In this document: one piece after another, positions 1-64,000 of the stretch
Numbering within the stretch: position 1 is the first letter of the stretch
Layout of the letters: each line of letters starts with the position of its first letter
Sequence record: KY555144.1
Strand: one strand, 5' to 3'
DNA: 64,000 nt
Program-made: the position numbers and the translations under genes
Notes under the pieces: model-generated
Seen by the model: the letters and a program-made list of their open reading frames with translations, nothing else
What the model was told of the DNA's origin: nothing
Databases searched by the model: none

Positions 1-2970
1 GACCTGAAGGACGCCACGGCGAACTTCAAGAAGGACCTGGAGCCGCTCAACTTCAACGACCTCTTCAAGCGCGCCTCGGCCCTGGCTGATGGCAGCTTCG
101 CACGCACCGCCGCCGCGTCCAAGCCGGGCGGCGTGATGGCGCCGCCGGCCGTGGCGACCCAACAGACCGCCGCCACCATCAAGACCGTCATGGCCTCGAT
201 GGGCGATCGCGTGTACGCGACGGCTGGTCAGCACCTCGGACAGACCGAGGCCAAGGATGCGGCGTCGCTGCAAGCCTACTTCAAGGCCAACGGCGTCACC
301 ATCGACCCCAAGAAGCTCTCCTGGTGCGCGGCCTTCGTCAACGCGGTCCTGGCCCAGAACGGGCTCTCGGGCTCGGGCTCGCTGGCGGCTTCGTCCTTCA
401 AGGACTATGGCGACGAGGTCTCGCGCACTGACGCCCGCAAGGGTGACATCGTCGTCCTCAAGCCCCAGGCGGCGGGCGCCACCGGTCACGTCGGCTTCCT
501 CGACGGCTTCGACCGTCAAGGCAACGTGCGGGTGCTGGGCGGCAACCAAGGCGCGGCCGGTGGTGGCGGCGTCAACGTCTCGACCTTCGCCTCCAATCAG
601 GTCGTCTCCTTCCGCCGCACGGGCAGCGGCGGGGCCTCCAACTTCCTGGGCGGCGGCATCACCGAGGCCCAGGGCGAAGAAGGCGGCTCGCGCTACGAGC
701 GCCGGATGAACGCCTTCAAGGCGCTCGGGACGATCACCGGCCAAGCCTCGCCGGCCGCCGACGCCCTGGCCGACTACCAAGGCAACCTCGAAAAGCTGCG
801 CGACATCATCGTCTCGGAAGAGAAGCTGATGAAGGACGTCGGAGGCGACGGCCAGTCGTTCTTCAACAAGACGAACCTGGAAGCCCTGGTCGCCGCCCAG
901 AAGAAGTGGAACCGCTCGATCGTCGAGGCGCTCAACCCGATCGCCAAGGAAGCCCGGAGCCTCTCCGAGGCCAACGACGTCCTGCAACTGCGCGCCAAGG
1001 GCCTGTCGCAGGAAGCCGACTGGCAAGAGCGCCTGACCGAACTGCGCAACTCCGGCATCAATGTCGACCTGATGCAGGACGAGGCCAAGTGGACCCAGTA
1101 CCTGAACGAGTTGAAGAAGCAGGGCCTGGAGATCGACGTCAAGGCCCTGCAACTGAAGCCGGACGAACTGCGCTACCAGCAAGGCCGCGCCGAGGCGCTC
1201 CAGGCTGAACTCGACCTGACCAAGGCGCTGAATGACGCCAAGCTGGCGGGCATCGCCCGCACCGGCTCCAGCTACGACCGCACTCTGTCGGGCCTCGTCG
1301 CCGGCAAGGGCCGCGACGGCGAGACGCTCGATCAGACCCGCCAGCGTCTGGCGGGGTCGGTCGGCAGCGACGGCCGCAACGCGCTGGAGGCCCTGCAAGA
1401 GCAGGCCGGCGTGATGGAAGGCTCGCGCATGGCCGACGTCAAGGCCAGCATGCAGTCGCAGCTTGAGATCATGCGCGAGAGCGCGCGCCTCAACAACACC
1501 CAGCGCGGCATCTACGACGACTACCGCAACATCCTGGGCGAACTGCTGAACAAGCAGGGCGCCTCGCTGAAGGAACTGCTGGACTCGGCCGACGAGGAGA
1601 CCAAACGTCTCGCCCAGTCGTTCGTCCGCGCCAAGGCGGACTTTGAAAACCCGCCCGGCTTCCAGAAGTGGGCCGACTCCCTGGAACCGCTGGACAAGCG
1701 CCTCCAGGACATCAAGGCCAACTTCCTCGACAACTTCTCCGGCGGCATCACCGATGCGCTGCTGGGTGAGAAGGTCGACTGGAAGGCGATGCTGCACGAC
1801 ACCTTCAAGCAGATGCTGCGCGCCCAGGTCGATGAGGGTCTGAAGAGCCTCACCTACAAGCTGCTCGGCCAGGGTGGCGACCAGGGCGCGGCCCAAACCC
1901 CCGAAGCCCAGGCGCTGGTCTCGGCGGCCGATGTCCAATTGCAGGCCGGCAACAGCCTGCAACAAGCCGCCGCGAGCCTGATGCAGGCGGCTCAGACCAC
2001 CGCGACCGCCGGCGCGGGCGGCGGCCTGGGCGTGATGACGGGCGGACCCGCGATGGGCGGCCTCGGCAGTCTCCTGGGCGGGGGCGGCGCCATGGGTGGT
2101 GGCGGCGGCCTCGGCGCGCTGGCCGGCGTCCTGGGCGGCGGCGACGGCACGGCGACCAACCCGTTCTCGATCGCCGACTCCATTCTCAAGCCCCTGGTCG
2201 TCGACCAGACCGGCGGACCGGGCTTCCAGGCGGCGGGCGCGGCGCTCCAGGGCCTGAACATCACCCCGCCGGGCGGCGGCGGTTTCCTGTCGGGCCTGGG
2301 CTCGATGTTCCAAGGCGGCCTGGGCTCGATGCTGCAAGGCGCCCTGAGCTTCGCCGGTCCGCTGCTGGGCGGCCTGCTGACGGGCGGCAAGAAGAGCCCC
2401 AAGACGCCGGCGAGCTACCGCATGCCGGGCGGCGTCATCGGGCAGGCGAGCACCAACAGCGTCTCGGGCCGCGTGGTTGGCCCCAAGCAAAACCTGATCG
2501 GCTCTCTGGCGAACCTGGGCTTCCAGTTGTTCGCGGGCGGCATGGGCGGCGGCGGCGGCCTGATGAGCATGTTCGGCATGGGCGGCGCTGGCGGCGCGGG
2601 AAGCTTCATTGGCTTCAAGGAAGGCGGCCTGACGGGCGCGCCGGTCAACCGTTATACCGTCTCCTCGCTGGGCTCGATGTTCGCCAACGCTCCGCACTAT
2701 GCCGAGGGCACCAGCAACACCAAGCTGGCCAACGGCGGCATGCCGGCGATCGTCCACCCGGACGAGGCGGTGATCCCGCTGTCGCGTGGCCGCAACGTCC
2801 CGGTGGAACTGAAGGGCGCCGGCGGCGGAAGCTCGACCACCGTGGTCTCGCCGATCACCGTCTACGCCAACGACGTCGATAGCTTCCGTCCGGCCCAGGC
2901 GCAGATCGCCCGCAAGCAGAACCGCACCCTGCGCCGCGCGGCCTTGCGCAACGCCTCGATGGTCAACTAG
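1..2970 (+). CDS. Tail tape measure protein, C-terminal part (5' end outside window), with TIGR02594-type peptidoglycan hydrolase domain
   Basis: Frame is open from base 1. WCAAFVN...KGDIVV...GHVGF...VLGGNQ motif near the start, long helical region, Gly-rich C-terminus; lies directly upstream of the DUF2460 gene. Confidence 0.85.
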   Translation, partial: DLKDATANFKKDLEPLNFNDLFKRASALADGSFARTAAASKPGGVMAPPAVATQQTAATIKTVMASMGDRVYATAGQHLGQTEAKDAASLQAYFKANGVTIDPKKLSWCAAFVNAVLAQNGLSGSGSLAASSFKDYGDEVSRTDARKGDIVVLKPQAAGATGHVGFLDGFDRQGNVRVLGGNQGAAGGGGVNVSTFASNQVVSFRRTGSGGASNFLGGGITEAQGEEGGSRYERRMNAFKALGTITGQASPAADALADYQGNLEKLRDIIVSEEKLMKDVGGDGQSFFNKTNLEALVAAQKKWNRSIVEALNPIAKEARSLSEANDVLQLRAKGLSQEADWQERLTELRNSGINVDLMQDEAKWTQYLNELKKQGLEIDVKALQLKPDELRYQQGRAEALQAELDLTKALNDAKLAGIARTGSSYDRTLSGLVAGKGRDGETLDQTRQRLAGSVGSDGRNALEALQEQAGVMEGSRMADVKASMQSQLEIMRESARLNNTQRGIYDDYRNILGELLNKQGASLKELLDSADEETKRLAQSFVRAKADFENPPGFQKWADSLEPLDKRLQDIKANFLDNFSGGITDALLGEKVDWKAMLHDTFKQMLRAQVDEGLKSLTYKLLGQGGDQGAAQTPEAQALVSAADVQLQAGNSLQQAAASLMQAAQTTATAGAGGGLGVMTGGPAMGGLGSLLGGGGAMGGGGGLGALAGVLGGGDGTATNPFSIADSILKPLVVDQTGGPGFQAAGAALQGLNITPPGGGGFLSGLGSMFQGGLGSMLQGALSFAGPLLGGLLTGGKKSPKTPASYRMPGGVIGQASTNSVSGRVVGPKQNLIGSLANLGFQLFAGGMGGGGGLMSMFGMGGAGGAGSFIGFKEGGLTGAPVNRYTVSSLGSMFANAPHYAEGTSNTKLANGGMPAIVHPDEAVIPLSRGRNVPVELKGAGGGSSTTVVSPITVYANDVDSFRPAQAQIARKQNRTLRRAALRNASMVN

Positions 2971-2985
2971 CTGTCACCCACGACA

Positions 2986-3000
2986 GTCGTGAATCTTGAC
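2986..3000 (+). promoter_or_regulatory. Recurring promoter motif GTCGTGAATCTTGAC (GANTC abutting a TTGAC -35 box)
   Basis: Exact motif 54 bp before the 3054 start; ATGGTTAA (reverse of TTAACCAT) at 3040-3047. Confidence 0.7.
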
Positions 3001-3053
3001 GTTCCTGGATGATCGTGGCATCCAGGGACACCTCCTTTCATGGTTAATGCCCG

Positions 3054-3704
3054 ATGCCGAGCTTCCACGACGTCCTGTTCCCCGAGACCATCAGCTACGG
3101 CTCGTCCGGTGGTCCGAAGTTCAAGACCACGATCTTCCAGGCCGACAGCGGCTTTGAGCAGCGCAACAAGGACTGGAGCGACATCCGCTGCGAGTACGAT
3201 GTCGCCCAGTCGATCCGCTCGACCGAGGACATGGACGAGCTTCGCGCCTTCTTCATGGCCCGCAACGGCCGCGCCCACGGTTTCCGCTACAAGGACTGGG
3301 GCGACTTCCGCCTCAAGAACCAGTTGATCGGCGTCGGCGACGGCCTCACCAAGGTCTTCCAGATCGTCAAGACCTATACCAGTGTCGCCCACGACGGCAC
3401 CGAGTACACCTACACCCGCACGATCCGCAAGCCCAAGTGGGACTCGATCGCCGGCGTCAAGGTCGGCGCCGTGGTCCAGGTCGCCCCGACCAACTACGAG
3501 GTCGACTATTCGACCGGCCTGATGACCTTCGTCACCGCGCCGCCGGCCGACGCCCCGGTCACCATTGGCCTGGGCGAGTTCCACGTCCCCGTCCGCTTCG
3601 ACACCGACTTCATGGACGTCACCCAGGAGTTCTGGATGCGCGAGACGTGGCCCAACATCCCGATCGTCGAAATCCGTGACTGGCAAGAGGCCCTGACGCC
3701 GTGA
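3054..3704 (+). CDS. DUF2460/TIGR02217 distal tail protein (GTA-like)
   Basis: FHDVLFP...YGSSGGPKFKT...SGFEQRN...FFMARNGRAHGFRYKDW...FHVPVRFDTD signature. Confidence 0.9.
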   Translation: MPSFHDVLFPETISYGSSGGPKFKTTIFQADSGFEQRNKDWSDIRCEYDVAQSIRSTEDMDELRAFFMARNGRAHGFRYKDWGDFRLKNQLIGVGDGLTKVFQIVKTYTSVAHDGTEYTYTRTIRKPKWDSIAGVKVGAVVQVAPTNYEVDYSTGLMTFVTAPPADAPVTIGLGEFHVPVRFDTDFMDVTQEFWMRETWPNIPIVEIRDWQEALTP

Positions 3705-5326
3705 AATCCGTCCCCGAAGACCTGATGGCGCACCTCCAGGAGGAGGTGACCACGCTGGCGACGTGCATCACGATCGTGCGCCAGGACGGCAAGGCGTTCT
3801 TCATGACCGACCACGACCGGCCGATCAAGTTCGAGAACCAGACCTACGTCCCCTACGACTCCTACCAGCGCACGTCGATCCTGATGTCGTCGGAACTGGA
3901 AGTCGACACCGCCGACATCACCGCCTTCCTGACCTCGAACGGGGTGACGCGCGACGACGTGGCCTCGGGCCTGTTCGACTACGCCGCGATCAAGGTCCAA
4001 TTGCTGAACTACGAGCGGCCCGAGGACGGGGCGACCCTGCTCCGCAAAGGCACGTTCGGCGAAGTGACCATGAACCAGGACGAGACCTTCTCGGCCGAAA
4101 TCCGGGGCATGACCCAGGTCCTGACCTACCGGGTCGGGGAGACCTACGCGCCCGAGTGCCGGGCCGACCTCGGCGACCGCCGCTGCAAGATCGGTCTGAT
4201 GCCTGAGGAGTGGCAGGCCAACAAATACTACGGCCTCGACGCCTGCGTGCTGGGCGAACTTGTGGCCCCGACGTCGTTCGTCAATCCCGTGGTCGTCAAC
4301 GGCAACTTCGAGGACGGCGCGCTCAACGCCGTCGTCACCGCGCCGACGGGCTGGGTGGCCTATGGCGATCCGACCAGCCGCTGGGTCTACAAGCACGACT
4401 GGTACAATCTGTCGCGCCCACAGGTCGGCAACCAGTTCATCGCCGCCACCCGCACCTCGATCTCCGACAAGCAGGAAGTCGCGGGCATCTACCAGGACAT
4501 CAACCTCGTCTCCGCCGGCGTGCCCGCCGCCGCGATCGACGGCGGCCTCTGCCGCGTGCGCTACAAGTCCTTCGCCGCCTGCCTCAACAACCGCGCCCAG
4601 TCGCGTGAGCGCCTGACCTGCATCAAGGCCGACGGCTCGGTGGAGACGATCTGGGACACCGGCGAGATCAAGTACCCCGAGGACCGCTGGATCGCGGTCA
4701 ACGCCGACGACATCCTGATCCCGGCGGGCACGCGCGTCCTGCGCATCGACCTGTGGTCCAAGAAGCGCAGCGTCCACGAGGAGGGCGCGGCCTATGACGG
4801 GATCAGCCTGTCGATCAACCTGCCGGCGGGCACGGCCGGCAACGCCCATGTCTATGGCGGGGTGATGTTCAAGTGCATCCAGGCGGGGATCAGCGGCGGC
4901 ACCCAGCCGGCCTGGACCAACGAACTGGGCGCCACCTATACCGACGGCACGGTCATCTGGCAGTGCGTGACCAACTACAAGAAGGTGGGCACGGTCGCCA
5001 CGGTCGCCTCCAACAAGTCGTTCACCTCGACCGACATCACCGAGCCGGCCGGTCACTATGACGGCGGCGTGCTCTACTGGGAGACCGGCCGCAACGCCGG
5101 ACGCGCCCAGGAGATCAAGACCTGGGCCGCCAACCTCTTCACGCTTTTCCAGCGCACCTACTATCCAATCACGGCGGGCGACCGCTTCGTGGTCTATCCC
5201 GGCTGCGACAAGCGCCGCGCTACCTGCGCCGACAAGTTCCACAATATCCACAATTTCCGCGCCGAGCCCGACGTGCCCGGTCAGGACATCTACTACCGCA
5301 CGCCCAACGCTCCGGAGCAGGAATGA
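3701..5326 (+). CDS. Baseplate hub protein (DUF2163/BR0599 family) with an internal insertion
   Basis: N-terminal TTLATC...FTDHDRP-like segment, CRADLGD.RC, C-terminal PGCDKRRATCADKFHNIHNFRAEPDVPG. Confidence 0.85.
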   Translation: MKSVPEDLMAHLQEEVTTLATCITIVRQDGKAFFMTDHDRPIKFENQTYVPYDSYQRTSILMSSELEVDTADITAFLTSNGVTRDDVASGLFDYAAIKVQLLNYERPEDGATLLRKGTFGEVTMNQDETFSAEIRGMTQVLTYRVGETYAPECRADLGDRRCKIGLMPEEWQANKYYGLDACVLGELVAPTSFVNPVVVNGNFEDGALNAVVTAPTGWVAYGDPTSRWVYKHDWYNLSRPQVGNQFIAATRTSISDKQEVAGIYQDINLVSAGVPAAAIDGGLCRVRYKSFAACLNNRAQSRERLTCIKADGSVETIWDTGEIKYPEDRWIAVNADDILIPAGTRVLRIDLWSKKRSVHEEGAAYDGISLSINLPAGTAGNAHVYGGVMFKCIQAGISGGTQPAWTNELGATYTDGTVIWQCVTNYKKVGTVATVASNKSFTSTDITEPAGHYDGGVLYWETGRNAGRAQEIKTWAANLFTLFQRTYYPITAGDRFVVYPGCDKRRATCADKFHNIHNFRAEPDVPGQDIYYRTPNAPEQE

Positions 5327-5748
5327 CCCGCGACGACATCGTGACCGAAGCGCGCCGCTATGTCGCGCTCCAAACCCCCTGGCGCCATCGAGGCCGCACC
5401 GAACGCGGCCTCGACTGCATCGGGCTGGCCGTCATGATCTTCGAAAAGTTCAACCTGGAGTATATGGACCAGGACGGCTACGCGCGCACGCCCGACGGCG
5501 AGAAGTTCGTCGATGTGATCCGCCAGCACATGACCCTGGCCGATCCGACGGCGCTCAAGCCGGGCATGCTGCTGTTGTTCAACGACGATGCCCGGCCCTG
5601 CCATGTCGGCATCCTGGCGCGCCAGCACGGACGCCTGACCCTGATCCACGCGACCGCCGACAAGAAGCGGACGGTCGAGGAAGTCTATGACCGCCGCTAT
5701 GCCGCCCGGTTCCGCATGGCCTTCGATTTCCCCGGCGTTGAGGACTAA
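5323..5748 (+). CDS. NlpC/P60 cell-wall peptidase (tail-associated)
   Basis: TPWRHRGR...GLDCIGL...HVGI...LIHA catalytic Cys/His pattern; GTA-like position. Confidence 0.9.
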   Translation: MTRDDIVTEARRYVALQTPWRHRGRTERGLDCIGLAVMIFEKFNLEYMDQDGYARTPDGEKFVDVIRQHMTLADPTALKPGMLLLFNDDARPCHVGILARQHGRLTLIHATADKKRTVEEVYDRRYAARFRMAFDFPGVED

Positions 5749-5750
5749 TC

Positions 5751-8700
5751 ATGGCCGCCGCCATTGCCCTTCCGATCGTCTCCGCCATTGTCAGCACGGC
5801 GATCAGCTACGCCTTCCCGAGCGACGGCCCGCGCCTGCGCGACACCAAGGTCTCGGCCTCGACTTACGGCAATGTGATCCCGGAAATCTACGGGACCGCC
5901 CGCGTCGGCGGCAACATGATCTGGTCCAAGCCGTTCACCGAGAAGAAGAAGAAGAAGCGGGCCGGCAAGGGCGGCTCCTACTACAATGAGTACACCTACT
6001 ACTGCGACTTCGCCATGGCGTTCTGCCGGGGTCCGGTCAAGGAAGTGCGCCGCATCTGGGCCGACGGCAAGGTGATCTACGACACCACCGGCGGCTCGGA
6101 GGTGATCGACAACAACAAGTACCGCTTCCGCTTCTATTCCGGCGACGAGGCGCAGCTTCCCGACAGCCTCATCGTCGAGGACAAGGGCGCCGACTACGCC
6201 CCCGCCTACCGGGGTCTCTGCTATGTCGTGTTCGACGACTTCGCCCTGGCCGATTTCGGCAACCGCATCCCGCAGATCATGGCCGAAGTCTATGCTGGAG
6301 ACGAAGGCGGCGCGGCGATCACCGACATCGTCCCGCTGCCCAGTTCTCCGGTCACCGGCGGCTCCTACCAGCTTGGCCAGATGATGATCGACGCCGACCG
6401 GGGCTACTTCTACCTCGTCGATCCGGTGTCCAACCCGGCGGGCACCGTCCTGCGCCGCTTCCTGCTGGCGAACGGCAAGGAAGACCGTCGCGAGATCGTC
6501 TCGATCCCGCAGGCCCAGTTCCCGCCCTCGCCCTATGACAGCCCCGATCTGACCTCGGTCCGGGCCGTCACTTCCAAGGGCGAGCTTCTCTGCGTCTTCG
6601 GTGGCATCAACAACTACATGCGGATCGAGAAACTCGATCCCTATTCCTGGCAGTCGCTGGGGACGATCGGCCGCAGTTATCCGTTCGCGGGCACGCCCGA
6701 GAACAGCCTGGAGCACTCCAACACCAACTTCGAGATTTCGCGGGACGAGAAAGGGAATTATCTCTGCCTGACGCTGGGGGTGTTTGGCGAGTACAACATC
6801 TTCGACCCGAGCGATATGTCGTTCAAGGCCAAGGGCGCCATGGCGGGCTGGAACGGACCAGCGACGCCGATGTACATCTGCGCCCGTCAGGGCGGCCCGG
6901 CGACCAGCCGCCGGTTCTACCACGTCACCTATGCCGGCGGGGCGTCCTTGCAGGTGTGCAGCCTGGGCGAGGTGCTCTACAACCATCCGGTGGAGTTCCC
7001 CGGCAATTCGCAGACCGCCACGGCTTGGGCCTTCTGGGACGAAGGCGATCCGGGCGTGGTCTTCTTCTATTCCGACGGCCCCAATCGCTACATCGCCAAG
7101 TGGTCGGAATCCACCGGCGTGCTCGCCTGGAAGACTCAGCTTCGCAACTCCGATCCGTTCTGCGGCTACGGGGTCTATGGCCTGCGGGCGCGGATCAAGG
7201 ACAACGAGTTCCACTGGGTCTACAACAAGCACCTGTTCTCGATCAACACCGCCACGGGCCAGTGGATCGACCGGACGTTCGACCAGGACTTCTACAAGAG
7301 CGACAACGACAAAACCGCCGAACAGGTCAACGACGGCGACAAGGGCCTGCTGCTGCCCCGCGACATCTCCGAGGACTATGTCATCTACGATCCGCGCCGC
7401 AACATCGTGATTTGCGTCGGACAGATTCAGGGCCAAAACGGCATCGTCCACGTCGGAGGCTACACGGGGGGCAAGACCTCGGTGGGGGCCATTGTCGAGC
7501 GTCTTCTGGTCTCGACGGGGCAGATGACCTCGAACGACTACGACCTGACGCCGCTCTACGACATCCCGGTCTACGGGTACGGCTACGCCTCCTCGACCGA
7601 CATCAAGTCGATCATCGCCGAACTGCGCAACCTCTTCATGTTCGACCTCGTCGAAAGCGACGGTCGACTGGTCGCGCGCGTGCGCGGCGATCAGGACCCT
7701 GACGCCGAGGTGCCCTGGAAGCTCCTGGGCTCCCAGAGCGGCCCGACCCCGGACAAGGCCGACTACTGGAAAGAGACCCGGATGTCGGAGTCCGACCTCC
7801 CGGCCTCGATCGATCTGACCTATTCGAACATCGATGACGACTACAATCCGTCAACGGCCAAGTCCAAGCGGATCGCCTCGCCGGTGGCGACCATGCTGTC
7901 GCGTCAACAGGTCAAGGCCGAGTGCAACCTCGTCATGGACGCGACCGAGGCCAAGAACCGCGTCAACATCATGCTCTACACCCAGTGGGAGGAGCGCACG
8001 CAGCACCAGACGGCCCTTCCCTGGCTCTACGCCAATCTCGACGCCTCGGACCTGATCTCGGTGACCATGGAGGACGGCCGCAACTATTTCGAGCGGATCG
8101 GTTCGATCGAGTTCGGCGCCGACTTCTCCTCGCGCCTGGAAACCTATGGCACCGACAGCGGTGCCTACCTTTCGGACAAGACCGGCGACGGCGGCGGCGC
8201 TGGCCGTCCGACCGTCGTGCCGGCCCCCAAGCCGGTGGTGGGCTTCATCCTCAACACCCCACTGCTGCGCGACACCCACGACAGCGGCGGCAACTTCTCC
8301 AACTGGTATAGCGCCATCGGCGCGGGCGCGCCGGGCGTGTTCCTCGGCGGCACGATGTTCAAGTCCGCCAACGCGCAGGACTATGTCGACCTCTACCAGG
8401 AGCCGGAGAGCGCCGAGTGGGGCACGGTGATGGGGGTTGTGCCCTCCCCCTCGCACGGCTGGTTCGCGCTCGACTGGGAGACGCGCATCACCATCACGCC
8501 AGCGGTGGACTTCTTCGAACTGGAGTCGATCACCGACGACGAGCTTTGGGAAGGGCTCAATCTCGTGGTGATCGGCGACGAGGTCCTCCAGTTCCGCGAC
8601 GCGGTCCAGAACGCCGACGGCACCTGGACGATCTGGAACCTGCTGCGCGGCCGGCGCGGGACGCAGTATGCCTGCGACAATCACAAGGCCGGCGAGCGGT

Positions 8701-9227
8701 TCGTGTTCCTCGACGAGCGCTCGATCGAGTTCCAGGCCGAGAACCTCGACACCTCGGGCCAGAACCGCTGGTATAAGGCCGTCGGCTCGGGCATGTCGCT
8801 GTTCGAGACCGATCCGATCCAGATCAACTACCAGCCCCGCGACCTCATGCCCTACCGCCCGGCCGACATCCGTCGGGCGGTCGCGGGCGGAGACGTCACC
8901 GTGACCTGGAAGCGCCGCACGCGCTTCACGGCCACGCTGAAGGACGGCACCGGCGTGGTCAGCCTCAACGAAGGCGCCGAAGCTTACGAGGCCTATGTGC
9001 TCGCCGCACCGTACTCGGGCGACCTGTCGCGTCAAGACGCGCCGACCGCCTACCGTCGCAAATACACCCTGACGAGCCCAAGCTTCACCTACACGGCGGC
9101 CGAGCAGACGGCTGATGGATTTGACGTGAATCTTGACACTCTGCACGTGGTGATCTATCAGTTGAGTTCGGTTGTTGGTCGGGGTTTCCCCGGCGCGCGC
9201 TCGATTGAGTCCTGGCAGGACTTCTAA
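5751..9227 (+). CDS. Large tail tip/host-specificity protein (GTA megatron/Phage-tail_3-like)
   Basis: YGNVIPEIYGTARVGGNMIW, PAYRGLCYVVF, NRIPQI, LLRGRRGT motifs; follows the NlpC/P60 gene. Confidence 0.85.
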   Translation: MAAAIALPIVSAIVSTAISYAFPSDGPRLRDTKVSASTYGNVIPEIYGTARVGGNMIWSKPFTEKKKKKRAGKGGSYYNEYTYYCDFAMAFCRGPVKEVRRIWADGKVIYDTTGGSEVIDNNKYRFRFYSGDEAQLPDSLIVEDKGADYAPAYRGLCYVVFDDFALADFGNRIPQIMAEVYAGDEGGAAITDIVPLPSSPVTGGSYQLGQMMIDADRGYFYLVDPVSNPAGTVLRRFLLANGKEDRREIVSIPQAQFPPSPYDSPDLTSVRAVTSKGELLCVFGGINNYMRIEKLDPYSWQSLGTIGRSYPFAGTPENSLEHSNTNFEISRDEKGNYLCLTLGVFGEYNIFDPSDMSFKAKGAMAGWNGPATPMYICARQGGPATSRRFYHVTYAGGASLQVCSLGEVLYNHPVEFPGNSQTATAWAFWDEGDPGVVFFYSDGPNRYIAKWSESTGVLAWKTQLRNSDPFCGYGVYGLRARIKDNEFHWVYNKHLFSINTATGQWIDRTFDQDFYKSDNDKTAEQVNDGDKGLLLPRDISEDYVIYDPRRNIVICVGQIQGQNGIVHVGGYTGGKTSVGAIVERLLVSTGQMTSNDYDLTPLYDIPVYGYGYASSTDIKSIIAELRNLFMFDLVESDGRLVARVRGDQDPDAEVPWKLLGSQSGPTPDKADYWKETRMSESDLPASIDLTYSNIDDDYNPSTAKSKRIASPVATMLSRQQVKAECNLVMDATEAKNRVNIMLYTQWEERTQHQTALPWLYANLDASDLISVTMEDGRNYFERIGSIEFGADFSSRLETYGTDSGAYLSDKTGDGGGAGRPTVVPAPKPVVGFILNTPLLRDTHDSGGNFSNWYSAIGAGAPGVFLGGTMFKSANAQDYVDLYQEPESAEWGTVMGVVPSPSHGWFALDWETRITITPAVDFFELESITDDELWEGLNLVVIGDEVLQFRDAVQNADGTWTIWNLLRGRRGTQYACDNHKAGERFVFLDERSIEFQAENLDTSGQNRWYKAVGSGMSLFETDPIQINYQPRDLMPYRPADIRRAVAGGDVTVTWKRRTRFTATLKDGTGVVSLNEGAEAYEAYVLAAPYSGDLSRQDAPTAYRRKYTLTSPSFTYTAAEQTADGFDVNLDTLHVVIYQLSSVVGRGFPGARSIESWQDF
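9123..9137 (+). promoter_or_regulatory. Recurring promoter motif GACGTGAATCTTGAC inside the 3' end of the tail-tip gene
   Basis: TTGACA-N17-TATCAG, upstream of the fibre gene at 9300. Confidence 0.55.
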
Positions 9228-9247
9228 GCCCCCTTTCCACAATCCCG

Positions 9248-9273
9248 CGATCCCGGCCTGGGCGCCGGGATCG
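9248..9273 (+). terminator. GC-rich hairpin (10-bp stem) between tail tip and fibre genes, no U-tract
   Basis: CGATCCCGGC / GCCGGGATCG. Confidence 0.4.
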
Positions 9274-9299
9274 TCCCTTGTCATAAAAGTCGTGGAACG

Positions 9300-10142
9300 A
9301 TGAGCAATACGCCGATCCTGAGCATCCCCCAGGTTGCCCCCAACCAGAACCAAAAAGAAGACACCATCAACACGGGTCTGGCGATCCTGGAGGCGGCCCA
9401 GAACGACGACATCCAGCTTACGGTGTCGTCGGGCACCTACAATATCACCACCGTTCAGTTCACCCGCGCCTTCCTGCACCGCTATGCGGGTCACACCAAC
9501 GCCACGGTCGTGGCCGTCGTCCCCAACACCCCGCGCTGGTTCGCCGTCTCCAATGAAGGCGGCTTCGCGATGGGCCTGAAGGTCTTCGGGCAAACCCCGG
9601 TGACGACGATCCAGCCGGGCAAGATCGTCCTCTTCCAGTCCGACGGGACCACGCTACGGGCGATCTCCGAGGGCGTCAGCCGCATCTTCGACCTCTCCGA
9701 CGTCGACGGCTCCGACACGCCGTCCGACGGACAGGTCCTGGTCTGGAGCACCACGACCAGCCGGTTCGAGCCGGCCGATCTGCCGGCCGACGTCGACTTC
9801 TGGACGACGGGGGTGACCCCCAACGACGGCGTCGTGCTGCGCAAGCTGTTCCTGCGTCCGGTGCGCTTCCTGGCCAATTTCCTGGGCTCGGTCGCCAAGG
9901 CGGGCGTCGCGGCGACCGCCAGCACCGTCTTCACGGTCAAGAAGACCACCGGCGTCACCACCACCACGGTCGGGACCATCACCTTCACGGGCTCCTCGGC
10001 CGCCTTCTCGACGGACCAAGGCAGCGGCGCGGTCACCGTCAATTTCGGGGCCGGCGACGTCATGACCATCACCGGACCGGCCTCGGCCGACGCCACCCTC
10101 GCTGACATCGTCGCTTCCCTCAAGGGCGTCATCCTGCAATGA
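9300..10142 (+). CDS. Short tail fibre-like protein (DUF2793-like N-terminus)
   Basis: TPILSIPQVAPNQNQKEDTIN N-terminus and DATLADI C-terminus, both shared with the next gene. Confidence 0.7.
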   Translation: MSNTPILSIPQVAPNQNQKEDTINTGLAILEAAQNDDIQLTVSSGTYNITTVQFTRAFLHRYAGHTNATVVAVVPNTPRWFAVSNEGGFAMGLKVFGQTPVTTIQPGKIVLFQSDGTTLRAISEGVSRIFDLSDVDGSDTPSDGQVLVWSTTTSRFEPADLPADVDFWTTGVTPNDGVVLRKLFLRPVRFLANFLGSVAKAGVAATASTVFTVKKTTGVTTTTVGTITFTGSSAAFSTDQGSGAVTVNFGAGDVMTITGPASADATLADIVASLKGVILQ

Positions 10143-13100
10143 CCGATTACACGCCGATCCTGAAGCTCCCTGAGGTCGCGCCGAACCAAAACCAGAAGGA
10201 AGACACGATCAACACCGCGCTCGCCATCCTGGAGAGCGCGATGAACAACGTGAAGGTCTACACCCTCACCGGCGCGGGGCCGCGCAACCTCACCGAGGAC
10301 GACTACACGCGCTACTTCCTGCATCGGTTCTCGGGACAGACCGCCGCCTACGAGGTCACCGTGCCGGCCGCCCTGCCGCGTTGGTTCGCGGTCGAGAACG
10401 CCGGCACGTTCGCCATCACCGTGCGCTGCCAGGGGGTCACCGGCGGCCTGCCGTTCGAGGTCCCGCCCGGCAAGATCGGGCTGGCGGTCTCCGATGGCTC
10501 GGACGTCCGCACCGTCGTGCCGCAGTCGGGCATGGGCTTGCTCCAGGACCTCTCGGACGTGTCGGGCGTGCCGACCGACAAGCAGGTCCTGCGCTACGAC
10601 GCCGCCACCAGCCTGTGGAAGCCCTCGACCTTCACGATGGCCTTCACCCAACTGACCGACGTGCCGGGCAGCTATTCGGCCCAGCAGGGCAAGCTCGTGG
10701 CGGTCAACGCCGCCGGCACGGGCCTGGAGTTCGTCACCTCGGCCTCCAACGTCAACGACTTCCTCGATCTCACCGACACGCCCAGTTCCTACGCGGGCGC
10801 GGCCGGCAAGACCGTCAAGGTCTCGTCGGGCGGCACGGGCCTCGTGTTCGGGAGCCCGACCTTCCTGGAGAGCACCGACACCCCGTCCAGCTACAGCGGC
10901 GGCGCCAACAAGTTCGTCCGGGTCAATCCCGGCTCCAGCGCCCTGATCTTCTCGGACGTCAAGCTGACCGACCTCTCGGACGGGCCGGGGACCTATACCG
11001 GCTTTGGGGGCATGTTCCTGCGCGTCAAGAACGACGGGACGGGGTTCGAATTCAACACCGGTTCGGGCGGCCCTGACAACTTCCTGGACCTGACCGACAC
11101 GCCTGACGCGTATACGGGTCAGGCAAGCAAGGCCGTGCGCGTCAAATCCGACGTCTCGGGACTGGAGTTCTATACCCCCAACTTCCTGCTGCTATCGGAC
11201 ACGCCGGCCGATTATTCGGGCGCGGCCAACAAGGTCCTGAGGGTCAACGGCGCGGGCAACGCCGTCATCTTCAGCACCCTGGCCTTCCAGGACCTCCAGA
11301 ACGTCCCGACGGCCCAGGCCAACAAGTGGCTGCGCTGGAACCCGACCGCCACGGCGTTGATCAACGACACCCCGACCTTCTTGGGTCTGTCCGACACCCC
11401 GGCGGCCTATACGGGCAACGAGGGCAAGTACGTCTACGTCAAGGGGGATGGCTCGGGCCTGGGCTTCACCGCGACCTCGGCCAACCTGTCGTTCCTGGAG
11501 TTGAACGACACGATCGACACGACCTATGATTCCAAGACCGACATGGTGCCGATCGTCACCATCGTCTCGGGCTCGCCGGTCCTGCAACTGGGCTATTACG
11601 CCTTCGCCAAGCTGGCGGGGGTCAGCCTGTCCTCGCCGACCAACGGGCAAATCCTCGGCTACAACGCCACCTCCGGCCTGTGGACCAACATCGACGCGCC
11701 CGAGGGCGGCGGCGGCTCGATCGGCGTGCCGTCGTATGGGACGCATCCCTATTGGCGCCTGCTCCTGCACGCCACCGACGGCTCGACTGTCGAGTACGGC
11801 ATCCAGGAGATCGAGTTCAAGCACACCAAGACCGGGGCTGATCTGGCCAATGGCGGCACCGCCTCGGCCTCCACGACGGCTGAAGGCTCGCCGGATGGGG
11901 CTTTCGACAATACTGTGGGCGCGGCGTGGTTCTCCTCGACGGCGGCGGACGGCGAGTGGATCAAATACCACTTCACCGCGCCGGTCGATGTGCGCTACCT
12001 GACCCTGAAGGGCTCGCAGTCGCGACCCAACGGTTCGCCCTCGGCCTTCTCGGTCCAGTACAGCGACGATGACTCGGTCTGGACCACCGCCTGGGAGGTG
12101 ACGGGCCAGACGGGGTGGGCGGCGGGTCAGACCCGCGAGTTCCACGCCCCGATCGACCTCTTCTTCACCGACCTCGCCGACGCTCCGCCCAGCTATATCG
12201 GGCAGGGGGGCAAGGCCCTGCGCGTCAACACCGGCGAGACGGCGCTGGAGTTCTTCACCCCCGCCACGACGCTGGCGACCATGGGGGATGTCGACTTCAC
12301 CTTCCCGCCGACCGATGGCCAGTTCCTGCGCTATGACAACGCGACCGGCAAGTGGAAACCCTATACGCTGACGTCCGAAGGGCAGAAGGCGGCCTTCCGG
12401 GGCGAATGGTCCGGCTCGGGCGAGAACATCACCCTGACCTTTGACGCCTTGACCATTCCGAGCGTCCTGTCGCCGGACGCGCCGGGCTGGACGATCGTCG
12501 GGCAGGCCGACGCGACGGCTGGCACCACGCAGGCGCTGAAGTCGCGCCCGATCGGCAATAGCGGGCTCTGCTACGTTGAGCAGACCGTCAATTTCGTCGG
12601 CGATACGCCGTTCAAGGTGCGCTACAAGGTCTCTTCCGAATCGGTCGACGTCTTCCGCATCCTGGTCGACGGCTCGGTCGTGCTTACCGACAGCGGCAAC
12701 AACGGGACGTTTGAAGAGTTCTCGACCACCCTGTCGGGTACGCACACCATTCGCTATCAGTATAGCAAAGACCCCAGCGTCGCGGTGGGCGACGACTGTG
12801 TCTATATCAGTCAAATCACCTACAAGAAAACGGCGGACACCCCGTTCATCTATGGTGACACCGTCACCTATCTCGGCAATACCTTCTTCTGCCTGATCGA
12901 CAACACCACCGAGACGCCGGGTGTGGGAACGGACTGGTCGATGTTCGGCGGCTCGGGCTCGGGCACCTTCCTGGGACTCACCGACACCCCGGCCAGCTAT
13001 TCGGGACAGTCGCTCAAGGCCGTGCGGGTCAAGGCCGACGAGACGGGCCTGGAGTTCTACACCGCCGCGACCGGCGGCAGCGGCGGTTCGGGCGGCGTCC

Positions 13101-14377
13101 TGCCCGAGCGCACGCGCCTGCATCGCACCACCACCCAGGCGATCCCGTCGGGGACCTGGACGGCCGTCCAATGGGACTCGGAAGTGGAGGACCCGGTCGG
13201 GGCCTTCGTGTCGAGCGCCAATACCCGCATCACCGTCCCGGCCGGCGTCCAGAAGGCGCGGGTGACGGCCTATACGACCTGGAACACCAGCCCGACCAGC
13301 GCGACGGTCGGCTTGGCGCTGCGCCGCAATGGCGTCGAGATCGGCGCCTCGGGCGGCACCAACATCGCCGCCACCCGGACGGGGTTCGCCGAAAGCCACC
13401 TGAACCTCACCTCCGAGTGGTTCTCGGTCACGCAGGGCGACTACTACGAGGTCTATGTCCTTCAGAACTCCGGCTCCTCTCAGTCCCTGAACGGACCGGT
13501 GTCGAAGTTCGGCGAGCACTCCTACGTCCAGTTCGAATGGGACGTGGGGCCGGCGGCCCAGCAGTATGAAGCCCACGCCGCCCATAAGGGCTGGCGCGTG
13601 ATCGTCACCGAGAGCCAGATCGACACCTTCGCCACGATGGCGGAATTGAAGTTCTACGACCGGTCCGGAACCCTGGTCCCGACGACGGGCGGCAAGGTCT
13701 ACGACACCAACTCCCATGGGACCTATCCGGCCTCCCAGGCGTTCGACGGCAACACCGCCACCTACTGGTCGTCGTTGCAGCAGACCTCGACCGACCTCCC
13801 CGGTGGTCCGGGCTATATCTTCGCCTCGGGCGTGGACGTGGGGTCGTTCAAGATCACCACCACCGGCTCGGACTTCAACACCACCAACTCGCCCAAGAAC
13901 TTCTCGCTGCAATATACCGACGACGATGGCGCGTCGTGGAAGACCTACGCCGTCTACACCAACCAGACGGGCTGGGGCGTCAGCGAGGAGCGCACCTTCA
14001 CCGTGCCGGTCGTCGGCGTGGCGGCCAACGCGCCGGGCGGCGGCGACACCACGGCCGACTTCGGCTCCTTCATCGCCGGCAAGCCCCTGGCCAGCGAGAA
14101 GGCGATCCGCTACGTGGTCGCCACCCCGTTCACGGTCACGACCGGTCTCCACCAGGGCTCGGCCGAGACGGCGGCGACCGCCTCTCGCACGTTCAGCTTC
14201 GCCAAGAACGGCGTCGAGTTCCTTACCGCGACCTTCGCGGCGGCGGGGACGGTCGCCACGTTCTCGGCCAACACCGCCACGAGCTTCGCCGCCGGGGACA
14301 TCCTGCTGATCACCGCCCCGTCGACCCAGGACGCCACCCTGGCGGACATCTCCTTCACCCTCAAGGGAATCCGATAG
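10139..14377 (+). CDS. Long tail fibre/receptor-binding protein with FLxLTDTPxxY repeats and discoidin (F5/8-type)-like domains
   Basis: DUF2793-like N-terminus, about ten LTDTPSSYxG-type repeats, two AFD(G)NT..W domains. Confidence 0.8.
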   Translation: MTDYTPILKLPEVAPNQNQKEDTINTALAILESAMNNVKVYTLTGAGPRNLTEDDYTRYFLHRFSGQTAAYEVTVPAALPRWFAVENAGTFAITVRCQGVTGGLPFEVPPGKIGLAVSDGSDVRTVVPQSGMGLLQDLSDVSGVPTDKQVLRYDAATSLWKPSTFTMAFTQLTDVPGSYSAQQGKLVAVNAAGTGLEFVTSASNVNDFLDLTDTPSSYAGAAGKTVKVSSGGTGLVFGSPTFLESTDTPSSYSGGANKFVRVNPGSSALIFSDVKLTDLSDGPGTYTGFGGMFLRVKNDGTGFEFNTGSGGPDNFLDLTDTPDAYTGQASKAVRVKSDVSGLEFYTPNFLLLSDTPADYSGAANKVLRVNGAGNAVIFSTLAFQDLQNVPTAQANKWLRWNPTATALINDTPTFLGLSDTPAAYTGNEGKYVYVKGDGSGLGFTATSANLSFLELNDTIDTTYDSKTDMVPIVTIVSGSPVLQLGYYAFAKLAGVSLSSPTNGQILGYNATSGLWTNIDAPEGGGGSIGVPSYGTHPYWRLLLHATDGSTVEYGIQEIEFKHTKTGADLANGGTASASTTAEGSPDGAFDNTVGAAWFSSTAADGEWIKYHFTAPVDVRYLTLKGSQSRPNGSPSAFSVQYSDDDSVWTTAWEVTGQTGWAAGQTREFHAPIDLFFTDLADAPPSYIGQGGKALRVNTGETALEFFTPATTLATMGDVDFTFPPTDGQFLRYDNATGKWKPYTLTSEGQKAAFRGEWSGSGENITLTFDALTIPSVLSPDAPGWTIVGQADATAGTTQALKSRPIGNSGLCYVEQTVNFVGDTPFKVRYKVSSESVDVFRILVDGSVVLTDSGNNGTFEEFSTTLSGTHTIRYQYSKDPSVAVGDDCVYISQITYKKTADTPFIYGDTVTYLGNTFFCLIDNTTETPGVGTDWSMFGGSGSGTFLGLTDTPASYSGQSLKAVRVKADETGLEFYTAATGGSGGSGGVLPERTRLHRTTTQAIPSGTWTAVQWDSEVEDPVGAFVSSANTRITVPAGVQKARVTAYTTWNTSPTSATVGLALRRNGVEIGASGGTNIAATRTGFAESHLNLTSEWFSVTQGDYYEVYVLQNSGSSQSLNGPVSKFGEHSYVQFEWDVGPAAQQYEAHAAHKGWRVIVTESQIDTFATMAELKFYDRSGTLVPTTGGKVYDTNSHGTYPASQAFDGNTATYWSSLQQTSTDLPGGPGYIFASGVDVGSFKITTTGSDFNTTNSPKNFSLQYTDDDGASWKTYAVYTNQTGWGVSEERTFTVPVVGVAANAPGGGDTTADFGSFIAGKPLASEKAIRYVVATPFTVTTGLHQGSAETAATASRTFSFAKNGVEFLTATFAAAGTVATFSANTATSFAAGDILLITAPSTQDATLADISFTLKGIR

Positions 14378-14587
14378 ATGGCCGATGGGACGGCTCGCGT
14401 AACACAGGAGACGGTGGAGGTCATCTCGACCTCCCCCAAGCCCGTTCGCCTGACCCAGGAGACGGTGGAGGTCATCTCGACCACCAAGCGCCCCGCCCGT
14501 TTGACCCAGGTCACCGTGGAGGTGATCCGATCGATCGGGATCGTGACGGAGCGCCCCCGCCGCCTCATCTTCATGCTCGGAGCCTGA
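14378..14587 (+). CDS. Small protein of three 17-aa repeats (QETVEVIS...)
   Basis: Abuts both neighbours; 51-bp period at 14405, 14456 and 14507, with 27 bp identical between the first two copies. Confidence 0.7.
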   Translation: MADGTARVTQETVEVISTSPKPVRLTQETVEVISTTKRPARLTQVTVEVIRSIGIVTERPRRLIFMLGA

Positions 14588-14588
14588 C

Positions 14589-15677
14589 ATGGCCTATATT
14601 TTCGTCGACGGCTGCGATAGCGGCAGCGGCTCCACCAATACCCCGATGGCTCAAAAGTGGAGTTGGGCTGTCACCAACACGAGCTACCTCAACTGGGGTG
14701 GTACGGGACGCTTCGGCGGTCAGGCCTACTACGGCGGAGCCACCACACTCAACATCTATGGCGCCGGGAAAGCCTTCCCGCTCACCGGGACGGCGGTCGG
14801 CACCGATGAGTTCTTCATGGGGTGCAGCCTCTACGCGGCAGGCACGGCGAGCGGCGGCTACATCATGGCGTTCCAGAACTCGACGCCGGTGCTCGACGGG
14901 TCGGTCACCTTCAGCACCGGGTCGGCGCCCACCCAGTTGTCGATCCGCCTGACCGGTTCGATGACCCTGGCGATCTATCGAGGCGCGACGCTCCTGGCGA
15001 CGGGAACCACGGTCCTGACGGCGGGCCAGTGGTATCGCATCGAGGCGCGGATCGTGATCTCCAACACCGGGGTGTTCGATATTCGCCTGAACGGCAATCC
15101 CGAGATCACCTTCTCGGGCGACACTTACGATACGGGCGACCTGGGCGTGCGGCAGTTCTGCATCGTTCCGACCGCCAACACCTCTGCGTCGCTGCGTTTC
15201 GACGACATCGTGCTCTACAACAGCGCGGCGGTCGAGGGAGAGCCGACGACGTGGCTGGGCGACCTACGGATCGACACCCTGCGACCGACCGCCAACGGCG
15301 ATGTCGTCAACTCCACGCCGCTCTCGGGCGCGGCCTATGCGGCGGTCGATGAGGTGGCTATCGATGGCGACACCACCTATACCGAGTCGACCAACATCGG
15401 CGACAAGGACCTCTACCAGCTTGGCGACTTGACCGAAACGCCGCAGACGATCCATGCCGTGGTCGTTACCGCCGTGGCCAAGTCGACGGGTACGACCAAT
15501 CGGGCGATCAAGCTCAAGGTCAAGTCGAGCGTCGAGGGTGATAGCGCCGCCAAGACCGTGCCGCTGAGCGCCTATGGAGGCCTGCAAGCGTCGTTCTCTC
15601 GCGATCCGGCGACGACGGCGGCCTGGACCGCGACCGCCGTCAACGGCATGCAGGCTGGCTGGCAGGTCGACACCTGA
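14589..15677 (+). CDS. Virion structural protein with concanavalin/lectin-like beta domain
   Basis: Beta-rich; WYRIEARIVISNTGVFDIRLNG and FDDIVLY segments; last gene of the tail module. Confidence 0.55.
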   Translation: MAYIFVDGCDSGSGSTNTPMAQKWSWAVTNTSYLNWGGTGRFGGQAYYGGATTLNIYGAGKAFPLTGTAVGTDEFFMGCSLYAAGTASGGYIMAFQNSTPVLDGSVTFSTGSAPTQLSIRLTGSMTLAIYRGATLLATGTTVLTAGQWYRIEARIVISNTGVFDIRLNGNPEITFSGDTYDTGDLGVRQFCIVPTANTSASLRFDDIVLYNSAAVEGEPTTWLGDLRIDTLRPTANGDVVNSTPLSGAAYAAVDEVAIDGDTTYTESTNIGDKDLYQLGDLTETPQTIHAVVVTAVAKSTGTTNRAIKLKVKSSVEGDSAAKTVPLSAYGGLQASFSRDPATTAAWTATAVNGMQAGWQVDT

Positions 15678-15682
15678 CGAAT

Positions 15683-15720
15683 GTCGTGAATCTTGACATC
15701 GGCATGTTTCCGGACCATAG
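15683..15720 (+). promoter_or_regulatory. Recurring motif plus sigma70-type promoter for the lysis cassette
   Basis: GTCGTGAATCTTGACA-N17-CATAGT. Confidence 0.7.
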
Positions 15721-15756
15721 TCAAGGCCTTGATTTTCAGCACTTCCGGAATTCCAC

Positions 15757-16398
15757 ATGCGTGTCTCCGACACCGGCCTGAAGCTGATCCAGGCCTGGGA
15801 AGGCCTCGGTGACGGGAACCCCGCCACGGTCGACCTGGAGCCCTATGTCTGCCCGGCCAAGGTCTGGACGGTCGGTTGGGGGCACGCCCTGAAGACGCCG
15901 ACCGGTCAGATCATCGACGTCGACGTCTTCGGCGCCGCCAGGGCCAAGGTCCTGGCGGCCGAATCCATGCAGCGCAAGTTCGGCAAGGGCGCGATCACCC
16001 GTGATCAGGCCGTCGCCCTGCTGCGCGAGGATGTCACCGGCTTCGAGCGCTCGGTCGACAAGATGATCGGCGCGGCCGGAGCCACTCAGGCCCAGTTCGA
16101 CGCCCTGGTCTCGTTCGCCTTCAACTGCGGCTCGGCCAACCTCCAGTCCTCGACCCTCCTGCGCCTGCACAACGCCGGCAAGCGCGTGGTGGGCGACGTG
16201 TCGATGTCGGCGCTCTGCAAGGAGAGCAAGCTCTCCACGCCGATCGGTAACATCGCCGTGGCCTTCTCGCGTTGGAACAAGGTCAACAAGGTCTGGGCGC
16301 TGGGACTGTTCCGCCGCCGGCTGTCCGAGGTCCTGGTCTATGGCGGGCATAATCCCGACGAGGCGGTCAAGGCCGCCCAGGGCTTCAAGGGCTGCTGA
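15757..16398 (+). CDS. Endolysin, GH24 phage lysozyme
   Basis: WEG...YVCPAKVWTVGWGH, QFDALVSFAFNCG and GLFRRRLSE motifs. Confidence 0.9.
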   Translation: MRVSDTGLKLIQAWEGLGDGNPATVDLEPYVCPAKVWTVGWGHALKTPTGQIIDVDVFGAARAKVLAAESMQRKFGKGAITRDQAVALLREDVTGFERSVDKMIGAAGATQAQFDALVSFAFNCGSANLQSSTLLRLHNAGKRVVGDVSMSALCKESKLSTPIGNIAVAFSRWNKVNKVWALGLFRRRLSEVLVYGGHNPDEAVKAAQGFKGC

Positions 16399-16400
16399 TC

Positions 16401-16889
16401 ATGAGCCTGTTCGGTGTCATCGCCCTGGCCTGGAAGTTCTTCCTCAACCCGGCCGTCATGGGCGTCGTCTTCGCGGCGATCGCCGCCCTGACGGGATTGT
16501 GGCTGCTGGGCGGCCCGGTCCTGTTTTGGAAGGTGGTGCGCGACGCGCGCCTCTGGCTCGTCGTCGCCTGCGCGGCGGTGATCTTCGGCTACGCCCATCT
16601 CCAGACCAAGCTCGAAAAGGCCGAGCAGCGCCTGGAGGAGATCGCCGACCAGAAGCAGGCCCATGACGACGGCCAGGAGGTCGTCAAGAACAACATCAAA
16701 AAGCAGGTCAAGCGCGCCAAGCAGGCGGCCAAGTACCAAGAGGTTATTCACGATGCCCCGACTGGCGAAAAGCTCGACGCGCTCCTCGACGAGTTCGCGC
16801 GTGATCAAGGCGGTGCTGCTCCCGTCCCTGGTGATGCTCAGCCTGACCCTGGCGGCGTGTCAAACCGTCCCGGTCGGGTTCTCCCCTGA
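16401..16889 (+). CDS. Inner-membrane spanin (Rz-like)
   Basis: N-terminal hydrophobic helices followed by a coiled-coil; follows the lysin and overlaps the lipoprotein gene. Confidence 0.7.
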   Translation: MSLFGVIALAWKFFLNPAVMGVVFAAIAALTGLWLLGGPVLFWKVVRDARLWLVVACAAVIFGYAHLQTKLEKAEQRLEEIADQKQAHDDGQEVVKNNIKKQVKRAKQAAKYQEVIHDAPTGEKLDALLDEFARDQGGAAPVPGDAQPDPGGVSNRPGRVLP

Positions 16890-17142
16890 CGACCTCTATC
16901 CCAAGGAACTACGGACCTGCGCGCCCGCGCCGCAGGTCCCGCCGCGCCCGGCGCCCGGCGCGCCACGCCCCGAGGACGTCCAGGCCGGCTACGTCAAGGA
17001 TGACCATCTCGCCGGCGCCGATTGCCGCGACAAGGTCGAATCCTGGAACGAGCGGGCCGTCAAGTACGAGGCCCAGTACAAGGCCATGAACGCCGGCCCG
17101 GTCGGCAAGTTCTTCGGCAAGCTCAAAGGGAAGAAGCAGTGA
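16753..17142 (+). CDS. Outer-membrane lipoprotein spanin (Rz1-like)
   Basis: Signal peptide with lipobox LTLAAC, Pro-rich; ATG at 16753 lies inside the i-spanin gene in another frame. Confidence 0.75.
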   Translation: MPRLAKSSTRSSTSSRVIKAVLLPSLVMLSLTLAACQTVPVGFSPDDLYPKELRTCAPAPQVPPRPAPGAPRPEDVQAGYVKDDHLAGADCRDKVESWNERAVKYEAQYKAMNAGPVGKFFGKLKGKKQ

Positions 17143-17618
17143 CGCCGCCCTGGATCGCCGCGCCGCTGCGAGTCTGCGGGAACTTCTTCCGCTGGGTCCG
17201 CCTGACCCTGGACACGCTCTGCGATCGCCCTGACCACCTCCAGCGCCTGTCGATCATCGGCTCGGGCATGGCGGCCTTCCCGCTGATCATCGGGATCATC
17301 GCGATCCTGGTGCATTTCGGTCTGCACGGGCCGGACAGCGCCGCCGCCCTGGCGACCATCCCGATCATCGGCAACATGGGCTACGGCGCCCTGGCGCTCT
17401 ACGCCCTCTCCCAGGTGGCGCTCCTGGGGATCATCAAGGGCGTGCGGCTTTCTGGCCCCGGCGGCGTCAATGTCGAGATCGAGACCACCTCGGGCGATGG
17501 CGACGGCCTGTCCGACACCCACACCACGATCGTCGAGCGCGGCCGGCGTCACGGCCGCGATCACGATTGTGCTCCCAACCCTCAAGCCGGCTCTGGCGCC
17601 GGCGCTATCACGGAGTAG
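17139..17618 (+). CDS. Putative holin (two transmembrane segments)
   Basis: GTG start overlaps the spanin stop (GTGA); two hydrophobic stretches; located in the lysis cassette. Confidence 0.55.
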   Translation: MTPPWIAAPLRVCGNFFRWVRLTLDTLCDRPDHLQRLSIIGSGMAAFPLIIGIIAILVHFGLHGPDSAAALATIPIIGNMGYGALALYALSQVALLGIIKGVRLSGPGGVNVEIETTSGDGDGLSDTHTTIVERGRRHGRDHDCAPNPQAGSGAGAITE

Positions 17619-17623
17619 GGACC

Positions 17624-17797
17624 ATGCGCGAAGGCTTCATGCTGGAAGGCTATGGCGGTCTGAAGATCGGTCCGGGCGGCGGGGCTGACCCGTACACGAC
17701 CTTGGGCGACGGCGGCTCGGAAGGCTGCATCCCGGTCAAGGACGACATCGCTCCGGATGGCGGGACCGAGATCATCTCCCCGCACGGCTACGGCTAA
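17624..17797 (+). CDS. Small Gly/Asp-rich hypothetical protein (57 aa)
   Basis: ATG 6 bp after the holin stop with GGAG/AGGG upstream; normal codon usage. Confidence 0.5.
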   Translation: MREGFMLEGYGGLKIGPGGGADPYTTLGDGGSEGCIPVKDDIAPDGGTEIISPHGYG

Positions 17798-17830
17798 CAC
17801 CCTGCGACATAACGTCGCATGTCATGATCC

Positions 17831-17859
17831 TTGACAGAACGACGATCTTCGAGTATGGT
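17831..17859 (+). promoter_or_regulatory. Sigma70-type promoter TTGACA-N17-TATGGT preceded by motif variant TGTCATGATCC
   Basis: -35 at 17831-17836, -10 at 17854-17859. Confidence 0.7.
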
Positions 17860-17865
17860 CGCGGC

Positions 17866-18127
17866 TCTTCGACGGCATCCCACCGTCACCTATGGCTCGC
17901 GACCCACCGTTCGCAGGGAGATGCTCGCGACCAAGGCGGTAGCCGGAACGACGCTAGGCTGCAAAGCCAAGCCTCCGGAACACGCAGCAGCCGGCTGGAA
18001 CGCTAGGCCGTTACGTCCAAACGGGGCCAGGACCTGTGAGGCGAAAGCCGAAAGGCCCCACCACCCGACAAGGGTTCACGCGTGATGCGGAAGAAGGACG
18101 TCAGTCCTGAAGTGTCTCAGGTACAGA
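17866..18127 (+). ncRNA. Candidate ~260-nt structured ncRNA of unknown family
   Basis: Bounded by a promoter and a terminator; no credible ORF; many hairpins, including GNRA loops. Confidence 0.5.
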
Positions 18128-18157
18128 AGGCCCGCCGGTTTCCCGGCGGGCCTTTTT
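18127..18157. terminator. Intrinsic terminator between convergent units
   Basis: GGCCCGCCGG/CCGGCGGGCC stem followed by TTTTT. Confidence 0.85.
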
Positions 18158-18176
18158 CTGGTCTGGAGACAGGGCC

Positions 18177-18977
18177 TTAGTCGACCGCTTCCAGGCGCCG
18201 GCGCTTGGGTGCGCTCGCCGGCAGGGACGGGGCCAGATCGCCGATCTTGCCGACCACCTTGCCGAGGAACACGATCCGCTTGGGATCGACGTCGACATGA
18301 TCCTTCAAGTCGGCGCTATAGACCCGGAACGCGCCGCCCTTGGAGGGACGGGTGACGTGCGCGACCTGCATGACCTTGTCCATGCCGTAGACGAACTCGC
18401 CGCCGGCGGCGCTGGGCTCGACATCGCGGCGGACCACCGCCATGTCGCCCGGCTTGAGACCAGGGGCGAAGTCGTGGATCGGCGCCAGGGCCAGATCGGT
18501 CGGTTCGGCCTCGAACCGTTCACGCAGCCAGTCAGGATCGAGGTTCCAGGTCCGGGCGCGCTTGAACTCGCCAAGGCGGCCTTTGAAGGTCACTTCCTCG
18601 ACCGGGTTGGGCGCGCCGACCCCGAAGGTGATGTATTCGGGCGTCGTCTTGAGGACGTGGGCGATCTGCTCCAGCACGTCGATGTGCGGCTTGACGCTGT
18701 CGGACTCGTACATGATGTACGCCGTGCGCGCCAGCGGCCGGCGCTCGCCAGCCTGCTTCGGCTCCCAGCCCGGCTTGGTGCTGGTGTCCTTGCGCGAATT
18801 GCTCTGTTGGGTCAAGTAGACCTGCGAGGCCACTTGCTCCTGGGTCATGTCCAGGGCCTTCCGGCAGGCGGTGATCCGCTGCCCGATGGTCTGAGGATGC
18901 GCAAGATCGGCATCCTTGTGGATCAAGGAACGAGCGCGATGGGGCACCATCGGCTTCAGTTCGGCCACGGCTTGCAT
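18177..18977 (-). CDS. XRE-family HTH regulator with S24/LexA-like C-terminal domain
   Basis: IGQRITACRKALDMTQEQVA...YESDSVKP...IAHVLKTTPEYITFG; C-terminal PGDMAVV...FLGKVVG. Confidence 0.75.
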   Translation of the reverse strand: MQAVAELKPMVPHRARSLIHKDADLAHPQTIGQRITACRKALDMTQEQVASQVYLTQQSNSRKDTSTKPGWEPKQAGERRPLARTAYIMYESDSVKPHIDVLEQIAHVLKTTPEYITFGVGAPNPVEEVTFKGRLGEFKRARTWNLDPDWLRERFEAEPTDLALAPIHDFAPGLKPGDMAVVRRDVEPSAAGGEFVYGMDKVMQVAHVTRPSKGGAFRVYSADLKDHVDVDPKRIVFLGKVVGKIGDLAPSLPASAPKRRRLEAVD

Positions 18978-19155
18978 TTCGTTCTCCTCCGTCCGTCGGG
19001 AACCGCGTCATTCGGTGTCGGGGTAACACCTGACATTTGCGATGGTTCCACGCCGCAACGTTTCCTTGTCGAAATTGACAAAGAGGGGATGTACACCCTC
19101 TTTGGCAACACATCAAGGCCAGAGATGAAAAAAGTTTGATACTCGACTTTAGGGG

Positions 19156-19839
19156 TCAGGCGCCCGTCGAGCCGAACCCGCCGGCGCCCCGCTCCGTCTC
19201 GTCCAGGCTCTCGACCTCGACGACCGGCACGATCAGGCACTGTTCGAGGATGATCTGGGCGATGCGATCGCCGGGCTTGATCTCCACGGTCTCCCCGAAG
19301 AAGGGCGCGCCGAAGACGTCGGCCTGCTTGCCGTGGTGGGTCAGGATGACCTTGACCTCGCCGGTGTAGTCCTCGTCCACCACGCCGGCCAGGACCCCGA
19401 TGCCCTTGACGCCCAGGCCCGAGCGCGGCGCGACGCGGGCATAGGTTCCCTCGGGCGCGGTGATCGAGAGGCCTGTCGACAGCAGGGCGCGATCGCCGGG
19501 GTTCAGGCGCACTGTCGTCTCGCCGTCGTAATAGACGTCCAGGCCGGCGGCCTTGGGCGAGCCCCGCGTCGGGAGCTTGGCGGTCTGGGTCAGGCGCTTG
19601 ACCTTCAGGACCGGGCCGTCGTGCTTCATCTTGGTCAAACCCCTCGCCTCCTCCCAGGACAGAAACTGGACGTCGCGCGTGAACCGCCCGTAGAGAGCGA
19701 CGTTCTGATCGACGCCTGAGCGGACGTCCGCCTCGATGCCGGCGCCCCGAAGGGCGTCGGCGAGGGTGTAGGCCTGCTCAGCTTGCGCAGCCCTTTGATA
19801 GAAGACGGTAGCTCGGCCGTAAAGGTGGGTCGGGGACAT
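19156..19839 (-). CDS. dut: dUTPase (trimeric type) with N-terminal extension
   Basis: PRSG, GVVDEDYTGEVKV, RIAQ and RGAGGFGSTG motifs. Confidence 0.95.
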   Translation of the reverse strand: MSPTHLYGRATVFYQRAAQAEQAYTLADALRGAGIEADVRSGVDQNVALYGRFTRDVQFLSWEEARGLTKMKHDGPVLKVKRLTQTAKLPTRGSPKAAGLDVYYDGETTVRLNPGDRALLSTGLSITAPEGTYARVAPRSGLGVKGIGVLAGVVDEDYTGEVKVILTHHGKQADVFGAPFFGETVEIKPGDRIAQIILEQCLIVPVVEVESLDETERGAGGFGSTGA

Positions 19840-19856
19840 TATTTTCGGGCCTCTGG

Positions 19857-21290
19857 TTAACGGGGGATGTCGAGGTGATCGGCCAGGGCGTCGGCGCCGC
19901 CAATGAAGGCTTCCTCCTCGCCGGCCGCGTCCAGCAGGAAGATCATCGGCGAGGTGTTCCAGGTCGGGTGGCCCCAGTTCTGGCGGACGTCCTCGAACTT
20001 GGCGCGGCGGTCCTCGTCGCTGGGCTGGACGGCGTCATAGGGGATGCCCTCACGATCCAGGTAGGCCTTAGCCCGGTCGCAGTGCGGGCAGTTGGCCTTG
20101 GTGTAGACCCGGTATTCCGGCGCGCCGGCCGGCGCGGTGACCGCCACCTCGTCGAGGCGCTTGACCGACCAGTAACGCGGCGTCTCGGGGATCGCGCAGA
20201 CGCCCTCCTCGGCGCAGCCGTCGTCCTCCAGAGGCGGCGTCCAGACCGGGCGCTGAAGGAAGCTGAACGCCCGTTCCCAGCCGGGGATTTCGCCCTTGCC
20301 GTACTCCGTCGAGCGCTGCTCGAAGAAGTTGGTGTGGGTCGGGGCGTTCATGATCCAGTCGAGCCAGTCGAACGGATTGTCCTTGACGCCGTAATTGGGC
20401 TTCAGGCCCAGTTGCAGCAGCCGGCGGTCGGCGATGTAGCGGATGTACTGCTTGGTGTCCTCGGGCGTGACGCCCTCGATCTGGAGCTTGCGGAACTTGC
20501 CCGAGCGGCGCTCGGCGCGGTTCTTCGCCGCCGGCTTGGCCTCGGACATGTCGGGGGCGATCGCGAAGGCCTGATCGATGAACGCGTCTTCGAGATCGAC
20601 CATGGCGCGGCAGGCGTCATAGATGCGCTTCTTGGTCTCGTCGTTCCAGGAGCGCGGGTGCTCCTTGATCAACTCGTGCAGGAGCTTGATCATCGACTCC
20701 ACGTGATGGCTCTCGTCGCGGATCGACCACTCGACGATCGTGGTCATGCCCTTCATGCGATTGCGACGCTGGAAGGACATCAGCAGGGCGAAGGACGAGA
20801 AAAGTTGCATCCCCTCGCCGAAGGCCGAGAACACGGCGATGTCGACCATCAGGTCGGCGATCGAGTTGCCGCTGTCCCGATTGAACATGTACTCGTGCTT
20901 CTCGCGCATCGCCTCGTAGTCGAGGAAGGCGCGGAACTCGACCTCGGGCAGGCCCAGGGTGTCGATCAGCGTCGAGTAGGCGTCGATGTGGTTGGCCTCG
21001 GCGGCGATGAACGCGCCCAGCATCATCCGCACTTCCGGGTGCGGGAAGCGCGGGCCGTACTTCTCGAAGTAGCCGCGCGCCACGTCGACGTCGGCCTGGG
21101 TGAAGAACCGGAAGAGTTGCGTCAGCAGGGACTTCTCGTCCGGCGTCAGCTTCTCGTTCCAGTCCTGGATGTCCTGGTCCATGGGGGCTTCGTGCGGAAG
21201 CCAGTGCATGGCCTGCATGGTCTTGTAGGCCTCGTAGGCCCAGGGGTAGACGAACGGCTTGTAGTAGTCGCGGGACTTGAGCAGGGACAT
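19857..21290 (-). CDS. nrdB: Ribonucleotide reductase class I beta subunit fused to a C-terminal glutaredoxin
   Basis: EANHIDAY, EGMQLFSSF, DESHH, NFFEQR; C-terminal VYTKANCPHC...TSPMIF...FIGG. Confidence 0.9.
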   Translation of the reverse strand: MSLLKSRDYYKPFVYPWAYEAYKTMQAMHWLPHEAPMDQDIQDWNEKLTPDEKSLLTQLFRFFTQADVDVARGYFEKYGPRFPHPEVRMMLGAFIAAEANHIDAYSTLIDTLGLPEVEFRAFLDYEAMREKHEYMFNRDSGNSIADLMVDIAVFSAFGEGMQLFSSFALLMSFQRRNRMKGMTTIVEWSIRDESHHVESMIKLLHELIKEHPRSWNDETKKRIYDACRAMVDLEDAFIDQAFAIAPDMSEAKPAAKNRAERRSGKFRKLQIEGVTPEDTKQYIRYIADRRLLQLGLKPNYGVKDNPFDWLDWIMNAPTHTNFFEQRSTEYGKGEIPGWERAFSFLQRPVWTPPLEDDGCAEEGVCAIPETPRYWSVKRLDEVAVTAPAGAPEYRVYTKANCPHCDRAKAYLDREGIPYDAVQPSDEDRRAKFEDVRQNWGHPTWNTSPMIFLLDAAGEEEAFIGGADALADHLDIPR

Positions 21291-21343
21291 GAAGGGGTCT
21301 CAGGAAAAGGAGGGAAGGGGAGGATGAAGGGGCCGACGGCCCC

Positions 21344-24151
21344 TTACCCCTCACATGCCAAGCAGTCGGACGAGGCCGTCGGATTGAGGGCCAGCATCGC
21401 GGCCTCCTCGGCGGAGCCCTCGGTCACGGGCTCCTCGGCGAACTCGATCTTCTTGCGCTCGACCTTGGCGTTGGTGTTCTCGGCCCGCTTGGGGGTCGAC
21501 GAGCGCAGGTAGTAGAACGACTTGACGCCGGCGCCCTCGCCCCAGCCCAGGAAGTGGAGTTCCGAGAGGTACTCGGCGTCCGCGTCGTGAGGCACGAAGA
21601 CGTTCAGGGACTGGCCCTGACAGATCGACTTGGAGCGGTCGACCGCCAGGGTCACGACCCAACGCTGATCCATCTCGCGGGCGGTCCGGTAGACCTTCAG
21701 GAGATGCAGGCGCTCGGCTTCCGGCATGGTCACGCCGTGCTCGGCCAGGAACTCGGGCGTGAAGTGCTGGATCGAACCCTCGGCCGCGACGATCGACTTC
21801 CAGACCGCCTCGGTGTTCAGGCCCAGTTCGCCCAGGCGCTTCTTCAGCCAGCGGTTCTTGACGGCGAACGAGCCCGACAGGGTCTTGTGCAGGAAGGTGT
21901 TGGCCGGGATCGGCTCGATCGACGGCGAGGTGCCCCCGCAGAGGATCGAGGACGAGGCGTTGGGCGCCACGGCCAGCTTGTGGGCGAACCGCTCGCCCGT
22001 GCCTTCCATGTCCGGCGCCTCGCCGCGCTCCTTGCCCAGCAGCAGGGAAGCCGCGTCGGCCTGCTTGCGCATGTGGGCGAACAGTTCCAGGTTCAGCCGG
22101 CGGGCGGCGTGACTCTCGAACGGGATGTCCAGCATCTGGAGCAGCGAGTGGAAGCCGAGCAGGCCCAGGCCCACCGACCGTTCGCGCACGGCGCTGTAGG
22201 CGGCGCGGTGCATCTCGTCCGGCGCGTTGTCGATGAACACCTGGAGGCAGTTGTCCAGCATGCGCAGCAGGTCTTCGATGAAGGTCGGGTGATCCCGCCA
22301 CTCCGGCCACTTCTCGGCGTTGACGCTGGAGAGGCAGCAGACGGCGGTCCGCATCTTGCCGAAGATGTCGCGGCCCGAGCCCAGCATGATCTCCGAGCAG
22401 TTGCCCGTCAGATAGCCGTTGAAGACCAGACGGTGGCGCAGGGGCTCGGTCGCGCAGAAGACGTCAGCCTTGTGCGCGAGCGGATGGACGTCGGCGACCG
22501 TCGCCGCCAGGATCGAGGCCACCCCGATCGCGGCGTCGCGCGGCTCGATCGCGTGGGCCAGGACGATGCCGCGATCCGACAGATAGGCCACATCCCACTC
22601 GGCGAGCGAGAAGGCGCTGACCGTGTCGGTCAGGCGGATGCGCGGGTGCAGGCCGGACTCGATGGCCATGAGGCGCATCTGGCGGATCAGGTCGACGTCG
22701 GTCGAGCCCACGGTCAGCCAACGCACGCCGTCGATCTCGACCCACTCGCCGGCCGCGTCCAGGGCGCCGGCCAGCCACGTCAGGCGGCGTTCGACGGTCC
22801 AGGCGAATGGCACCACGCCGGGATTGATCACCTGCGGGTCAAAGCGCAGGGTCGTGCCGTGCTCGTCGCCTTCCAGGTTGGTCGACAGCGTCGACAGGCG
22901 CTTGAGCACCTCGCCCGGCAGGCTCGCAGGCACGAAGGCCGACAGCCGGTTTTTGTCGTCGAAGCCGGCGAAGGTCGTCCACCCGGCGGCATAGGCCTGC
23001 TCGATCGGCGGCGTCGCCTCGGCCAGCCCCTCGATCACCGGCGCCTGGGCCTTGGCCAGCACGGTCCCGAGCTTCAGTTCGCCGGCCCGCACCTCCACGC
23101 CGTCCTGGGTGTAGAACTTGTGGTAGGGGGTGCAGTCGAGATAGTCGCCGTCCTCGAACCAGACGCGCACCAGCGAGGCCTTCTCGTCGGTGGGGTTGGT
23201 CTGCTGGATCAGGACGCGGCTGAATTCCTCGCCGTTCCAGACGTCGTGGTATTCGCCTTTCAGGGCCTCGATCGGCAGGTGGCCGTTGCGGGTCAGGATT
23301 TCGGTCTCGCCGGTCACGCAGAGGTTCGACTGGCGGACCTTGAGGCCGAGCTTCTTCTGCGCCTCGGGGAAGTGGCGGTTGGAGGTGTCGATGAAGTGGA
23401 TGTAGGGCTCGCCCGTCTGCATCCGCGTCTCGATCAGCAGGCGCCACAGTTCGCGCGCCCGCTCAACGCGGATCACCTCGCCGGTCTTGGGCGAGCGCAG
23501 GGCGAACTCGGTGTCGTCGCGCACCGCGATCATGAACTCGTCGGTGACGTTGACGGCGTTGTGCAGGTTGGTGATCTTGCGGTTCTGGTCGCCGCCGGTA
23601 GGCTTGCGGGCCGTGATGAACTCGCGGATTTCCGGGTGGCTAATGTCCAGATAGACGGCGTTGGAGCCCCGGCGCGTGCCGCCTTGGCTGACGGCGAGAA
23701 TCAGGCGATCGTCCACCGCCATGAACGGGATCACGCCGGTCGACTGCGAACCCTTCGAGGTCTTCTCGCCCAGGCCGCGCAGGGCGCCGTAATAGGAGCC
23801 GATGCCGCCGCCCATCGACGAGAGCCAGATGACCTCGTCATAGTGCTCGGAGATCGACTCGCGGCTGTCCTCGATCGCGGTGAGGAAGCAGGAGATCGGC
23901 AGGCCGCGCGCGGACCCGCCGTTCGACAGCAGGGGCGTGGCGAACATGAACCAGAGGTTCGAGACATAGTCGTAGAGCCGCTGGCCGTGCTCGGCGTCAT
24001 CCGCGAAGGCCGCACTCGCGCGCGCGAAGGCCTCCTGGGGCGAGCTTTCCCCAGGCAGCAGATAGCGTTCACGGAGGGTCTGAAGGGTGAAGTCGTCGAG
24101 CAGGGCGTCGCGGGTGAGATCGATCTTGATTTCGGAGGGTGCGACAGCCAT
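21344..24151 (-). CDS. nrdA: Ribonucleotide reductase class I alpha subunit containing an intein
   Basis: FATPLLSNGG, PISCF, QSNL|C...N|CSEI, VAPNASSS, C-terminal CLACEG; start taken at the ATG at 24151. Confidence 0.93.
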   Translation of the reverse strand: MAVAPSEIKIDLTRDALLDDFTLQTLRERYLLPGESSPQEAFARASAAFADDAEHGQRLYDYVSNLWFMFATPLLSNGGSARGLPISCFLTAIEDSRESISEHYDEVIWLSSMGGGIGSYYGALRGLGEKTSKGSQSTGVIPFMAVDDRLILAVSQGGTRRGSNAVYLDISHPEIREFITARKPTGGDQNRKITNLHNAVNVTDEFMIAVRDDTEFALRSPKTGEVIRVERARELWRLLIETRMQTGEPYIHFIDTSNRHFPEAQKKLGLKVRQSNLCVTGETEILTRNGHLPIEALKGEYHDVWNGEEFSRVLIQQTNPTDEKASLVRVWFEDGDYLDCTPYHKFYTQDGVEVRAGELKLGTVLAKAQAPVIEGLAEATPPIEQAYAAGWTTFAGFDDKNRLSAFVPASLPGEVLKRLSTLSTNLEGDEHGTTLRFDPQVINPGVVPFAWTVERRLTWLAGALDAAGEWVEIDGVRWLTVGSTDVDLIRQMRLMAIESGLHPRIRLTDTVSAFSLAEWDVAYLSDRGIVLAHAIEPRDAAIGVASILAATVADVHPLAHKADVFCATEPLRHRLVFNGYLTGNCSEIMLGSGRDIFGKMRTAVCCLSSVNAEKWPEWRDHPTFIEDLLRMLDNCLQVFIDNAPDEMHRAAYSAVRERSVGLGLLGFHSLLQMLDIPFESHAARRLNLELFAHMRKQADAASLLLGKERGEAPDMEGTGERFAHKLAVAPNASSSILCGGTSPSIEPIPANTFLHKTLSGSFAVKNRWLKKRLGELGLNTEAVWKSIVAAEGSIQHFTPEFLAEHGVTMPEAERLHLLKVYRTAREMDQRWVVTLAVDRSKSICQGQSLNVFVPHDADAEYLSELHFLGWGEGAGVKSFYYLRSSTPKRAENTNAKVERKKIEFAEEPVTEGSAEEAAMLALNPTASSDCLACEG
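22400..23320 (-). mobile_element. Intein (307 aa) with degenerate LAGLIDADG domain, inserted at the catalytic Cys of NrdA
   Basis: Starts CVTGETEIL, ends HRLVFNGYLTGN before Cys+1; contains WLAGALDAAG block-E-like motif. Confidence 0.9.
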
Positions 24152-24257
24152 GGGGTCTCGTTCTCGCGTCGAGGCGCGATGCGTTAAAAAGCCCTGAGAA
24201 ATCAGGGCCTTAGATTGACAGCAAAGGATGGTTAAGATAGCCTGAGGGGTCCCGAAA

Positions 24258-24272
24258 GTCAAGATTCACGAC
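24258..24272 (-). promoter_or_regulatory. Recurring motif and promoter for nrdA
   Basis: Minus strand GTCGTGAATCTTGACT-N17-TATCTT; TTAACCAT at 24228-24235. Confidence 0.7.
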
Positions 24273-24313
24273 ACTCGTGGACCCCTCAAAGATTCCTTGA
24301 CAGCCCCTCGGAT

Positions 24314-24565
24314 TTACTCGTCGGCGAACTTCATTCCGGCCGCCTGAAGGATGTCCTTGGTATTGCAGGGCTTTCCATCCAGGAGGAAACAGAGGCGGGT
24401 TTCGCGGACCCGATCCCCCAGCGCGGCGATCGCGCGTTCGAGGACCGTCATCCCATCGCCGAGGGGAGCGATCAGGGCTCCGGTCTCGCGCGGGAGGCGA
24501 GGGCCGCTGCCCTTCGCCTCCTTCGGGGTCTTGCTCCGCTTACCGGACAACGCCAGCCACCCCAA
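24314..24565 (-). CDS. Hypothetical protein (83 aa)
   Basis: ORF within a co-oriented cluster, overlapping the upstream gene. Confidence 0.55.
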   Translation of the reverse strand: MGWLALSGKRSKTPKEAKGSGPRLPRETGALIAPLGDGMTVLERAIAALGDRVRETRLCFLLDGKPCNTKDILQAAGMKFADE

Positions 24566-24887
24566 CCACCGCCTGGAACTCGGCCAGGGCTTGGTCGACG
24601 TCGTGCCCGGCGGCGATCTTCGCCGAGAGGTCCGCGACGGCGGTGTTGACCCGGTCGAGTTCGGCCTTGAAGTAGTCCGGGGTCTCCTTCAGGATGTTGA
24701 CCAGCGCCAGGGTGACGATGTCGACCACCGGGATGCGGATGGTCTCGCCGTCGGCTTCGTTGAACGAGGCCAGCGACAGGCCGATGGTGAAGCCGCTCGG
24801 ATTATCCGGCGTCTCGGTCAGGGCCAGGACCGCTTGGGCGAGCGAGCGCTCTTCTTGGACCTGGATGTCTTCAGTGGGGGAGGTCAT
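24540..24887 (-). CDS. Hypothetical protein (115 aa)
   Basis: Normal codon usage, overlaps neighbours. Confidence 0.65.
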   Translation of the reverse strand: MTSPTEDIQVQEERSLAQAVLALTETPDNPSGFTIGLSLASFNEADGETIRIPVVDIVTLALVNILKETPDYFKAELDRVNTAVADLSAKIAAGHDVDQALAEFQAVVGVAGVVR

Positions 24888-25176
24888 GGGATTCCTGCTG
24901 CATGAGGAGGGTGATGCGGTTGACGGCGTCGACTTCGCTGATCGGCCCGGCCTTCAACAGGGCGTCGATCGTGTCGGCGATCACCCCCTGCTGGTCGAGG
25001 GTCATGATCGCGAGGCCGTAGAGCAGCGCCTGGGACGCGTGGCGCCGGACGCTCGGGGTGGTGTGGTGGATGATCAGGTCGGCCTCGGCGCGGTCCCCGC
25101 TGGCGGGCACGAAGGCCGAAAGCGAGAATTCCGGGGCCAGATCGTCCGGGATATCGAGAGGGGCGGGGGAGGACAT
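24871..25176 (-). CDS. Hypothetical protein (101 aa)
   Basis: GGAG RBS upstream; downstream of the promoter motif at 25215-25230. Confidence 0.65.
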   Translation of the reverse strand: MSSPAPLDIPDDLAPEFSLSAFVPASGDRAEADLIIHHTTPSVRRHASQALLYGLAIMTLDQQGVIADTIDALLKAGPISEVDAVNRITLLMQQESHDLPH

Positions 25177-25190
25177 GCTCGGCTCCGGTG

Positions 25191-25231
25191 ATGTCGTGTC
25201 TCCTGACGATTGATGTCAGGATTCACGACAT
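25191..25231. promoter_or_regulatory. Inverted pair of motif variants
   Basis: ATGTCGTG-TC-TCCTGAC-N7-GTCAGGA-TT-CACGACAT. Confidence 0.6.
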
Positions 25232-25243
25232 CGGTCAACAAGG

Positions 25244-26203
25244 TTAATTCGCCGCAGGGGCGTCCCAGACGGCTTCGCCCGGCACGAACTTGCGGAACTG
25301 CTGGAAGCCCCGGAAATTGCCCTGGTGTGCCTTGGTCAGCGCGGCGCCCGGACGGGCGGCGCGGGCTTGGTGCTCCAGCGGCGAGGCGTGGACCGGCTGG
25401 GAGGCGGCCAGCTTCAGGAAGGTCCCGACGTCACGGGTGATCGAGGCCTTGGAGCCGTCGAAGTCGCGGTAGCTGGCGCGCGCGCAGCGCGACGCCGACG
25501 AGACGATCAGGAGGCGGTCGATCTCGGAGACCTCGCGCAGATTGACGAAGGCGAAGTCGATCAGGCCCAGATTGTAGTCGGCCTGAGCCCGCTCGTTGCG
25601 CAGGAAGCGCGAGATCGTGTCGATGTCTTCTTCCAGGTTGATGAACGGCAGGTGCCATTCGCCGGGCCGCAGCAGGCGCGGGGTCTGGGCATACAGGTCC
25701 GCCTTGATCCGCCGCGCCAGGGTCTGGATTTCGTCCTGGGCGCCGGCGTCGTCGCGCAGGGTTAGGAAGTTGATCCAGTCGGTGGCCGAGACCACGACCG
25801 AGATGTAGCCGAACCATTCGGTGGCGCGGTTGACCCATTGCTTGTGGATGTTGAGCCCGCCTTCCTCGCGCGGCAGGCCCAGCTTGGCGACGCCGGCGCG
25901 CACCGCGTCCGCCATCTCCATCCAGATCGCCTCGGCCGCCTCCTGGTCGGCGTTCGACAGGTACTCGCCCGGCTGCATGCCCGGCTTGTTCTCGCGGAAC
26001 AGCGGCACATAGGGTTCGTCCAGCAGCATCTTCTTGAGCGGGATGGCCCGGCTCGACGAGGCGTTGCGGCTGAAGACCCGATGGGTCATGAAATCGGCGT
26101 GGACCATGCGCGGGTAGCGCAGCAGCAGGCTGTCCAGGCGCTTGCCGTCCTGGGTGATCGACGCCGCCAGGGGCGTCGTTTGAACGAAGTCAAGAGTCGG
26201 CAT
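25244..26203 (-). CDS. thyX: FAD-dependent thymidylate synthase
   Basis: RMVHADFMTHRVFSRNASSSRAIP...AQDEI...SRCARASY...HASPLEH. Confidence 0.9.
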   Translation of the reverse strand: MPTLDFVQTTPLAASITQDGKRLDSLLLRYPRMVHADFMTHRVFSRNASSSRAIPLKKMLLDEPYVPLFRENKPGMQPGEYLSNADQEAAEAIWMEMADAVRAGVAKLGLPREEGGLNIHKQWVNRATEWFGYISVVVSATDWINFLTLRDDAGAQDEIQTLARRIKADLYAQTPRLLRPGEWHLPFINLEEDIDTISRFLRNERAQADYNLGLIDFAFVNLREVSEIDRLLIVSSASRCARASYRDFDGSKASITRDVGTFLKLAASQPVHASPLEHQARAARPGAALTKAHQGNFRGFQQFRKFVPGEAVWDAPAAN

Positions 26204-26206
26204 GGA

Positions 26207-26743
26207 TCAGTCCTGGTCGGCGTCGAGCACGATCATCGCGATCGCGTTGTGAAGGTCTTCGATCCCCCGGTCGTTGGTGATGGTCCAGTCGGGGACGATC
26301 AGGTCCATCTCCAGTTCGGAGGCGTGCTGGGAGGCCGCGTCCTTGGTGACCTTGCGAGGGTCATCGACACGGATGATGCGGCCCTTCAAGGCGCGCACGG
26401 CGGCGGCCTCGTTGAGGAAGCGGCAGTCCGAGCAGACGACGTGGCTGTAGCCGCCGGCCGCCCGCTTGAAGGCCTCGATCCAGGTGTCCTGCTCGTAGGA
26501 GCGGAACATCTCGGTGCCGATCTTCTGGAGAATGTCGCGAGGGCTCTTGAAGGGATAGCGGTCCAGGACCTGCTCCTTCAGCACGGGGTCCGACATCTCA
26601 AGGTCGGTCACCCCGTAGGCGATCTTGGCGATCTCCCGCAGCGGGTCGGCGAAGTTGATGTGGCGATAGCCGGCGGCTTCCAGGCGGCGCGCGGCCGTCG
26701 TCTTGCCGTGCCCGCGCTTGCCAGTGATGGCGATCAGGTCCAT
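26207..26743 (-). CDS. Deoxynucleoside monophosphate kinase
   Basis: ITGKRGHGKTT P-loop, INFADPLRE, PRDILQKIGTE, SDCRFLNE, HASE. Confidence 0.88.
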   Translation of the reverse strand: MDLIAITGKRGHGKTTAARRLEAAGYRHINFADPLREIAKIAYGVTDLEMSDPVLKEQVLDRYPFKSPRDILQKIGTEMFRSYEQDTWIEAFKRAAGGYSHVVCSDCRFLNEAAAVRALKGRIIRVDDPRKVTKDAASQHASELEMDLIVPDWTITNDRGIEDLHNAIAMIVLDADQD

Positions 26744-26752
26744 GGGGGTCTC

Positions 26753-28087
26753 CTAGCGAAGGATGGTGAGGGTCTTGGCCGCGCGGGTGATGCCCGTGTA
26801 GAGCCACTTGTCTTCGTCGGCCCGGAAGCAGCCGCTTTCGTCGATCAGGACGACGTCGTCCCACTGCGAGCCCTGGCTGGCGTGGCAGGTGATTGCGTAG
26901 GCCCAGTCGGCGACGATCGAGCTTTTCAGCGCCCGCCAAGCCTTCTGCTCGGGAGCGGTGTAGCCCTTGTTGGTGCGCGAGAAGTGCTCCTCGAACATCC
27001 CCTGGAACATCGTCTTGTCGTGGTACTCGACACCGTTCTCGTCGCTGAACGAGCCCAGGAACGTCGCGTCGCCGTGGGTGAACTCGACCGACTTGAGCGA
27101 GGTCACCTCGGTGCCGTTGGTCAGGTCCGGGTTGTCGCGGACGTTCTTACGGATGATCAGCGGCTCGTTCTTCTGAGGCCCGACGCGTTCGCCGGGATAG
27201 TCGACGTAGCCGAACTCCGAACGCAGTTGCTGATTGACGTTCCAGCGCGTCTTGTTGCGACCCACGATGAACTGCGGGCGGTCCTCGAAGTCGAAGACCT
27301 CCTCGTATTCGGCGCGGCGCATCACTTTGACGCCGCCTCCGTAGTCACGGAACGGCAGGTCCTTGCCCTCGCGCGCCAGGGTCGACAGGTGGATGATCGG
27401 ATTGTCCTTGGCCTGCCGGTGGATTTCCGACAGGAAGAAGTCGGGGTCATTGGCGAGCAGGCCCGCGTCGTCCTCGACCGGCGGAAGCTGCCCCGGATCG
27501 CCCATGGCGAAGATGGGCACCCCGTATTCCATGAGGTCGTCGGTCATCCGGCGCCCGACCATGGACGCCTCGTCGACGACGATCAGGCTCGCCAACTGGA
27601 TGGCGCTGTCGGGGTTCAGTTGGAAGTTGATCTTGTCCTCGCGGTAGGCCGCGCTGAGTTCGGCCTCCAGACGCTTGATCAGCTTCTTTTGCGTGAAGAT
27701 GTGCTGGTCCTTGTCCGGATCGCCGCCTTCCATGGCGCAGATGTAGAGCGCTTCGCTGAGCGCTTCCCGGTGGTTTTCCAGGTCGGTTTCGAGTTGTGAG
27801 ATCGGGGCCGGCTTGGCGCGGTAGATCGCCGAATGGATCGTGCCCGCGTTGGTGTTGGCGTAGCCCTGGGCCTTCAGCTTGGTCCGCATGACCTTGGCGG
27901 CCTTGCCCGTCGGGGCGACGAAGGCCACGGTCTCGGGCGCGATGCCGAGGCTGTCGAGAATGAACGGCAGGATGGTGGACTTGCCCGAGCCGGCGAAGCC
28001 GGTCATCGTCGTCAGGGGTTGCCCGTCCTTGATCTTTTCGACAACGACCTTGCGGGCCGTGTCCTGTTGTGCGCTGAGCGTAGTCAT
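26753..28087 (-). CDS. RecD/Dda-like SF1B helicase
   Basis: GFAGSGKST, APTGKAA, DEASMV, GDPGQLPPV, YAITCHASQGS, LYTGITRA. Confidence 0.9.
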   Translation of the reverse strand: MTTLSAQQDTARKVVVEKIKDGQPLTTMTGFAGSGKSTILPFILDSLGIAPETVAFVAPTGKAAKVMRTKLKAQGYANTNAGTIHSAIYRAKPAPISQLETDLENHREALSEALYICAMEGGDPDKDQHIFTQKKLIKRLEAELSAAYREDKINFQLNPDSAIQLASLIVVDEASMVGRRMTDDLMEYGVPIFAMGDPGQLPPVEDDAGLLANDPDFFLSEIHRQAKDNPIIHLSTLAREGKDLPFRDYGGGVKVMRRAEYEEVFDFEDRPQFIVGRNKTRWNVNQQLRSEFGYVDYPGERVGPQKNEPLIIRKNVRDNPDLTNGTEVTSLKSVEFTHGDATFLGSFSDENGVEYHDKTMFQGMFEEHFSRTNKGYTAPEQKAWRALKSSIVADWAYAITCHASQGSQWDDVVLIDESGCFRADEDKWLYTGITRAAKTLTILR

Positions 28088-28112
28088 CGGAGACTTTCGG
28101 ACGAGACGAGGG

Positions 28113-28139
28113 AACCCGCCCGGACGCGCCGGGCGGGTT
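28113..28139. terminator. 11-bp-stem hairpin between the SSB-like and helicase genes
   Basis: AACCCGCCCGG/CCGGGCGGGTT. Confidence 0.5.
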
Positions 28140-28160
28140 GGTCGAAGGGATCAGGAGCGC

Positions 28161-29249
28161 TTAGAAGCGACCCCGGCCGCGCGAGGCGCGTTCGGTGCGC
28201 TCCTCGCCTTCGTCCTCGTCGTCGCGACCCCGGCCGCGCGTCGGACGCTCGTCACGGTCGTCCTCGTCGTCGCGGCTGCGACGGGCGGGGCGCTCGTCAC
28301 GCTCCTCGCGGTCGTCGTCGCGGCTGCGGCGCGCCGGGCGCTCGTCTTCCTCGTCGCGCGAGCGACGGGCCGGACGTTCGTCCTCGTCGTCACGGCTGCG
28401 GCGGGCGGGACGCTCTTCCGGTTCGTCGTCGCGCGCGGCGCGGCGGCTCGAACGCTCTTCGCGCTCTTCCGGCTCGTCATCGCGGCTGCGGCGGCTCGAA
28501 CGCTCTTCGCGCTCTTCGCGGTCGTCGTCACGCGAACGACGGGCCGGACGCTCGTCCTCGTCGTCGCGGCTGCGACGCGAGCGCTTGTCCTCGACGGCCT
28601 TGGGCTTGTCGTCGTAGTCGTCCGGCGTGCCTTCCAGCAGCGCGGCCAGTTCCGTCTCCGGCATCCAGCGCACGATCTTGAACTTCGGCGCGTACTTGGT
28701 GACCTTCCGGCCGCCCTTGGTCTTGCCCTCGAAGGGGTTGGAGTCCAGGGCGATGATCGGCACCTCGCCGGGGTGGTTGCGGAAGCTGTTGCCGAAGTCC
28801 TTCAGGAACGCGGCCAGCGCCCGGCGCTTGGAGACGTTGTTGGCCTGGAAGACCATCTCGACGTAGGGCTCGTCGATCAGACGGAAATCGATCGTGTACT
28901 GCTCGACCGGGCCGTCTTCCTCGCCGTAGGGACCGTGGTCCGGCAGGCTGTTCTTCGACGGCTGCGGGCCGTCTTGCAGGGCGACCATTTCTTCGTAGAC
29001 GACCTTGCCGTCCACCCAGATCACCCAGCCGCGCTTGTAGGAGCGCAGGTTGGCGGCCATTTCAGTGCCGTTCTTCAGCGGCTCGTCTTCGGCGCCGTAG
29101 GAGTACGTGCCGTCGTTGCCGTCGAACTTCATGAAGGCCTTGCCGTCGCCGCCGCCCTTGAGGTTGTTGGCCTCGTTGGCGATCGCGGCGTAGAAATCGT
29201 CCTGGCTGGCCAGATAGCCGCCGGCCGAACGCGTGGTGAGTTCACCCAT
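28161..29249 (-). CDS. Putative ssDNA-binding/annealing protein with a long Arg/Asp/Glu/Ser repeat tail
   Basis: Globular N-terminal ~230 aa, then ERPARRSRDDEDE-type repeats; sits between helicase and nuclease in the replication cluster. Function inferred from position. Confidence 0.5.
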   Translation of the reverse strand: MGELTTRSAGGYLASQDDFYAAIANEANNLKGGGDGKAFMKFDGNDGTYSYGAEDEPLKNGTEMAANLRSYKRGWVIWVDGKVVYEEMVALQDGPQPSKNSLPDHGPYGEEDGPVEQYTIDFRLIDEPYVEMVFQANNVSKRRALAAFLKDFGNSFRNHPGEVPIIALDSNPFEGKTKGGRKVTKYAPKFKIVRWMPETELAALLEGTPDDYDDKPKAVEDKRSRRSRDDEDERPARRSRDDDREEREERSSRRSRDDEPEEREERSSRRAARDDEPEERPARRSRDDEDERPARRSRDEEDERPARRSRDDDREERDERPARRSRDDEDDRDERPTRGRGRDDEDEGEERTERASRGRGRF

Positions 29250-29361
29250 TTGCTGATACCTATTTTCTGTGGAGTTCCTCGGAGGCGCGAGTGCCTCCGA
29301 GGCTGTTACTAGGACTAGGCTGAGACTAGGCTAGGACTGGTGGAAGACTTCGTAAGTTGAG

Positions 29362-30498
29362 CTACTCCTCGTCCGCCTTCTGAGCACCCTTTTCAGAGAT
29401 GTTCAGGCGACCGTGGCCTTCGCCTTCCCTCATGTAGTCTTCGATGTTGAGACCATTTTCCGCCAGCGCTTCGCGAACGGCGCTGGTGTCGAGGGTCTTG
29501 CGACCCTTGATCCACGAGATGGAGGCCTTGATCTTTCCGTCTGCCGACTTCGCGACCCGGACTCCGGTGTTGTGGAACCACTGCTTCAGAGCCTCCGAAG
29601 CAGCCTTGTGTCCCACTTCGGCCGCCTTTTTCGCAGCCGAGGCGCACCGCTCCTCGGCCACAAGGCGTTCGAACTCTTCCAGGATCGGCGCGGGCGTCGT
29701 CTTCGAGTTGGCCTCGCCGCTCGTGGGGGTGGACTTCTTGGTCGTCTGGGCGCAGGCGACCTTGAACGGGCAGTAGGTGCAGGAGCTATCGATCTTGCCC
29801 TCGGCCATGACCTCCGACGGGTCCTTGATGGCGAAGACGTCGTGCGCGCGCTGCATGGCGACGTCGAACACCTTCTGGTCGAAGGGGACGACGAACACCT
29901 CGATGTCGTCGAAGAACGAAGCGTCGATGTAGATGATGACCGCGTAGTTGGGCCGCCAGGACGAAAGCTGGCGCGTCAATCCCATCTGGACGATCGTCTG
30001 GCCCCTATGGATGCTCTTCTCCTCCTTCAGGTTCACCCGAGGATCGATCGACTTGATCTCCAGGTTGAAGCAGTTGGAGGGGTGCTCGACGTCCTTGCGC
30101 GAGCCGCCCAGGGAGGCGATGCCGTACTCGGCCAGGGCGTCGTCGTCGGCGTAGATCACCAGACCGTCGGGCGTGGCCGACAGGGGCGCTTCGGGCGAGA
30201 TGAGGGTCCGCTGGTTCGCGCCGCCCCAGATCAACTGGGCGTCGCGGGTCAGGTTCTCGGTGATCCACTTCACGCCGGGCTCGACGAAGTGGTTTTCGAT
30301 CAGGTCGCCGCGTTGCAGCGCGCCCCAGGACTGCTCGTAGTCCGGGTCCTTCGGGGCGCCGTTCTTGGCGAACCACACCTTGCGCAGGCACCCGAACGCT
30401 TCCGAGGCGCCGACCGACTTGCTGCGGTCGTGCTTCCACACCTTCTGGTGGGCCTCGACGTATTCGTTAAACCCGGATTTGAAGTTGATCGCAGCCAT
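29362..30498 (-). CDS. Cas4/RecB-like PD-(D/E)XK exonuclease
   Basis: SVGASEAFGCLRK, LSATPDG, EIKS, Q..MG, CTYCPF...C. Confidence 0.8.
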   Translation of the reverse strand: MAAINFKSGFNEYVEAHQKVWKHDRSKSVGASEAFGCLRKVWFAKNGAPKDPDYEQSWGALQRGDLIENHFVEPGVKWITENLTRDAQLIWGGANQRTLISPEAPLSATPDGLVIYADDDALAEYGIASLGGSRKDVEHPSNCFNLEIKSIDPRVNLKEEKSIHRGQTIVQMGLTRQLSSWRPNYAVIIYIDASFFDDIEVFVVPFDQKVFDVAMQRAHDVFAIKDPSEVMAEGKIDSSCTYCPFKVACAQTTKKSTPTSGEANSKTTPAPILEEFERLVAEERCASAAKKAAEVGHKAASEALKQWFHNTGVRVAKSADGKIKASISWIKGRKTLDTSAVREALAENGLNIEDYMREGEGHGRLNISEKGAQKADEE

Positions 30499-30569
30499 CG
30501 CGCACCGTCACATTTCTCTGGTATCGTGACTTGGGTTCATCCAGGGTCACGAGCCTGGGGCGCGGCGCG

Positions 30570-30653
30570 CTAGGGGCGATCGAGCTTGCTACGCAGCCAG
30601 ATCAGGAAGGCGGCCCCGATGCAGCCGGCGGCGATCCAAAAGAGGTCGGTCAC
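30570..30653 (-). CDS. 27-aa single-TM peptide (absent from the ORF track)
   Basis: GTG start overlaps the stop of the exonuclease gene (GTGA); VTDLFWIAAGCIGAAFLIWLRSKLDRP. Confidence 0.5.
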   Translation of the reverse strand: MTDLFWIAAGCIGAAFLIWLRSKLDRP

Positions 30654-31279
30654 GCGGCTTTCTCCCGCATCTTGGCCGCGACCATGTCTTCCATGGCGTA
30701 GTAGCAGCGCTGGGTGGCGAGGACGTCGGCGATGGCGGTGTGGGCGTCCTCGAACCCCTCGCCGATGAGATGCTTGTGGAGATCGATCAGCTTGGGCTTG
30801 CGATAGCCGCCCTGGCGCGCCGGCAGCTTCATCAGCGGCATGCCGGCCAGGATGGTGTCGAACATCGCCTTGCCCGCGAACGGATCGGCGTCCGGGCGGC
30901 CCAGGACGCGCCGCACGACGTTGGTCATGATCTTGTTGTCGAACGAGACATGGTTGTGGCCGACGACCACGTCAGCGACCGCGACGAGGTCGCAGAAGGC
31001 CTCGATGACCAGCACCTCGGTGATCCCGATCTGCTCGGAAAGCTCGGGGCTGATCCCGTGGATGGCGGCGGCCCCGCCCTTGCCGTCCTTGCCGACGGTC
31101 CAGTCTTGCAGCACGTTCGCCGGGACATCGCCCAGGCGCAGGATCATGTCCAGGCGCTGCATCTCCTTGCGTTCCGGATTGGCCAGGATCGCGCCCAGTT
31201 GGACGACGCGAGGCTGTTCGTCCAGGGAGCGTTTGCTGTCCGGAAAGCCGGTGGTTTCGGTGTCGTAGAAAAGGATCAT
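30650..31279 (-). CDS. DEDDh 3'-5' exonuclease (DnaQ-like)
   Basis: YDTETTG, GHNHVSFD, FDT, HTAIADV. Confidence 0.88.
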   Translation of the reverse strand: MILFYDTETTGFPDSKRSLDEQPRVVQLGAILANPERKEMQRLDMILRLGDVPANVLQDWTVGKDGKGGAAAIHGISPELSEQIGITEVLVIEAFCDLVAVADVVVGHNHVSFDNKIMTNVVRRVLGRPDADPFAGKAMFDTILAGMPLMKLPARQGGYRKPKLIDLHKHLIGEGFEDAHTAIADVLATQRCYYAMEDMVAAKMREKAA

Positions 31280-31327
31280 CGGGCGATCTCGTTCGGGAGT
31301 GTCTTGTTAACCAAGTTCCGGATGGGT

Positions 31328-31342
31328 GTCAAGATTCACGAC
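31328..31342 (-). promoter_or_regulatory. Recurring motif and promoter
   Basis: Minus strand GTCGTGAATCTTGACA-N17-TAACAA. Confidence 0.65.
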
Positions 31343-32025
31343 ATAGAAAGTCGCGAAGCACGACTCACGCCCTGGGCTTTGATGATCTCGTAGATGCGCT
31401 GGGCCGACAGGCTGTAGGCCTCGGCCAGTTGCGCCACCGGCTCGCCCTTGGCGTAGCAGTCGGCGATCTCGGCGTAGAACCGCTTCTTGGCCTCCTCCCG
31501 GCGCAGCTTGGCGTCGGGGGCGTGGCGGTCGATGAAGCGGTAGATCGCGATCCGGCTGACCCCGTAGTCCTTGGCGATCAAGGGCACAGGGGCGAAGGCG
31601 GCGTAGCTTTCGATGATGTCGGCGGCGTGGTCGGCGAGGGCCATGGTGTTCTCCAGGAGGGCGAGAGCGCGGTCGATCACCACCGCCGCGCGCTTCGAGG
31701 GCTGTTTGGTCAGGAAGCCGCAGCGGCGGCCGGCGGCGTAGGGCGGCTCCAGCCCTTCGCAGAGGTACTGGTCGGCGGTCGGGTCCGCGCGGTAGCCGCC
31801 GGCGGCCTCAAGCCACCAGTGGGTCCCGCCGTCGGGGTCGCGTCCGACCATCGGCCGCCAGCCGCCGTCCCAACCGTCCAGCAGATGCCAGAGCGCCTCG
31901 GAGGCGACATAGCAGTGCCCGGCGGTCGGGTTGGAAGCCGTGTACGCGGAACGATAGGGCTCGTGCAGAAGCTCGGGTGTGAGGCTCTTCTGGACCGCGA
32001 TAAGGGTTTCGAGCGGCGCCTGCAT
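31336..32025 (-). CDS. Hypothetical protein with C-terminal tandem HTH-like segments (229 aa)
   Basis: ATG overlaps the polymerase stop (ATGA); IAKDYGVSRIAIY and LAEAYSLSAQRIYEII. Confidence 0.6.
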   Translation of the reverse strand: MQAPLETLIAVQKSLTPELLHEPYRSAYTASNPTAGHCYVASEALWHLLDGWDGGWRPMVGRDPDGGTHWWLEAAGGYRADPTADQYLCEGLEPPYAAGRRCGFLTKQPSKRAAVVIDRALALLENTMALADHAADIIESYAAFAPVPLIAKDYGVSRIAIYRFIDRHAPDAKLRREEAKKRFYAEIADCYAKGEPVAQLAEAYSLSAQRIYEIIKAQGVSRASRLSMS

Positions 32026-34271
32026 CAGTGCGTCTCCGCCCAGGTGCGGCCCCACTTGACGTCGACGTCGACCGGCAGGCGGAAATCGAACCGCTCGCCG
32101 GCTTCCTTCGCCGCGTCGACGATGTTGCGGCGGCAGATTTCCTTGATCGCCGGATCGTCGCGCACCGCCACCTGCATTTCGTCGTGGACCCAGGCCAGGA
32201 CGGCGTAGTCGCCGTGCCAGCCATGGACGAGCCCGTCGTCTTCGTTGAAGGTCTCGAAGTTGACGCACCAGCCCTTGGCGATCGTGGCGCCGGCGCCCTG
32301 GAGCTTGGTGTTGAGGGCCGAGTGCTTGGCCCGCACGAAGAGGTGGCGGCCGTCGAGGGCGTCGACATAGCCGCGCTTGGCCTCGCGCTGGACGGACTTG
32401 ACCACCTGTTGCAGCGCCGGGATGCGCGTCATGATCCGCCGCCGCATTTCCGCGCCCAGGGCCTTGGCCTTGGCGACGTTCATGGTCAGGGACGGGTCGA
32501 CGGTGCAGCCCAGCTTGTAGTCCTGGGCGCCGTAGATCATGGCGTAGATGAAGGTCTTGGCGGTGTCGCGCGACTCCATCTCCATGGCCGCTTGGTGGAC
32601 GCCGTGGACATCGCCATCGAGCACGATCTTGCCGTACTGCCCGTTGTCGAACTCCGCCATGAAGTGGGCCAGACAGCGCAGTTCGATACCGGCTTGGTCG
32701 GCGCCCATCAGGGTCCAGCCCTCGGGGACGTAGAAGAGGTCGCGGCAGTCCCAGCCGTGATCGCCCTCGCGGCCCTTCATCAGGACCTTCTTGGTGACCA
32801 CCTCGCCCTTTTCGTTCAGGGTGAACTCGCCCTCGGGCGTCAGCACCGGGCGGCCCCGGATTTGCTTGCCGTCCGGGCCGAGCAGCGGGATCGTCTTGGC
32901 CTCGTCCTTCCACTGCGGCGGCGACTTGAAGACGACGCGGGGGACCTGGGCGATGTTGGGGTTGGAGTGCGAGGCCCGGTTGGTCACCGTGCCCCCGACG
33001 TTGACGCGGCCGTGAATCTTGCCGTCGCCGTTCCACTCCTCGCACTTGACCAGCCAGCCGTTCTTGCCGTCGACCAACTGCCCCAGGCGCTTCTTGTAGT
33101 AGAAGATTTCCGCCAGGGTCTCGCAGATCGGGATCACCAGCTTCTTGGTGTTCTCGTCCTCGGCCTTGGCCAGATCGCGCAGCACCTCGTCGTCCACCAC
33201 CGGCGAGCCGGTTTCGGTGAACTCCTGGGGTTGCCAGCCATAGACCTTGGTCAGGCGGTCGATGATCTGCGGACGCGAGTTGGGGTTGAACGGCGTCAGC
33301 TTGACCGGGCAGAAGGCCGCGCCGGCGGTGCGGTCCCCCTTCATCGGGTCCTTGTACTTGACATCGCGCGTCGGGACCGTCACCTCGGCCCAGTGCTCGC
33401 GGCTGTCGTCCTCGCCGAACTCGGGGCGCGGCTTGTAGGCGACCTGCTCCTTCTCGGGCTTGCCGGTCTCGGGCGAGGTGTAGGTGGTCGACTTGTGGCG
33501 CTTGAGCCACTTGCCCGGCACCCACCAGGAGCCAAAGTGCGCGATCGCCTCGTCCGACATCCTAGTGTGGGCGGTGCGCAGTTCCTCTTCCAGGCGGCGC
33601 GCGCGCTCGCGGTGGAACGGGAAGCCGTTGCGCTGCACCCGCTCCATCATGTCGTGGATCATGTGTTCGAGCGTGATCGCGGTCTTCGACCACGGCCGGC
33701 TCTCGATCTTGCGCCACAGGGCCTCGGTGACCTCGACGTCTTGAATCGCGTAGTCTTCCATGTCCTGGTTCCAGGACCCCCAGACGTAGCGACTGATCTC
33801 GGCCTTGTCGGTGATGCCCTTGGCCTTGGCCTCTTCCTCGGCCACGTCGGCGTAATCGCCCTTGGGGAAGCCCAGGCGCTGGCCCCAGGCGCCCAGTTCA
33901 TGCGAGCCGATATAGCCGCCCCACAGGTCGCCGCGCTTCCACATCCGGAAGTCGTCGTCCTTGAGGTCGGCGAACAGCATGCGCGTCATCACCAGGGTGT
34001 CGCGGATGATCCCCTGGGGATTGAACTTGTCGCCGTAGACCTTCCACAGGGCCTCGCAGTCGAAGCCGATGATGTTGTGGCCGATCAGCATGTCGGCGTC
34101 GTTCAGCATCGCGACGCCTTCGAGGATGTTGTCCTCGCGCTTGTTGCGGTGGAAGACCCAGCGCTGACGGGTGTCGGCGTCCTTGATCACCAGGATGTGG
34201 ATGCGCGTCAGTTGCAGCAGCAGCCCATCGGTTTCCAAGTCGAACAGGAGCCGGCGCTTACGGAGCTTCAT
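32025..34271 (-). CDS. Family A (T7-like) DNA polymerase with 3'-5' exonuclease domain
   Basis: FDLETDG, GHNIIGFD, YAIQDV, GADQAGIELR, RDTAKTFIYAMIYG, VHDE. Confidence 0.95.
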   Translation of the reverse strand: MKLRKRRLLFDLETDGLLLQLTRIHILVIKDADTRQRWVFHRNKREDNILEGVAMLNDADMLIGHNIIGFDCEALWKVYGDKFNPQGIIRDTLVMTRMLFADLKDDDFRMWKRGDLWGGYIGSHELGAWGQRLGFPKGDYADVAEEEAKAKGITDKAEISRYVWGSWNQDMEDYAIQDVEVTEALWRKIESRPWSKTAITLEHMIHDMMERVQRNGFPFHRERARRLEEELRTAHTRMSDEAIAHFGSWWVPGKWLKRHKSTTYTSPETGKPEKEQVAYKPRPEFGEDDSREHWAEVTVPTRDVKYKDPMKGDRTAGAAFCPVKLTPFNPNSRPQIIDRLTKVYGWQPQEFTETGSPVVDDEVLRDLAKAEDENTKKLVIPICETLAEIFYYKKRLGQLVDGKNGWLVKCEEWNGDGKIHGRVNVGGTVTNRASHSNPNIAQVPRVVFKSPPQWKDEAKTIPLLGPDGKQIRGRPVLTPEGEFTLNEKGEVVTKKVLMKGREGDHGWDCRDLFYVPEGWTLMGADQAGIELRCLAHFMAEFDNGQYGKIVLDGDVHGVHQAAMEMESRDTAKTFIYAMIYGAQDYKLGCTVDPSLTMNVAKAKALGAEMRRRIMTRIPALQQVVKSVQREAKRGYVDALDGRHLFVRAKHSALNTKLQGAGATIAKGWCVNFETFNEDDGLVHGWHGDYAVLAWVHDEMQVAVRDDPAIKEICRRNIVDAAKEAGERFDFRLPVDVDVKWGRTWAETH

Positions 34272-35316
34272 GGAGCACCTTGAGGATTTGATCGCCGATC
34301 CAGTCCACCATCGGGACGATCAGGCTGTTGCCGACGATGGTCCGGCGCTCGGTGTCCGAGAGCCCTTCGATCGCGGTGTGGCCGACGGGCATGCCCATCA
34401 GGCGCTCGTACTCGGACACGGTGTGATTGCGGATGCGCCAGTCCTCGCCTTCCTTGACGAGCAGCATGGCGACGCTGGAGCCGCCGCCGGCCGTGCGCAG
34501 GCAGTTGGCGATTACGCCGCGCTCTTCGATTTGCTGGTCGGGGCGTCCGCGAACAGCGAGGGATCGAGCCCGTGGGACAGGGCGGCCGTCAATTCCGGCG
34601 ACAAGGTCCGACCGGCTCGGATCGCGTTGTTCAGGAGGGTCAAACGCCGGGACGGGCTCATGTACAATCCGGCGGGGATCGATTCCGGAGCGTCGAGTAC
34701 ACGCGACAAGCACAAGCCGGGGGCGGGACTGGGGGATTCCGAACTGGGGACCGTCGAAGACCGTCCAGGCGATCGCGCGGCGCGGTCCCAGCACATAACC
34801 ACAGTCCGGCCACCGATTCCCTGCCGCGTCGTCGTCACCTTCGGGCTTTCCGTAGGGATAGAGGGGTTCTCGCTCGCCGGCGAGGCGTCCGAGGAATTGT
34901 CCAAAGGCGTTGTCCTTGTTGGAGAGGAGCTTGACCACGTTCTCGAAGCAGAAGATCGGAGGATCGACCTCGTCGATCACCCGCAGGCCCGAAAGGGTCA
35001 GTTGTCCGCGCGGGTCGGCCAGACCCAGGCCCTTGCCGGCCTCGCTCCACGGCTGGCAGGGGAACGACGCCCACAGGACGTCGACCTTGCCCTCGTGAGG
35101 CGTGCCGTCGATCTGTTCGAGGTTCCCGAGGTTCGGGACGGCCTTCCAGTGCGTCTCCAGGAGACGGATCGGGGCCGAGGCGATCTCGCTGAAGAAGCGG
35201 GCCTTGCCGCCCTTCTTCTCCCACGCCACCGAGGGGACGTCGGCGCCGGAGCAAAGGGTCGCAAAGACCCACGGCGTGACGCCGGAGGCGTCCGCAGGGG
35301 AGGGGTTCGGGGACAT
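34258..35316 (-). CDS. DNA (cytosine-5) methyltransferase
   Basis: SFPCQPWS catalytic PC, FENV, QSRPR and C-terminal VGNS; motif I appears as LCSGA. Confidence 0.88.
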   Translation of the reverse strand: MSPNPSPADASGVTPWVFATLCSGADVPSVAWEKKGGKARFFSEIASAPIRLLETHWKAVPNLGNLEQIDGTPHEGKVDVLWASFPCQPWSEAGKGLGLADPRGQLTLSGLRVIDEVDPPIFCFENVVKLLSNKDNAFGQFLGRLAGEREPLYPYGKPEGDDDAAGNRWPDCGYVLGPRRAIAWTVFDGPQFGIPQSRPRLVLVACTRRSGIDPRRIVHEPVPAFDPPEQRDPSRSDLVAGIDGRPVPRARSLAVRGRPDQQIEERGVIANCLRTAGGGSSVAMLLVKEGEDWRIRNHTVSEYERLMGMPVGHTAIEGLSDTERRTIVGNSLIVPMVDWIGDQILKVLHEAP

Positions 35317-35371
35317 GGCTCTATGGTTAACGGATGTCGTGAATCACGTCAAGAAATGTCGTCAACGACGA

Positions 35372-36160
35372 CTACTCTTGAGGGGCGGCGGGCCGTTGCA
35401 GGCGCGCGTGCATGGCCTCGATCTCCTCGTCCGACAGGGGCCGGCGGCCCGTGGTCTTGACCTCGCCACGCCAGATGACGTCGGCGAGCTTGAGGAACGC
35501 CTTGGCGAGCTTCTGCTTGTCGGTGTGCCCGATCGCGCGCTGAAGGCCCTCGGGCCAGCGCGGCGGCAGGGCGTAGAAATACATCAGCCCCGGCCGGGTC
35601 CAGACGTCGACGGCGAAGTCGCCCGCCTGCCGCTTTCCCACCGCGAACGACTGGTCGCCCAGCATCGCGACGTTGTTCTCGTCGTAGTAGCCGATCCCCA
35701 GCCTGATCTTGTCGATCTCACTGTCATAGGCCAGCCACAGGCAGCGCCCGTCGCCCAGGGGGACGTTCTCGATCTCCCAGTCCTGGGGATGGCCCCAGAC
35801 CGCGTCGTGGGCTTCGCGGATGGCGTCGGCCAGCATGCCGGTGATCGTCTTGGGCGAGACCGAATCCCCGACCACCAGGAACGAGCCGGGCTCGATCTCC
35901 AGGGTCTTGTCGACCCCGAAGTGCTCGGCCAGCCGCCCGGCCTTGAACGAGAAGCCCTCGCGCTCGATGCGGTCGGCGATCTCGTAGGCGAATCCAGGCT
36001 TGAGGTTGAGCGTCATCACGTGCGAGACGTTCAGGCCCGAGGCCGATTCATGCCCGAGCCCGATCTGGATCGAGTGGGTCTCAGACGTCACCAGGGCATA
36101 GAGGAAGCCCCCGGAGGGCCGGGTCGGATAGGCGACCCGGCGGGAGAAGAGAAGGGTCAT
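35372..36160 (-). CDS. Hypothetical protein (262 aa)
   Basis: Normal codon usage, co-oriented. Confidence 0.65.
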   Translation of the reverse strand: MTLLFSRRVAYPTRPSGGFLYALVTSETHSIQIGLGHESASGLNVSHVMTLNLKPGFAYEIADRIEREGFSFKAGRLAEHFGVDKTLEIEPGSFLVVGDSVSPKTITGMLADAIREAHDAVWGHPQDWEIENVPLGDGRCLWLAYDSEIDKIRLGIGYYDENNVAMLGDQSFAVGKRQAGDFAVDVWTRPGLMYFYALPPRWPEGLQRAIGHTDKQKLAKAFLKLADVIWRGEVKTTGRRPLSDEEIEAMHARLQRPAAPQE

Positions 36161-36162
36161 GA

Positions 36163-36615
36163 TTACTCCTGAAGGCTTTCGTAGAAACTAACCAGGGCCT
36201 TGAGGTCCTTTAGATTGCCACTGTTTTTGAGGCGATTGGCTTTCCAACTCACGATCACGACGTTTCCAGGGACATAGCCTTGGGTGTTGTCGATACGATC
36301 AAGAGATGGCGAGTGATCGTGCATCCGTCCGGAACCCGCCGAAAGACGAAGTCCTAGCGCCGGACAGACTTCGGGAATCGTGAGGTCAGCTTCCGTCAGC
36401 GTGAAGGGGATGCCTGCCTGCTTCGCTCGTCCACGCGCGGTCGACAGGAGGGCAGAAAGAAACCCTCCCGTCGCATAGCGGAACCGCCGTTTAGCGGAAC
36501 GACAAACCGAACACGTGCGTCGCCGCCCATTATTTCTCGACCGGTCTTTGGAGAACTGGTCGAGGGTTTTACGAACTCCGCAGGCATTGCATCGCTGCGT
36601 GATCACAAGCGCCAA
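36163..36615 (-). CDS. HNH-type free-standing endonuclease with N-terminal CxxC/CxxC
   Basis: CNACG...CSVC, CPALG, PSLDRIDNTQGYVPGNVVIVSWKAN; visibly more AT-rich than neighbours. Confidence 0.7.
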   Translation of the reverse strand: MALVITQRCNACGVRKTLDQFSKDRSRNNGRRRTCSVCRSAKRRFRYATGGFLSALLSTARGRAKQAGIPFTLTEADLTIPEVCPALGLRLSAGSGRMHDHSPSLDRIDNTQGYVPGNVVIVSWKANRLKNSGNLKDLKALVSFYESLQE

Positions 36616-38306
36616 TACCTGCCGTTGAAGGTGATCAGCGCCCGCTTGCCGTTCGGGTACTGCACGCAGTGGGTGTGCGCCCAGGACGAGGGGCCGGTGT
36701 TGTAGCCCATGTCCAGCTTCGAGGTCGTGCCGGTGTTGTAGGCGCTCTCGAAAATGCCGGGCGAGTGGGTATGACCAAACGTAGTCTTCGGGCCGATCTT
36801 GGCGAACTGCTGGATGTTGCCGCGCGAGCCGTTGGCGCCGTTATGCCCGTGGTTGGAGTGCTCGACCCCGCCAACGACGCAGGACTCGTCCTCGCGCAGG
36901 AACTTCACGCCGTTGCAGTTCCAGACGTCGAAGGCGTTGGTCATCACCTCCTCGAAGATCGAGAAGTTCTTTTCGCCGGTCCGGATCGAGGCGTAGACCG
37001 CCCGCTGGCAGGTGAGGAAGAACTCGGCGTTGACCGGGTCGGCGCGGTAGTCGGCCGTCTTCAGCCATTTGTTGAGCGCCAGATCGTGGTTGCTCTCGAC
37101 CACCGTGACCTTCGAGTCCGGGGCCTGCCGGCCCAGGATGGTCAGGAACATCGCCACCTCGCGTAGTTCCTGCTCGACGCTTTCGGAGCCCTTGACATAG
37201 AGCCGGAAGCGATCGTGCGGATCGGCGATGTTGTGGTGGTTGCGCGCCCGGAAGTCGGAGACGTCGTGGACGAAGATGTGCTCGGGCCGCAGGACGTCGA
37301 TCATCGACGGCGTCGCCACGCTACCCCACACCCGGCTCCCGTCGGCCGAGCGCTGCTCGGTCGGGAAGAAGCCGAAGGTGGCGGCCGACACCTCGGGATC
37401 GATCTGCGCCACGTGGACGTCGCCGGGCGTCAGGCAGGCCACGCGATGGCCCTCGGTGACCACGCCGTCCTTGACGAAGACGTCCAGGTCATAGAACGAG
37501 CCGTCGGTGTCGCCCAGCAGGTGGCGGCAGAAGAACTTGCCGTCCTCGTCGACCTCGACCAGCACCGCGCCCAACTGGTGGTGGAAGCTGGCCTTGATCC
37601 CGGCCTTCTTGGGAACGTAGTTCGGCTTGGTGACCGCGCCCGTCGTCATGATCTGCTTGGACGGGGTGTGCTTCATCGTCGGAACGCTGACGAGTTGCAC
37701 CTTGGCGTGGGGGAAGATGCCCCAGCGCTCGCGGGTGTAGGAGTGGAAGCCCGACAGCGGGTTCTCGGCCGTGGGGAGGGTGTTCATCTCGCCGCAGAAG
37801 TCGATCCGGTCGGCGATCCGCACGCGCTCGGCGACGAGGTATTCCATCACCCGCTTGTGGAAGAACGCCGCGTGCTTGGCGTGGTCCTCGAACAGGCGCT
37901 TGGAGTAGGTGAAGCCAGCGATCATGATCTCGCACGGCGCGTCCCGGCGCAGGTGCTCGGCATAGGCCTCCAGGTTGTCGACGAACTCCTCGTGGATGTG
38001 CGTCGAATCCTGGGCCGAGGACAGGATGAACCGCCGGCGCCCGGTGGTCTCATCCACCGTCACGGTCCGGGCGGCGGGCGCCGGCCGGTGCGACAGCGGG
38101 TCCTTGCGCATCGAGTAGAGGCGGTTCTGGAGCGTCGTGCGCTTGACGCTGTACTTGCGCGAGAACGCCCGCTGGCCGCCGGCCTTCTTGACCATCGCGT
38201 TCAGTTCTTCCGGCGACACCGAGTAGATGTCGAACGGACCCTCGGCCGGCAGGGCGGCCTTGGGCTTCTTGCCCGCCTTGGAAGCGTGTTCGAACTCAGC
38301 CGGCAT
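36603..38306 (-). CDS. Calcineurin-like metallophosphoesterase with N-terminal HTH-like region
   Basis: GDVH, HDVSDF, ESNHD, HGH and GHTH metal-binding motifs. Confidence 0.7.
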   Translation of the reverse strand: MPAEFEHASKAGKKPKAALPAEGPFDIYSVSPEELNAMVKKAGGQRAFSRKYSVKRTTLQNRLYSMRKDPLSHRPAPAARTVTVDETTGRRRFILSSAQDSTHIHEEFVDNLEAYAEHLRRDAPCEIMIAGFTYSKRLFEDHAKHAAFFHKRVMEYLVAERVRIADRIDFCGEMNTLPTAENPLSGFHSYTRERWGIFPHAKVQLVSVPTMKHTPSKQIMTTGAVTKPNYVPKKAGIKASFHHQLGAVLVEVDEDGKFFCRHLLGDTDGSFYDLDVFVKDGVVTEGHRVACLTPGDVHVAQIDPEVSAATFGFFPTEQRSADGSRVWGSVATPSMIDVLRPEHIFVHDVSDFRARNHHNIADPHDRFRLYVKGSESVEQELREVAMFLTILGRQAPDSKVTVVESNHDLALNKWLKTADYRADPVNAEFFLTCQRAVYASIRTGEKNFSIFEEVMTNAFDVWNCNGVKFLREDESCVVGGVEHSNHGHNGANGSRGNIQQFAKIGPKTTFGHTHSPGIFESAYNTGTTSKLDMGYNTGPSSWAHTHCVQYPNGKRALITFNGRYWRL

Positions 38307-38997
38307 AGAGAAGCTCCGGTTTGGCGCTGACCGGCTTGGACCAATCCCAGACGTACCAAGCGTAGGCGAAGCGCGGGGCGCCCTTGGTGCCGGCGATCCA
38401 GCGGGGGCGGTGACGAAGGGTGACCTTCGCGGTGAAAGCGGGGTGATCGAACAGGTCCGCGCGCGAGCGCGCCGCGTCCCATTCGTGGCGGCAGAGGAAG
38501 GCCACGAGGCCCTGGTCGGCCTCCATCAGGTCCAGCGCGTGGCGCGCGGCGCGCTCGGCGTCCTTGCCGTAGGGCGGGTTGGTGATGATCGCGTCCGGAC
38601 GCGGCGGCAACGGCGTGCTCTTGCGCTCCTCGCCCTTCTCGTCGACAACCGTCTCGGGCCGGACCTTCAGCGCGCCCAGGCGGTCGAGGTCGGCCGGCGT
38701 CAGCTTGAAGAAGTCCTCGACCGCGTCGACCTCGAAGCCCTCGTAGCGGTGGATGTCCGTGGCGAGGACTTCCTGCACGAAGGGCTTGAGCGGCGTGGCG
38801 ATGGCGCCGTTGCCGGCGAAGGGCTCCCAGGCGAAGAACGGGGCGAAATCATCGCCCAGGGCCTCGATCAGGGCGTCGAAGGCCGGCCGAGGAGTCGGGT
38901 AAAAGTCCAGCGGGGTCCTGGCATATCCGGAGGCGCCCAGCATGGAGGGGTCTTTGCGACCAGCATCGGAGAGAGACATGGTCGTGAGGGATGTCAT
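38296..38997 (-). CDS. Amino (N6-adenine-type) DNA methyltransferase
   Basis: DFYPTP, WEPFAGNGAI (motif I), IITNPPY (motif IV). Confidence 0.82.
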   Translation of the reverse strand: MTSLTTMSLSDAGRKDPSMLGASGYARTPLDFYPTPRPAFDALIEALGDDFAPFFAWEPFAGNGAIATPLKPFVQEVLATDIHRYEGFEVDAVEDFFKLTPADLDRLGALKVRPETVVDEKGEERKSTPLPPRPDAIITNPPYGKDAERAARHALDLMEADQGLVAFLCRHEWDAARSRADLFDHPAFTAKVTLRHRPRWIAGTKGAPRFAYAWYVWDWSKPVSAKPELLYAG

Positions 38998-39054
38998 GGT
39001 TAACGAAGGGTGTCAAGATTCACGACATTGACTGTCGTGACGCAGCACGTTAAT
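38996..39054. promoter_or_regulatory. Divergent promoter region
   Basis: Minus-strand motif at 39012-39027, TTAACCAT at 38996-39003, inverted repeat TCACGACA/TGTCGTGA, and plus-strand TTGACT-N17-TAATCA (-35 at 39028). Confidence 0.65.
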
Positions 39055-39059
39055 CAGGA

Positions 39060-39690
39060 GGCAACGGGCCGTCCTTCTGCATTAGCCCCGCCGCCGCGCC
39101 TTCCAGGCGGCACGGGCCGGGACGGTGGTTGGTGACGAGCAGGCCGAGGCAGCGGCGGGCGAGTCGAAGGAGAACCCGGCGAGCGGCGGAAGGCGTCGTT
39201 GACGCCCTCGGACTCGACAAGCACGTGGTGATGCCGGAAATCACCGCGATCGCGCGGACGTCTGGACGTTGCTAGGCGTAAGGCAGGCCTGCCGAGAAGT
39301 GGAAACGGCCGGGGCGGGCGGGACTTGATCTCGTCCGCCTTTCCGCCTAAGCTTCCCTCATTGCAGGCGCAGCACCGCCCTTCGCTAACGGCCCCGAGGG
39401 GTACGCAAGGGCTAGAAGCCTTGCCTGGGACAGGACTGCCTCTGATCCAGGAACGCCCTGGGCCGCGTAGCGCCCATGACGCGAACGCCGGCCGAGAATG
39501 GGCGACTAGGCGTGACGGCGGCCAGAGGCCGCAGCGACATTCCAAGCTCGATAGAGCGATCGGCGGGCCGGGGCGAAAGCCCTGTTTCGAGAGCCAGGGC
39601 AACCCGTCATAGGTCCTGGTCGGGCGACGAGGCAGCAAGTCCCGCGAACGGAGCCTCTGAGGTGGCGTCACCAAGATGCAGCAGACGCAA
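39060..39690 (+). ncRNA. Candidate ~630-nt highly structured ncRNA, family unknown
   Basis: Own promoter and terminator; no protein-like ORF; 5'/3' closing helix (CTGCAT 39077-39082 with ATGCAG 39676-39681); many local stems and GNRA loops. Confidence 0.6.
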
Positions 39691-39721
39691 AAAGGCCCCG
39701 ATCGCGAGATCGGGGCCTTTT
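39689..39721. terminator. Bidirectional intrinsic terminator
   Basis: AAAAA-GGCCCCGATC-GCGA-GATCGGGGCC-TTTT. Confidence 0.9.
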
Positions 39722-39726
39722 CATGT

Positions 39727-39815
39727 TGGAGCTTCGGGAGGGACTCGAACCCTCATAGGTGTTCCCACCAGCAGAGATTTGCAATCCCGCGCCTAACCTC
39801 TCAGTCCACCGAAGC
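39727..39815 (-). tRNA. tRNA-Cys(GCA) with long variable arm
   Basis: GCTTCGG/CCGAAGC acceptor, U73, encoded CCA, TT-GCA-AA loop, GAGGG-TTCGAGT-CCCTC T-arm, V-arm GGTG-GGAA-CACC. Confidence 0.88.
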
Positions 39816-39862
39816 ACAAAAGGACCTCGACGCCCGAAGGCCCGAGGTCCGATCCGTAACCA

Positions 39863-39990
39863 GGGGAGGGCCGTAGCTGTCCCCTGACCCTGAACGACAG
39901 GTGGCGGGCTTGGTCGTCATCCCGTCAGGCTCGCGGCGCCGCTCGCCTGAACCGCCGATATGCCACGAGGGCAGTGATCCGCAGGTCCCC
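39863..39990 (+). ncRNA. 6S RNA-like molecule
   Basis: Rod with ~20-nt central bubble: GGGGA/TCCCC, CTGTCC/GGGCAG, GGCGGGC/GCTCGCC; GTCCCCTGACC and CCTGAACC resemble recalled 6S motifs; G-U pairs favour the + strand. Confidence 0.5.
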
Positions 39991-39999
39991 ACAAATAGC

Positions 40000-40034
40000 A
40001 AAAAGGCCACGATCCGCGAGGACCGTGGCCTTTT
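40000..40034. terminator. Bidirectional intrinsic terminator between the 6S-like and GOLLD-like RNAs
   Basis: AAAAA-GGCCACG...CGTGGCC-TTTT. Confidence 0.85.
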
Positions 40035-40040
40035 CGTTTT

Positions 40041-40913
40041 CCGATGGGCTGAGACTACACCCATCAGCAATCCCGCTTCGAGGATTATTCCCCAGGTGCG
40101 ACCCCAGGTATTCCCTCGACGTCCACCAGACCCCTTGCGGTAGTCCAGTCCGAGATCATCGCCGCCGTTCTTGCGCACCCCGAAGGGATTGCGGGTCTGG
40201 CGTTTGACCCATCATGGCGAACTACTCGACAGTTCCTTCCCCGCTGGGCTTGCGACCCACTCACCGGCGCTAACCGGCTGACGAAGCTCTTCCTATCGAC
40301 ACCTCGCGGGCTTGCGACCCTTGAGATGACTCCGTTACCCGAAGGCCGGAGCATTTGGCGACTTACGTCCGCCACTGGACCAGTCTTTGCGTTTTTCATC
40401 GAAGCGGGGATTGAACCCGCGACCGACAGCTTAAGAGGCTGTTGCACTACCACTGTGCTATTCGCAAACCCACCAAGACGTGCTGGTCCAGTTGTTCCCA
40501 GAGCTTTTGACCCCGGAAATGCAACACGCCTCATATCTTTCGCCTTGCGGGCTACTCGACTGCTCTTCAGGACTCCGTCTCCCCCAACCTTTCGGCCAGG
40601 ATGCCCAGCACCCCTCGAACTGAAGCAAAGCTCTTCACCGCGAAGTGTCGAACCCTGCAACCCAAACGGTTATCCGTACTCCCTAGACACGCTTGCACGG
40701 GATAGTCCGCTTGCGACGGACTGGCGGTTAAAGCCTCGGAGTTACCCCGGCCCCGCCTTGTCTCCCACGGTCTTCAGGTCTATCCCCTTTTGCAAGAGGC
40801 GGCCAGCTTCCCAGCCCGGACCCGTCGGCTTCCTCTGTCCTCTTGCGAGGTCGGGCGGCCTATGGGAGACCGTCCCTGTCACCCCGTCGCCGGGGCTTTC
40901 GTCAGAAGCGACG
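40041..40913 (-). ncRNA. GOLLD-like giant structured RNA (~870 nt)
   Basis: Promoter TTGACG-N15-GCTAGA upstream and terminator downstream; about ten GCAA tetraloop hairpins plus GAAA/UUCG loops on the minus strand; central tRNA-like domain; segments resembling recalled GOLLD consensus. Confidence 0.6.
40396..40467 (-). tRNA. tRNA-Lys(CTT)-like domain with defective acceptor stem, embedded in the GOLLD-like RNA
   Basis: Good D-arm, ACAGC-CT-CTT-AA-GCTGT anticodon arm, GCGGG-TTCAATC-CCCGC T-arm; only 4 Watson-Crick acceptor pairs and no CCA. Confidence 0.7.
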
Positions 40914-40920
40914 ATGACGT

Positions 40921-41030
40921 TCTAGCGACAGCCCACGTCGTCGTCAACGACTTTTTCCGTCTCGATGTCGAATTTTTTCGACAGTCGTGGATGACGACAG
41001 TGCTTGACATTCTCGTAAGCCCATGCTAGG
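40921..41030. promoter_or_regulatory. Divergent Caulobacter-type sigma70 promoters (GOLLD-like RNA on -, tmRNA on +)
   Basis: Minus: TTGACG (40942-40947)-N15-GCTAGA. Plus: TTGACA (41004-41009)-N15-GCTAGG. Confidence 0.75.
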
Positions 41031-41036
41031 TGTCGG

Positions 41037-41406
41037 AAATCGTTGTAATTCGGACAACGGAACTGGCGGCAAGACAGGGGTGCGAATCCCCTCGCCTCCA
41101 CCATCGACGCCCGGCGCTGGGAGTACGCGACTCCTGGGCAGGGAGTGTTACCCTGGCGGGCTGCGGCCCGAGCCAAAGGTAGCCGGGCGTCGTTGATGGG
41201 GGCGACTAGCTTTCGATTGGCGCTCGGGACTGAAAGACGCAACGGTGGGTGACCTCCACATCGGCTTGCCGGTGATCGGGTCAGGCAACAGTAAATGTCG
41301 CCGACAATGACAACGACGTCGTGGCTTTCGCCTCGGCTCGTGAAGCCATCGCCGCCTAATAAGCGGTAGAGGAGCCCGCCGGGAGCTTGGCAACAGAATC
41401 CCGGCA
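41037..41406 (+). ncRNA. ssrA: Two-piece circularly permuted tmRNA (alphaproteobacterial type)
   Basis: Acceptor piece ends CGCCTCC-A-CCA at 41103; coding piece starts GGGGGCG at 41198, giving a 7-bp stem with G3-U70; tag frame (V)ADNDNDVVAFASAREAIAA followed by two stops (41297-41362); GGCAACAGAA near the 3' end. Confidence 0.9.
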
Positions 41407-41540
41407 ACCCCCTTTCGCAGGCGGGAACACCAACAGGCGATCTGTCGGGCGACCGATTTCCGATCCGTGTTCCCGTCTTCGAAAGGTGGTCAGGCCTACC
41501 CTCTTGGTGTGCTATCCAAGGGTCTGGCCACTTTACAGAA

Positions 41541-41619
41541 CGCGGGGTAGAGGAGTCCGGTTGTCCTCGTCTGGCTCATAACCAGGAGATCGTGGGTTCA
41601 AATCCCACTCCCGCTCCCA
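41541..41619 (+). tRNA. tRNA-Met(CAT), partly initiator-like
   Basis: C1xU72 mismatch, CT-CAT-AA loop, GTGGG-TTCAAAT-CCCAC T-arm, encoded CCA; only two G-C pairs next to the anticodon loop. Confidence 0.85.
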
Positions 41620-41900
41620 ATGCGAACGCCGGCTGTTGAGAACGACGGCGTGACAAGCTCGGAGAGAACGAGCACTCCAGTCCGGGGTATGAGGCCGGAC
41701 TAGCGGACGCCGTAGCGATTGCAGGCGTGACACCCGGAGATAGCGGGACCGGCTTTCCGAGCCGCATGCTCGGCGCGTAAGACCGCAGGCCTCGGCCATC
41801 GGGCAGTGTCAGGGGATGAGGCTAGTCCTCGGCTAACCACCTAGCGGTGAAGCTAGGGCATGCGGTTCGGAAAGCTGGGTTCGCGGTTCGTCCGCTACGA
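41620..41900 (+). ncRNA. Structured RNA domain of unknown class, directly 5' of the permuted tRNA-like element
   Basis: Stems ACGCCG/CGGCGT, GCTCG/CGAGC, AGTCCGG/CCGGACT, CCTAGC/GCTAGG and long-range CCGCATGC/GCATGCGG. Confidence 0.5.
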
Positions 41901-41977
41901 GATGGAGATGTCGCCGGTTCGAGTCCGGCAGGTCCCCCAAAAGGAGGCCTTAGCTCAGTCGGTAGAGCGCTCCTATC
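41901..41977 (+). ncRNA. Circularly permuted tRNA-like element (3' half upstream of 5' half)
   Basis: T-arm and acceptor 3' strand with CCA at 41913-41939, then acceptor 5' strand and D-arm at 41943-41969; acceptor and anticodon stems both pair between the halves. Confidence 0.55.
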
Positions 41978-41985
41978 CCACCTTT

Positions 41986-42070
41986 GGTACGGTGGCTCGA
42001 CAGGTAAGGCATCGGCCTCATAAGCCGAGGGTTCGTCCCAATCCTGGTTCAAATCCAGGTCGTACCTCCA
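41986..42070 (+). tRNA. tRNA with CAT anticodon (Met or Ile2), long variable arm and U73
   Basis: GGTACGG/TCGTACC acceptor, TCGGC-CT-CAT-AA-GCCGA, 14-nt variable region, CCTGG-TTCAAAT-CCAGG, encoded CCA. Confidence 0.88.
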
Positions 42071-42144
42071 AATCGACGCTTGACCCCAGGCCGCAGGCTG
42101 CTAAGCTTCCCCGGTCGGGATCGTCCCGCGTCCTTTCCAAGGTC

Positions 42145-42175
42145 AAGCCCCCGGAGCTTCGCTTCGGGGGCTTTT
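42145..42175. terminator. Intrinsic terminator closing the tmRNA/tRNA transcript
   Basis: AAGCCCCC...GGGGGCTT-TT. Confidence 0.8.
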
Positions 42176-42528
42176 CAGTTCTTGACCACCCGCAGGCGCC
42201 GGGCCTCGATGGCGCGCTCCTCCGCCGCCACGCGCGAGACGTCTTGCAGGTGCGCCTTGGCGATCAGGTCGGGCGCGCCCACGGCCCGGAAGGGCACCTT
42301 GACGGAGAGGTCGACATAGCGCCGCAAGAGAGGCTCGAATTCCAGACCCCGCGCCTGGGCGATCCGCGACAATGCGCCGGCGACGATCGCCACGACCAGG
42401 ACGTTGGTCGGGGTCTCCTTGGTCAGGGTCCAGATGCCCGGTATCGATTGTCCAGGATGGAGTTCCTGCCGCGACACGTCATCGGCGGCGGCGCGGAAGA
42501 GGTTCTCGTAAGGGACGTTTTCGAGCAT
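42175..42528 (-). CDS. Hypothetical protein (117 aa)
   Basis: Normal codon usage; converges on the RNA island terminator. Confidence 0.6.
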   Translation of the reverse strand: MLENVPYENLFRAAADDVSRQELHPGQSIPGIWTLTKETPTNVLVVAIVAGALSRIAQARGLEFEPLLRRYVDLSVKVPFRAVGAPDLIAKAHLQDVSRVAAEERAIEARRLRVVKN

Positions 42529-42607
42529 GCGACAACGATAGCGATCTTTTTCCGCCTGTCTACCCTCTACTCTTGATAGTAGTAAAGCCCTGATTTCAAC
42601 ACAAGCG

Positions 42608-43000
42608 CTAAAGACGTCCGCCGTAATAGTCCCGCCACATCCCCTCCCAATAGTCGATGTGGTAGTCGGTGCAATCCGGGCAGAGCCGGCGATCCCTGTT
42701 GGGGTCCTCGCCCTTGCCGTCCCAATGGTAGCAGGTCATCGACGAGACCATGCCCAGGCGCCAGAAGGTCCCACATCGCTCGCAGCCGCCCAGGGCGATT
42801 TGCTGCATCTGCCGGTGACCGTTCCATTTCGCCAGCGGCCGGGACCAGAGGAGATCGACCACCGCGTGGCGGATGCTCCCGTACTGGGTGAGCCCGACTT
42901 GCACGACCTTGCGCTTACCCGTCCGCCGGGACACACCGCCCATGAACCGGTAGGCGTCGGTGTAATAGATGCGCACCTTTGGGAGGCGGAGCTTCTTCAC
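42608..43000 (-). CDS. Hypothetical protein with CxxC...CxxC (130 aa)
   Basis: GTG start overlaps the helicase stop (GTGA); CERC and CPDC. Confidence 0.55.
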   Translation of the reverse strand: MKKLRLPKVRIYYTDAYRFMGGVSRRTGKRKVVQVGLTQYGSIRHAVVDLLWSRPLAKWNGHRQMQQIALGGCERCGTFWRLGMVSSMTCYHWDGKGEDPNRDRRLCPDCTDYHIDYWEGMWRDYYGGRL

Positions 43001-44943
43001 GTGTCCATGACCTTTGCGATGTTGTCCTCCTTCTCCTTGGCGGCCTGGGCGATGCGTGCGTCGAGCGAGCCGTTCGCCACCAGGAAGAAGCACATGATTT
43101 TCTCGGCTGTCTGCCCGATCCGGCAGGCGCGGTCCTCGGCCTGCTCGATCAGAGTCGGCGTCCAGTCCCCCTCGGCGAACGCCACGTCGTGCGCCCGCGT
43201 CATGGTGAAGCCTACACCGGCGGCCTGGAGGTTGCAAACGATGACCCGGCAGGTCTCGTCGTCCTGGAACTTGTCGACCTGAAGCTGGCGCTTGTTGACG
43301 GGGGTCCCGCCATAGATCATCGCCGGATTGTAGTCCGCCAACGCCTCGGCGAGCGCCCTGACGACGTCGGAGTGGTAGGCGAACAGGATCAGCTTGTCGC
43401 CGCCGTCGAGGAAGTTCTTGACCCAGGGGATGATCGCCGGGAGCTTGGCCATCCCCAGTTCGCGGCGGACGGCGGCGATCTCCTCGAAGAGCACCGCCAC
43501 GGCCGGCGGCGCGAGCCCCAGAACGGCGGCGGCGTAGTCGAGATTGAGCGCCCGCGAGTTGGGCTTGTCGGGATCGCCGTCCTGTCCCACCGCCTTGTCG
43601 AAGCCGTAGCGCTGGGCCGTCTCCAGGATCGACAAACCCAGGCGGATGTCGCGCTGGTCCTCGGTCTCGTTCTCGCCGGCCAGCACCGTGGCCTCGTAGA
43701 GCTTCAGCGCCTGGGAAAGCTCGTCCTCGCGCGCCACGACCTCGCGGATTTCCGGGCTGTCGAGGAGGACGATCTGGCGGAACTTCGGCGGAAGCTCGGG
43801 TAGCACCTCGCGCTTGTTCCGCCGCACCATGAAGGTCGAGCGCAGCCGATAGCCCAGTTCCTCCAGGTTGGAGGCCCCGGTGAAATTGTAGGCGCCGTGC
43901 TTGCCACGCGTGTTGTCGAACCAGCCGTCGCAGTAGCGGTAGCCGAAGTCGTTGTAGCTCTTCCCCAGGCCGTCGGGATCGAAGGCCTTGACGATCGACC
44001 ACATCTCGATCGGGCGGTTCATCATCGGCGTGCCCGACAGGAACACGCGGCGCTTGGCGTCGACCGGGTTGAACCAGATGTCGGCCAGCACCGGCTCGCG
44101 GTTCTCGGCCTCGGCCTTCTTGATCTCGGCGGCGTTGGCTTCCTTGCGCTTCTTGCGCACCGCCGCCTTCGAGCGCGCATCCATCTGCTCGCCGCCGAGG
44201 ATGAAGATCGTGCGCCCGCTGTCGGGGGTCTTGATCGCGTGACATTCGTCGCAGACCAGGAGGTCCCACGGCTGCTCGTGGATTTCCTTGGAGAAGCGTT
44301 CCAGGATGTCGTAGTTGATGATCACGACATCGGTCTTGGGCCACCAGCGCGGGTGGACGACCTTCTTGAAACGCGGCTTGCCGTTCTTGTAGAAGCCGTC
44401 GCGCACGGTCTCGCGATAGCGCGTCTCGGCGATCCCGACGCTCAGGCCCTTGCTGCACCAGAGCAGCCATTCGCGCCGCCAGTTCTCCTTCAGCGAGGCG
44501 GGGACCACCACCAGCACGCGGCGGATTTTCTTGATCGCGTTGGAGACGCCGATCGCCTGGATCGTCTTGCCCAGACCCGGCGGATCGGCGATCAGGGTGT
44601 CGCGCCGCCCCGGCAGGGTGGCGAAGTCGATCCCGGCCCGCTGGAAGGGCTTGAAGTCCCAGCCCTTGGCCTCGACCGCCTTGGAGATCGGCGGCCAGAA
44701 ATCACAGTCGGCCTTGTAGGACAGCGCCCGGCTGATGTTGGCCAGATGCTCGCGGCGCCCCAGTTCGTCGAGCGCGTTGGTCTTCCAGACCACGCCGGGC
44801 ACCGCCAGGGCGACGGCCGGGTTGTGGGTGATCAGCGCCCGGCGCGGCGGGCTCCAGGTGAAGCCGGCCTCCTGGAACCGCTTGCGGTCTTCCCATTCGG
44901 TGACGGCCCAGAAGTAGCCGTCGCGATAGTCGATAAAAGCCAT
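42997..44943 (-). CDS. SNF2-family (SMARCAL1/HARP-like) helicase
   Basis: ADPPGLGKTIQ, VVVPAS, DECH, LSGTPMMNRP, MVRRNK, AAGVGFT, QAEDRACRIGQ. Confidence 0.92.
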   Translation of the reverse strand: MAFIDYRDGYFWAVTEWEDRKRFQEAGFTWSPPRRALITHNPAVALAVPGVVWKTNALDELGRREHLANISRALSYKADCDFWPPISKAVEAKGWDFKPFQRAGIDFATLPGRRDTLIADPPGLGKTIQAIGVSNAIKKIRRVLVVVPASLKENWRREWLLWCSKGLSVGIAETRYRETVRDGFYKNGKPRFKKVVHPRWWPKTDVVIINYDILERFSKEIHEQPWDLLVCDECHAIKTPDSGRTIFILGGEQMDARSKAAVRKKRKEANAAEIKKAEAENREPVLADIWFNPVDAKRRVFLSGTPMMNRPIEMWSIVKAFDPDGLGKSYNDFGYRYCDGWFDNTRGKHGAYNFTGASNLEELGYRLRSTFMVRRNKREVLPELPPKFRQIVLLDSPEIREVVAREDELSQALKLYEATVLAGENETEDQRDIRLGLSILETAQRYGFDKAVGQDGDPDKPNSRALNLDYAAAVLGLAPPAVAVLFEEIAAVRRELGMAKLPAIIPWVKNFLDGGDKLILFAYHSDVVRALAEALADYNPAMIYGGTPVNKRQLQVDKFQDDETCRVIVCNLQAAGVGFTMTRAHDVAFAEGDWTPTLIEQAEDRACRIGQTAEKIMCFFLVANGSLDARIAQAAKEKEDNIAKVMDT

Positions 44944-44994
44944 GGACGCCGCACGTGGTTAACGCGCGGACTGTCGCCCATCACGACACTAGAT

Positions 44995-45030
44995 GTCAAG
45001 ATTCATGACTTGACCCAAGGCGTTAACCAT
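44995..45030. promoter_or_regulatory. Recurring motif (minus strand) plus TTAACCAT in a divergent intergenic region
   Basis: GTCAAGATTCATGAC at 44995-45009; TTAACCAT at 45023-45030. Confidence 0.65.
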
Positions 45031-45081
45031 GTCACGTTCGCCGCACGGCCGAGAGATCGGCCGGTCACAAGGAGAACTATC

Positions 45082-45381
45082 ATGACCCTGATCGTCAAGA
45101 TCATGTCGGGCGAGGACCTGCCCGACACCGCGCCCGAAAAGCGCTTCACCCTCCACGCCGGCGTCAAGTCCTTCCATCCGGTGGTCCAGCCCCCGGAGGC
45201 TCCCGGCGGCCAGCCCTACTGCTATGTCCGGCTCTACATCGCCGACCCGGTCAAGACCGCCGCCGTGCCCGGCTTTGTCGAGCATGAGGTCACGGTCGAG
45301 GCGCCGGGCAACGTCTATGTGATGAACGAGGCCGGCAAGACCATCGCCACCTGGACCCCGCCCTGCGGCAGGCCGAACTAG
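45082..45381 (+). CDS. Hypothetical protein (99 aa)
   Basis: AAGGAG RBS, ATG at 45082. Confidence 0.7.
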   Translation: MTLIVKIMSGEDLPDTAPEKRFTLHAGVKSFHPVVQPPEAPGGQPYCYVRLYIADPVKTAAVPGFVEHEVTVEAPGNVYVMNEAGKTIATWTPPCGRPN

Positions 45382-45614
45382 GTTTCGCCAGCTTCCGAAC
45401 CCGGCGCGTCATCCCAGGCCGCCGGGTTCTTCTGCCAGCCCATCCGCTCCAGGACGGCTTGACAGTTCAGAGGCGCACTACCGTCCTTGGGCTCGTCCCC
45501 CAGGACCAGGAAGACGAACCGCCGCCCCTTGGGAGCCCGGTAACGCAAGCGCAGGTCCCCGTCCTCCGAGACGATCTCGCAAGACGTCATATTGACGACT
45601 TCACCAGCACGCAT
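45378..45614 (-). CDS. Hypothetical protein (78 aa)
   Basis: ATG overlaps the upstream stop. Confidence 0.55.
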   Translation of the reverse strand: MRAGEVVNMTSCEIVSEDGDLRLRYRAPKGRRFVFLVLGDEPKDGSAPLNCQAVLERMGWQKNPAAWDDAPGSEAGET

Positions 45615-46186
45615 CACGCAGCTTCCTTGATTTCCCGAGCCCGCTCGGTCCAGATCATCAGGTCGTAGTCGGCCGGGCTCATCCCGGCGCGATCGGCCAG
45701 CGCCAGGAAGGCCTCCTCCAGCCGCCGATAGACCTTGGCGTTGCCCGGCGTGGCCTTGGGGACCTCGACCCCGTGTTCGGCCAGATGCGCCAGGATGTGG
45801 GTGTCGAGCGCCGCCAGCCGCTGGTTGGGGCGCGAGTGCATCAGGAACATTCGGGCCGTCTTCGGTCCGACGCCGTGGATCGTCTCGAACTTCTCGACCG
45901 GGTCGGCGCGCAGGTCCAGGCCCCAGACGCTCTGGGTGAAGCAGGCCTCCAGGCGCCCGTACTGACCGATGCCGAACATCTCCATGTAGCGCCGCAGCTT
46001 GTCCTCGTGGATCGCGCACCGCAGCTTGTCGAACGGCGAGACGCCGGTCATGGCGTAGAGCATACGGTCAAGCTTGGCGGCCTGGACGTCGGCGGTCTTG
46101 CCCGCGACGATGCAGGAAAACAGCCACCACTCCTCCAACTCGGCGTCGGTGCGGTCGAACTTGGTGACGTTGCGCGGGTCGATCAT
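45614..46186 (-). CDS. HhH-GPD superfamily DNA glycosylase-like protein
   Basis: IHGVGPKTARMFL helix-hairpin-helix with Lys, then AALDTHI with the catalytic Asp. Confidence 0.72.
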   Translation of the reverse strand: MIDPRNVTKFDRTDAELEEWWLFSCIVAGKTADVQAAKLDRMLYAMTGVSPFDKLRCAIHEDKLRRYMEMFGIGQYGRLEACFTQSVWGLDLRADPVEKFETIHGVGPKTARMFLMHSRPNQRLAALDTHILAHLAEHGVEVPKATPGNAKVYRRLEEAFLALADRAGMSPADYDLMIWTERAREIKEAA

Positions 46187-46665
46187 CAGGAGGCCTTTGC
46201 GGCGGTGGTGGTCTTGTACTTCTTGGCGTGGCGCAGGCCCTTCCACGAGGCCTTGTAGCCGTCGAGGTTGCGCCAGCCGCTACAGCAGGGCGAGCCGCAG
46301 GAGCAGCGCATGTAGGCCTTCTCGGCGTGCCCGCGATTGACCAGGACCTTCATCGCCGAGGTGTTGTAGTCCTCCGGCGCCGGGAAGACCTTCTCGGGCT
46401 CGGCCGCCATCTCGATCAGCAGCCGCTTGGGGCCGTCGTTCTGACATTTGCGGCAGTAGGCGACCTCGTCATAGGCCAGGGCCTCGGCTTCTAGCTCGGC
46501 CTGGGCCTTGACCTCCTCGGCGAACTCCTCGTAGGTCTGCGCACCGCTCAGATAGCGCGAGACCTCGTGGGTCTTCGGGATCGCCTTGGCGCAGTCCCGG
46601 CAGTGGACGGTGTACTGCGCCGTCCAGGTAGCCCGTTCGATATGGTCGAGGTCGTAGGATGTCAC
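46186..46665 (-). CDS. Hypothetical Cys-rich protein (159 aa)
   Basis: CRDC, CRKC, CSCGSPCC; translationally coupled to both neighbours. Confidence 0.6.
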   Translation of the reverse strand: MTSYDLDHIERATWTAQYTVHCRDCAKAIPKTHEVSRYLSGAQTYEEFAEEVKAQAELEAEALAYDEVAYCRKCQNDGPKRLLIEMAAEPEKVFPAPEDYNTSAMKVLVNRGHAEKAYMRCSCGSPCCSGWRNLDGYKASWKGLRHAKKYKTTTAAKAS

Positions 46666-47111
46666 AGGTGCGGGGCCAGTTCGCGGTCCATGCGGTCGAG
46701 TTCCCCCCGCTTATGGAGTTCGGCGACCCGGTGCAGGGCGATCAGCTTCTGCTCGATATAGGTCATGGTCGCCGGCGAGCGGGTCGGGAGTTCCGACAGG
46801 CCCGTGCCGATGCCGTCCGAGGGCCAGACCACGATGCCGCCCTTCTTGACGTGGGTGAAGAGCCGGCGGAAGTCCTCGTCGATCGTCCGGCACTGGGCGT
46901 CGACCGCCACCGGATCGTCGGAGAAGAAGTCGGTGTCGTGCATGCCCGGCGTGCGCTTGGTCGCCACGCCCACGGCGTTGGGCTCGCCACGCATGTGGCC
47001 GGCCTGCCCGCCCATGCCCTTGCGGATCATGTTGTCCCCAAAGACGTAGAGCACGTCGGAATTGCGGCGCAGGTCTTCGCGGAAGATGCGGTGCTGGTAG
47101 ATGAGGGGCAT
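46662..47111 (-). CDS. Conserved phage protein, possibly macrodomain-like
   Basis: LYVFGDN...GMGGQA...GEPNAVGVATK...GIGTG pattern. Confidence 0.45.
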   Translation of the reverse strand: MPLIYQHRIFREDLRRNSDVLYVFGDNMIRKGMGGQAGHMRGEPNAVGVATKRTPGMHDTDFFSDDPVAVDAQCRTIDEDFRRLFTHVKKGGIVVWPSDGIGTGLSELPTRSPATMTYIEQKLIALHRVAELHKRGELDRMDRELAPHL

Positions 47112-47125
47112 CGAAACGATCCTTG

Positions 47126-47154
47126 AAAAGGCGGGGACCGGCGAACCGGTCCCC
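47126..47154 (-). terminator. Intrinsic terminator after rIIB
   Basis: Minus strand GGGGACCGG-TTCG-CCGGTCCCC followed by a T-tract. Confidence 0.8.
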
Positions 47155-47170
47155 TGGAGGTGGGGTTCTG

Positions 47171-48787
47171 TTAGGCGCCGTGCGCCGCGACATAGGCCTT
47201 GGCGTAGGCCTCGCGGTAGGCGGCCTCGTGGACCACGCCCGCTTCGTCGGTGAGGTCCTCGAACGCCTCGTAATGGACGCCATTGGAGGCGTCCAGGTCG
47301 AAAACGCCGTCGAGCCGGGCCTGCTGGGCGTCGGCGCGCCCGTCGATGTCGCCCACGAGCTTGGCCCAGGCCGCATATTGCGCCTCGACCACCGCGTCGA
47401 AGGCGGCGATGTAGGCGTTGCTCATCGCCGCCTCGCTGTCGAGCGGCGATTCGGTGACGTCGTTGTAGCGCTCGCCCTCGAAGCCGTCGAGGATATCGAC
47501 GATCGCGTCGGCCAACGCGTCCTCGTCGGTTTCGGCCATCGCCTCGGCGATCGCCTTATGGGCGTCCTGCTCGCCCCAGGTCCGAGCGATGCTCTCGCCC
47601 AGGACCGCGTCCTCGGTCGGGAAGCCGTTCTCGTCGAGCACCGGGCCGGCGGCCTCGGGCGTCTCGGCGGTGTCCTCGTCCTGCTCGGCGTCAAGTTTGC
47701 CGGCGGCGAAGGCCTCGCCATAGCCGCGCACATAGCCCTCCGAGTATGCCTGCCGGGCCGAATCGGGGCCGTCGTTGAGTTCGCCCGGCATGTCGAAAGA
47801 CGCGTCGTACTCCCAGCCGTTCTCGGCGTCGGCGGTGCCGGCCTTGCGACCCGCCTCCTCGCCGGCCTTGTCCCAGTCGGCCTCGCTGGCGGACTCGAAC
47901 GAGGCCTGCACTTCCGTCGTGGGCTCGGCTTCGGGCGCCGAGGCCGTCACGGTCACGCCGTCGGCGGCGGTGGCGTCGGTGGCGTCTTCCGGGTCCTCGG
48001 CCTGGGCGGCGGCCTTCTCGTCGGCGAAGCGGCGCTCGACGGCGGCCGAGAAGTAGTTCTTGGCGTCGGCCTCGGGGATTTCAGCCAGCACTTCCATCTT
48101 GCAGCAGCGCAGCTTGGCTTGGTTGTAGTCGGTCGGGATCGCCGTCACGTCGCTGGGATTGATCTCGACGATGATGATCTTGCCGACGCCGTTGTGGAAC
48201 TGGAGCAGGTAGTCGAACGAGCAGGCGTGCAGGCCACGCGAGCAGAGCGCGTTGCGGTTGGGGTCGCACTTGTCGCGGTCCATCTCGACCGTCGAGCCGA
48301 TCTTGTATTCGACCGTGCCCGAGTGGTGGTCGAAGAAGTCGGCGCGCACGCGCTTGAAGGCGTGGAAGTTGCCGTCCGGGGTCAGGGGCAGGCGACCCTT
48401 CTCCAGGAAGGCGTAGAGGTCCGCCGCGATCGACTTGTCGGGGTTGAGGTGAACCTTCTCGATGAACTTGGTCAGCGGCTCGATGTCGAAGCCTTCCGAC
48501 AGCACGCGCTTGAAGGTGCCGGCCGCCACGTAGTCGATCACATGGCCGTCCAGGCGCAGACGGTCGCGGTCGTCGAGGATGACGCGCCCGAACGACTGGG
48601 CCGCGACATAGGCGGCGACGTCGGCGATCAGGCGGATTTCGTCGATGTCCTGCGGCACCTTGCGCAGGGCTTCCTCCAGTTTCTTGGCCTGGGCCGAGGC
48701 GCGGGGGAACACGCGGTAGCGACCATCGAGCGTGATCGAGATCACGTCGTTGGTGATCGTCGACGCGATCTTCTTGGGGGTGGTCAT
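47171..48787 (-). CDS. rIIB: rIIB-like protein with acidic C-terminal extension
   Basis: LPLTPDGNFHAFKRVR...VEMDRDKCDPNRNALCSRGLH...IVEINPSDVTAIPTDY...KLRCC. Confidence 0.88.
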   Translation of the reverse strand: MTTPKKIASTITNDVISITLDGRYRVFPRASAQAKKLEEALRKVPQDIDEIRLIADVAAYVAAQSFGRVILDDRDRLRLDGHVIDYVAAGTFKRVLSEGFDIEPLTKFIEKVHLNPDKSIAADLYAFLEKGRLPLTPDGNFHAFKRVRADFFDHHSGTVEYKIGSTVEMDRDKCDPNRNALCSRGLHACSFDYLLQFHNGVGKIIIVEINPSDVTAIPTDYNQAKLRCCKMEVLAEIPEADAKNYFSAAVERRFADEKAAAQAEDPEDATDATAADGVTVTASAPEAEPTTEVQASFESASEADWDKAGEEAGRKAGTADAENGWEYDASFDMPGELNDGPDSARQAYSEGYVRGYGEAFAAGKLDAEQDEDTAETPEAAGPVLDENGFPTEDAVLGESIARTWGEQDAHKAIAEAMAETDEDALADAIVDILDGFEGERYNDVTESPLDSEAAMSNAYIAAFDAVVEAQYAAWAKLVGDIDGRADAQQARLDGVFDLDASNGVHYEAFEDLTDEAGVVHEAAYREAYAKAYVAAHGA

Positions 48788-48808
48788 GGTCGTCTCCTTG
48801 AGACCGGC

Positions 48809-50932
48809 TTAGCTGAACGCCAGGGTGAGCGGGATGGCCTTGATCAGACCCGGCAGGGCCTTGATGCAGGCGGTGATCTGCGCCTCGGTCGAGGCGTGGT
48901 TCATCATGTCCAGGTATTTCCGGACCGGGTGGTTGTAGTGCTTGTAGACCTTCTGGTGGCCCTCTTCGATGATCTGAATCGTCTTGCTCTTGGGCGGCGC
49001 CTTGTAGGAGCCGTTCTCCTCATAGAGCGACTTCAGGTAGGAGCGCTCGCGCTCGGTCCACTCGGCGATGTTCGCCGCCAGGAACGGCTTGAGCGCCACG
49101 AAGAAGGCCGCCAGCGGCGAGGAGGTCATGCGGCCCAGGGCGTCGTATTCCGCCGGGCAGTGCTTGACCGCGCGGGTGAAGAACCCGAAGGCCGTCGACG
49201 AGGAGGAGAACTTCCCCAGCAGGTTGACGCACTCGTCGAGCGCGATCTTGTGCTTGGCTTGCAGGGCCGCGTCCACGGCCGCGCGCAGCGACGGGATGTT
49301 GGCCTCCTCGACGTGCTTCTGGGCGGTCGGCGAGGCGATGTAGATGTGCTTGATCCCGAACTTGTTGGCCACCACGAAGGTGTCCTCGGGCTTCTTGCGG
49401 TACTGGTCCGACGAGACCCAGGCCACGCCGCCATCGAGATTGGTCTCGACCTCGACCACCGCCCGCTGCTCGCCCGCCCGCTTGGCCAGGGCCAGACCCC
49501 GGATCGGCGGGGTGTAGACCGCCTGCGGCTTCTTGCCCTCGACCCGGCGCGGCACGACGCCGCGCAGGTCGTCGATGTCGACCTCGACGAACTTGGCCTT
49601 CGGCAGGGCGCATTTCCAGAACTTGGCGGGCTTGTCGAACGCCAGCAGGAAGTCGCCGGACTTCACCTTCAGCTTCTCCTCCAGGTAGAGGCGGAAGAGC
49701 CGGGCCAGACGGCGGGTCTCGCTCTGGCTGAACTCGCTCTGCGTCGAGGCGTCGCGCGAGGGGTCCATCAGGTCGGAGACGTCGCGGATCACGTAGAAGG
49801 TTCGCTCGGCGTCATTGTCGAGCGACAGGGTCTTCTCGATGCGGTAGCCCCAGCGCTCGCGGTACTGGTCGAACGTGGCCTTGTAGATGCACGACACGCC
49901 CGAGAAGGAGATGCTGGAGGTGGTCAGGCCCGTCGCCGGATGGGTCACCGACTTATTGAGGAACTGCGGCTTGAGCTTGTTGTAGGTCTTGAAGAACTCG
50001 ACCACCGGCTCGATGTCCTTGACCTTGTCCCAGATCACCATCTCGACCTCGGTGGTGATCTCGCCGATCTTCTTGATCAGGGCCTCGACCGCGTCGGGCT
50101 TGTACTGAATCTCTTCCCGCGACGGGATCGGCTCCACCGTGCCGATCGGCACCGTGATCAGCCATTTGCGGCCCATGTCGTGCGGCAGCGTCAGCCCGCC
50201 CTTGTTGGCCAGCGGATAGATCACGCAGCCCTGGCGCACGTTCCAGGTCGAGGGCAGCGACGAATTCTCGTAGGCCGCCCAGGTGCCGTCGGTGGCCTCG
50301 AACTGCGGGGTCCCCAGGCCCTGTCCCAGGTCAATGTTGGTGTCGAACATCGGCGAGTAGCCGAGCGCGACGTTGCGGATCGCCTTCTCGAAGGCGGGGA
50401 AGTCCTTGGCCGCCACGCCGACCGTGACGCGCACCCCGACCGGCTCGGCGCACTCCTCGGTGCCCTGGAGCATGATCCGGGGGCGCCCGCCCTCGCCGAT
50501 CGCGGCGGTATAATGACGCACCACGTCGCCGTCATAGCAGGACACCGAGAACTGGCTGGTGTAGGCGAACGGGCTCTTGGAGCCCAGGCCGAAGGCGCCG
50601 ACCAGATCGTCGGTCTGGTCCTTGTCCGACTCGAACAGCGTCGAGTAGAGGAACATCACCTTCTCGTGGTTCATGCCAACGCCGTAGTCGCGGACGTAGA
50701 ATTCCGGACGCAGTTCGTTCGGAGCGTGGACGAAGAAGGTGCCCTTGTAGCCCGAAACCAGTTGGGAGTCGTAGGCGTTGGTGGTGACTTCGCGCACCAT
50801 CGAGCCGATCTTGTCCGAATAGAGGCCGTCGATCAGCATCCGGAAGGCCTTGCCGGAGGCCTTGATCGTGAACTCCTGCTCCTCCTCGACCCCGATGGTT
50901 TCAAGGATGACGGGCTCGGCTCCAAGACGCAT
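48809..50932 (-). CDS. rIIA: rIIA-like protein (GHKL ATPase N-terminus)
   Basis: LYSDKIGSMVREVTTNAYDS, VRDYGVGM, GAFGLGSKSPFAY; directly upstream of rIIB. Confidence 0.9.
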   Translation of the reverse strand: MRLGAEPVILETIGVEEEQEFTIKASGKAFRMLIDGLYSDKIGSMVREVTTNAYDSQLVSGYKGTFFVHAPNELRPEFYVRDYGVGMNHEKVMFLYSTLFESDKDQTDDLVGAFGLGSKSPFAYTSQFSVSCYDGDVVRHYTAAIGEGGRPRIMLQGTEECAEPVGVRVTVGVAAKDFPAFEKAIRNVALGYSPMFDTNIDLGQGLGTPQFEATDGTWAAYENSSLPSTWNVRQGCVIYPLANKGGLTLPHDMGRKWLITVPIGTVEPIPSREEIQYKPDAVEALIKKIGEITTEVEMVIWDKVKDIEPVVEFFKTYNKLKPQFLNKSVTHPATGLTTSSISFSGVSCIYKATFDQYRERWGYRIEKTLSLDNDAERTFYVIRDVSDLMDPSRDASTQSEFSQSETRRLARLFRLYLEEKLKVKSGDFLLAFDKPAKFWKCALPKAKFVEVDIDDLRGVVPRRVEGKKPQAVYTPPIRGLALAKRAGEQRAVVEVETNLDGGVAWVSSDQYRKKPEDTFVVANKFGIKHIYIASPTAQKHVEEANIPSLRAAVDAALQAKHKIALDECVNLLGKFSSSSTAFGFFTRAVKHCPAEYDALGRMTSSPLAAFFVALKPFLAANIAEWTERERSYLKSLYEENGSYKAPPKSKTIQIIEEGHQKVYKHYNHPVRKYLDMMNHASTEAQITACIKALPGLIKAIPLTLAFS

Positions 50933-51025
50933 GGCAAACTCCGAAAGGCAGGCTTGAGTGAATGTGTTGCCGATCCTTCTAGCGAGGCGTTCTGGCTCTG
51001 TCAACACACTCCAGCCTGCCGGGAT

Positions 51026-51040
51026 GTCGTGAATCTTGAC
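51026..51040 (+). promoter_or_regulatory. Recurring promoter motif
   Basis: GTCGTGAATCTTGAC at the divergence point of the rII and + strand units. Confidence 0.65.
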
Positions 51041-51232
51041 GTTCCGCAACGCCTGAGGCATGCTCGTATTCATGCGGAACATCACGGCTGAAGCGACGGG
51101 CAAGACCCGCACTTGCACGTCCGAGGATTATCCCTGGCCCCCGCGCGGGTCCGAGGGATGCGATTGCATGGAAAAGTCCAGCAACCCCAAGCGTGACTTC
51201 ATGCTGATCGCCGACCGCACCGGTGTAATCGT

Positions 51233-51658
51233 ATGGTACGCGAGGATGACATGCCCGATTCACGGCCCGAAGATCAAGACGTCGGACGTCGCAACCGAAT
51301 CCACGACCTGATCGTCGGCGACCCTCGGGAGGACGCCCGCTACGCCCGCAAGCTCAGTAACCGCGACAAGACGATGTTCGTCTGCGGGGTCCTCAACCAT
51401 CCCGCCTCGGCCTTTGATCTCGATCTCCCGTTCCCGATCGAGGACTGGATCGCCTCGGACGACAATTCCCTGGTCTGCGCCGGGCTCTACCTGACCGATC
51501 TGCGCCTCCAGTTCTACGAGGCCCTGGCGCCGGCCCAGGACGACGAGCAGGCCTTCGTCCGCCAGGGCGAGGCCGAGTTCTGGTATCACCGCTTCAACGT
51601 CATGATCGAGCGGCGCGCCCACGGCGTGCTGGTCACCGACGGGCGCGTCCTCCATTGA
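51233..51658 (+). CDS. Hypothetical protein (~135-141 aa)
   Basis: Normal codon usage; start may be the second ATG. Confidence 0.65.
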   Translation: MVREDDMPDSRPEDQDVGRRNRIHDLIVGDPREDARYARKLSNRDKTMFVCGVLNHPASAFDLDLPFPIEDWIASDDNSLVCAGLYLTDLRLQFYEALAPAQDDEQAFVRQGEAEFWYHRFNVMIERRAHGVLVTDGRVLH

Positions 51659-52029
51659 GCAGCGATCTGCCTCTCTACGATGGCGCGCTGACGGGCAAGC
51701 TCGTCGGCCGCTTCGTGCGCGCCGGGCAGGCGTTCGACGTCGTGCGTCCCGGCTTCGACGCCCAGGGGATCAAGCGCCAGACCTGGACCCAGATCGTGCA
51801 TGGCGGCGTTCCCGTCTTCGAGGTCAAGGTCCGCACCGATCTCGACAACGTGATCGACCGCTTCGACGAACTGTGGGAGCGTCATATCGGCGAGGACGAG
51901 GACCTGCTCGCCCGCGCCCTGGCCTCGGTCAAGAAGGAGCGGACCGCCAAGTTCCGGGATGGCAAGTCGGGGGTCACGCCGGCCCCGACCGTCCACGACG
52001 TCCGCATCCCCACCGCCTATAGCGGTTGA
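51655..52029 (+). CDS. Hypothetical protein (124 aa)
   Basis: TTG start overlaps the upstream stop. Confidence 0.65.
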   Translation: MSSDLPLYDGALTGKLVGRFVRAGQAFDVVRPGFDAQGIKRQTWTQIVHGGVPVFEVKVRTDLDNVIDRFDELWERHIGEDEDLLARALASVKKERTAKFRDGKSGVTPAPTVHDVRIPTAYSG

Positions 52030-52108
52030 CATTTTGTTGGCGTTCGAGGGTTGACAGCCCGGATTTCATGACTTAGATGCCTCCTCGACGACAACGAAGG
52101 AGGCTCTC

Positions 52109-52735
52109 ATGCCCAAGCGGATCAAAGGCAAGCGCATCGCCCTGCACCGGGCCAAGGTGCTCGACGCCGACGAGTTCAACAACCTGATCGAGGGCGTGTC
52201 CCGTCGCGAGCACGGTCTGCGTGACCGCGTGCTCTTCAAGCTCTCCTTCTATTGCGGCCTGCGCGTCGCCGAGATCGCCGGCCTGGAATGGCGCAAGCAC
52301 CTGCTGGACGCCAGCGGTCGTCTGCGCCCCGCCATCCACGTCACCCACGACATCGGCAAAAACTCGGTCGAGCGCTTCATCCCGATTGAAGCCTCGCTGG
52401 CCGAGGACCTGCGCGCCCTGCGCAAGACCTGCCGCGACAACCGCTTCGTCATCTACCCCCTGCGCGTGACCATGCGGGGCGGCCCGGAGAAGACCGACGC
52501 CAACACCCTGGCGCAATACATGCGCCGGACGTTCCTGGAGTTTGGCCTGGACGGCGCTTCGTCGCACTCGGGCCGTCGCACCTTCATCACCGACCTCGCG
52601 CGGAAAGCGAACCTCGTGGGTTGCTCGCTCCGGGACATCCAGGGCATGGTGGGTCACAAGCGGATCGAGACCACCGGCAGCTATATCGAGACCAGCCGGC
52701 AGCAGGACCAACTCGTCGCCCTGGTCCTGCGATAG
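52109..52735 (+). CDS. Tyrosine recombinase, catalytic domain only
   Basis: [26 protein letters not shown] give the R-H-R-H-Y residues. Confidence 0.9.
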
Positions 52736-52744
52736 GAGGGCGCG

Positions 52745-53158
52745 ATGACCTATGTCTGCACCGCCGAGACCGACGAGATCATCAACGCCCAGCCCGTTGA
52801 TCTGGACGCGGCCGAGGCCCTGCTGCGTCCGCGTCCGAACTTCGCCAAGGCCAGAGGCGTCTGCCGCGAGTGCGGCGCGCCCAAGAACGAACGGCGCCTG
52901 GGTGCGGACTTCTGCTCGACCCGCTGCCGCTCGGACTTCCACAACCGGGCCAAGATCGAGGGCGCGTCGCTGATCCACATCGTCAAGCGCTGGCGGCGCT
53001 ATCGTCGCCCTGGCGACTTCGCCTTGATGACCAAGATGGCGGATGACCTGATCCGCGCCGACAAGCTCGCCAACCGCAGCTTCTATCCCGACCCGCCGGC
53101 CACGGCTCACGCCAAGGTCGTCGCCACCAACATCGCCGGGCGCCGCAAGGCCCGTTAG
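52745..53158 (+). CDS. Hypothetical Zn-finger protein (137 aa)
   Basis: CRECG...FCSTRC; GGAGG RBS. Confidence 0.7.
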   Translation: MTYVCTAETDEIINAQPVDLDAAEALLRPRPNFAKARGVCRECGAPKNERRLGADFCSTRCRSDFHNRAKIEGASLIHIVKRWRRYRRPGDFALMTKMADDLIRADKLANRSFYPDPPATAHAKVVATNIAGRRKAR

Positions 53159-53172
53159 TCCAGGAGTACAGT

Positions 53173-53427
53173 TTGACCACGCCGAACCAAGCCCCCGTCC
53201 ACACCATCGAGAGCGGTGGTCACCTCTTCCAGGTCTATGCGGCCCCGGAGAACCACACCCACCGCTACATCGGCTATTGCGACGGGGCGATCAGCGTCAG
53301 CGGCTCCAGCGTTGACGTCGTTCTGCGGGCCTTGGTGACCAAACATCCGGCGGTGCGGCCCAGCGGCGAGGTGATCGATTTCACCGCCTATCGCCTCAAA
53401 CGCCTGGGCGAGGAATTCGCCGCCTGA
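53173..53427 (+). CDS. Hypothetical protein (84 aa)
   Basis: AGGAG RBS before a TTG start. Confidence 0.6.
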   Translation: MTTPNQAPVHTIESGGHLFQVYAAPENHTHRYIGYCDGAISVSGSSVDVVLRALVTKHPAVRPSGEVIDFTAYRLKRLGEEFAA

Positions 53428-53444
53428 CGTCGTGATTTAACACT

Positions 53445-53514
53445 GTCATGAATCTTGACACCTGTCGGGATTGGAGGCTAGATGGCTCCCGCCTTTCACC
53501 CCCGTCCCGACAGG
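53445..53514 (+). promoter_or_regulatory. Recurring motif followed by a 10-bp inverted repeat before the primase start
   Basis: GTCATGAATCTTGACA at 53445-53460; CCTGTCGGGA (53461-53470) / TCCCGACAGG (53505-53514). Confidence 0.6.
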
Positions 53515-53518
53515 CTTC

Positions 53519-56500
53519 ATGTCCCACTCTTTCGATTTCCTCGCCGCGCTGTTCGCGGCGCATGAAGGCCCGATCGCCTTCGAGCACAACAACAAGACCG
53601 TCAAGACCCGCGATCCCGCGTTCGTGGAAGAGCACGACGGCGAACTCTATGTCTCTCCGACGACCCCGGACGGCCGCGTGGCCTTCGTGTTCGGCACGGA
53701 CCAGGACGTCGACGCCGACGTCTGGGAGGCGTTTCGCCTCAAGCCGACCGTCGTCCTCTACAAGGAAAAGACCGGCGACATGATCGTGGCCTGGGCCTTC
53801 GAGGAGACCCAGGACATCGACGACGTGCGCCGCCTCGCCGAGGCGCTGGGCATGGCCGATCTGGAAGAGCCGATCCCGCTGCCCGGCACCAACGGCTGGT
53901 CGCTGGTCCGCGCCGAGGAGAGCGACTACTACCTCCTCGACGAGGTCGAGCGCGTCTATGCCCCGGCCAAGAAGACCGGCTACGACGACCCGCCGAAGAA
54001 CCGGCAAGAAAATCGGCAAAATTCTGACACGCAATCGGCGCAAGCTTCGGAAAAGGCTGGCAAAAAAGCCTCTTCCAAGACCGGCAAAAAGACCGGCGCC
54101 GACGCGCCGCCGTGGGACGAGGACCTCGGGACCTACGCCGACGCCGTGATCAAGCGCCCCTATGACGAGGGCGACCCGGCGCTGGCCCAGGAGATCATCG
54201 TCTCCGTCGGGGCCAACAGCAAGTCGATGAACTGGCAACCCAAGGCCATGCCGCTGGGCGCGTTCGTCGCCCAGTTCTGCCAGCACCGCGAGGGCGCCAA
54301 GGACGGCGTCTCCTTCGTGCTGGGCGACATGGTGCCGGGCCAGCGCAAGAAGACGGCGATCAAGGCCCTCTACGCCGTGGGCCTGGACGTCGACGTGGGC
54401 ATGTCCTCGGCGGCGATCGACGCGGCCCTGGCCAAGTTCGGGCGCATGGCCGTCCGCTATACGACCCATTCCCACCTGAAGGCGGTCACGGACGTCAAGA
54501 AGGACGTCCTGATCAAGTGGTGCGAGCAGGAAGCCGACGGCGCCGACTACGAGGAGGACGAGGTCCTCCAGCGCTACTTCCTGGCCAAGGAACTGATGAC
54601 CCCGGACGTCGCCAAGACGGTCGAGTTCAACGGGACCGAGCACAAGGACGGCGGCATCATGGTCACCGTCAAGCACGCGCCGATCGCCAAGCACCGGATC
54701 ATCGTCCCCCTGGCGGCGGCCTTCGACATCTCCAAGGTCGCGCCGACCCAGAAAGAGGCGATGGACAAGTGGGCCAAGGTCCCGACCGCGCTCGCCCGCG
54801 AACTGGGCGTGCCGCTGGACAAGTCGTGCCTGGACCCCTCGCGCCTGTTCTATCTGCCGCGCCACGCCAAGGGCAAGCCGTTCGAGATCAGCCTGTTCGG
54901 CGGCGACCTGTTCGACTGGAAAAGCCTGACCCTCGACGATCCGTTCGAGGCCGAGATCGCCAAGCTGACCAAGGGGACCAGCAAGTCCAAGACCGAGGCC
55001 GGTCGCAACCTGGGCCGCTGGTCGATGAAGGCCGCCCACGGCTTCCAGGTCGTCCAGGTCATGGAGGAGCACTGCCCCGACAAGCTGCGCCACCAAGTCT
55101 CGGCCGGCTACGAGATCGAGTGCCCGTTCGACGAGCTTCACTCCAACGCTGGCGACACCGAGGATCGCGCCTGTCTGGCGGTCAACGCCGGCGATGGTCC
55201 GAGCGAGTGGTTCACCGTCCGCTGCCAGCACGAGTCCTGCCGCGAGTTCACCAATCTCGACATGCTCGGCAAGATGGTCGAGGACGGCTGGTTTGACCGC
55301 GACGTGCTCGACGACGAGACCTACAACATCGTCGAGGCCGAGAACGCCCCCAACCCGCAGGCGGCCAAGAAGATCGAGAAGGAGGACAAGGCCAAGGAAG
55401 CCTATATGCAGGCGATCTTTGACCTCCCCGAATCCGACTTCACCGACGACGACGTCGAGAAGGTCCTGCGCGTCTGCTGCGAGGCCAATCTGGGGACCCT
55501 GGCCGAGAACAAGGCCAAGGAAGCCCTCAAGGCGCGCCTGGGCGTCACCGGCACGGTGATCAACAAGATGTTCAAGGACATGAAGGCCACGGTCGCGCGC
55601 GAGCAGAACGCCGAGGGCGCGGTCAAGGACCCGCTGGGCCGCAGCATCTTCGCCTATGCGGGCGAGTTCAACTTCGACGAGGCCTTCGCCTGCTGCTTCC
55701 GCGCGCTGGTCAACACCAACCGCGAGAAGGACCAGCCGATCTTCTCCTGCTTGCAGGACAAGCCCGTGCGCATGGCTCCCGAGCCGGATGGTCGTCTGAA
55801 GTTCACCGAGATCGGCACGGCCGCCTCCATGGGGGCCGAACTGAACGAGCTTGTCACCTTCGTGCGCAAGAACGAGCAGGGCCAGGGCGCGCGCGGAAGG
55901 GTTCCCGACGACGTGGCGCGCCACGTGTTCGAGAAGGCCTACACCCGCCTGCCGCGCACGCCCGAGATCATGTACACCCCGATCTATACGGCCGAGGGTG
56001 ACCTGATCCGCAAGCCCGGCTGGTATCAGAACCTCGACATCCTGATGGCCGACATCGGCTTCGACGTTCCGAAGGTGTTCAGCGATCCGACGCCCGAGGA
56101 GGTCGAGGACGCCGTGAAGCTCCTGACCGACGAGGTCCTGATCGACTTCCCGTTCCTGGACTATGACACCGCCGGCAACGAGCGGCGCGAGCCGTCCATG
56201 GCCAACGCCCTGGCGATGCTGATCACCCCGTTCATGCGCCGCATGATCGATAGCTGCACGCCGGTGTTCTTCGTCTCCAAGCCGACGCCGGGCACGGGCG
56301 GGACCTTCCTGGGGATGGTGCCGATCATCCTGTTCGACGGTGAGGAGCCGGCCCCGATCCGCTACACCCAGAACGAAGAGGAAATGCAGAAGGCGCTTTT
56401 GGCTTCTCTCATGAATTCAAAGGCTTACCTCTTCTTCGACGACGTCAAGGAGTTCAACAACCGGGTGTTGCTGATGGCGATTACCTCGCGTTATATTGGT

Positions 56501-57175
56501 GGTCGCGTCCTCGGCTCCTCGAAGAACATCGAGATGCCGAACAACTCGATCTGGATCGCCACGGGCAACAACCCGCTGATCTCCTCGGAAATGGCCCGGC
56601 GGGTGGTCGACATCCGCCTCAACGCCAAGACCTCGGACATCCAGAAGCGCACCTACAAGCACCCCGACTACGTCCAGTGGCTCAAGGCCAATCGCGGCGA
56701 GATCGTCCACGCGATCCTCACCCTGATCGCCCATTGGATCAACTGCGGCATGCCGAAGTTCACGGCCCGCAAGCGCGCGTCGTTCGAGGACTGGTCCGAG
56801 AAGGTGGGCGGCGTGCTGATGTGCGCCAACATCGAGGGCTTCCTGGACAACCGCCGCTCGGTCGCCGCCGACATGGATGAGGCCGCGATCAAGCAACTGG
56901 TCCGCGATTGGCTGCTCAAGTGGGGCGAGAAGACCCAGGTCAAGATCGCCGACCTGTGGAGCTACGCCTACGACATGGAACTCGACATCGTTTCGGGGGC
57001 CAACGACGACCAGAAGAAGGCCCGCTTCATGCGCATCCTTCCAACCCTGGACGGCCGGACGTTCAAGATGCCGCGCGGCGACTGCATGGTCCGCGCCGGC
57101 TCCGACGCCGACGGCAATGTCACCTATCATCTGGAGCGCCTGAGCGCGACGGAGGAGGTCCTGGAGACTGCCTGA
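53519..57175 (+). CDS. Primase-helicase (AEP-type primase, Zn-binding domain, SF3-like C-terminus)
   Basis: YTTHSH, HRIIVPL, DPSRLFYLP, CPFDELH...CQHESC, Walker-A-like PTPGTGGT, FFDDV, ATGNN. Confidence 0.75.
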   Translation: MSHSFDFLAALFAAHEGPIAFEHNNKTVKTRDPAFVEEHDGELYVSPTTPDGRVAFVFGTDQDVDADVWEAFRLKPTVVLYKEKTGDMIVAWAFEETQDIDDVRRLAEALGMADLEEPIPLPGTNGWSLVRAEESDYYLLDEVERVYAPAKKTGYDDPPKNRQENRQNSDTQSAQASEKAGKKASSKTGKKTGADAPPWDEDLGTYADAVIKRPYDEGDPALAQEIIVSVGANSKSMNWQPKAMPLGAFVAQFCQHREGAKDGVSFVLGDMVPGQRKKTAIKALYAVGLDVDVGMSSAAIDAALAKFGRMAVRYTTHSHLKAVTDVKKDVLIKWCEQEADGADYEEDEVLQRYFLAKELMTPDVAKTVEFNGTEHKDGGIMVTVKHAPIAKHRIIVPLAAAFDISKVAPTQKEAMDKWAKVPTALARELGVPLDKSCLDPSRLFYLPRHAKGKPFEISLFGGDLFDWKSLTLDDPFEAEIAKLTKGTSKSKTEAGRNLGRWSMKAAHGFQVVQVMEEHCPDKLRHQVSAGYEIECPFDELHSNAGDTEDRACLAVNAGDGPSEWFTVRCQHESCREFTNLDMLGKMVEDGWFDRDVLDDETYNIVEAENAPNPQAAKKIEKEDKAKEAYMQAIFDLPESDFTDDDVEKVLRVCCEANLGTLAENKAKEALKARLGVTGTVINKMFKDMKATVAREQNAEGAVKDPLGRSIFAYAGEFNFDEAFACCFRALVNTNREKDQPIFSCLQDKPVRMAPEPDGRLKFTEIGTAASMGAELNELVTFVRKNEQGQGARGRVPDDVARHVFEKAYTRLPRTPEIMYTPIYTAEGDLIRKPGWYQNLDILMADIGFDVPKVFSDPTPEEVEDAVKLLTDEVLIDFPFLDYDTAGNERREPSMANALAMLITPFMRRMIDSCTPVFFVSKPTPGTGGTFLGMVPIILFDGEEPAPIRYTQNEEEMQKALLASLMNSKAYLFFDDVKEFNNRVLLMAITSRYIGGRVLGSSKNIEMPNNSIWIATGNNPLISSEMARRVVDIRLNAKTSDIQKRTYKHPDYVQWLKANRGEIVHAILTLIAHWINCGMPKFTARKRASFEDWSEKVGGVLMCANIEGFLDNRRSVAADMDEAAIKQLVRDWLLKWGEKTQVKIADLWSYAYDMELDIVSGANDDQKKARFMRILPTLDGRTFKMPRGDCMVRAGSDADGNVTYHLERLSATEEVLETA

Positions 57176-57202
57176 CGGGGGTGAGTGCTCCAGGCCCACG
57201 AG

Positions 57203-57233
57203 AAAGGCCCCAGGATCGCTCCTGGGGCCTTTT
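57203..57233. terminator. Bidirectional intrinsic terminator
   Basis: AAA-GGCCCCAGGA-TCGC-TCCTGGGGCC-TTTT. Confidence 0.88.
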
Positions 57234-57253
57234 GAGTGTCTGAGGCTGGCCGA

Positions 57254-57598
57254 CTAGAGCCAGATGATCTGAGGGGCCTTGCCGCGCTTCCTGACGATCT
57301 GCACGAGGCCTTCGGCGACGAGCTTGCCGTACAACCGGTCGAGCGAGGCGGTCTTGGTCCGGCCTTTGTCCCCGGCTTGCTGGCGCCGCCGCGCCTTGCG
57401 GTTCATCGCCTCCCGTCCGTAGGTCATCTCGATCCCGGTCTGGAGGTCCTGGCGCGTCAGCTTGCCGCTGGCGAGGGCTTGATCGAGCACATCCACGGCC
57501 TCGGGCGGGTACTTCTCCCGCGCGGCCTTCAGATAGGCCGCCTTCTCCTCGGGGGACAGGGTTTCGACGGGGTCTTGTTCGGGGGTCGGCGCGGTCAT
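57254..57598 (-). CDS. Hypothetical protein (114 aa)
   Basis: ATG at 57598 with GGAG upstream; normal codon usage. Confidence 0.6.
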   Translation of the reverse strand: MTAPTPEQDPVETLSPEEKAAYLKAAREKYPPEAVDVLDQALASGKLTRQDLQTGIEMTYGREAMNRKARRRQQAGDKGRTKTASLDRLYGKLVAEGLVQIVRKRGKAPQIIWL

Positions 57599-57713
57599 GA
57601 AAATCTCCAGGCGCGGGAATGTCACCCCTGATGACACACCCAGCACGAGACGTAAAGTGTTGACAGACGACACTCGAAGCCGGTATTGAACCTCCTGTAC
57701 GGTAAGGGAAAAC

Positions 57714-58313
57714 ATGATCGACGACGAGTCAGACTGGCAGGAAGGCGAGCTTTCGCCGCCCCGCGCCCCGATCACCACCAAGGACCTGACGGCCGCCGCC
57801 CAGAGCGTCGCCGGCGGGCGCATGGCGGCGATGCGGGCGGCTGGAGAATCCCATCGACGCGATTTCCTGATCCTGCGTGGACCGCTGGGCGTTGTCCGGC
57901 TCTCGTTCGCGCATGTTCCGGTCCTCCAGGCGCTTTGGCGTGTCTGGGCTCGCAAGCGGCTCCAGCGGATCGATGATCCCGGCGCCAATCTTGCAGAGAT
58001 CGGAGCCGAGATGGGTTTGGAGGTCAGCGCGGTCCGCCCGGTGATCACCAGCCTGCACAAGAACCGACTGATCCGCACGCGCCGCAGCCACCACGGCTGG
58101 CAGGGCGTGCGGGCGACCTACTACCCGTCGGAGATCGCCGTCCAGGCCCTGGGCTTGGCGGAGGTCCTCGGCCCTGGTCACGCCGTCCAGGTGGGGCGTA
58201 ACGCCTCGGCCTGGGCGAGCCGCAGCCAGACCGAGCCCGGCAACCTGTTCCAACACGCCGCGCTGTTGCGGGGCGGGGCTCATGCCAGGGCCTACGATTC
58301 GGAGTATTCATGA
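57714..58313 (+). CDS. Winged-helix DNA-binding protein (putative)
   Basis: NLAEIGAEMGLEVSAVRPVITSLHKNRLIRTRR. Confidence 0.55.
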   Translation: MIDDESDWQEGELSPPRAPITTKDLTAAAQSVAGGRMAAMRAAGESHRRDFLILRGPLGVVRLSFAHVPVLQALWRVWARKRLQRIDDPGANLAEIGAEMGLEVSAVRPVITSLHKNRLIRTRRSHHGWQGVRATYYPSEIAVQALGLAEVLGPGHAVQVGRNASAWASRSQTEPGNLFQHAALLRGGAHARAYDSEYS

Positions 58314-58314
58314 A

Positions 58315-58731
58315 ATGCCGCAAACCGCGAAAGACCTCAAAGCCGCCGACGTCCAGCCCGCCGGGGCTAAGGGAAGCGCGCAGCCTGGAGGTGCTGAAGG
58401 GGCGACCTCCACGGGTGCGGTCCTTCTGAGCAAGGAGGCCATCGGGCAGATCGGGGAAGCCCTCGGCGGCCGGACCCATTGGCAGGCCTCGATCGCGCGT
58501 CGGGTCGGCGTCTCCAAGTCGCAGATCACCCGCTATCTCAATGGCGATCGCACGCCCAACACCGCCCTGGGCGACATCTTCATGGACCTGATCGTCGGGA
58601 ACATCGAGGAACTGTCCGACCTCCTGAGCACGCCCGGCCTGCCCGAGGCCGAGGGCGCGGTGGTCGCCGAAGCCCAGCGCCACATCCAGCAAGCCGTGCA
58701 GTTGCTGCGCGACAAAATCCTGTATTCCTGA
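58315..58731 (+). CDS. XRE/Cro-like HTH protein
   Basis: QASIARRVGVSKSQITRYLNGDRTP. Confidence 0.75.
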   Translation: MPQTAKDLKAADVQPAGAKGSAQPGGAEGATSTGAVLLSKEAIGQIGEALGGRTHWQASIARRVGVSKSQITRYLNGDRTPNTALGDIFMDLIVGNIEELSDLLSTPGLPEAEGAVVAEAQRHIQQAVQLLRDKILYS

Positions 58732-58739
58732 GGTCCCGC

Positions 58740-59210
58740 ATGTCCCTGATCGAGAAGCTCAACAACGACGCCCTGGCCGCCCGCAAGGCGGCGATGCGCA
58801 AGGAAGCCGGCGGCGAGCACGCCGTTCTCCTGGCGACGGTCGCGGCGGACGCCGCCATGATCGCCAAGAACGACCGCCAGAACCCCGGCCGCGACGTCAC
58901 GGACGAGGACGTCGTCGCCACGCTGAAGAAGCACATCGGCGGCATCGACACCACCCTGGCGGAACTGACCAAGCGCGGCCGGTCCGAGGAGGAGCAGTCG
59001 CGCTTCATCGTCGAGCGCCGGCGCCTGGAGGCCTATCTGCCCCAGACCCTGTCGGGCGGCGATCTGACCGACGCGATCCACGCCACGGCCGCCAAGCTCG
59101 GCGTCGACCTGCACGTCAAGAGCACCAAGGCGATCGTCGCCGATCTGCAAGAGCAGTTCCCTGGCCAGATTGATTCTTCGGAAGTCGCGCGCTATCTTAA
59201 GAACGTCTGA
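58740..59210 (+). CDS. GatB/YqeY domain protein
   Basis: MSLIEKL...AAMRK...VTDEDVVATLKKHI...LEAYLPQTLS. Confidence 0.75.
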   Translation: MSLIEKLNNDALAARKAAMRKEAGGEHAVLLATVAADAAMIAKNDRQNPGRDVTDEDVVATLKKHIGGIDTTLAELTKRGRSEEEQSRFIVERRRLEAYLPQTLSGGDLTDAIHATAAKLGVDLHVKSTKAIVADLQEQFPGQIDSSEVARYLKNV

Positions 59211-59237
59211 TCCCAGACGAAATCCCAGTCAGAACTT

Positions 59238-59268
59238 AAAAGGCCCCGGAGCGATCCGGGGCCTTTTT
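59238..59268. terminator. Bidirectional intrinsic terminator
   Basis: AAAA-GGCCCCGGA-GCGA-TCCGGGGCC-TTTTT. Confidence 0.9.
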
Positions 59269-59288
59269 CTATTGGTGGACCGGAAGCT

Positions 59289-60353
59289 TTACGCCGCCGC
59301 TTCCGTTTCGGGACCGTCCTCGATCCAGGCCGCGTAGAGGTCTTCCAGGACCTTGACGCGAGCCGGGTCCATGTCGGACGGATCGCGGATGCCTTCGAAG
59401 ACCCCGTGGCGCGGCAGGTCGTAGTCGCCGGCCAGGGCGTAGCTCATCTTGATGAACTGCCCCAGCGGTGGGTTCTCGTAGAACTCCGCCTTCTGCTTGG
59501 CGTTGAGCCCCGAGGCGATCCTGGCGACCTTGCCGGGCCATTCAGGGAAGATGACCAGCAGGCCGCCGGCGATGCCCTTGCCGACCTTGCCCGCCTTGTG
59601 GGTCGAGCGCTTGGTGTAGCCGCGCTCGTCGAGCGTGGCCTCGTTGGTGTTGGCCTTCTCCTCGTAGCGCCCGATGCAGACGCCCTCCAGATCGGCCTTG
59701 TCCTTGGCCTTGACGTTGAACCCCTCCAGGACGGTCGAGCGGCCGGGCTTGTAGGGGCCGTCGATCGCGCAGAAGATCAGCCCCTCGTCGTCGTTTTCGA
59801 GGGCCTCGTAGAACATCGCCACCGCCTGTTCGGCGGTTTCGAGCAGGCGCTGCTCCAGGACGATGACCCAGGGCGGCAGGTCCCCTTCCAGCGCCTTGAG
59901 GGCGGCGAGACGCTCGGCCTTGCCGCCCGGCGCCAGGAAGTGCTCGAAGACGTAGTAGCGGATGTCCGGCTCGCCCTCCTGGGTCATGACCGCCGAGGTC
60001 GAGCCCCGGAAGTTCAGCTTGCCGTCGGTCAGGATGCCGATTTCGCCATCCAGGCCGTGCGGCAGGGTCGACAGGAGCCGGCGCACGTGGTGATTGGGGA
60101 TGTACTTGAGCGAGCGAGTGATCCCGTGTCCGATCTCATCGACCTCGGTCGTCACCCAGCCCTGCTCCGTATGGACCAGCGCCGCCTCGATCTTGTCGGG
60201 ATGCACCGGAGAGACGCTGGCCCGCACCCCGTCTTTCTTGAACGAGGCATAGCACGGGAATTTGATCCGCGCGGCGAACTCGCTCGGCTTGACCGAGTCG
60301 GTGTCGGCCAAGGCGATGCGGAATCGCTTGTAGGGCTTGAACGGCTTGCTCAT
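59289..60353 (-). CDS. ATP-dependent DNA ligase
   Basis: KKDGVRA (KxDG), LDGEI, YVFE, DEGLIF, VKAK motifs. Confidence 0.9.
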   Translation of the reverse strand: MSKPFKPYKRFRIALADTDSVKPSEFAARIKFPCYASFKKDGVRASVSPVHPDKIEAALVHTEQGWVTTEVDEIGHGITRSLKYIPNHHVRRLLSTLPHGLDGEIGILTDGKLNFRGSTSAVMTQEGEPDIRYYVFEHFLAPGGKAERLAALKALEGDLPPWVIVLEQRLLETAEQAVAMFYEALENDDEGLIFCAIDGPYKPGRSTVLEGFNVKAKDKADLEGVCIGRYEEKANTNEATLDERGYTKRSTHKAGKVGKGIAGGLLVIFPEWPGKVARIASGLNAKQKAEFYENPPLGQFIKMSYALAGDYDLPRHGVFEGIRDPSDMDPARVKVLEDLYAAWIEDGPETEAAA

Positions 60354-60802
60354 CTCAACTTTCCCTCGATCAGTTTGAGGCCGGGCTGATCCCGGTTCAT
60401 TTGGTAGACGGCGTAGCGATCGCCATTGAACTCGACGCTGTAGACGGTCATGTCGGCGTTGAGGCACTGCATCCACATGTTCCGCGTGCCCGGTCCGCCG
60501 GGGAAGGCCACGCAGACATCGGCCCCGCTCTCCTTGCGCATCCGGGTGTTGCGGTTCTTCGGCGCGTCGTCGCCTTCGCCGTCCAGGGCCGGATCGACGG
60601 GATAGACCTCGATGCCAAAGCCCCACTTCTCGGCCCAGGCGCGGCAGAGCCGGTCATAGCCCTCGGCGTCGCCGTCGACCCAGATCATGTCGCGCGGCCA
60701 GCGTAGCATCGACACCAGGGCCGAAAGGACCAGTCGCGGGGCCTGCTCGACGACCCCGACCCGGCCGCCGCAGACCACCGCCTTGAACGGATCAGGCTTC
60801 AT
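60350..60802 (-). CDS. SLOG-superfamily protein (YspA/DUF2493-like)
   Basis: VVCGGR, GDAEGYD, RNTRM...VAFPGGPGT..M. Confidence 0.8.
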   Translation of the reverse strand: MKPDPFKAVVCGGRVGVVEQAPRLVLSALVSMLRWPRDMIWVDGDAEGYDRLCRAWAEKWGFGIEVYPVDPALDGEGDDAPKNRNTRMRKESGADVCVAFPGGPGTRNMWMQCLNADMTVYSVEFNGDRYAVYQMNRDQPGLKLIEGKLR

Positions 60803-62390
60803 CGCCGAAAATCTCCGGATCGAGCACGTCTTCCTCCATGTCGATGAACCCCTGTAGCGGCTGGCGCGGCTCGACGCGCCTGTTCTCCAGCATGATCTCG
60901 TCATGCACCCGCATCTGCGGGATGTAGTCGTACTCGAAGCGCCGCTGCCGGAGGCCGAGCGCGTCGAGGCTCATGTGCCGGCCGTGATGGCGCTGGGCGT
61001 CGGACAGGAATTCCTGATAGGCGGCCCGCGTCGAGGTGGCATGGCTGGCGGCGTCGGACAGCGCGGCGGTCAGGGGCTTGAACGAGGTGGCTCCGTCGCT
61101 CATCTCGGTGATGGTGTCGAAGAAGGGCTCCAGGTCCGCCACCCCGCGCGGGCCGATCCCCAGCCATCCCGCCAGTCGTTCAGGCTTGACGTCGTAGCAC
61201 GAGCCGTCGATCGCCCAGGCGCCCTCCTTGGGGTCCCAGGTCCAGGGCGCGTCGTTCATCGTCGCCAACACCCCGAAGGCGTCGCAGCGGTCCTTGCCGT
61301 CGCGCAGCACCCCGTAGCCGAACTTGGCCTTGCCAAGCATCGTGGTCCATTCGAGCAACACCGTCGGCTCGATGTTCAGCGCCGAAAGATGCCGGGCCAG
61401 ACGGCGCGTGTTGGCGGAGGCCGGCGAGGAAATGCCCAGCACGTCGTGCTCGAAGATCGCCCAGTCCTCGTAGTCGGCGAACCGGCAATGTTCGGGATAG
61501 TCCTCGAACACGCGGTCGCGGTCGTATTTCGGGTCGTAGATGTCGCGGAAGTCATAGTGCCGCCCGCCACCGCGAATCAAGGTGGGGTTCGTGTTGAGTC
61601 TCAGGGCGTAGCCGAGTTCGATGTAGCGATTTTGGCGCTCGGCCGCGCGCCCCAGCGTCGAGGAATCAGGCATCCAGCATCCGGTCCACTCCCCTTCCGG
61701 CCCCCAGATGAACAACTGCGCGATCTCCGGGCGGATGTTGCGCAGGTGCGGCTCGGTGGGCGGCAAGTAATAGGCCAGATCACCGATCTTGACCCGCATG
61801 CTCTGGACGTGATGCTCGTAGCGGCGCACGGCGTCGTTATAGCGACCGCCTGAAAAAGGCTCGATCATCCTGGTCGCCATCGCGTAGTCCTTACTCATCA
61901 GCCAGTCCATGGCTTGCTTCTGATAGGGGTAGGGCTGAAAGGCCTTGACCATCTTCTGGCTTATGACCGTCTCGGACTTCAGTATCTGGGCCATGGTCTC
62001 CTGGAGGCGCGACTTGCCGGCTTGCCGGGGCGCGACGAGGAGGTCTCCCAGGCCCAGGGTGGTGTCCTCGATGATCTTGAGGTCGTTCCAGGACGTCGCG
62101 TGCGTGGTGACGCTCCCCACCGGCGAGGCGGGGTCGACCCCGAGGATCATCTTGCCGATCTTGTGGTCGAACGCCGCCACGATCTGCTCGATCTTCGAGA
62201 GCGGCGCGGTGTCGTCGAGCGGATAGGCCACGTCGAGCGTGCTCGACGGCAGCGGCGGCTTGGCGTAGGCTTCCCGCAGCTTCATGAGCGCGTCGGCCGC
62301 CTTGCCGGTTGGGGCGATGACCTGGGCGATCGCCGTTTCCGGCGGACGGGCGGTCTTGCCGCCCAGGCCCAGATTGCTCAGGAAGGCCGG
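60792..62390 (-). CDS. Large hypothetical protein (start uncertain) carrying fragmentary motifs
   Basis: Long ORF with normal codon usage between the DUF1643 and SLOG genes. Confidence 0.55.
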   Translation of the reverse strand, partial: PAFLSNLGLGGKTARPPETAIAQVIAPTGKAADALMKLREAYAKPPLPSSTLDVAYPLDDTAPLSKIEQIVAAFDHKIGKMILGVDPASPVGSVTTHATSWNDLKIIEDTTLGLGDLLVAPRQAGKSRLQETMAQILKSETVISQKMVKAFQPYPYQKQAMDWLMSKDYAMATRMIEPFSGGRYNDAVRRYEHHVQSMRVKIGDLAYYLPPTEPHLRNIRPEIAQLFIWGPEGEWTGCWMPDSSTLGRAAERQNRYIELGYALRLNTNPTLIRGGGRHYDFRDIYDPKYDRDRVFEDYPEHCRFADYEDWAIFEHDVLGISSPASANTRRLARHLSALNIEPTVLLEWTTMLGKAKFGYGVLRDGKDRCDAFGVLATMNDAPWTWDPKEGAWAIDGSCYDVKPERLAGWLGIGPRGVADLEPFFDTITEMSDGATSFKPLTAALSDAASHATSTRAAYQEFLSDAQRHHGRHMSLDALGLRQRRFEYDYIPQMRVHDEIMLENRRVEPRQPLQGFIDMEEDVLDPEIFGDEA

Positions 62391-62391
62391 C

Positions 62392-63039
62392 TCAGGCGGA
62401 ACGGAGGGGGACGACAGGCTGATCACCTCGGAGATAGAGGGGATGGCGCGGGTGGCCGTCCTTGGACTTCCCGAGGCACTTGACCTCGACCCCGGTGATT
62501 TCCGCCTGTTGGACCGCGCCATAATCCTGATCCTTGAACTCTCCATGCACGCCCCAGGCGGCGATCACGTCGGCGCCGGCGGTCATGGCATATTCGAACA
62601 CGTGCTGGAGGACGCGGGCGTTCATCGGCCCGATCGGGTCCTCGGCGGCCTTCATCTCCGCCGGCGAGGGCGAGCGGAAGGCGAAGAGATTGGCGACGAT
62701 GATCCCGCCATAGTCGTCCCGACGCGCGAAGCCCATGCAGCGGCGGATCGTCGGATCGTCCAGCCGCGCCGTCGCGGTCGACGGGTTCAGCATCAGGAAG
62801 ATCAGCAGCGGCTTGCCAGGGTCCCAGACCCGCATGAGGAGATAGCGGAAGGTCTCGCACCGCGACAGCAGGGCGGCCTTGATCACGCCATCCTCCACCA
62901 CCGCGTCGCCGTAGACATCGGTCAGGTCGGGATCGAACACGGCCTCCAGCGAGGTTCCGTCCAGGACCTGGAGCAGGCCCTTCCAGGTGGCTTCCACCGC
63001 CTCGGCGGTGATCTGGGGTGCTGTCGTCATTCCTGACAT
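62392..63039 (-). CDS. DUF1643 family protein
   Basis: RYLLMRVWD, MLNPSTA...DDPTIRRC, NLFAFR, AWG, CLG...GHPRHPLY. Confidence 0.88.
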   Translation of the reverse strand: MSGMTTAPQITAEAVEATWKGLLQVLDGTSLEAVFDPDLTDVYGDAVVEDGVIKAALLSRCETFRYLLMRVWDPGKPLLIFLMLNPSTATARLDDPTIRRCMGFARRDDYGGIIVANLFAFRSPSPAEMKAAEDPIGPMNARVLQHVFEYAMTAGADVIAAWGVHGEFKDQDYGAVQQAEITGVEVKCLGKSKDGHPRHPLYLRGDQPVVPLRSA

Positions 63040-63077
63040 TTGCCTTGAAACGCCGGGGCCTGTCAACGCTTGAAATC

Positions 63078-63107
63078 AAAAGGGCCGCCCCAGCGGGACG
63101 GCCCTTT
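63078..63107. terminator. Intrinsic terminator
   Basis: AAAA-GGGCCG...CGGCCC-TTT. Confidence 0.75.
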
Positions 63108-63328
63108 CTCGATCTTGTCGAACTTCGCCGATCCGAAACCGGGGCTTCCCGGCGACCGCCTCGGAGTTCGACCTTGTAGCGCCTCTAACGCTTGCCCCGC
63201 GTCGCGGCTTGGGAGCACCGAGCCTTGACGCTGATCTAGTGGGCGGCAGGTGATCGCGGCGGTCATTGCCTCCTTCAAGGGCGAGGCCCTCTCATGCCCG
63301 CGCAGCTTAGGCGGCGGCGCGGATCACG

Positions 63329-63640
63329 TCAATCCCCCGGATAGCTGGCGCAGACCTCGCGCAGGATAGAGCGCAGCGGCTCGCCCGGCACCGCCAGGGG
63401 CTTGAGCTTGCGGCTCTCGTCCCAGGCCATGGCGTTGGCGTGCAGAAGCCAGAGCACGAAGGCGCGCAGGTCCTTGACCCCGTCGGGCAGCGGGATGCCG
63501 CGCGCGGTGGGGACGTGGAAGACCCGCCCATCATCCGTGTACGCGAGAACCTCGTCGAGCACCGTGGCCCGCTTCTTAGCTTCGGCGAGGACAGCGACAC
63601 CCTTCTGGAACTCACTGACCTGGATGAGCGCCCGGCGCTC
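63329..63640 (-). CDS. Hypothetical protein (~100 aa, start uncertain)
   Basis: Protein-like 3' part of ORF 63329..63712. Confidence 0.45.
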   Translation of the reverse strand, partial: ERRALIQVSEFQKGVAVLAEAKKRATVLDEVLAYTDDGRVFHVPTARGIPLPDGVKDLRAFVLWLLHANAMAWDESRKLKPLAVPGEPLRSILREVCASYPGD

Positions 63641-63641
63641 C

Positions 63642-63905
63642 TTAGGGAAGTGGGTCTTGGTCCACCAGGAGGGCTTGCTGTTTGAGGACACGGTTACGCT
63701 CCAGGAGGGCACGCAGCGAGGGGATGTCGCCGTCCGCCATCTGGTAGAGGCGGACGAACTCGTCGTAGTCGTACTCGTTGATGAGGTCCCGCATCGCCTG
63801 CGGGAGCTTGTCGATGGTCTTGAAGAGCCGGCGCCTATAGCGCTGGGCCTCCATGCGCCGGCGGATGGCGGCGTGGCGCGTCTTGGCCGCCCGAACGCGC
63901 CGCAT
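63642..63905 (-). CDS. Hypothetical basic protein (87 aa)
   Basis: ATG overlaps the TGA of a partial upstream gene at the window edge. Confidence 0.55.
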   Translation of the reverse strand: MRRVRAAKTRHAAIRRRMEAQRYRRRLFKTIDKLPQAMRDLINEYDYDEFVRLYQMADGDIPSLRALLERNRVLKQQALLVDQDPLP

Positions 63906-64000
63906 CAGGCCGCCGGGGCGATCCAGTCCTCGCGGTCGTCGGCGTAGAGCACCGCCGCCAGCTTCCCCGTGCCGATGTCGCACTTGGCCGCCGCCTCGAC

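Follow-up and report, generated by a model that had tools for sequence, protein, structure and literature searches.

A predicted GOLLD RNA of Caulobacter phage CcrKarma carries a conserved tRNA-shaped domain that is probably not a tRNA gene

Caulobacter phage CcrKarma almost certainly encodes a GOLLD giant non-coding RNA, and the tRNA-Lys(CUU)-like cloverleaf in the linker of this RNA is probably an integral, non-chargeable domain and not a tRNA gene. Throughout one large clade of GOLLDs the embedded 'tRNA' is systematically unfit as a tRNA, yet its fold is selected and its anticodon freely exchanged, a combination that argues against a stored tRNA and for a role as tRNA mimic.

Within the 64-kb window (the whole stretch of DNA analysed here, to which all positions refer), the region 39990-40960 is 100% identical to Caulobacter phages CcrKarma (JX100811.1) and Ccr5, and it shares 95-99.6% identity with ten further phiCbK-like phages; a window position equals the position in JX100811.1 minus 62810. 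A cmsearch with the Rfam GOLLD model RF02032, the check put forward with the original prediction, matched 40046-40532 on the minus strand with 171.2 bits (E=2.5e-46), above the gathering score of 150, and spanned the full model (positions 1-416), which bears out the predicted GOLLD identity. The conserved columns of RF02032 hold UCAAAAG, AGCAC, GCAAAGACU, GAGUAG, AUAAUCC and GUAGUCUCAGCC of the Karma RNA, and the GOLLD core motifs (the UCAAAAG loop, AGCAC, GCAA(A)AGNCU, GAGUAG, AUAAUCC and GUARUCUCAG) are all aligned to conserved columns, as expected from the consensus motifs named in the prediction. In the GOLLD pseudoknot, which is bracketed in the model, one of the ten Karma pairs is non-standard. 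The Karma GOLLD has a phage location and lies within 2 kb of a tRNA-Cys gene, two tRNA-Met genes and a tmRNA.

The GenBank annotation at this locus consists only of a 'tRNA-Lys', or of a 'tRNA-Gly' in phiCbK-type genomes, and in the 2012 genome paper Rfam gave no RNA besides tRNAs (PMC3556154). The GOLLD locus itself is already known, as JX100811.1:c103342-102856, which corresponds to window positions 40046-40532, is contained in Supplementary File S3 of Kretsch et al. 2025, and phiCbK-like homologues of the Karma GOLLD are also present in that alignment (PMC12286853). It adds neither a new family nor a new member, and the occurrence of tRNAs inside GOLLD linkers has likewise been published before.

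Host RNA polymerase would read a unit of approximately 915 nt from an RpoD-type promoter to an intrinsic terminator, with the following features:

40919..40947, minus strand: RpoD (sigma-73) type promoter, with the -35 box TTGACG at 40947-40942, the -10 box GCTAGAAC at 40926-40919 and an N15 spacer
40533..40913, minus strand: lineage-specific 5' domain, between the promoter and the Rfam match and outside the Rfam model
40046..40532, minus strand: GOLLD 3' domain including the linker (RF02032 match), the canonical GOLLD core
39999..40036, minus strand: intrinsic terminator with a 17-pair stem, a 4-nt loop and a U tract, kept in 12 of 12 phiCbK-like phages

The promoter, which had been predicted as TTGACG-N15-GCTAGA, fits the Caulobacter RpoD consensus TTGaCgS / GCtANAWC (PMC8144410). 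The pattern TTGACG-N(12-17)-GCTANAWC has a single full match in the window, which is the GOLLD promoter (0.01 expected from shuffles), and BL57 has kept both promoter boxes with a diverged spacer. The unit contains 11 hairpins capped by GNRA or UNCG loops, compared with 3.4 +/- 1.7 in shuffled sequences, none of 500 shuffles reaching 11. Promoter, terminator (17-pair stem and U tract at 40036-39999) and richness in capped hairpins, all of which had been claimed beforehand, were confirmed in this way. The 5' domain is 99% conserved across 11 phiCbK-like phages and shows five compensatory pair changes in BL57. Folded alone, it yields a z-score of -0.9, which is uninformative in such GC-rich sequence, so that the claim of structure for this domain rests mainly on conservation. 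Open reading frames overlapping the unit were rejected as genes; single-base indels in Swift and BL57 break their frames, and the Karma annotation contains no CDS here.

The linker within the 3' domain holds a long-range closing helix and, inside it, the tRNA-shaped domain:

40483..40491, minus strand: linker-closing long-range helix, 5' strand CUGGACCAG, 9 of 9 positions pairing with 40375-40383
40375..40383, minus strand: linker-closing helix, 3' strand CUGGUCCAG, immediately after the conserved AAACGCAAAGA motif
40396..40467, minus strand: tRNA-shaped domain with a 4-bp acceptor remnant, D, anticodon and T arms and a 5-nt variable loop, lacking CCA
40431..40437, minus strand: anticodon loop CUCUUAA, with the anticodon CUU at 40435-40433, the spot that varies among sister phages

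ARAGORN calls a tRNA-Lys(CUU) at 40395-40468, and the Rfam tRNA model matches 40400-40464 with 56.1 bits, covering model positions 4-67 only; both agree with the tRNA-Lys domain predicted at 40396-40467 with intact D, anticodon and T arms. In the Karma acceptor stem, pairs 4-7 form (CGAA/UUCG), and positions 3:70 (G/A), 2:71 (U/U) and 1:72 (U/G) are mismatched. The earlier description of the domain as 'acceptor-less' was correct for the broken distal pairs 1-3 and overstated for the stem as a whole, four of whose seven pairs remain. Position 73 is followed by AAAAAC, and CCA is not encoded, as had also been predicted. The Karma anticodon loop is canonical, with U33 and a purine at position 37. 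The structural reading of the original prediction was right, in that this is a GOLLD RNA with a tRNA-Lys(CUU)-like cloverleaf lacking the distal acceptor stem and CCA.

This lack is not peculiar to Karma, as the whole clade lacks the distal acceptor stem and CCA. The comparison set comprised about 40 related GOLLDs, and pairing statistics were calculated on an alignment of 35 sequences, in which acceptor pairs 1:72, 2:71 and 3:70 form at 0.49, 0.40 and 0.60 compared with 0.47, 0.43 and 0.53 after shuffling. The 5' nucleotides of acceptor positions 1-3 derive from a conserved GGUU motif. None of the 28 embedded domains called by ARAGORN encodes CCA or forms seven of seven acceptor pairs, as opposed to the 407 distinct free tRNAs on the same contigs, of which 398 encode CCA and 84% form all seven pairs, every acceptor position being 92-99% paired. 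The free tRNAs of the window end in CCA in four of four cases, including the neighbouring tRNA-Cys and both tRNA-Met. Furthermore, the main tRNA cluster of Karma encodes free tRNA-Lys(CUU), tRNA-Lys(UUU) and tRNA-Gly(UCC) with perfect acceptor stems and CCA, which makes the embedded domain redundant for decoding. Acceptor stems of four to six pairs without CCA may not strictly bar processing by RNase P and RNase Z with a later addition of CCA. The free Lys tRNAs of Karma have an odd long variable arm.

Homologous cloverleaves are located at the same place in the GOLLDs of Mesorhizobium phage Cp1R7A-A1 (193.5 bits), Sinorhizobium phage Phosso (186.6 bits) and Phaeobacter phage MD18 (169.6 bits), and about 50 further loci were obtained from pattern scans of IMG/VR. 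The linkers of these related GOLLDs are all closed by a 9-bp long-range helix; CAGCAC..GURGGUU stands before the cloverleaf, and an A-rich stretch and AAACGCAAAGACUG come after it. Selection has maintained the D, anticodon and T arms as well as the elbow and four of the acceptor pairs. In the 35 sequences, pairing reaches 97.7% over the closing helix, acceptor pairs 4-7 and the three arm stems (D, anticodon and T), compared with 73% in shuffled and 32-41% in slid controls. The closing helix on its own is 96% paired over 35 relatives, with three pairs changed on both sides. Covariation, whose absence had been named as speaking against the prediction, was seen in 19 of the 27 pairs of the closing helix and cloverleaf, which change on both sides among the 35 relatives. 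Four helices retain 97-100% pairing despite a mean column identity of 67%, and the elbow nucleotides, i.e. the D-loop GG (G18 and G19) and the T-loop GTTC..A (T54-C56), are invariant.

At 52 loci, two of them random matches, GUAGGU and AAACGCAAAGACUG are a tRNA-sized distance apart (62-92 nt). Six loci have a shorter spacing, and the sole distinct real GOLLD among these (L233, the same as L235) has a 45-nt linker without a cloverleaf. When only the real GOLLD loci of these GUAGGU...AAACGCAAAGACUG scans are counted, a tRNA-sized linker is present in 50 of 52. The GOLLD of Roseobacter phage DSS3P8 also has a linker without a cloverleaf. An IMG/VR scan with the 14-mer AAACGCAAAGACTG alone gave mostly random matches, and only L050 was a GOLLD among the matches listed. 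A scan for another subclass (GGTTCRA...AAGCAAAAGTCT) was mostly random as well; its one confirmed GOLLD carrying an embedded tRNA was L219, L221 did not match GOLLD, and L217 is truncated where its contig ends.

Sequence comparison of sister phages shows an unusually high rate of change in the anticodon loop. Loop positions 33-37 (40436-40432) exist as three alleles among 12 phiCbK-like phages: UCUUA in Karma, Magneto, RBC57 and Swift, GUCCU in phiCbK, Ccr2, Ccr10, Ccr29, Ccr32, Ccr34 and S2L, and AUCCU in BL57. The UCC alleles (phiCbK and BL57 types), which are found in 8 of these 12 near-identical phages, have U37 and no U33. In the 480 nt of the 3' domain (487 nt in all) outside the loop, there are just two polymorphic sites among the 11 closest phages, and BL57, with approximately 40 differences in the 5' domain, differs in the 3' domain only at 40502, at 40497 and in the loop. 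Swift carries phiCbK-type SNPs on both sides (40586 and 40343) of a Karma-type loop, which indicates that the loop allele does not follow flanking history. When an intramolecular partner of the loop was sought among sites covarying with the allele, only 40045 roughly co-segregated, and it is not complementary.

Alphaproteobacterial phages carry the embedded anticodons CUU, UCC, UCU or CAG, with CAG or UCU in the Mesorhizobium, Sinorhizobium and Phaeobacter phages. Together with the UCC loops on the same body as in Karma, this variety indicates that Lys identity is not conserved in the domain. U33 is lost in three of the six loop alleles of this subgroup (phiCbK, BL57 and MD18, the last with the loop CGUCUAA), in which the loop may simply be unconstrained. 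Among 40 distinct embedded loops, UUU (11), GUU (8), CUU (5), UCU (3) and UGU (3) occur in addition to singletons, and the 39 loops of seven nucleotides have U33 in 37 and A38 in 36 cases. Embedded pairs with at least 85% identity outside the loop differ in their anticodon in 7 of 17 cases, the amino-acid class being changed every time in at least six separate switches, whereas free-tRNA pairs selected by the same criterion differ in 11 of 210 cases and by isoacceptor changes only. The corresponding Fisher p values of 7e-5 for any anticodon change and 3e-9 for class-changing ones (7/17 vs 0/210) are indicative only, as the pairs are not independent. This whole-body identity criterion replaced a grouping by identical 5-bp anticodon stems, which was discarded as a demonstration of hypervariability because unrelated free tRNAs share such stems equally often by chance. 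The class-changing switches on near-identical bodies suggest that the anticodon is uncoupled from charging identity in a loop that is mostly tRNA-like. The Mesorhizobium version, a 'tRNA-Leu(CAG)', lacks a long variable arm.

We propose that the domain would be neither released nor charged, acting as a permanent, covalently tethered tRNA mimic that supplies no decoding tRNA. By analogy with the solved GOLLD cages, it would face the cage interior in 10-14 copies, where its tRNA shape and anticodon arm could form a docking or sponge module for a tRNA recogniser such as a nuclease, a modification enzyme or the ribosome. Conservation of the fold and elbow combined with loss of the acceptor end favours such a docking or sponge role over tRNA supply, and we put the mimic or sponge mechanism forward as a tentative proposal. 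In the solved structure of env-38 the linker lies inside the cage (PMC12286853), and the interior may be closed to proteins, which would fit a sponge role badly. Weighing GOLLD identity, the integral non-chargeable domain and the mimic or sponge role together, we regard the explanation as a whole as reasonably well favoured.

A bolder version, which we consider speculative and on the unlikely side, would make the domain the working end of such GOLLDs. It would be a non-chargeable scaffold with an interchangeable anticodon arm, present in 10-14 copies per cage and retuned (Lys, Asn, Thr, Arg, Glu and others) so as to sequester or divert the hosts' anticodon-specific tRNA-targeting defences or other anticodon readers. 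If this were true, the loop alleles of Karma, phiCbK and BL57 would represent a live example in a tractable model system.

Several alternatives have to be weighed against the tethered mimic. As the original prediction suggested for PrrC-type nucleases, a caged, non-chargeable tRNA-Lys(CUU) arm could act as a Lys-specific decoy that titrates a PrrC-, RloC- or PARIS-type anticodon nuclease of the host, so that the functional tRNA-Lys molecules escape cleavage. The Karma loop CUCUUAA would suit this function, as it is a perfect loop of a tRNA-Lys(CUU) and does not differ from the loop of the free tRNA-Lys(CUU) of the phage, and so would the unusual variable arm of the free Lys tRNAs and the three loop alleles that 12 sister phages carry on one identical body, a pattern reminiscent of an arms-race hotspot. 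In addition, UUU, GUU, CUU and UGU dominate the 40 embedded loops, an enrichment for Lys, Asn and Thr across the wider clade, and the PARIS nuclease AriB targets Lys(UUU), Thr(UGU) and Asn(GUU) (PMC12409363). However, the idea is weakened because 8 of the 12 closest phages, growing on the same laboratory host, carry UCC loops without U33, and the CAG or UCU anticodons of the Mesorhizobium, Sinorhizobium and Phaeobacter phage relatives also speak against it. It is weakened further because an exact scan of the 17-nt anticodon arm against GTDB species-representative genomes gave no match in tRNAs of Caulobacter or other Alphaproteobacteria and revealed neither exact mimicry nor a donor tRNA, and an interior location would impede access. 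We know of no anticodon nuclease of these types in Caulobacter. A decoy specific for Lys appears improbable.

The domain could also be a functional tRNA in 'inhibited storage', the cage blocking maturation until its opening permits release by RNase P and RNase Z, addition of CCA and decoding of AAG, an idea put forward for the tRNA-Phe-containing GOLLD of Mycolicibacterium (PMC12990946) and depicted by Kretsch et al. The intact D, anticodon and T arms, the elbow and the canonical Karma loop are compatible with storage, but the distal acceptor pairs are at chance level clade-wide, and CCA is encoded by 0 of 28 embedded domains vs 98% of neighbouring free tRNAs. Furthermore, the anticodon switches amino-acid class on an unchanged body, the phiCbK, BL57 and MD18 alleles lack U33, the Mesorhizobium phage 'Leu' version has no long variable arm, and the phage already possesses free Lys and Gly tRNAs. 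Storage of a functional tRNA is very unlikely here.

Equally doubtful is an inert relic, i.e. a tRNA gene trapped in a tolerant linker and decaying there as a mere space filler. The variable length of the linker and its disorder in solved structures, the missing cloverleaf in some clade members and the decayed acceptor, CCA and, in some lineages, U33 would be expected of a relic. On the other hand, the near-complete pairing of the four helices with many compensatory changes at 67% mean column identity and the retention of a tRNA-sized linker in 50 of 52 real GOLLD loci speak against decay, and neutral drift does not account for five neighbouring loop substitutions where the background is 99% identical. 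A processing signal, in which the tRNA shape would do no more than direct RNase P or RNase Z to a cut separating the 5' domain from the 3' domain (similar to tRNA punctuation or MALAT1 mascRNA), is the least probable alternative. Its location exactly between the two structural domains speaks for it, as does the fact that the parts measured by RNase P, the elbow and the T arm, are conserved best. Against it stand the absence of the full acceptor stem expected of such a signal, the short cloverleaf-free linkers of L233 and DSS3P8 in the same clade and the assembly of the published cages from uncut transcripts (PMC12286853). Storage, relic and processing signal each conflict with at least one of the sequence tests, and the tethered tRNA mimic remains our preferred reading.

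The idea of the original prediction that the tRNA is cargo of an RNA cage repeats a published suggestion (PMC12286853, PMC12990946). The useful yield of this analysis lies in the details of the embedded domain and in a natural three-allele loop series in phiCbK-like phages of Caulobacter crescentus, a tractable phage-host pair. As phage and host genetics are routine in C. crescentus, the function of GOLLD becomes directly testable there. To our knowledge, no function has been assigned to GOLLD since 2009, despite the cage structures that have become available.

Closed homo-oligomeric cage assembly is known only for the GOLLDs of env-38 (14-mer) and Streptococcus agalactiae (12-mer) (PMC12286853, PMC12990946). 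Like these, the Karma GOLLD has a conserved 3' domain, to which a linker would join a putative variable 5' domain, and it shares the phage location and tRNA-gene neighbours of known GOLLDs. In contrast to the 42-nt disordered linker of env-38, the Karma linker contains a cloverleaf, and the Karma RNA represents a GC-rich alphaproteobacterial phage version with its own 5' domain. A 2026 review describes the Mycolicibacterium GOLLD with its embedded tRNA-Phe, for which it proposes 'inhibited storage' (PMC12990946; Morgado 2020 as cited there), and in Mycobacterium the embedded element was judged to be a pseudo-tRNA, a separate transcript not being detected (PMC6582537). These mycobacterial and Mycolicibacterium GOLLDs have a tRNA-like element in the linker like Karma, but differ in anticodon and host phylum.

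The nuclease-resistant tRNA-Lys, tRNA-Thr and tRNA-Asn of phage T5, which act against PARIS AriB (PMC11464382, PMC12409363), share with the Karma domain and its relatives the tRNA shape, Lys/Asn/Thr loops and an origin in tRNA-rich phages. The T5 tRNAs are free and chargeable and replace cleaved host tRNAs, whereas the Karma domain would be tethered and lacks CCA and the distal acceptor stem. A tRNA-like fold as a module of a bigger RNA is also found in tmRNA, plant-virus tRNA-like structures and MALAT1 mascRNA. In tmRNA and the viral tRNA-like structures, the acceptor end is aminoacylatable and a true anticodon arm is lacking; the Karma domain is the reverse of these, having kept the anticodon arm and lost the acceptor end.

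The window carries a phage-encoded, permuted (two-piece) tmRNA, which was recovered by both Rfam (RF04321) and ARAGORN and adjoins the GOLLD promoter in divergent orientation.

Window 41011-41450, plus strand: permuted tmRNA
Window 39850-39998, minus strand: unannotated interval, roughly 150 nt long, separating a second terminator from that of GOLLD

The RF04321 match scores 71.9 bits at 41041-41359, and the tag peptide predicted by ARAGORN is VADNDNDVVAFASAREAIAA. The GenBank annotation of Karma (JX100811) contains no entry for the permuted tmRNA. Phaeobacter phage MD18 and Roseobacter phage DSS3P8 also encode a permuted tmRNA and GOLLD as neighbors. On the other side of GOLLD, the second terminator (39843-39822) lies just upstream of a tRNA-Cys gene.

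Existing annotations overlap GOLLD in two other phages.

MD18 locus L247:762-835, plus strand: annotated 'tRNA-Arg', corresponding to the GOLLD-embedded domain
Phage BL57 locus L003:3011-3217, plus strand: CDS BL57_146c, 'hypothetical protein', annotated within the GOLLD 5' domain

The embedded domain of MD18 has the loop CGUCUAA (G33) and retains four acceptor pairs but no CCA; phage tRNA gene counts are inflated where such entries are included. BL57_146c is probably a spurious gene call. The cloverleaf is absent from a GOLLD found in IMG/VR pattern scans, which belongs to the same clade as that of Karma.

Locus L233 (= L235):4347-4779, minus strand: GOLLD, 191 bits

Its linker measures 45 nt and still contains CUUUUAA bordered by CAAA/UUUG, which could represent a weak anticodon-arm remnant or a chance occurrence in AT-rich sequence.

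The main tRNA cluster of Karma (L208) additionally contains three tRNA-like genes, called by ARAGORN, that lack annotation in its GenBank record.

L208:36670-36742: Thr(GGU)
L208:37403-37473: Ala(UGC)
L208:39548-39622: Ile(AAU)

According to the genome paper (PMC3556154), tRNA-Thr is absent from every phiCbK-like phage.

Four free tRNAs of Karma, located in the window and in this cluster, possess a long variable arm.

Window 39727-39815, minus strand: tRNA-Cys(GCA), 89 nt
Window 41986-42070, plus strand: tRNA-Met(CAU), 85 nt
L208:36853-36939: tRNA-Lys(CUU), 87 nt
L208:36945-37034: tRNA-Lys(UUU), 90 nt

All four encode CCA and a full acceptor stem and adopt a class II shape, yet their anticodons are those usual for short-arm tRNAs. 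Likewise, Mesorhizobium phage Cp1R7A-A1 encodes Lys and Asn tRNAs of 88 nt.

Follow-up and report, generated by a model that had tools for sequence, protein, structure and literature searches.

We found that the 64,000-nt stretch of sequence record KY555144.1 analysed here (the window), which derives from Caulobacter phage Ccr5, a relative of phiCbK, carries what we judge likely to be a true phage copy of the Caulobacterales two-piece tmRNA gene (ssrA), maintained by selection and acting by the mechanism set out below. Judged on its sequence, the Ccr5 RNA most likely works in trans-translation under the control of the phage. A preliminary description of the window had placed a phage-borne, alphaproteobacterial-type two-piece tmRNA gene, in permuted order, at 41037-41406 and had named ARAGORN as a check. 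Run on the window, ARAGORN places a permuted tmRNA at 41011-41450 (+), with the tag VADNDNDVVAFASAREAIAA followed by two stops, and Rfam bears out the identification; the proposed extent agrees with a block homologous in phage BL57, 41039-41406, which is 98.9% identical there and has both flanks replaced by unrelated sequence.

The Rfam family RF04321 (tmRNA_permuted) is matched end to end at 41041-41359, with 71.9 bits (gathering threshold 47; model positions 1-213; E = 7e-12). Given this E-value, and given that compensatory changes preserve the structure across 16 related sequences, the match is not due to chance. Related phage loci score between 57.7 and 111.6 bits against RF04321, and the tmRNA call was repeated in all seven related phage loci of a first set and in all seven of a second, including some where ARAGORN fails. 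The threshold of a second family, RF01849 (alpha_tmRNA, 50 bits), is not reached by the Ccr5 window or by BL57, BL10, RBC8, Rogue and BL64, whereas Bajun (57.4), Colossus (53.5), CcrPW (66.8) and locus L092 (61.3) pass it, as do Ruegeria phages V10 (112.6) and RcXuper (106). The Ccr5-type tmRNA is thus a divergent member, and its long spacer and an insertion in its first pseudoknot are likely to account for the missed threshold.

The order of the parts is permuted as first described: the acceptor half comes first, then a spacer, then the 5' acceptor strand with the mRNA-like domain, all on the plus strand. Upstream lies a predicted sigma-70-type promoter (41004-41032), comprising TTGACA at 41004-41009, a 17-nt spacer and TAGGTG at 41027-41032. 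A generic promoter scan, whose -10 rule leaves out such a hexamer, does not list the 41004-41032 site; the pattern CTTGACA-N17-TAnnnn is found at the same position in Ccr5, BL57, BL10, RBC8, Rogue, Colossus, CcrPW and the IMG/VR locus L084, with varying spacer letters, and a similar TTGAC plus TATA motif precedes the tmRNA in Bajun and Kikimora. The acceptor piece (about 66 nt, 41038-41103) was delimited from the Rfam alignment, RNAalifold and per-helix tables, and its 5' end is put at about 41038 from the position of the promoter, the start of an RNA-seq contig at 41034 and the BL57 homology boundary at 41039. It contains the 3' strands of P2 (CGUUG 41041-45, UUCGG 41049-53, GCG 41066-68 and CAA 41070-72, from the Rfam alignment), a T-arm with a 5-bp stem and the 7-nt loop UGCGAAU (41076-41092, Rfam alignment and RNAalifold), and the acceptor 3' strand CGCCUCC (41093-41099), followed by the discriminator A41100 and an encoded CCA (41101-41103). 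The 94-nt spacer between the pieces (41104-41197), delimited by fold prediction and covariation, is presumed to be excised and is predicted to form a four-way junction with an 11-bp closing stem (MFE -55 kcal/mol, z = -3.8 against shuffles).

The coding piece (about 209 nt, 41198-41406) was delimited by ARAGORN, Rfam and comparative folding; its 3' end is uncertain, as ARAGORN extends it to 41450, and we have set the limit by the end of pseudoknot PK2 and the end of BL57 homology at 41406. It begins with the acceptor 5' strand GGGGGCG (41198-41204), which forms seven pairs with CGCCUCC at 41093-41099; the 7-bp stem and the G3-U70 determinant of the earlier account can be read directly in the sequence as G41200.U41097. 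A D-loop analogue with an invariant UCGA runs straight into P2, with no anticodon arm between, and comparative pairing gives the 5' strands of P2 as 41217-19, 41221-23, 41230-34 and 41240-44. Pseudoknot PK1 (41245-41282), whose stems covary, lies upstream of the tag frame, with S1 formed by GUGG 41245-48 and CCAC 41256-59, S2 by GACCU 41251-55 and GGGUC 41278-82, and a hairpin inserted in loop 3 (41260-41273). The tag frame called by ARAGORN, (V)ADNDNDVVAFASAREAIAA, occupies 41297-41362 with its stops; it runs from GUC at 41297 or GCC at 41300 to 41356 and closes with the tandem TAA TAA at 41357-41362, as had been noticed. A hairpin resembling helix 5 (GCCGC 41351-55 with GCGGU 41363-67, read from the sequence) holds the stops in its loop. 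Pseudoknot PK2 (41372-41405), identified by covariation, has the conserved AACAGAA loop, with S1 formed by GAGC 41372-75 and GCUU 41385-88 and S2 by GCCGGG 41378-83 and CCCGGC 41400-05.

Helices were compared across the 16 related sequences and tags across 13 phage homologues, with pair counts taken from RNAalifold and custom scripts. All 16 sequences have G3.U70, and acceptor pair 5 is G-C in nine and C-G in seven (RNAalifold). The outer pairs of the T-arm occur as four pair types, and covariation supports the inter-piece helices P1, P2a and P2c: P2c changes from CAACG/CGUUG to CGACG/CGUCG in Colossus and CcrPW and to CGGCG/CGUCG in L084. S1 of PK1 becomes UAGG/CCUG or UAGG/CCUA in Colossus and CcrPW, and the third pair of S2 is C-G, U.G or U-A depending on the phage; the inserted hairpin changes from AUCGG/CCGGU to GCCAG/CUGGU in BL10, RBC8 and Rogue and is absent in Bajun. 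S2 of PK2 is GGCGGG/CCCGCC in Colossus, GGUGGG/CCCACC in CcrPW and GGAGGG/CCCUCC in the host, and S1 covaries too. The Rfam register of P2b (ACAA/UGAA) is non-canonical in Ccr5 and was set aside; a shifted pairing, UUCGG/CUGAA, suits the Caulobacter phages and is weakly supported elsewhere, and an alternative local hairpin (41041-46 with 41054-59) can also be drawn. Single-sequence MFE folding misses the T-arm, whether applied to the precursor or to the two pieces, and we have relied on comparative folding.

The host counterpart is the two-piece ssrA of Caulobacter crescentus (vibrioides), reportedly described by Keiler, Shapiro and Williams in 2000. The Ccr5 gene shares with it the permuted order, the 7-bp acceptor stem with G3.U70 and ACCA, the unusual T-loop UGCGAWU, PK1 before the tag, PK2 with its AACAGAA loop, and a tag of the form (A)NDN...AA. 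It differs in having a spacer of 94 rather than 30 nt, the middle DVVAFASAREAI in place of FAEEFAV in its tag, an extra GUC (and GCC GAC) ahead of NDN, the hairpin insert in PK1, tandem stops rather than one and a flipped acceptor pair 5; it lacks the extra post-stop hairpin of the host, stands under a predicted phage promoter and adjoins no smpB. As phage and host tmRNAs are only 56-66% identical, the phage gene is old and not a recent acquisition. We found a homologue in the same slot in all Dolichocephalovirinae phages of Caulobacter or Brevundimonas examined, and the order tRNA-Cys, tmRNA, tRNA-Met, tRNA-Met is kept in Bajun, BL10, Rogue, Colossus, CcrPW, Kikimora and Domovoi. In Ccr5, ARAGORN places the two downstream tRNA-Met(CAU) genes at 41541-41619 and 41986-42070 (+), and a terminator-like hairpin follows at 42157-42169.

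RNA-seq contigs from four infected-cell libraries cover the tmRNA gene and run unbroken through both tRNAs, so far as can be read from assembled contigs of flat depth and no strand. In run X4 the contig begins at 41034, just past the predicted -10 box, with 40900-41033 uncovered. DNA carry-over or read-through may lie behind these contigs, since those of two of the four runs (X1 and X2) span the intergenic gap upstream of the tmRNA, and the contigs are strandless and flat in depth. The tmRNA and the two tRNA-Met genes are possibly co-transcribed. Depth over the tmRNA is like that of its neighbours (about 160-620); it is the adjacent GOLLD RNA that stands out. A general linkage of GOLLD with tmRNA can be dismissed, as there is no GOLLD in 13 IMG/VR tmRNA loci (135 kb), and the two lie side by side only in Ccr5-type phages and Ruegeria phage V10.

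In the mechanism that we propose, the gene's own promoter would yield a single precursor, possibly including the two tRNA-Met genes, in which the acceptor stem, lengthened by the stem of the 94-nt spacer, would join the encoded CCA end and G1. Excision of the spacer would fall to host RNase P and 3'-end processing enzymes; as the spacer is three times the host length, these may not handle it. Two RNAs would result, the acceptor piece (about 66 nt) and the coding piece (about 209 nt), joined by pairing in the acceptor stem and P2, and host AlaRS would charge this tmRNA with alanine via G3.U70 and A73. Host SmpB and EF-Tu would bring the RNA to ribosomes stalled on broken mRNAs of the infected cell, translation of the tag frame, most likely from GUC, would add about 20 residues ending in AIAA, and the ribosome would be released at the tandem stops. 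The tagged product would be marked for ClpXP, probably with the help of SspB through the kept NDN motif. What the phage would probably gain is a rescue capacity that it controls itself, in a cell whose own tmRNA is limited by the cell cycle and in which mRNAs and tRNAs may suffer damage during infection; the rationale of cell-cycle cycling or destruction of host tmRNA given in the preliminary description is plausible. In the host, cell-cycle control involves RNase R and SmpB.

The tag is indeed longer than that of the host, at 19-20 codons against 13 (ANDNFAEEFAVAA), and lies within the range of about 8 to 35 residues of cellular tmRNA tags. All 13 phage tag frames are open, start with (V)(x0-3)NDN and end in a hydrophobic residue, AA and a stop; they are 15-20 codons long and differ by whole codons, and the phiCbK tag differs from that of Ccr5 and Karma by a single A/D change. 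The bracketed V reflects a genuine ambiguity, as either GUC (41297-99) or GCC (41300-02) could serve as the resume codon. GUC (Val) is the probable one, because it is positionally homologous with GCG in the host, where AAAU is followed by GCG AAC GAU AAC, and with GUC in Colossus, where AAAU is followed by GUC AAC GAC AAC. It had also been suggested that the tag may keep ClpX recognition while changing adaptor (SspB) or other protease routing; a change of adaptor routing is not supported. The presence of both the N-terminal (A)NDN and the C-terminal AA of the host tag argues for retained SspB and ClpX recognition over rerouting.

What sets the Ccr5 tag apart is the distance between the NDN and AA sites, which is 6-7 residues greater than in the host, and in engineered E. 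coli tags wider spacing can improve SspB-assisted ClpXP delivery. It is conceivable, though we would not favour it, that the gene is a phage-tuned tagging channel, with its own promoter and its more widely spaced sites, that would be active when host tmRNA and SmpB are at a low point of the cell cycle or when defence nucleases cleave mRNAs and tRNAs, and that would belong with neighbouring RNAs to an island for the takeover of translation. The members proposed for such an island are the tRNA-fMet, the tRNA-Met and a long-arm tRNA-Cys, all conserved neighbours, together with the adjacent and very abundant GOLLD RNA in Ccr5-type phages and Ruegeria phage V10.

The statement that no smpB gene lies in the window held when the search was extended to the phage collection: E. 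coli SmpB (tblastn, E <= 1) gave 68 hits in 50,697 phage records, none of them in a Caulobacter or Brevundimonas phage, at a sensitivity that a very divergent SmpB would escape. Host SmpB would therefore be needed, and the phage RNA, having no SmpB of its own, must compete with host tmRNA for it. This raises the alternative that the RNA is a competitor or decoy, which binds host SmpB (with AlaRS and EF-Tu) and so damps or redirects host trans-translation, tagging in the phage frame being secondary or serving another fate; one possible aim would be to keep phage or host products free of the host tag. The middle of the phage tag is wholly unlike that of the host, and there is a precedent in mycobacteriophage DS6A, whose tmRNA consists of the tRNA-like domain (TLD) only and resembles a molecule described as a strong inhibitor of tmRNA, which may act by titrating SmpB (PMC4131195, PMC11915505). 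A pure decoy would have no use for a tag frame, yet deep phage divergence has left the frame, NDN, the AA-stop ending, PK1 and the sequence ahead of the resume codon conserved, and all changes of tag length are of whole codons. We therefore regard a decoy as unlikely.

A passenger or relic of little or no function, either a copy of host ssrA or the remnant of an integration site, is very improbable. Phages of this group are lytic by reputation. Integrases are, however, reported in both relatives covered by the announcement of Senya and Shash, and temperate elements often carry tmRNA gene fragments (PMC9004378, PMC4131195), because ssrA is a common integration site. The gene was also missed by the GenBank annotators, being unannotated in the records of Ccr5, Karma and phiCbK, and by the original phiCbK genome paper of 2012, which found no RNAs beyond tRNAs by Rfam. 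A relic would not be expected to consist of two complete pieces rather than a mere 3' fragment, and the completeness and conservation of both rule out an integration-site remnant. At 56-66% host identity every helix is nevertheless compensated and every tag frame intact, and no frameshifted or truncated tag and no broken acceptor stem was seen in the 13 relatives. Position and promoter hold across the range from Ccr5 to Colossus and CcrPW; Brevundimonas phages share the synteny as well.

Nor do we give much credence to a role as processing scaffold or precursor, in which the 94-nt spacer would be set free as a stable small RNA, or the locus would improve maturation of the tRNA-fMet and tRNA-Met that follow it, with tmRNA activity secondary. 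The spacer is unusually long and stable, compensatory changes across phages maintain its closing stem (RNAalifold alignment columns 99-106 and 217-224), and the tRNA-Met genes always come next on the same strand. Its length and interior vary, however, from 36 to 126 nt among phages, against 30 nt in Caulobacter hosts: Domovoi has 36 nt and its close relative Kikimora 126 nt, while L084 has 51 nt. The closing stem alone is kept, as would be expected of a processing helix. Scarcely credible, finally, is a protein on the opposite strand, either the 161-aa ORF at 40922-41407 (-) or its equivalent annotated as a hypothetical-protein CDS (BL64_127c) in the single record of BL64: the ORF is long, but such length is no surprise in a spurious ORF at about 63-66% G+C, neither it nor an 81-aa ORF has a Pfam match, the conservation fits paired RNA helices, and 27 of 28 related Caulobacter phage records have no CDS annotated in the region.

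The presence of a phage-encoded permuted tmRNA in this group is less new than the preliminary description implied, as a survey table of 2022 already lists one for phiCbK, CcrKarma and CcrMagneto, and also for CcrSC and CcrBL9 (Buchholz et al. 2022, PMC9004378, Table S1). Other relatives on record are Brevundimonas phage Bajun, with an annotated tmRNA (ON529858), and Caulobacter phage Shash, with one tmRNA (PMC13459779). The catalogued phiCbK-group genes are of the same family and in the same genomic slot as that of Ccr5: Karma matches the window at 100% identity, and phiCbK differs at 3 of 461 bases. These sources record presence only, as an ARAGORN call. The literature searched gave no description of the structure, tag family, promoter, host-SmpB dependence or function of the phiCbK-group tmRNA, and no phage is named in the supplements of PMC11915505.

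Among better-described phage tmRNAs, that of the OM43 phage Melnitz and the pelagimyophages is also a complete, permuted molecule of alphaproteobacterial type, in a large lytic phage and after a phage promoter; for Melnitz, again, no phage SmpB is reported, and the same roles have been proposed, namely maintaining hijacked translation or tagging proteins (PMC9004378). Melnitz is a T4-like myophage with a glutamine riboswitch in the 3' domain, whereas Ccr5 is a prolate siphophage and Rfam finds no riboswitch in its tmRNA locus; the Ccr5 tmRNA fits its host lineage and gives no pointer to a host switch. The mycobacteriophages of the Bxz1 group and DS6A likewise carry ssrA in tRNA-rich genomes and depend on host SmpB (PMC4131195), but their hosts are actinobacterial and their tmRNAs are one-piece (Bxz1 group) or tagless (DS6A, tRNA-like domain only). 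The inhibition ascribed to a DS6A-like molecule belongs to one with the tRNA-like domain alone, while in the Ccr5 gene a tag frame is present and conserved.

A phage of phiCbK type prefers swarmer cells. In the host, trans-translation is well studied, including the two-piece tmRNA, SspB, ClpXP and the link to the cell cycle, and deletion of ssrA is viable (PMC8119881). Across phages, 402 of 18,146 genomes carry a tmRNA and 53 of 133 distinct tmRNAs are two-piece (PMC9004378), and the literature searched holds no demonstrated function for any tag-encoding phage tmRNA. If the Ccr5 RNA merely tops up rescue capacity, it would be an ordinary auxiliary gene, akin to phage tRNAs. The phiCbK group is an unusually good setting for testing what phage tmRNAs do, and the present analysis adds clean gene boundaries, a promoter, natural tag variants of 15-20 residues and a need for host SmpB.

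Nucleotides 36000-46000 are 100% identical to Caulobacter phage Ccr5 (KY555144.1; record coordinate = window coordinate + 62000) and 99.9% identical to phage Karma. With a genome of about 219 kb, Ccr5 belongs to the phiCbK-like prolate siphophages (Dolichocephalovirinae, Shapirovirus). ARAGORN called a permuted tmRNA at 41011-41450 (+ strand) with the tag VADNDNDVVAFASAREAIAA followed by two stops, and the Rfam permuted tmRNA model RF04321 was matched over its full length at 41041-41359 (71.9 bits; gathering threshold 47; E = 7e-12). The preliminary description had reported a two-piece tmRNA with a G3.U70 acceptor stem at 41037-41406. Its elements are all readable in the sequence, both programs agree with it, and its limits nearly coincide with the block common to Ccr5 and phage BL57 (41039-41406); the observation of a phage two-piece tmRNA gene holds.

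The acceptor piece is encoded first on the + strand, with the T-arm at 41076-41092, the acceptor 3' strand CGCCUCC at 41093-41099, A41100 and an encoded CCA at 41101-41103. (In phages Rogue and BL64, at about 1558-1568 of the fetched loci L004 and L007, this strand is followed by ACCACCA, a tandem double CCA, rather than ACCA.) A 94-nt spacer (41104-41197) leads to the coding piece, whose acceptor 5' strand GGGGGCG (41198-41204) forms 7 bp with CGCCUCC; G41200 thereby faces U41097 as the G3.U70 alanine determinant. Two tandem TAA stops follow the tag frame, which ends at 41356. Across 41039-41406, BL57 and Ccr5 share 98.9% identity, with unrelated flanks on either side, and this confinement of homology bounds the functional unit.

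Upstream of the acceptor piece lies a predicted promoter, TTGACA (41004-41009) and TAGGTG (41027-41032) separated by 17 nt. The pattern CTTGACA-N17-TAnnnn recurs at an equal distance from the acceptor piece in Ccr5, BL57, BL10, RBC8, Rogue, Colossus, CcrPW and the IMG/VR contig L084, with varying spacer letters; a similar motif was seen upstream in Bajun and Kikimora. A generic promoter scan did not list the 41004-41032 site because of its -10 rule. In four small RNA-seq runs of infected cells from one 2023 study (X1-X4), 76-79% of sampled words of 40000-42100 were present, and the tmRNA gene lay on assembled contigs with a mean word depth of about 160-620. The X4 contig starts at 41034, two bases past the -10 box, with 40900-41033 uncovered; the X3 contig starts at 40970, and the upstream gap is bridged by a long contig in both X1 and X2. 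This pattern is compatible with transcription from the predicted promoter but is not proof of it, and the contig data are uninformative on spacer excision.

The host gene provides a close comparison. In 55 Caulobacter-group genomes, a search pattern based on the known host tag located tmRNA genes, whose tag ARAGORN gave as ANDNFAEEFAVAA. Phage and host RNAs share the overall plan, an odd T-loop (UGCGAWU) and a PK2 pseudoknot with an AACAGAA loop; however, they are only 56-66% identical, the phage RNA carries an extra PK1 hairpin and lacks the host's post-stop hairpin, and its tandem stops lie in the loop of a helix-5-like hairpin. In the host, the spacer measures 30 nt, whereas phage spacers range from 36 to 126 nt, both extremes (Domovoi and Kikimora, respectively) occurring among closely related phage tmRNAs. 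The Ccr5 spacer is predicted to fold as a very stable four-way junction with an 11-bp closing stem (-55 kcal/mol, z = -3.8). Only that stem is conserved, through covariation; since spacer length and interior vary, we read the spacer as a probable processing helix plus dispensable insertions.

The tag is VADNDNDVVAFASAREAIAA in Ccr5 and Karma, VAANDNDVVAFASAREAIAA in phiCbK and BL57, VASNDNDVVAYASAREAIAA in BL10, VAANDNAPFAVREAIAA in Rogue, RBC8, BL64, Bajun and L084, VAANDNNEVSYALAA in the IMG/VR contig L092, VNDNDAPVMEQLLAA in Colossus, VNDNDAPVMEQRLAA in CcrPW, and VEASNDNFAAGERVLLAA in Kikimora and Domovoi. Across the phage and host frames, lengths differ by whole codons only, and every frame keeps NDN near its start and a hydrophobic-AA ending. 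Between phiCbK and Ccr5, three of 461 bases differ, two in the promoter spacer and one in the tag. The latter affects the third tag codon (position 41304; Asp, GAC, in Ccr5 and Karma; Ala, GCC, in phiCbK and BL57) and is the sole difference between Ccr5/Karma and phiCbK inside the transcribed gene; it is non-synonymous and yields natural ADND and AAND variants directly ahead of the NDN motif.

The resume codon of Ccr5 is probably GUC (Val), which we judge roughly twice as likely as the next codon, GCC. The host has AAAU immediately before its resume codon (AAAU|GCG AAC GAU AAC), with which Colossus (AAAU|GUC AAC GAC AAC) aligns codon for codon; the distance from PK1 is 13-14 nt for GUC and 16-17 nt for GCC, against 11 nt in the host; and resume codons almost always begin with G. 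GCC keeps a real chance because, in E. coli, GUC stands immediately before the resume codon. Under either codon the tag has 19-20 encoded residues and is thus longer than the host's 13, as had been claimed, and within the range of about 8 to 35 residues of cellular tags. It had also been suggested that the longer tag changes adaptor routing. In proteobacterial tags, NDN near the N-terminus is the part bound by SspB-type adaptors (E. coli SspB, Caulobacter SspB-alpha) and the C-terminal AA the part read by ClpX. As both are kept, the tag frames speak instead for routing being retained, the two sites being separated by an additional 6-7 residues; longer spacers in engineered E. coli tags reportedly improve SspB delivery.

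A tblastn search of 50,697 phage records with E. coli SmpB (E <= 1) gave matches in 68, including SmpBs of Gram-positive phages at 42-47% identity, and none in Caulobacter or Brevundimonas phages. This extends the earlier statement that the window lacks smpB; the phage RNA must, by this search, depend on host SmpB and compete for it with host tmRNA. Such a competitor could also be read as a decoy for SmpB, which we regard as improbable. In the mechanism we favour, trans-translation, host tRNA-processing enzymes would cleave a transcript started at the phage promoter and possibly running through two tRNA-Met genes to a terminator-like site at 42157. The cuts would fall at G41198 and behind the CCA ending at 41103, and the two pieces would stay paired through the acceptor stem P1 and helix P2. 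AlaRS would charge the RNA, SmpB and EF-Tu would bring it to stalled ribosomes, and the tag would then be appended, the ribosome freed and the product degraded. We hold this identity and basic mechanism with good confidence.

The full 461-nt region is present in 17 phiCbK-type records with 98.7-100% identity; identity is 84-87% in the group of Rogue, BL10, RBC8, RBC11, RBC63 and BL64, and 71% in Colossus. Rfam found permuted tmRNA in all fetched Caulobacter phages (BL57, BL10, RBC8, Rogue, BL64, Colossus, CcrPW), in Brevundimonas phages Bajun, Kikimora and Domovoi, and in Rhodobacterales phages Ruegeria V10 and RcXuper plus two IMG/VR contigs, in some relatives despite no ARAGORN call. RNAalifold on 16 sequences (12 subfamily phages or IMG/VR relatives, two Rhodobacterales phages, two hosts) recovered the acceptor stem (G.U in 16/16; pair 5 G-C in nine and C-G in seven), the T-arm (up to four pair types at two outer pairs), P2a and the spacer-closing stem, where many double changes preserve pairing. 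Helix tables add compensatory changes in P2c (CAACG/CGUUG vs CGACG/CGUCG in Colossus and CcrPW), PK1 stem 1 (GUGG/CCAC vs UAGG/CCUA) and the hairpin inserted in PK1 (AUCGG/CCGGU vs GCCAG/CUGGU); the third pair of PK1 stem 2 is C-G, U.G or U-A, and both PK2 stems covary (e.g. GCCGGG/CCCGGC, GGCGGG/CCCGCC, GGUGGG/CCCACC; host GGAGGG/CCCUCC). Such conservation with compensatory change indicates an RNA under selection, not a chance or decaying copy, and we consider it very unlikely that the gene is a passenger. That the locus is a scaffold for other RNAs appears just as unlikely. In all Dolichocephalovirinae loci examined, the tmRNA has tRNA-Cys on one side and two tRNA-Met genes on the other. An antisense protein gene is scarcely credible: BL64 (PV745554.1) has an annotated hypothetical protein, BL64_127c, on the opposite strand (1419-1760 of L007, - strand), probably a spurious CDS over the RNA gene, and its window counterpart, a 161-aa ORF at 40922-41407 (- strand), has no Pfam match.

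What the phage gains, likely phage-controlled rescue capacity, is held with lower confidence. Host tmRNA is degraded at the swarmer-to-stalked transition, and infection likely generates broken mRNAs. A location next to genes for initiator and elongator tRNAs would suit a role in supporting translation. Host tmRNA also influences replication timing (PMC8119881).

The gene's existence is already on record. Rfam gave no functional RNAs beyond tRNAs in the 2012 phiCbK genome paper, and the only phages listed in a 2014 tmRNA survey were mycobacteriophages and Bacillus phage G; in 2022, however, a survey covering 18,146 phage genomes listed permuted tmRNA in phiCbK, CcrKarma, CcrMagneto, CcrSC and CcrBL9 (PMC9004378, Table S1), and the Karma gene is identical to that of Ccr5. 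For the related phage Shash, a 2026 announcement counts a single tmRNA. The region is featureless in 27 of 28 Caulobacter phage records, BL64 having its hypothetical CDS there, and among the records compared only Brevundimonas phage Bajun has a tmRNA annotation. The anatomy, tag family, promoter, host-SmpB reliance and covariation appear not to have been described before, and the literature searched gave no function test for any tag-encoding phage tmRNA. The motif AAAUGUCGC....AAYGAYAAY was found at 55 IMG/VR loci, where ARAGORN called 28 tmRNAs, nearly all on uncultivated contigs, with tags including AANDNNVDLALAA, AANDNRPAVSEAMRIAA and AANDNDLMDMRLAA (L069, L110, L104 and others among L064-L118) and several inside arrays of 6-17 tRNA genes. 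Two-piece tmRNAs of this type thus look common in phages, although some contigs may be host fragments at prophage ends.

Among the neighbouring RNAs, tRNA-Cys(GCA) (39727-39815, - strand, 89 nt; a low Rfam score of 33.8 bits) and the second tRNA-Met(CAU) (41986-42070, + strand, 85 nt) are conserved beside the tmRNA across the subfamily; both encode CCA and have a predicted long variable arm, unusual for Cys and Met tRNAs. Directly upstream and divergent lies a full-length GOLLD RNA (40046-40532, - strand; RF02032, 171.2 bits, gathering threshold 150, E = 2.5e-46), followed by a 17-bp terminator hairpin (40036-39999, - strand). It is unannotated in Ccr5 and outside the tRNA-only inventory of the 2012 paper. 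Its word depth is about 3,900-4,800 in X3 and X4, with a per-contig maximum of at least 25,000 in X1 and X2, against about 160-620 for flanking genes including the tmRNA. BL57 also has GOLLD; no match came from the 3.3-kb loci fetched for BL10, RBC8, Rogue, BL64 and Colossus or from the 6-kb Bajun locus. In the distant Rhodobacterales phage Ruegeria vB_RpoS-V10 (L123, MH015255.1; 147 kb), GOLLD (543-976, + strand, 151.4 bits) lies immediately upstream of a permuted tmRNA on the same strand (1147-1538), and none was found in thirteen IMG/VR tmRNA loci; the adjacency is therefore recurrent but not general.

A tRNA is nested in GOLLD in Ccr5 (40395-40468, - strand) and BL57 (788-861 of L008, - strand). 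The 94 aligned bases are identical save five consecutive anticodon-loop bases, the loop being CUCUUAA (Lys-CUU) in Ccr5 and CAUCCUA in BL57, called Gly-UCC; with A33 and U37 the latter departs from a normal anticodon loop. At this spot the records of closely related phages likewise have sometimes tRNA-Lys and sometimes tRNA-Gly. The pattern suggests variation targeted at the anticodon loop and nothing else. A literature search on GOLLD and Caulobacter found nothing relevant. Caulobacter and phiCbK offer a genetically tractable system for GOLLD, an RNA of unknown function, and this may outweigh the tmRNA in value.

Follow-up and report, generated by a model that had tools for sequence, protein, structure and literature searches.

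The tRNA-like domain of the Y RNA YrlA (Rfam RF02553) has been described in over 250 bacteria and in 22 phages (Chen et al. 2014, PMC4201824), and its crystal structure has been solved (Wang et al. 2018, bioRxiv 10.1101/312249). In M. smegmatis, YrlA has a 7-bp acceptor stem, unlike any other YrlA; this feature is tied to RNase P cleavage, and the RNA is cut by RNase P both in vitro and in vivo and receives CCA (PMC4201824). The YrlA of S. Typhimurium and Yrn1 of D. radiodurans, in contrast, stay uncleaved (PMC4201824), and the solved domain is without a free CCA end (bioRxiv 10.1101/312249). That the tRNA fold may protect the RNA or recruit factors has been discussed for YrlA (PMC4201824; bioRxiv 10.1101/312249). 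The element described here has the same architecture as this domain, and it lies in an RNA cluster of a Caulobacter phage.

The window analysed, a stretch of 64,000 nt from sequence record KY555144.1, comes from Caulobacter phage Ccr5, a phiCbK-like phage with a tRNA-rich genome of 218,729 bp and 27 tRNAs. All features given below lie on the plus strand. The first member of the same-strand RNA cluster is a permuted (two-piece) tmRNA gene (41011-41450; ARAGORN tmRNA with tag peptide; Rfam tmRNA_permuted, 71.9 bits), which is kept in all relatives. It is followed by tRNA-fMet (CAU, CCA encoded; 41541-41619; ARAGORN; Rfam tRNA, 48.4 bits) and, further downstream, by a tRNA with a CAU anticodon and a long variable arm (41986-42070; ARAGORN; Rfam tRNA, 47.4 bits). 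The interval 41620-41985 fills the gap between these two ARAGORN tRNAs exactly. The unit of tmRNA, tRNA, domain and tRNA ends with a terminator-like hairpin and U-run (42147-42176) seen in the sequence, the core of which was found by a terminator scan, and a GOLLD RNA adjoins the locus. A protein-coding reading of 41620-41985 was rejected, as there is no high-GC3 ORF and the differences between relatives are indels and compensatory pairs. We put a probability of about 60% on this interval being one ncRNA of ~366 nt, made of a structured core and an optional, Ro-free, YrlA-type tRNA-shaped 3' cap or handle.

Along the RNA of the tRNA-like module, the closing stem, T arm, closed acceptor hairpin and D arm follow in this order, and the anticodon loop is absent. 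The 5' strand of the closing stem (GATGGAG, 41901-41907) takes the position of a tRNA anticodon stem and pairs with 41970-41977. Next come a variable-region equivalent (AUGUC, 41908-41912; A44, G46, C48), whose C48 is able to form a Levitt pair with G15, and the T arm (GCCGG-UUCGAGU-CCGGC, 41913-41929), which was placed by the Rfam YrlA alignment and is identical in the modules of Colossus and PW. AGGTCCC (41930-41936), CCA (41937-41939), AAA (41940-41942) and GGAGGCCT (41943-41950) together form the closed 'acceptor' hairpin AGGUCCCC-CAAAA-GGAGGCCU (41930-41950), with eight positions, one C-A mismatch and a 5-nt loop (41938-41942); its position and spacing match those in YrlA and in the module of mycobacteriophage MrMagoo. 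The segment 41951-41969 holds U8-A9 (TA, 41951-41952), the D arm (GCTC-AGTCGGTA-GAGC, or GCUC-AGUCGGUA-GAGC as RNA; 41953-41968), which fits the YrlA consensus, and G26 (41969). The 3' strand of the closing stem (CUCC(U)AUC, CTCCTATC; 41970-41977) contains the bulged U41974 and leads into an 8-nt tail (CCACCTTT, 41978-41985), which is the 5' leader of the next tRNA. Each feature listed in the original prediction was matched against the sequence and found where it had been placed. That prediction had also set a large domain in the place of the anticodon loop; the domain is indeed attached, but only to the 5' closing strand, through a 19-nt linker (41882-41900) with a small hairpin (GCGG-UUCGU-CCGC, 41884-41896) recognised by sequence and folding, whereas the 3' strand runs into the tail and the tRNA.

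The acceptor stem forms 6/7 pairs (7/8 with G-1:C73), and the closing stem forms 4 + 3 bp around one bulged U. The predicted pairing between the two halves in both stems held up against controls: a single one of 1,806 ordered pairs of real phage tRNAs paired as well in both stems, and 0/41 real adjacent tRNA junctions reached 6/7 acceptor pairs. The minimum-energy fold of 41899-41979 alone is exactly the permuted cloverleaf, and the bases for tertiary contacts are complete (U8:A14, G15:C48, G18/G19 with U55/C56, U54:A58, G26:A44, G46, G53:C61 and A21). The locus is, as had been proposed, one permuted tRNA-shaped fold without an anticodon loop, joined to a real structured RNA and flanked by tRNA-processing sites.

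The functional part of the proposal, an aminoacylatable RNA with the CCA as its tRNA 3' end, fared less well. A discriminator followed by CCA was sought in the acceptor 3' strand sequence and found in no register, and the 'CCA' makes more sense as C73, paired with G-1, followed by the first bases of the CAAAA loop. CCA is not kept in the loops of the analogous modules (MrMagoo, Colossus, PW and Tabio), where the loop sequence varies (UGAAAAU in MrMagoo, GACUAGGAAA in Colossus). Among the identity bases are an A2-C71 mismatch, G3:C70 and G4:U69, with no G3:U70 or other recognisable identity set. The module is probably neither a decoding nor an aminoacylated tRNA, and charging appears extremely improbable.

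Using cmscan, the Rfam YrlA model aligned 41905-41972 with model positions 23-85, the tRNA-like core, leaving positions 1-22 and 86-114 unmatched. The module scored 29.7 bits against a gathering score of 69, while a genuine tRNA-Pro/tRNA-Pro junction in the phage's own tRNA array scored 25.3 bits with the same model, so the score was rejected as proof of membership. Because the score is far below threshold and a real junction comes close to that score, the assignment rests on architecture: YrlA and the Ccr5 module share the order closing stem, (V), T arm, closed 'acceptor' stem-loop, UA, D arm and closing stem, a near-consensus D arm (UAGCUCAGUCGGUAGAGC) and T loop, the Levitt pair, the lack of an anticodon loop, a kinked or bulged closing stem, and phage-encoded examples. 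Chen et al. exclude candidates that lie over tandem tRNA genes; neither ARAGORN nor Rfam places a tRNA at 41901-41977, and the outer tRNA halves are missing. The original prediction had envisaged a possible new class and knew of no bacterial or phage example of a permuted tRNA gene, a view that lapses because YrlA Y RNAs already have the architecture (PMC4201824). Judged by its parts and their order, the module is a YrlA-type tRNA mimic, an orphan variant without the usual Ro partner.

The search for that partner covered several levels. The YrlA test looks for Ro60/TROVE within 4 kb on the same strand, and no TROVE protein was found among the 20 proteins of the window; the complete 218,729-bp Ccr5 genome contains no gene of either Ro-like family, TROVE or DUF2828, nor do the Shapirovirus or Poindextervirus records. 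With two Ro proteins as tblastn queries, Caulobacter phages gave matches in Colossus and PW only, in both of which YrlA-like RNAs lie directly upstream of the Ro gene. A scan of bacteria with the Colossus Ro, reaching close relatives only, found matches in Asticcacaulis (60-61% identity) and Hyphomonadaceae. On the RNA side, 41620-41985 contains no GNCGAAN0-1G motif, the nearest sequence being UGCGAACG (41621-41628), which is not kept in Rogue or Colossus, and no terminal 5'/3' Ro-binding stem was found in the Ccr5 RNA.

Upstream of the module, a conserved structured RNA domain of ~260 nt (41620-41881) is present in 30 Caulobacter-phage records. It occurs in all phiCbK-like phages, placed between tRNA-fMet and the second tRNA, and in Ccr5 the 3' end of tRNA-fMet directly abuts its start. 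Its helices are P1 (41626-41631/41646-41651), P2 (41657-41661/41669-41673), P3 (41679-41685/41695-41701), P4 (41707-41711/41724-41728), P5 (41733-41736/41744-41747) and the long helix P6 (41747-41771/41856-41881), with an apex hairpin at 41808-41833; GUGACA linkers follow P1 and P4. In the covariation analysis (alignment A1), 65 pairs were formed in 96.7% of cells, and eight pairs had changed on both sides, a number reached in 0/500 shuffles and compared with at most two in slid controls. An Rfam search of the domain, even at E ≤ 10, returned no family and microRNA-model noise only. The covariation indicates that the ~260-nt domain is a real RNA structure; it is separate from the tRNA-like module and previously undescribed. 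A scan of viral contigs for distant copies returned only cultured isolates, and three matches from one metagenome scan were set aside as chance, lying inside coding sequence without tRNAs; within these data, the family appears to be limited to Caulobacter Dolichocephalovirinae. In phage PW, Rfam gave a weak match to rsmX (27 bits, E 0.15).

In the minimum-energy fold of the whole 366 nt, 41701-41709 (UAGCGGACG) pairs with the complementary 41890-41898 (CGUCCGCUA) over 9 bp, and part of the module is disrupted. Colossus has GCGAAC/GUUCGC at comparable places. This long-range pairing is suggestive, but it competes with the covariation-supported P4 and the local hairpin.

BLASTn analysis found the module in 13 records at 100% identity. 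Being identical wherever it is carried among these records, it offers no within-lineage covariation. It is absent in BL57, BL10, Rogue and RBC63, replaced in Magneto and Swift, and has diverged in Colossus and PW; the domain of Rogue-type phages borders directly on the downstream tRNA. The module is therefore dispensable, as close relatives lack it, and since relatives have the domain without it, the module and the 270-nt domain of the original prediction are separable. The same search led to a Ro-linked YrlA in Xanthomonas phage Tabio (37 and 52 bits with the YrlA model), directly upstream of a TROVE+vWA_Ro60 protein. Similar stand-alone modules are present in tRNA arrays of other phages. The MrMagoo module, near tmRNA, tRNAs and GOLLD, pairs at 7/7 and 5/5 bp with different stem sequences, and between Colossus and PW a C-G pair in the acceptor-like stem is exchanged for A-U, a compensatory change. 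The original prediction had named unrelated decayed tRNA fragments in relatives as the outcome that would speak against it; MrMagoo, Colossus and PW instead keep both stems with entirely different sequences. IMG/VR yielded 39 stand-alone modules whose closed acceptor hairpins have 6-7/7 pairs, compared with a mode of 4/7 at 66 true tRNA junctions. Unrelated phages and Ro-linked YrlAs share this stand-alone architecture with its 24-nt distance between T loop and D arm, and such recurrence argues for a selected module.

Under the preferred reading, the ~366-nt ncRNA would be cut from a transcript of tmRNA, tRNA-fMet, ncRNA and tRNA by the enzymes that mature the flanking tRNAs, and RNase P cleavage at 41985/41986 would set its 3' end. 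Its first part would be the covarying core of ~260 nt (41620-41881), and its second the optional 3' add-on (41901-41977), which has all the bases that a tRNA L-shape requires. The module would serve as a tRNA-shaped 3' cap or handle that shields the 3' end of the ncRNA from exonucleases and/or recruits host factors. Candidates are factors that recognise tRNAs, namely TruB, Dus, RNase P and the enzyme that adds CCA, as proposed for YrlA but minus Ro.

A broader alternative is that Ro-free YrlA-type mimics form a widespread accessory class in phage RNA islands, acting either as two-piece, CCA-ended RNAs made in the manner of tRNAs by RNase P and CCA addition, or as decoys or sensors without an anticodon in conflicts over tRNA cleavage and repair. 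The islands meant are tRNA arrays with tmRNA, GOLLD or ROOL, in which such a class may be unannotated: stand-alone modules escape standard annotation because they fall below the Rfam threshold and resemble tandem tRNA junctions, with which they can be confused. RtcB is encoded in both complete Ro-less genomes examined (Ccr5 and MrMagoo). We regard this generalisation as doubtful; if true, the phiCbK-type module would bring such an activity to a new 260-nt structured RNA.

Processing within the module itself would give a different product. RNase P could cut in the acceptor loop (~41942/41943) and CCA be exposed or added, leaving a two-piece RNA of ~320 + 43 nt, perhaps charged or an anticodon-less decoy, with the pieces held together by the acceptor and closing stems. 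The processing of M. smegmatis YrlA (PMC4201824) provides a published precedent for a CCA-ended two-piece product, which by analogy is plausible in Ccr5; the Ccr5 stem has 7-8 bp, its loop begins C-C-A, and the stem of MrMagoo, which infects M. smegmatis, pairs perfectly over 7 bp. However, no register gives 7 bp plus discriminator and CCA, the CCA is not conserved in MrMagoo, Colossus, PW and Tabio, the A2-C71 mismatch and the missing identity set do not suit a charged RNA, the loop is merely 5 nt long, and the uncleaved YrlA and Yrn1 and the solved domain without a free CCA end also speak against it. By analogy, RNase P cleavage of the Ccr5 module is a possibility with the odds against it, and the full two-piece account is unlikely.

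The module could also be a non-functional remnant, a tandem-duplicated tRNA junction whose outer halves were deleted and whose inner halves pair by common descent. The 25.3 bits of the real tRNA-Pro/tRNA-Pro junction illustrate the artefact of which Chen et al. (PMC4201824) warned, close relatives lack the module or carry a replacement, its sequence has no variation to reveal selection, and the genome is tRNA-rich. Against this, none of the 27 Ccr5 tRNAs closely matches either half, the acceptor 3' strand is without the discriminator and CCA of the phage's real tRNAs, the tertiary-contact bases are intact, and unrelated phages and Ro-linked YrlAs have the same architecture and 24-nt spacing. 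A recent duplication was rejected, the best local scores against the 27 tRNAs being 15-22 of 35-39 and driven by universal D and T bases. An intact tandem tRNA gene junction was likewise rejected, as flanking halves are missing and the cross-pairing of 6/7 + 7 bp compares with a mode of 3-4/7 at real junctions. We consider a remnant distinctly unlikely. Very unlikely, finally, is a canonical Y RNA served in trans by a Ro of the host or of a co-infecting Colossus-type phage and tethering it to an exoribonuclease for structured-RNA decay: the resemblance to Ro-linked phage YrlAs, the Ro genes of Colossus and PW and the Ro relatives in Caulobacterales (Asticcacaulis) favour it, but the Ro genes, motif, binding stem and outer YrlA positions are all missing as described above, and no Caulobacter genome is among the best 80 bacterial Ro relatives in a scan limited to close relatives.

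A Y RNA is by definition a partner of Ro, and a structurally complete mimic in a Ro-less phage of the phiCbK model group, with its genome fully sequenced, suggests that the module has a function of its own. This view fits the unexplained conservation of the D and T stems of YrlA (Chen et al., PMC4201824; Wang et al., bioRxiv 10.1101/312249). Because natural variants exist in a non-pathogenic, tractable host (Karma, phiCbK and Ccr5 versus Magneto and Swift versus Rogue), module function is directly testable. The ~260-nt domain would be a new addition to the poorly understood large phage ncRNAs, predicted to be co-transcribed with tmRNA and initiator tRNA. A literature search for work linking GOLLD, Caulobacter phages and tRNA-like modules found none.

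Several known RNAs share parts of this design. The two-piece tmRNA of alphaproteobacteria and their phages, encoded 500 nt upstream, has the same permuted order, with T arm and 3' acceptor strand first, and is matured by tRNA-processing enzymes. Unlike the module, it has a long excised intervening segment, G3:U70 alanine identity, an encoded discriminator and CCA, and a tag frame; it is without a true D arm, and its large domain is on the opposite piece. The only tmRNA that ARAGORN and the Rfam models call lies at 41011-41450, so the module was rejected as a second tmRNA. In Cyanidioschyzon merolae and some archaea, permuted tRNA genes also encode the 3' half upstream of the 5' half, but they give ordinary tRNAs with an intact anticodon loop via a circular intermediate; in Ccr5, a closed 7-nt anticodon loop is missing and the strands run into the 260-nt domain and the 8-nt tail, which excludes a gene of this type. 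The mascRNA of MALAT1 and MEN-beta offers a possible functional analogy as a tRNA-shaped 3' element of a larger ncRNA handled by tRNA-processing enzymes, although it is eukaryotic, not permuted, and cut off at its 5' side by RNase P. M. smegmatis YrlA, whose processing is demonstrated, has in common with the Ccr5 module a 7-bp acceptor-like stem, to which Ccr5 adds an A-C mismatch and an extra G-C pair. Beyond the differences in Ro features and score given above, the Ccr5 module departs from YrlA in its setting: it is joined to the 3' side of a 260-nt structured RNA and flanked by tRNA genes within a tmRNA operon.

Every motif and coordinate that the original prediction gave for the permuted tRNA-like module (41901–41977) was correct in a sequence check. 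When folded alone, 41899–41979 adopted a four-way junction as its minimum-energy structure, with both the T arm and the D arm present, a closing stem of 7 bp with one bulged U (4+3 bp), and a closed acceptor-like hairpin of eight positions with one C-A mismatch and the loop CAAAA. The nucleotides of the tRNA L-shape were complete (U8:A14, G15:C48, G18/G19 with U55/C56, U54:A58, G26:A44, G46, and G53:C61). The letters of the CCA predicted at 41937–41939 are present, but no register supplies a discriminator base. The structured domain placed where the anticodon loop would be is indeed joined to the closing stem, but only to its 5' strand and through a 19-nt linker (41882–41900); an 8-nt tail extends from the 3' strand and serves as leader of the following tRNA.

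As a chance control, each 3' half of 43 real tRNAs from the arrays of Caulobacter phage Ccr5 and mycobacteriophage MrMagoo was paired with every other 5' half. An acceptor of at least 6/7 was obtained in 42 of the 1,806 half-pairs and a 5/5 anticodon stem in 34, with both stems satisfied in only one; none of the 41 truly adjacent tRNA junctions showed a 6/7 acceptor. Because the module combines a 6/7 acceptor (7/8 counting G-1:C73) with a 4+3-bp closing stem, and such pairing is rare among the control tRNA pairs, its predicted cross-half pairing is real and non-random.

A low-threshold Rfam scan aligned 41905–41972 to positions 23–85 of the bacterial Y RNA-like family YrlA (RF02553) with 29.7 bits (E = 2.7e-4 for a 751-nt search). 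These positions form the tRNA-like domain of YrlA (T arm, closed acceptor-like stem, UA, D arm, and closing stem), which is known in 254 bacteria and 22 phages and is modified by TruB and DusA; M. smegmatis YrlA, which alone has an acceptor stem of 7 bp, undergoes RNase P cleavage and receives CCA in vivo (Chen et al., PMC4201824). A crystal structure of this domain is available (Wang et al., bioRxiv 10.1101/312249). Because this domain and its processing are published, neither the permuted fold nor a two-piece CCA-ended product, for which a precedent is established in bacteria and phages, is new in kind. Thus, the observation behind the original prediction was confirmed and its interpretation partly supported, whereas the proposal of a new class did not hold, permuted tRNAs without an anticodon loop being already established in bacteria and phages (PMC4201824).

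The module scored below the YrlA gathering threshold (29.7 vs 69 bits), and a genuine tRNA-Pro/tRNA-Pro junction in Ccr5 reached 25.3 bits with the same model, an artefact of tRNA junctions about which Chen et al. (PMC4201824) had warned. The Rfam score was therefore rejected as a basis, and the YrlA-type assignment rests on architecture and pairing statistics. YrlA positions 1–22 and 86–114 (the Ro-binding stem) were unmatched in this alignment, and the Ro-binding motif GNCGAAN0-1G did not occur in 41620–41985. A tblastn search of Caulobacter phages with the Tabio and Colossus Ro proteins as queries (E ≤ 10) found Ro genes in only four records, namely the GenBank and RefSeq copies of CcrColossus and CcrPW, and the whole 218,729-bp Ccr5 genome contained no TROVE-type or DUF2828-type Ro-like gene at E ≤ 1. 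With gene, motif, stem, and threshold all lacking beyond the tRNA-like core, simple YrlA membership was rejected. A BLASTn search of 50,697 phage records with the module matched mostly tRNA-tRNA junctions, and also unannotated DNA in Xanthomonas phage Tabio. The latter is a YrlA-like RNA (37 bits; a second Tabio copy, 52 bits) and lies immediately 5' of a gene for a protein that has TROVE and Ro60-vWA domains; in sequence, therefore, the module resembles a genuine Ro-linked Y RNA of a phage.

The 751 bases around the module were 100% identical to Ccr5 (KY555144.1; Dolichocephalovirinae, Shapirovirus), a phiCbK-like jumbo siphovirus, and Pfam matches in the window (phiJL001/GTA-type tail proteins, ribonucleotide reductase, family A DNA polymerase, and ThyX) were consistent with this. 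The ribonucleotide reductase large subunit (21344–24262, minus strand) has its barrel domain in two stretches with a weak intein-splicing match between them, a possible intein. The minus strand of the RNA-gene island carries GOLLD (40046–40532; Rfam 171 bits, above threshold), a tRNA-Lys (40395–40468) embedded in its variable region, and a tRNA-Cys. GOLLD is divergent to the adjoining tmRNA operon and is not annotated in the GenBank record; the copy in Brevundimonas phage Bajun is weaker (104 bits). The plus strand carries a permuted tmRNA (41011–41450), tRNA-fMet (41541–41619), a 366-nt interval holding domain and module, a second tRNA(CAU), whose variable arm is long (41986–42070), and, 3' of it, a terminator-like hairpin. 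This second "tRNA-Met", kept in all relatives including Bajun, has a CAU anticodon, yet its 15-nt variable arm and 3-bp D stem resemble those of class II tRNAs (Leu/Ser/Tyr), and it may carry and decode Met, Ile (via lysidine), or another amino acid. GenBank places tRNA26 and tRNA27 (both tRNA-Met) 11 nt downstream of their ARAGORN/Rfam positions, a shift also seen in the Ccr10 record. Gaps in the 23-tRNA Ccr5 array (locus L010) hold unannotated tRNA-Sec-like matches at 38265–38347 (44 bits) and 39657–39737 (22.7 bits), both below the 47-bit threshold and possibly additional odd tRNAs or tRNA-like elements.

The tmRNA, tRNA-fMet, spacer, and tRNA(CAU) were kept in all relatives, with a spacer of 243–498 nt, and a core of approximately 245–260 nt (41620–41881 in Ccr5) was found in 30 Caulobacter-phage records. 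Its proposed structure comprises P1–P5, a helix P6 of 25–28 bp, and an apical hairpin whose AUGAGGCUAGU loop is invariant, and it holds two repeats of a hairpin, GUGACA, and a hairpin with a GGAGA-type loop. In an alignment of seven phages, the 65 pairs gave 96.7% paired cells with eight pairs changed on both sides, a number reached by none of 500 column shuffles; sliding the partners by 1–3 columns gave at most two such pairs. No Rfam family matched the domain, and pattern scans of IMG/VR and a metagenome collection found no copies beyond cultured phages. It is a separate, conserved RNA, apparently a structured one not described before and narrowly distributed.

In RBC57 and Colossus, "hypothetical proteins" are annotated across this structured RNA. 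The apical hairpin (41806–41833; GUCAGGGGAUGAGGCUAGUCCYCGGC), whose loop contains the palindrome CUAG, recurs in Bajun, within the intervening segment that is excised from its permuted tmRNA (locus L014, 1514–1540); it looks like a portable RNA motif, possibly engaged in a loop-loop contact. In addition, 41701–41709 (UAGCGGACG) in the domain and 41890–41898 (CGUCCGCUA) in the linker just upstream of the module show perfect 9-bp complementarity, a pairing that would form at the expense of helix P4 and a local hairpin. In Colossus and PW, the corresponding positions read GCGAAC and GUUCGC, which may reflect a compensatory change.

The module is not a fixed part of this domain but an optional addition to it. 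It was present in 13 records, 100% identical over 96 nt (phiCbK, Karma, Ccr5, Ccr32, Ccr34, S2L, Ccr10, Ccr2, Ccr29, and RBC57 types), and absent from BL57, CcrBL10, CcrRogue, and RBC63, in which the domain runs directly into the following tRNA; BL64, RBC8, and RBC11 showed the same reduced match coverage as the module-less phages. Magneto and Swift carry in its place an unrelated 148-nt structured insert, and RNA modules appear to be exchanged at the 3' boundary of the domain. This insert (1432–1579 of Magneto locus L003, the same in Swift) folds well (z = −2.2) and had no Rfam match. In Colossus and PW the module is divergent: the T arm is unchanged, the acceptor-like stem has 9 bp, and the D-like arm differs. 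A compensatory C-G to A-U change in the acceptor-like stem distinguishes these two phages from each other; the 13 records were invariant. At a separate site, Colossus has three YrlA-like matches directly upstream of its Ro gene, the canonical arrangement, one of them overlapping an annotated tRNA-Gln.

The design recurs in MrMagoo, in the order tRNA-Trp, tmRNA, tRNA-Asn, partial YrlA module, approximately 345 nt, GOLLD (182 bits), and tRNA array. This module (YrlA positions 23–85, 27 bits) pairs 7/7 in the acceptor and 5/5 in the closing stem, and every stem differs in sequence from Ccr5. An IMG/VR scan for a T loop, 22–26 nt, and a D arm gave at least 116 matches. Among the matches listed, 66 were real tandem-tRNA junctions (cross-pairing mode 4/7), and 39 were stand-alone, neither flank carrying a called tRNA, almost all with closed hairpins of 6–7/7. 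For 38 stand-alone modules examined among the matches listed, a TROVE Ro lay within approximately 2 kb on the same strand in 14, and no Ro was detectable in the fetched DNA of 24, many of which are embedded in tRNA arrays, with a few nucleotides separating them from the neighbouring tRNA. Two of these 24 have a DUF2828+DUF7788 protein just downstream on the same strand (phage loci L084, 5002–6570, minus, and L114, 11974–13533, plus); proteins of this family, which occurs in 712 phage records and frequently bears the annotation "Ro-like RNA binding protein", may form another class of partners for YrlA-type RNAs. None of 12 Ro-less loci scanned reached the YrlA gathering score; one array contained ROOL and another tmRNA. 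The ROOL RNA (5626–6308 of L056, 282 bits) lies in an uncultured phage tRNA array with a stand-alone module at approximately 1043.

In MrMagoo, Ro was neither annotated nor detected. The RNA ligase RtcB is encoded by both complete Ro-less genomes that carry a module (Ccr5 record 136376–137608, minus, or 10376–11608 of locus L140; MrMagoo locus L139, 1093–2319; 45% identical), a co-occurrence that recalls the Salmonella rsr-yrlBA-rtcBA operon. Since RtcB is common in tRNA-rich phages, the association is only a lead.

The tmRNA, tRNAs, and domain–module RNA are probably co-transcribed, because tRNA-fMet and the domain lie too close together to accommodate a promoter, and the last tRNA is followed by a terminator-like hairpin. 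The RNA ends would be generated as the neighbouring tRNAs are matured, with a predicted RNase P cut at 41985/41986. Cleavage of the acceptor loop of the module by RNase P, suggested by analogy with M. smegmatis YrlA, is plausible but less likely than not. From Ccr5 alone, the module could be read as a pure remnant of a duplicated tRNA, because it is invariant where present in the Ccr5 lineage and dispensable in relatives, but this is unlikely, given that its tertiary core is intact, no tRNA qualifies as its parent, and the stand-alone design recurs in other phages. Aminoacylation is very improbable, because the module has no discriminator+CCA register, no G3:U70, an A2-C71 mismatch, and non-conserved loops.

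The tRNA-like module is YrlA-type tRNA mimicry without Ro, fused to a separate RNA. Following the role proposed for YrlA, it may act at the 3' end as a cap or handle of tRNA shape, either keeping the 260-nt RNA stable or bringing to it factors that recognise tRNA, and the locus offers a clean, genetically tractable test of a conserved Y RNA tRNA-like module acting without Ro. The module shares with YrlA the same order of T arm, closed acceptor-like stem, UA, D arm, and closing stem, but differs in being orphaned from Ro and attached to another RNA.
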